From: Fonticula alba ATCC 38817
Lineage: Eukaryota > Protista > Nucleariida
Assembly (NCBI GenBank): GCA_000388065.2
Contig: KB932222.1
DNA length: 5,826 nucleotides
Direction: 5' to 3' (one strand)
Shown: positions 1 through 5,826 of the stretch, piece by piece
Layout of the letters: the number at the start of each line of letters is the position of its first letter
Numbering within the stretch: position 1 is the first letter of the stretch
Notes under the pieces: generated by a model
The model's database searches: none
Told to the model about the DNA's origin: nothing
Seen by the model: the letters and a program-made list of their open reading frames with translations, nothing else
Translations under genes and position numbers: made by a program

Positions 1-11
1 GCTGTTTATCT

Positions 12-2150
12 CTACTCAAAGCAAATATAGGGCCGGGCAGCGTAGGCATCATTAATCGTCAGGCCATCGACAGAAGCACATAATCCGAACAAGGATGCGC
101 CGGGATGTGCCACCATCGCCTGCTCCACTTGAAAGGCCCGTGCGGCCGGGTGTCGCATGTAGTCCGGAGTCGTAAACCGGACGCCCTGTCGAGCAGCGTG
201 CGCTTGCAGCGAATTCACCACCTGCGGCAGGGCGCAGCCCAGATCCGCCGCCACCCGGTGCAGCACCGGCCGCGGGTATTTCCCCTCCACCGCCGCCAGC
301 AGGTCGGCCAGCTTCTCCTCCGGCACGTACATCCCCCCCGGCCCGGACCCGGCCCCCGGGCCCAGCGCCAGGAAGAAGTACTCCGGCGCAAACCGGTACA
401 GCATGCCGAACAGCACATCCGGATGCTGGCCCATATCCGCGGCCAGCTCCCGCACCGTGAAGCGCATCCGCCGGCCGGACGGGTGCACCTGCTTCGCCAG
501 CCGCCGCAGCCGCCGGATGTCCTCATCCGCCAGGGCGTACTTCCGGAATGACCGTCGCGAATCCCAAAAGCCCTCGGGCCATCCGAAGGAGGGCATCGTA
601 TTTAACAAAGTCATCTTGGGGATGCCCAAATATTCACGCATTTCCCTCTCTGCCAGCATGGGCCGCAGTCCAGCCAGACCTCGGGCCTCGGCTTCCAGGT
701 CCCGACTCAGCCGCAGCGCCAACAGCTGCACATGCGTCCCCGGGCCGGACCCATGCACCTGCGGATCGAAGTATACCAGCCGATTGACCGCCGATAGCCG
801 GACCAGCGCATGGGTCCCTTCGCCCCCCGGCGACCCTTCACCCGGGGGGGCCTGGTGCACCGGCGAAGTGGCCGGCAGGAAGCGCCGCGTGTACTCGCCC
901 AGCGTCAGCCGGCCCAAACCCCCCGGCCGGGTAAGTTGCCGCACGGGCTGCCCGTCGGAATACGGTAGCACCACCCCCGGCTCGTAGTACCTGATGTACC
1001 AGCGGAGTCGATCGGCCGGTATCGTCAACTGCTTGGCCATGTCCCGGAGACTGTGCCGGCGTTCTTGCAACAGCTCTCGCATCCGGGCCACCTTCTCCGC
1101 CGGCAACTCCCCCCGCAGATGGACGATATACTCCGGGCATAGGCCCGGTCCGTGCAGGGTGATCGACGGAGGAGTCACACCTGACGATTCGTGGATCGCC
1201 CACAGCGAGGGCACCGGCACCTTCTGCAGCCCTGCCACCAATGCCCCTCGCAGGGCTTCCATCTTTGGGGCTGGCAAATGCGACACCATCACATCCCCAT
1301 GCTCCGGGAAGTGCCTGTTGATGGCCTTAGTCAAGGATACCAAATCGGTCGAAAGGAGCAAGGCCATTGCCCCCCTCGACAGGGGGGGATCCACGGTCAG
1401 CAGGTGCCCCAGCCGGCCGATGCACATGCTCCGATCCCACAATGGTTTGGCCAGGATCTCCGGCGCATGCTCCTCCAGCAGTTCCTCCACTTGCTTCAAC
1501 GGCAAGCGCATCAGTCGCGGCAGCACCAGCGGCGGCAGCACCGGCGGATCCCGCCGGACCAGGTCCATCAGATCCTCGAAGACCGCATGCCCCGGGCCCA
1601 CCCCGGCCAGGGGAACATGCCGCGATCGCCGGGCCGGCGCAATGCCAAACTCCCGGCCATAATGCCCCAGCAGACTCTGCACCGATGCCCGGTCCATCCC
1701 CAGCAACCGGCCCATCGGGCCCAACTCTGCCAGGGGCCGATCTGCCCGGGGGTCCCCGACAAGCCGCAGGAACAGCCGGAAGTGCGCCACATCGTCGAAC
1801 CCCTGCGGCAGGGGCTCCTCCCCGGCCTCGATGGCCCGGCAGAGCCGCGCCCCGGCGCACTCGGCGTCGTAATTCGCAAACTTGGCGGACGTGGCCACTT
1901 TGGTGCTCGTGCTTTTGGCGGCCGAGGAGAATGCCCGCATATGGACCAGCGACATGGCCCTGGGAGCCATGACCTGCGACGCTGTCGCATACACGCCGCC
2001 GTTGGTGACCAGGGGGGACGCCGGGCCCCGCGCGGCCGGTGTATGACCCCCGGCCAGAGGCCAGCCCCGCCGGGCCGCCGCCGCCGCCGTCGTCAATGCC
2101 GGCGAGCCCCACGCACGCAGGGCTCGCACGGCCGTCCTTGAAACCAACAT
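12..2150 (-). CDS. Hypothetical protein (~712 aa), probably mitochondrion-targeted, with multiple degenerate helix-turn-helix-like repeats
   Basis: Long open frame ending at TAG (12-14). The ORF-track start at 2312 reads through a CT/GA microsatellite (LFLFLFLSLSL), so the second Met (MLVSRTAVRALRAW, ATG at 2150) is the more plausible start. The first 94 residues from that Met contain no D/E and are R/A/S/T-rich, ending near ...MRAFSS. No named family recognised. Confidence 0.85.
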   Translation of the reverse strand: MLVSRTAVRALRAWGSPALTTAAAAARRGWPLAGGHTPAARGPASPLVTNGGVYATASQVMAPRAMSLVHMRAFSSAAKSTSTKVATSAKFANYDAECAGARLCRAIEAGEEPLPQGFDDVAHFRLFLRLVGDPRADRPLAELGPMGRLLGMDRASVQSLLGHYGREFGIAPARRSRHVPLAGVGPGHAVFEDLMDLVRRDPPVLPPLVLPRLMRLPLKQVEELLEEHAPEILAKPLWDRSMCIGRLGHLLTVDPPLSRGAMALLLSTDLVSLTKAINRHFPEHGDVMVSHLPAPKMEALRGALVAGLQKVPVPSLWAIHESSGVTPPSITLHGPGLCPEYIVHLRGELPAEKVARMRELLQERRHSLRDMAKQLTIPADRLRWYIRYYEPGVVLPYSDGQPVRQLTRPGGLGRLTLGEYTRRFLPATSPVHQAPPGEGSPGGEGTHALVRLSAVNRLVYFDPQVHGSGPGTHVQLLALRLSRDLEAEARGLAGLRPMLAEREMREYLGIPKMTLLNTMPSFGWPEGFWDSRRSFRKYALADEDIRRLRRLAKQVHPSGRRMRFTVRELAADMGQHPDVLFGMLYRFAPEYFFLALGPGAGSGPGGMYVPEEKLADLLAAVEGKYPRPVLHRVAADLGCALPQVVNSLQAHAARQGVRFTTPDYMRHPAARAFQVEQAMVAHPGASLFGLCASVDGLTINDAYAARPYICFE

Positions 2151-2208
2151 ACGATGAGAGGGGCCGAGGGAGAAAGCGAGAAGAAAAGAGAGGCGCGTGC
2201 ACACGCAC

Positions 2209-2265
2209 AGAGAGAGAGAGAGAGAGAGAAAGAGAAAGAGAAAGAGAAAGAGAAAGAGAGAGAGA
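2209..2265. repeat. (AG)n/(AGAAAG)n microsatellite
   Basis: Directly visible purine repeat, pyrimidine-rich on the CDS strand, 60-115 nt upstream of the ATG at 2150. Confidence 0.95.
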
Positions 2266-2417
2266 TGCTTAGTCTGCCCTGAATGTTCGCATAGAATGAC
2301 CCTCTCCCTCAAGATTCATCGGCGGGAGGAGATGGCAAGTCACCGGGGACCCATAATTCCTCCGCCAAAAAAGAGCTCATCCGTCGGTAGTCCTCCGAGC
2401 ACTTGACGATCCAGATC

Positions 2418-2523
2418 TGTAGTAGGGCTCACACGGGTTAAGACCAAGTCAAGCGAGTGAGGCTTGACGATGTAGCAGGATTCACACGGGTTAAGCCTAA
2501 GTCAAGTGAGTGAGGCTCGACAA
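2418..2523. repeat. 53-bp tandem duplication of the element's 3'-terminal module
   Basis: 2418-2470 and 2471-2523 match at 45/53 positions (manual count). The single-copy equivalent in copy D is 4137-4189. Confidence 0.93.
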
Positions 2524-2815
2524 AGGGTATCAGTGTGATCTGCCATCCGGTTAGTGGCCTCTTGCCTTGAATAGAGGGAACAACATACCTACCAGCGGTT
2601 CACGGTCGTCCGTTTCCAGAGGGGGAGTCAGTAACTCGGCTAGAAGCGAGTGAGTGGCAAGCGAAATAGAAAGAAACTCGAATAAATAAAAGGGGTTCGA
2701 GAGGAGGCCTCAGAACCGGTGTTCGTCAGCTCGACCGGTGCTCCGGCTATACTTTCGTGTTCTCTTCGACACACAGCTGCTAAGGCTTTCACTATCGGGA
2801 GGTTCCCAACGGGAA

Positions 2816-2842
2816 CCCCCCCCCCCCCCCCCCCCTCCCCCC
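2816..2842. repeat. Poly-C tract (C20-T-C6), an expanded G-run of copy A
   Basis: Directly visible; homologous to GGGGG at 3751-3755 in copy C. Confidence 0.9.
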
Positions 2843-3087
2843 ACCTTTTGACCTTTGGGCTTGGTCAAGGGATGGATCTGAGAACCCCGGGGTCGGGCTC
2901 GCGCCCACTCGCGTATCTCCCCATGCTCGGTCAGCGCCTGCACCGCTCAACCTCGCAGGGCCGCCTGGGACGTTGTCCTACCCCGCATTCTCTATCAAAA
3001 GAATGCTATTGGAACTTCATCCCTCCTGAAACGCAGCGATGTGATCCCTGGGTAGGATCGGGCAACGCGTGGGTGAACGGTGCCGTG

Positions 3088-3110
3088 TATATATATATAT
3101 ATATATATAT
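3088..3110. repeat. (TA)11 microsatellite
   Basis: Directly visible in the spacer between head-to-head copies A and B. Confidence 0.95.
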
Positions 3111-3322
3111 GGGCATACAAGGGAGAATATACAACAGGCAGCCATGCAGGCGCGTCGGTGGACAGAGCAAGGGCCGCAGCCTTATATACCGAGGCTGTGG
3201 CACTCACACAAGCGTTGGCATGACTAAGGATCACATGCCGAGTCACGAGCGGGGCATTTCACCTCCCTGGTTTAGCATGTGAGGAAAGGACTCTCACGTG
3301 TCGCCTCAATGATAGTTTACAA

Positions 3323-3522
3323 GGGGAATCCACTACACCTTCGTACAGGGCCGACGCTATCGTGGCCCGCAGGAAAGGATGGAGACACGCGCACAGGTGG
3401 GGTTCTCAAATCCGCCCCCCCTCCCCCCACTTTGATTTGGGGTACGTCGAGGGCGGGGGGGGGGGGGGGACTCCCAAGGGGAGCCTCCGTAGAGTGAGAA
3501 AACCTCGTGTAGTGGTATCCCC
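3323..3522 (+). ncRNA. Putative structured RNA element, copy B (core-only mini-copy closed by its own stem)
   Basis: 3348-3494 aligns with 3664-3780 of copy C (GGGCC..GGCCC hairpin, AGGAAAGGA, GGAGACACGCG, GGGGTTCTCA, CTCCC-N3-GGGAG-CCTCC). Flanks 3323-3338 and 3507-3522 are complementary at 14/16 positions. Confidence 0.45.
3455..3469. repeat. Poly-G tract (G15), an expanded G-run of copy B
   Basis: Directly visible; same homologous position as the poly-C of copy A. Confidence 0.9.
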
Positions 3523-3564
3523 CAATCTCTATAAACCAAGTCACAGGTTGAATTACAAGATCCC

Positions 3565-4132
3565 CACGTGAACGGCCCCGTGGAAGATTATGGCATGCTT
3601 GAATGGCATTCCTCCTCAGGAGGAATGCGGGGTAGATCGACAGCCAGATGGCCGCCGAGTACCGGGCCAGTTCGGTGGCCCAGGAAAGGAGGGAGACACG
3701 CGTGCGCGCGGGGTTCTCAGATCCACCCCACGACCAACCCAAGGTCAAAAGGGGGACTCCCTGCGGGAGCCTCCTGAGAGCGAAGACCTTAGCAGCTATG
3801 ACGATGTTGACTATGTTGACGATGTTGAAGTATACGCTTGTATGCTAAGACAACCTGACAGAGTCTCAGCCCGGCCTGCGAACATCTGTTCTAAGGCTTC
3901 CTCTCGAACCCCTTTTGTTACACGAATTGCTTTCTATTTTGCTCGCCCCGCTAACTCGCCCCTAGGTCGAGTTACCTTGTCTCGTCGCTAGTAATCTCAT
4001 CACCCCTTCTGGTTCGGTACGCCCTCCTTCATGCCCGAGCGGTCCCTAACCAGTAGTAAGATTTCCGGTATAGCTTCCGTCAAAGCTTCACTCCTTTGAC
4101 GTAAGACTGGATCCGTGAGAACCCTGCTACAC
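3565..4132 (+). ncRNA. Putative structured RNA element, copy C (near-full, most divergent in the 3' half)
   Basis: Hairpins 3606-3628, 3664-3681, 3757-3769, 3880-3891 and 3952-3974; long-range helices 3627-3636/3933-3942, 3746-3754/3909-3917 and 3784-3792/3891-3899. Confidence 0.55.
3800..3828. repeat. 9-bp tandem repeat (GACGATGTT/GACTATGTT, about 3 copies) specific to copy C
   Basis: GACGATGTT-GACTATGTT-GACGATGTT-GA is directly visible and is absent from copies A and D. Confidence 0.9.
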
Positions 4133-4149
4133 CTCGTGTAGCAGGGTTC
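4119..4149. repeat. Perfect 14-bp inverted repeat with a 3-nt loop at the tail-to-tail junction of copies C and D
   Basis: GAACCCTGCTACAC-CTC-GTGTAGCAGGGTTC; extends imperfectly to 4111-4157. Confidence 0.95.
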
Positions 4150-4674
4150 ACACGGGTTAAGCCTAAGTCAAGTGAGTGAGGCTTGACGAAGGGTACCAGT
4201 GTGATCTGCCACCCGGTTAGTAACCTCTTGGCATGAAGGAGGGGACATACCAACCAGCGGTTCACGGTCGTCTGTTACCAGATGAGTCAGTAACTCGGCT
4301 TGAGACGAGTTAGTGGCAAGCGAAAATAGAAAAGAACTCGGATGTTAAAAAGGGTTCGAGAGGAAGCCTTAGAACAGGCGTTCGTAGGCCTAACTGGTGC
4401 TTCGGCTATACTTCCGTATACTCTTCGACACACAGCTGCTAAAGCTTTCGCTCTCAGGAGGCTCTCAACGAGAGTCCCCCTTTTTGACCTTTGGGCTCGG
4501 TCAGGGGTTGGAACTGAGAACCCCGCGGCTGGGCCCGCCCACCCGCGTATCTCCGTCCTCGGTCGAGCGTTTATGCCGCTCGGCCTCGGCGGCCACCTGG
4601 CTGTTGTTCTACCCCGCATTCCTCTCCGAGGAATGCTGTTCTGGGATGCTATCATTCCCACGATGTAACACGTG
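4136..4674 (-). ncRNA. Putative structured RNA element, copy D (near-full)
   Basis: Reverse complement aligns with A and C. Hairpins 4616-4636, 4564-4582, 4462-4474, 4372-4383 and 4291-4312; long-range helices 4607-4617/4320-4331, 4478-4485/4347-4354 and 4439-4447/4364-4372. Confidence 0.55.
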
Positions 4675-4681
4675 TGGCAAT

Positions 4682-5313
4682 NNNNNNNNNNNNNNNNNNN
4701 NNNNNNNNNNNNNNNNNNNNNNNNNNNNNNNNNNNNNNNNNNNNNNNNNNNNNNNNNNNNNNNNNNNNNNNNNNNNNNNNNNNNNNNNNNNNNNNNNNNN
4801 NNNNNNNNNNNNNNNNNNNNNNNNNNNNNNNNNNNNNNNNNNNNNNNNNNNNNNNNNNNNNNNNNNNNNNNNNNNNNNNNNNNNNNNNNNNNNNNNNNNN
4901 NNNNNNNNNNNNNNNNNNNNNNNNNNNNNNNNNNNNNNNNNNNNNNNNNNNNNNNNNNNNNNNNNNNNNNNNNNNNNNNNNNNNNNNNNNNNNNNNNNNN
5001 NNNNNNNNNNNNNNNNNNNNNNNNNNNNNNNNNNNNNNNNNNNNNNNNNNNNNNNNNNNNNNNNNNNNNNNNNNNNNNNNNNNNNNNNNNNNNNNNNNNN
5101 NNNNNNNNNNNNNNNNNNNNNNNNNNNNNNNNNNNNNNNNNNNNNNNNNNNNNNNNNNNNNNNNNNNNNNNNNNNNNNNNNNNNNNNNNNNNNNNNNNNN
5201 NNNNNNNNNNNNNNNNNNNNNNNNNNNNNNNNNNNNNNNNNNNNNNNNNNNNNNNNNNNNNNNNNNNNNNNNNNNNNNNNNNNNNNNNNNNNNNNNNNNN
5301 NNNNNNNNNNNNN
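4682..5313. other. Assembly gap (632 N)
   Basis: Run of N; ORFs that span it are artefacts. Confidence 0.99.
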
Positions 5314-5826
5314 AGGTGTTCGGCCCTCCGACAGGGAAACAGAAGGCACCGCACATCGGCCTTCGCGGCAGGGCCACCCTCCACCGGCACACACACAGCA
5401 CCCTTTTTTCTCCTTCTCCCAGCGAAGCAGCCTCCCCCGGGCGCCGAGAAGCGCCCCCCCTCTCTTTCCCTTTGGCAATCCCGGAGGCGAGGCTGCTCCC
5501 TCGCGCCAAGCGTGCCCGACGCTCGGCCATGGGTCTGCCTTGTAATGTACCCCTTTCAGACGGTCGTCGTCGCGCGCAGAAAGGTCCGTGGTCAAAATGG
5601 TGGTGGTGTCACGGTGCGGCCTGGTCGGGTGTATGGAGATTCTCCGCTTGTCTGTCCTTGACACCCTAGGGTCCTGTGCCTTGGAGAGTACAACCACAAA
5701 CCCCCTAACCCCGGGGATGAGGGGCAATGGCCTGCGCGCACATCCCACACAACCGAATGCGATGCACCCCCTCAGCCAGAGGACCCGAAAGAGAGGCACA
5801 GCGGGCCCGAGACACCCAAAGCAAGG

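Follow-up and report, generated by a model that had tools for sequence, protein, structure and literature searches.

A group of diverged repeats lies at the end of a Fonticula alba scaffold, and their hairpins keep pairing while the sequence changes, which raises the question of whether they are genes for a new structured RNA or copies of a mobile element. The stretch of DNA analysed here, called the window, is the first 5.8 kb (5,826 nt) of scaffold KB932222.1 (GCA_000388065.2). The results showed that the element is most likely an ordinary kind of mobile DNA and that its conserved hairpins are real. The reading we prefer, with a probability of about 0.7, is that the cluster consists of nested solo LTRs of a Ty3/Gypsy-like LTR retrotransposon; membership in the LTR class is something we infer, since no full-length element was seen.

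The first-pass annotation had described four copies of an element of about 550 nt. The repeats themselves were found again; positions 2418-4680 of the window contain a non-coding repeat in three long copies, together with a fragment and a partial duplicate of 53 nt, and the unit is about 600-630 nt long rather than 550 nt (copy C has 624 nt), because homology extends about 100 nt past the GCATTC...GAATGC hairpin, to the CCACTACA end. Further copies were found on two other scaffolds (L007:9120-9724 and L005:19117-19714), so that copies are present on three scaffolds in all, and the six copies seen were all solitary units. The features of the window are as follows.

15..2150, minus strand: open reading frame of 712 aa, from a gene family found in Fonticula only, at scaffold ends.
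2418..2470, plus strand: A0, tandem duplicate of the element's first 53 nt, with the start TGTAGTAGGG.
2471..3026, plus strand: copy A, 5' part, from an old, low-abundance subfamily (model match E = 1.4e-146).
3027..3261, strand not given: unrelated 235-nt TG...CA element (TGAAAC...CATTTCA), nested inside copy A.
3267..3337, plus strand: copy A, 3' tail, with the end GGGGAATCCACTACA, placed by eye in an alignment with the tails of C and of the L007 copy.
About 3338..3502, minus strand: fragment B, part of the interior of an old copy, corresponding to alignment columns of about 360-560.
3503..3507, strand not given: target-site duplication CCTCG, left copy.
3508..4131, minus strand: copy C, complete at 624 nt, 5'-TGTAGCAGGG...CCACTACA-3', from an abundant young subfamily (E = 6.6e-162).
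4132..4136, strand not given: target-site duplication CCTCG, right copy, doubling as the 5-nt spacer that separates C and D at their heads.
4137..4680, plus strand: copy D, the first 544 nt of the unit, from the most abundant subfamily (model match E = 7.1e-165).

The A0 duplicate is 86% identical to 2471-2523, the start of A, and 91% identical to 4137-4189, with a model match of E = 1.5e-8. Copy A carries a C27 homopolymer at 2816-2842, and its tail gave a weak model match at 3250-3338 (E = 0.9). Fragment B, with a model match of E = 3.3e-9 for 3371-3498 and a G-run at 3451-3469, is bounded by the 3' end of A and, on its opposite side, by the duplication of C, and its missing parts were sought to the left of A and not found there. 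Copy D runs into a run of N that represents an assembly gap (4681-5313). In self-comparison, 2471-3010 and 4137-4640 were 78% identical, and an inverted pair of 1.1 kb was seen at 3579-4662; C and D form an inverted pair of 2 x 0.6 kb. The pairwise identity of the long copies was 64% to 82% in the window and 57% to 82% when the L005 and L007 copies were included, with copies A and D 82% identical and copy C and the L007 copy 72% identical.

The boundaries of the unit proved to be shared among copies. The 5' end TGTAG was present in A0, A, C, D and the L007 copy, and the 3' end CTACA (part of the CCACTACA end) in A, C and the L007 copy; the ends of the L005 copy were degenerate. These TGTAG...CTACA ends match the TGTNR...CA pattern stated for Gypsy LTRs, for which a TGTNR end pattern has been described (PMC2836005). 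The inverted match between the two ends of the unit amounts to only about 5-8 nt, that is, TGTAG and a few scattered bases. In the RNA-library run, the similarity of contigs derived from other copies breaks off exactly at 3508 and at 4137, and these loose contig ends fix the same unit boundaries independently, as other copies of the family end there.

Copy C is bordered by a perfect 5-bp duplication, CCTCG (3503-3507 and 4132-4136). No matching 5-bp flanks were found for copies A and L007, leaving two of the three complete copies with no recognisable duplication, which is tolerable for old copies or after recombination between elements and does not count as positive evidence. The nested 235-nt element is likewise flanked by a 5-bp duplication (CCTCC at 3022-3026 and 3262-3266), and a second copy of it, 80% identical and also near a scaffold end (L002:12941-13157), is flanked by TGGGT. 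Three insertions, namely copy C and both copies of the 235-nt element, therefore combine a perfect 5-bp duplication with TG...CA ends, the chance of each perfect match being about 1 in 1000, and since the duplications of the 235-nt element differ (CCTCC and TGGGT), the genome can be said to host an insertion chemistry of the TG...CA and 5-bp type.

The position of the cluster is also informative. It lies 268 nt upstream of the ATG of the 712-aa open reading frame, which is 100% identical to a protein with a single record, placed at bases 12-1955 of KB932222.1. This gene has eight paralogues, all recorded as "hypothetical protein H696_..." of Fonticula alba. Six of them are located within about 8 kb of the end of a scaffold or on a contig of 1.7 kb, and the family is probably subtelomeric; no telomere repeats were found at the scaffold ends. 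In two cases, the window and L007, a repeat copy precedes the ATG of a member of this gene family by about 270-280 nt. Set against the DNA upstream of paralogues L002 and L003, the cluster represents about 2.3 kb of extra DNA: two blocks about 720 nt apart upstream of the L002 paralogue have the cluster sitting between them in the window, and the same two blocks flank the upstream region of the L003 paralogue. We also considered the HTH-repeat open reading frame as the internal part of the element and rejected it, as six paralogues lack a nearby unit and no paralogue is followed by one downstream.

The location of the window at a scaffold end, next to a gene family that is itself scaffold-terminal, together with the inverted arrangement of C and D, would suit palindromic DNA or segmental repeats of subtelomeric type that spread by recombination and not by transposition, with hairpins kept by DNA-level processes such as template switching in palindromes. 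We regard this as very improbable, given the sharp common boundaries and the precise 5-bp duplication, the L005 copy lying 60-70 kb from its scaffold end, the scaffold ends of paralogues that do not carry the 600-630-nt repeat, and the arms of C and D, which at 68% identity do not form a recent palindrome.

The abundance of the subfamilies was judged from sequencing reads. Contigs matching C with 0-1 differences had a depth of about 4,100-4,300 in comparison to 80-150 in single-copy neighbours, which is 30-50 times the single-copy depth. Over D, the summed depth was 39,000-56,500 for the DNA run (600-880 for the RNA-library run), and over A it was 58-1,533; such sums are not copy numbers and were used as an order of magnitude only. 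The depths suggest that near-identical copies of C number in the tens and that D is more numerous, and the gap in abundance between subfamilies is 10- to 100-fold. Contigs of the RNA library cover both C and D, which may reflect DNA carry-over of a high-copy repeat and does not prove transcription.

The pairing reported for the repeats was then evaluated on a five-copy alignment. The individual hairpins named by the first-pass annotation could all be located: CTCCC/GGGAG in B, C and the L007 copy, with CTCTC/GAGAG in D and TTCCC/GGGAA in A; GGGCCA/TGGCCC in C in comparison to CGAGCG/CGCTCG in D; GAAC-N4-GTTC with different loops; GCATTC...GAATGC with varying stem length; and TAACTCG/CGAGTTA, with one mismatch in A. 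The consensus fold (RNAalifold) had an energy of -80.8 kcal/mol in comparison to -55.3 +/- 5.6 for the controls (z = -4.6), and that of the reverse complement had -79.9 in comparison to -49.6 +/- 5.5 (z = -5.5), with 100 column shuffles per strand as controls. The compensatory changes that had been proposed were borne out as well. Pairs changed on both sides numbered 22 on the sense and 25 on the antisense strand, in comparison to 3-10 when the 3' partners were slid by 1-3 columns and 12-13 +/- 2.5 when the partners were dealt out among the sequences; on the sense strand, the best of 500 partner shuffles reached 22, the same as the observed count. The pairing thus exceeds chance, and the signal is consistent within the limited power of five sequences that fall into two or three lineages. 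When C was folded as a single sequence, z was -2.0 for one strand and -4.7 for the opposite one.

Between pairs of copies, only 1-4 of 11-22 indels were multiples of three, most being 1-2 nt long, and no open reading frame or frame common to all copies was found, in agreement with the earlier statement that the copies share no conserved open reading frame; the unit is for these reasons non-coding. The proposal that selection acts on RNA (or ssDNA) structure and not on coding stands in part: pairing is conserved in a non-coding unit, and deviations from Watson-Crick pairing were balanced (22 G-U in comparison to 24 A-C cells, in helices defined without wobble pairs) and therefore single out no one RNA strand as the selected molecule. 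This strand symmetry of the structure signal is the one further point that would favour the segmental-repeat or palindrome explanation weighed above.

A gene family for a new structured non-coding RNA, locally duplicated and dispersed, would agree with the compensatory changes and the significant consensus structure, with the coverage of C and D by RNA-library contigs, and with the lack of a match to any known RNA family described below. Copies of such genes would hardly be expected to show a target-site duplication, TG...CA ends, nesting, truncation and, in one copy, a foreign insertion, nor 10- to 100-fold differences in abundance between subfamilies; the equal numbers of G-U and A-C deviations favour neither strand, and the copies are only 57% to 82% identical, with many indels. 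A new non-coding RNA family, as first suggested, is thus unsupported, and we consider it highly unlikely. The TGTAG...CTACA ends, the 5-bp duplication of C, the nesting, the spread in abundance and the extra upstream DNA together point to an LTR-type element inserted by an integrase and not to an RNA gene. The suggestion of a mobile element, made as an alternative in the first-pass annotation, is on the evidence of the ends, the duplication and the nesting the best reading, most likely as an element of LTR type.

Searches against known families gave results in line with the earlier remark that the hallmark motifs of known RNA families could not be recognised. With Rfam 15 at E <= 1, no group I or II intron, hammerhead or HDV ribozyme, tRNA, 5S or 7SL was found in the whole window, and the sole match, to snoRNA Pab91 (24 bits in comparison to a gathering score of 71, E = 0.34), lies in a C/G homopolymer and is at chance level. 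ARAGORN found no tRNA in the window. As for features of SINEs, there is no tRNA, 5S or 7SL head, and the 3' end CCACTACA has no A-rich or simple-repeat tail. The nine longest unannotated open reading frames in 125 kb of F. alba loci gave no Pfam domain of any kind, and hence no reverse transcriptase or integrase, and no full-length parent with two LTRs, gag-pol, primer-binding site and polypurine tract was seen in the same 125 kb; no proteins are on record for the open reading frames inside C and D. Used as an exact pattern, the most conserved 20-mer had five matches among JGI metagenome contigs, and viral contigs contained none; the five were rejected as homologues and taken as chance, nhmmer having found no wider homology. 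No description of F. alba LTR families was found in a literature search.

Among known systems, solo LTRs of Ty3/Gypsy elements (Metaviridae) resemble the unit in being a few hundred nucleotides long and non-coding, with TGTNR...CA ends, a short imperfect inverted repeat, a 5-bp duplication, nesting, and subfamilies of differing age and abundance. The unit differs from them in that no full-length parent was seen here, that the duplication is missing from the two complete copies mentioned above, and that covarying hairpins extend over the whole unit; this covarying structure across the entire 620 nt, which exceeds what is commonly described for LTRs, weakens the LTR reading. The fission yeast element Tf1, a self-priming LTR retrotransposon of the Tf1/sushi type, inserts upstream of Pol II genes, and the two F. 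alba copies upstream of paralogue ATGs are similar in this respect, whereas self-priming depends on the sequence that immediately follows the 5' LTR inside the element, and solo copies lack that sequence.

Another explanation that we consider unlikely, though it deserves more weight than those discussed so far, is a self-standing, non-autonomous mobile unit of 620 nt that is not the LTR of a larger element and that is served by an integrase-type enzyme in trans; it would be a structured RNA that is reverse-transcribed, or else DNA that moves by cut and paste and belongs to a Ginger2/TDD-like family. The solitary state of all six copies agrees with it, although solo LTRs predict solitary copies equally, and an extensive covarying structure would suit an RNA recognised in trans. 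[quoted passage not shown] Ginger elements, however, carry terminal inverted repeats of 40-270 bp (PMC2836005) and often a transposase open reading frame, in comparison to about 5-8 nt of inverted ends in the F. alba unit, and a DNA transposon of the Ginger/TDD type or a MITE is unlikely since the inverted ends are not tens of bp long. TRIMs, retrozymes and SINEs are likewise short, non-coding and abundant and possibly need RNA structure; the unit has none of the terminal direct repeats, internal primer-binding site or polypurine tract of TRIMs, which speaks against a self-standing unit of that kind, nor does it have the hammerhead ribozyme of retrozymes or the head and tail of SINEs noted above.

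Under the preferred reading of nested solo LTRs, a retroviral-type DDE integrase would have inserted the reverse-transcribed DNA with a 5-bp staggered cut. Solo LTRs arise through recombination between an element's two LTRs, and such recombination would here have removed the internal part. LTRs would have been inserted beside and into one another, upstream of the scaffold-end gene: B and A appear to be old, D may have landed beside B, and in the last step C would have inserted head-to-head, exactly at the 5 bp adjoining the end of D. An element's genomic RNA has LTR sequence as its untranslated ends, both 5' and 3', and LTR DNA carries the promoter. For this reason, pairing within the LTR could be under selection in active lineages, and pairing needed for transcription, packaging, priming or strand transfer would be kept while the lineages drift. 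Such selection would yield compensatory differences between subfamilies with no coding constraint, and the hairpins with compensatory changes would have been shaped while the subfamilies were still active.

A more far-reaching version, which we regard as quite doubtful, is that the 620-nt unit is more than an LTR, namely a module of a retroelement that is under selection over its full length as an RNA fold of many hairpins, and that would have been amplified recently to hundreds of copies in a genome described as nearly devoid of transposons. It could possibly be a non-autonomous structured RNA that is copied and integrated in trans, or an LTR with an unusually large cis-acting fold for self-primed reverse transcription.

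In general, the analysis suggests that a candidate for a new structured RNA is explained instead by mobile DNA of LTR type. The F. alba assembly has been reported to contain 0.36% repeats, with its own warning that this may be an underestimate (bioRxiv 10.64898/2026.06.24.734286), and the organism is thus reported as very transposon-poor. The finding of abundant subfamilies is of modest value: read depth suggests that at least two subfamilies are far more abundant than the assembly shows and that they adjoin assembly gaps. If the nested solo LTR reading is correct, the family would offer a clean example of how LTR hairpins evolve by compensatory changes from one retroelement subfamily to another, and it could help to locate cis-acting signals, in RNA or DNA, of these little-studied elements.

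Within the window, copies C (3508-4131, minus strand) and D (4137-4680, plus strand) of the non-coding unit of about 600-630 nt, read as a solo LTR, were arranged head-to-head (window 4122-4146), and only C's 5-bp duplication lay between them; C therefore inserted precisely at the boundary of D, which was already in place. Together the two copies formed an imperfect palindrome (2 x 0.6 kb, 68% identity). The copies also varied in the run of C residues following the CTCCC hairpin, which is short elsewhere, and was expanded to C27 in copy A (window 2816-2842) and to about 15-19 in copy B (window 3451-3469). In contigs of the genome run (depth 155) and of a soil metagenome, window position 2683 was joined to 2764, and a variant of copy A without 80 nt (2684-2763) therefore exists.

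A second small element, unrelated to the main unit, was found nested in copy A, with a further copy at another Fonticula alba locus, L002:

window 3027-3261, 235 nt, small element
L002:12941-13157, about 217 nt, second copy, 80% identical to the window copy

Both copies had the termini TGAAAC...CATTTCA and were flanked by perfect 5-bp target-site duplications (CCTCC in the window and TGGGT in L002), and the element is probably a solo LTR of a family other than that of the main unit. A (TA)11 run was present in the window copy and absent from the L002 copy.

A further feature was an ORF belonging to a family found in Fonticula only:

window 15-2150, minus strand, 712-aa ORF

The family comprised at least eight paralogues with 43-85% identity (window and loci L002-L008). 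For six of them the locus was either no more than about 8 kb from the end of a scaffold or carried on a 1.7-kb contig, and the five near scaffold ends were all oriented toward that end. No telomere repeats were visible at these scaffold ends; the family likely represents subtelomeric genes. The ORF had no relative in the PDB, and its HTH-like matches were weak only (Pfam HTH_32, E = 0.003; Atlas scores 0.6). A microsatellite, (AGAAAG)n/(GA)n, lies a short distance upstream of it (window 2209-2265).

Metagenomes from soil, sediment, sludge and gut, as well as 2025 runs filed under the name of another organism, contained contigs near-identical to window 1-4680 (0-6 differences over 200-400 nt). 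All of these samples seem to contain Fonticula alba itself or a very close relative. Summed contig depth in the 2012 DNA run (window 1-2184 and 3433-4680), which gives an order of magnitude and not a copy number, was 8,000 to 26,000 for the ORF and 39,000 to 56,500 for D, in comparison to 80 to 150 for single-copy sequence. The D:ORF ratio shifted from about 3 in this run to about 0.2 in a soil metagenome and in 'organism B' runs. The excess and the shift reflect either many copies collapsed in assembly or strain differences in copy number. Assembly gaps adjoined unit copies in two scaffolds (L005:18900-19117; window 4681-5313), which fits a high-copy repeat breaking the assembly.

In the window the cluster of unit copies starts at 2418, 268 nt upstream of the ORF ATG at 2150, and in L007 its edge at 9720 is 281 nt upstream of the paralogue ATG at 10001. 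This similar spacing in two paralogues may be due to chance, or to a preference for insertion into promoter regions.
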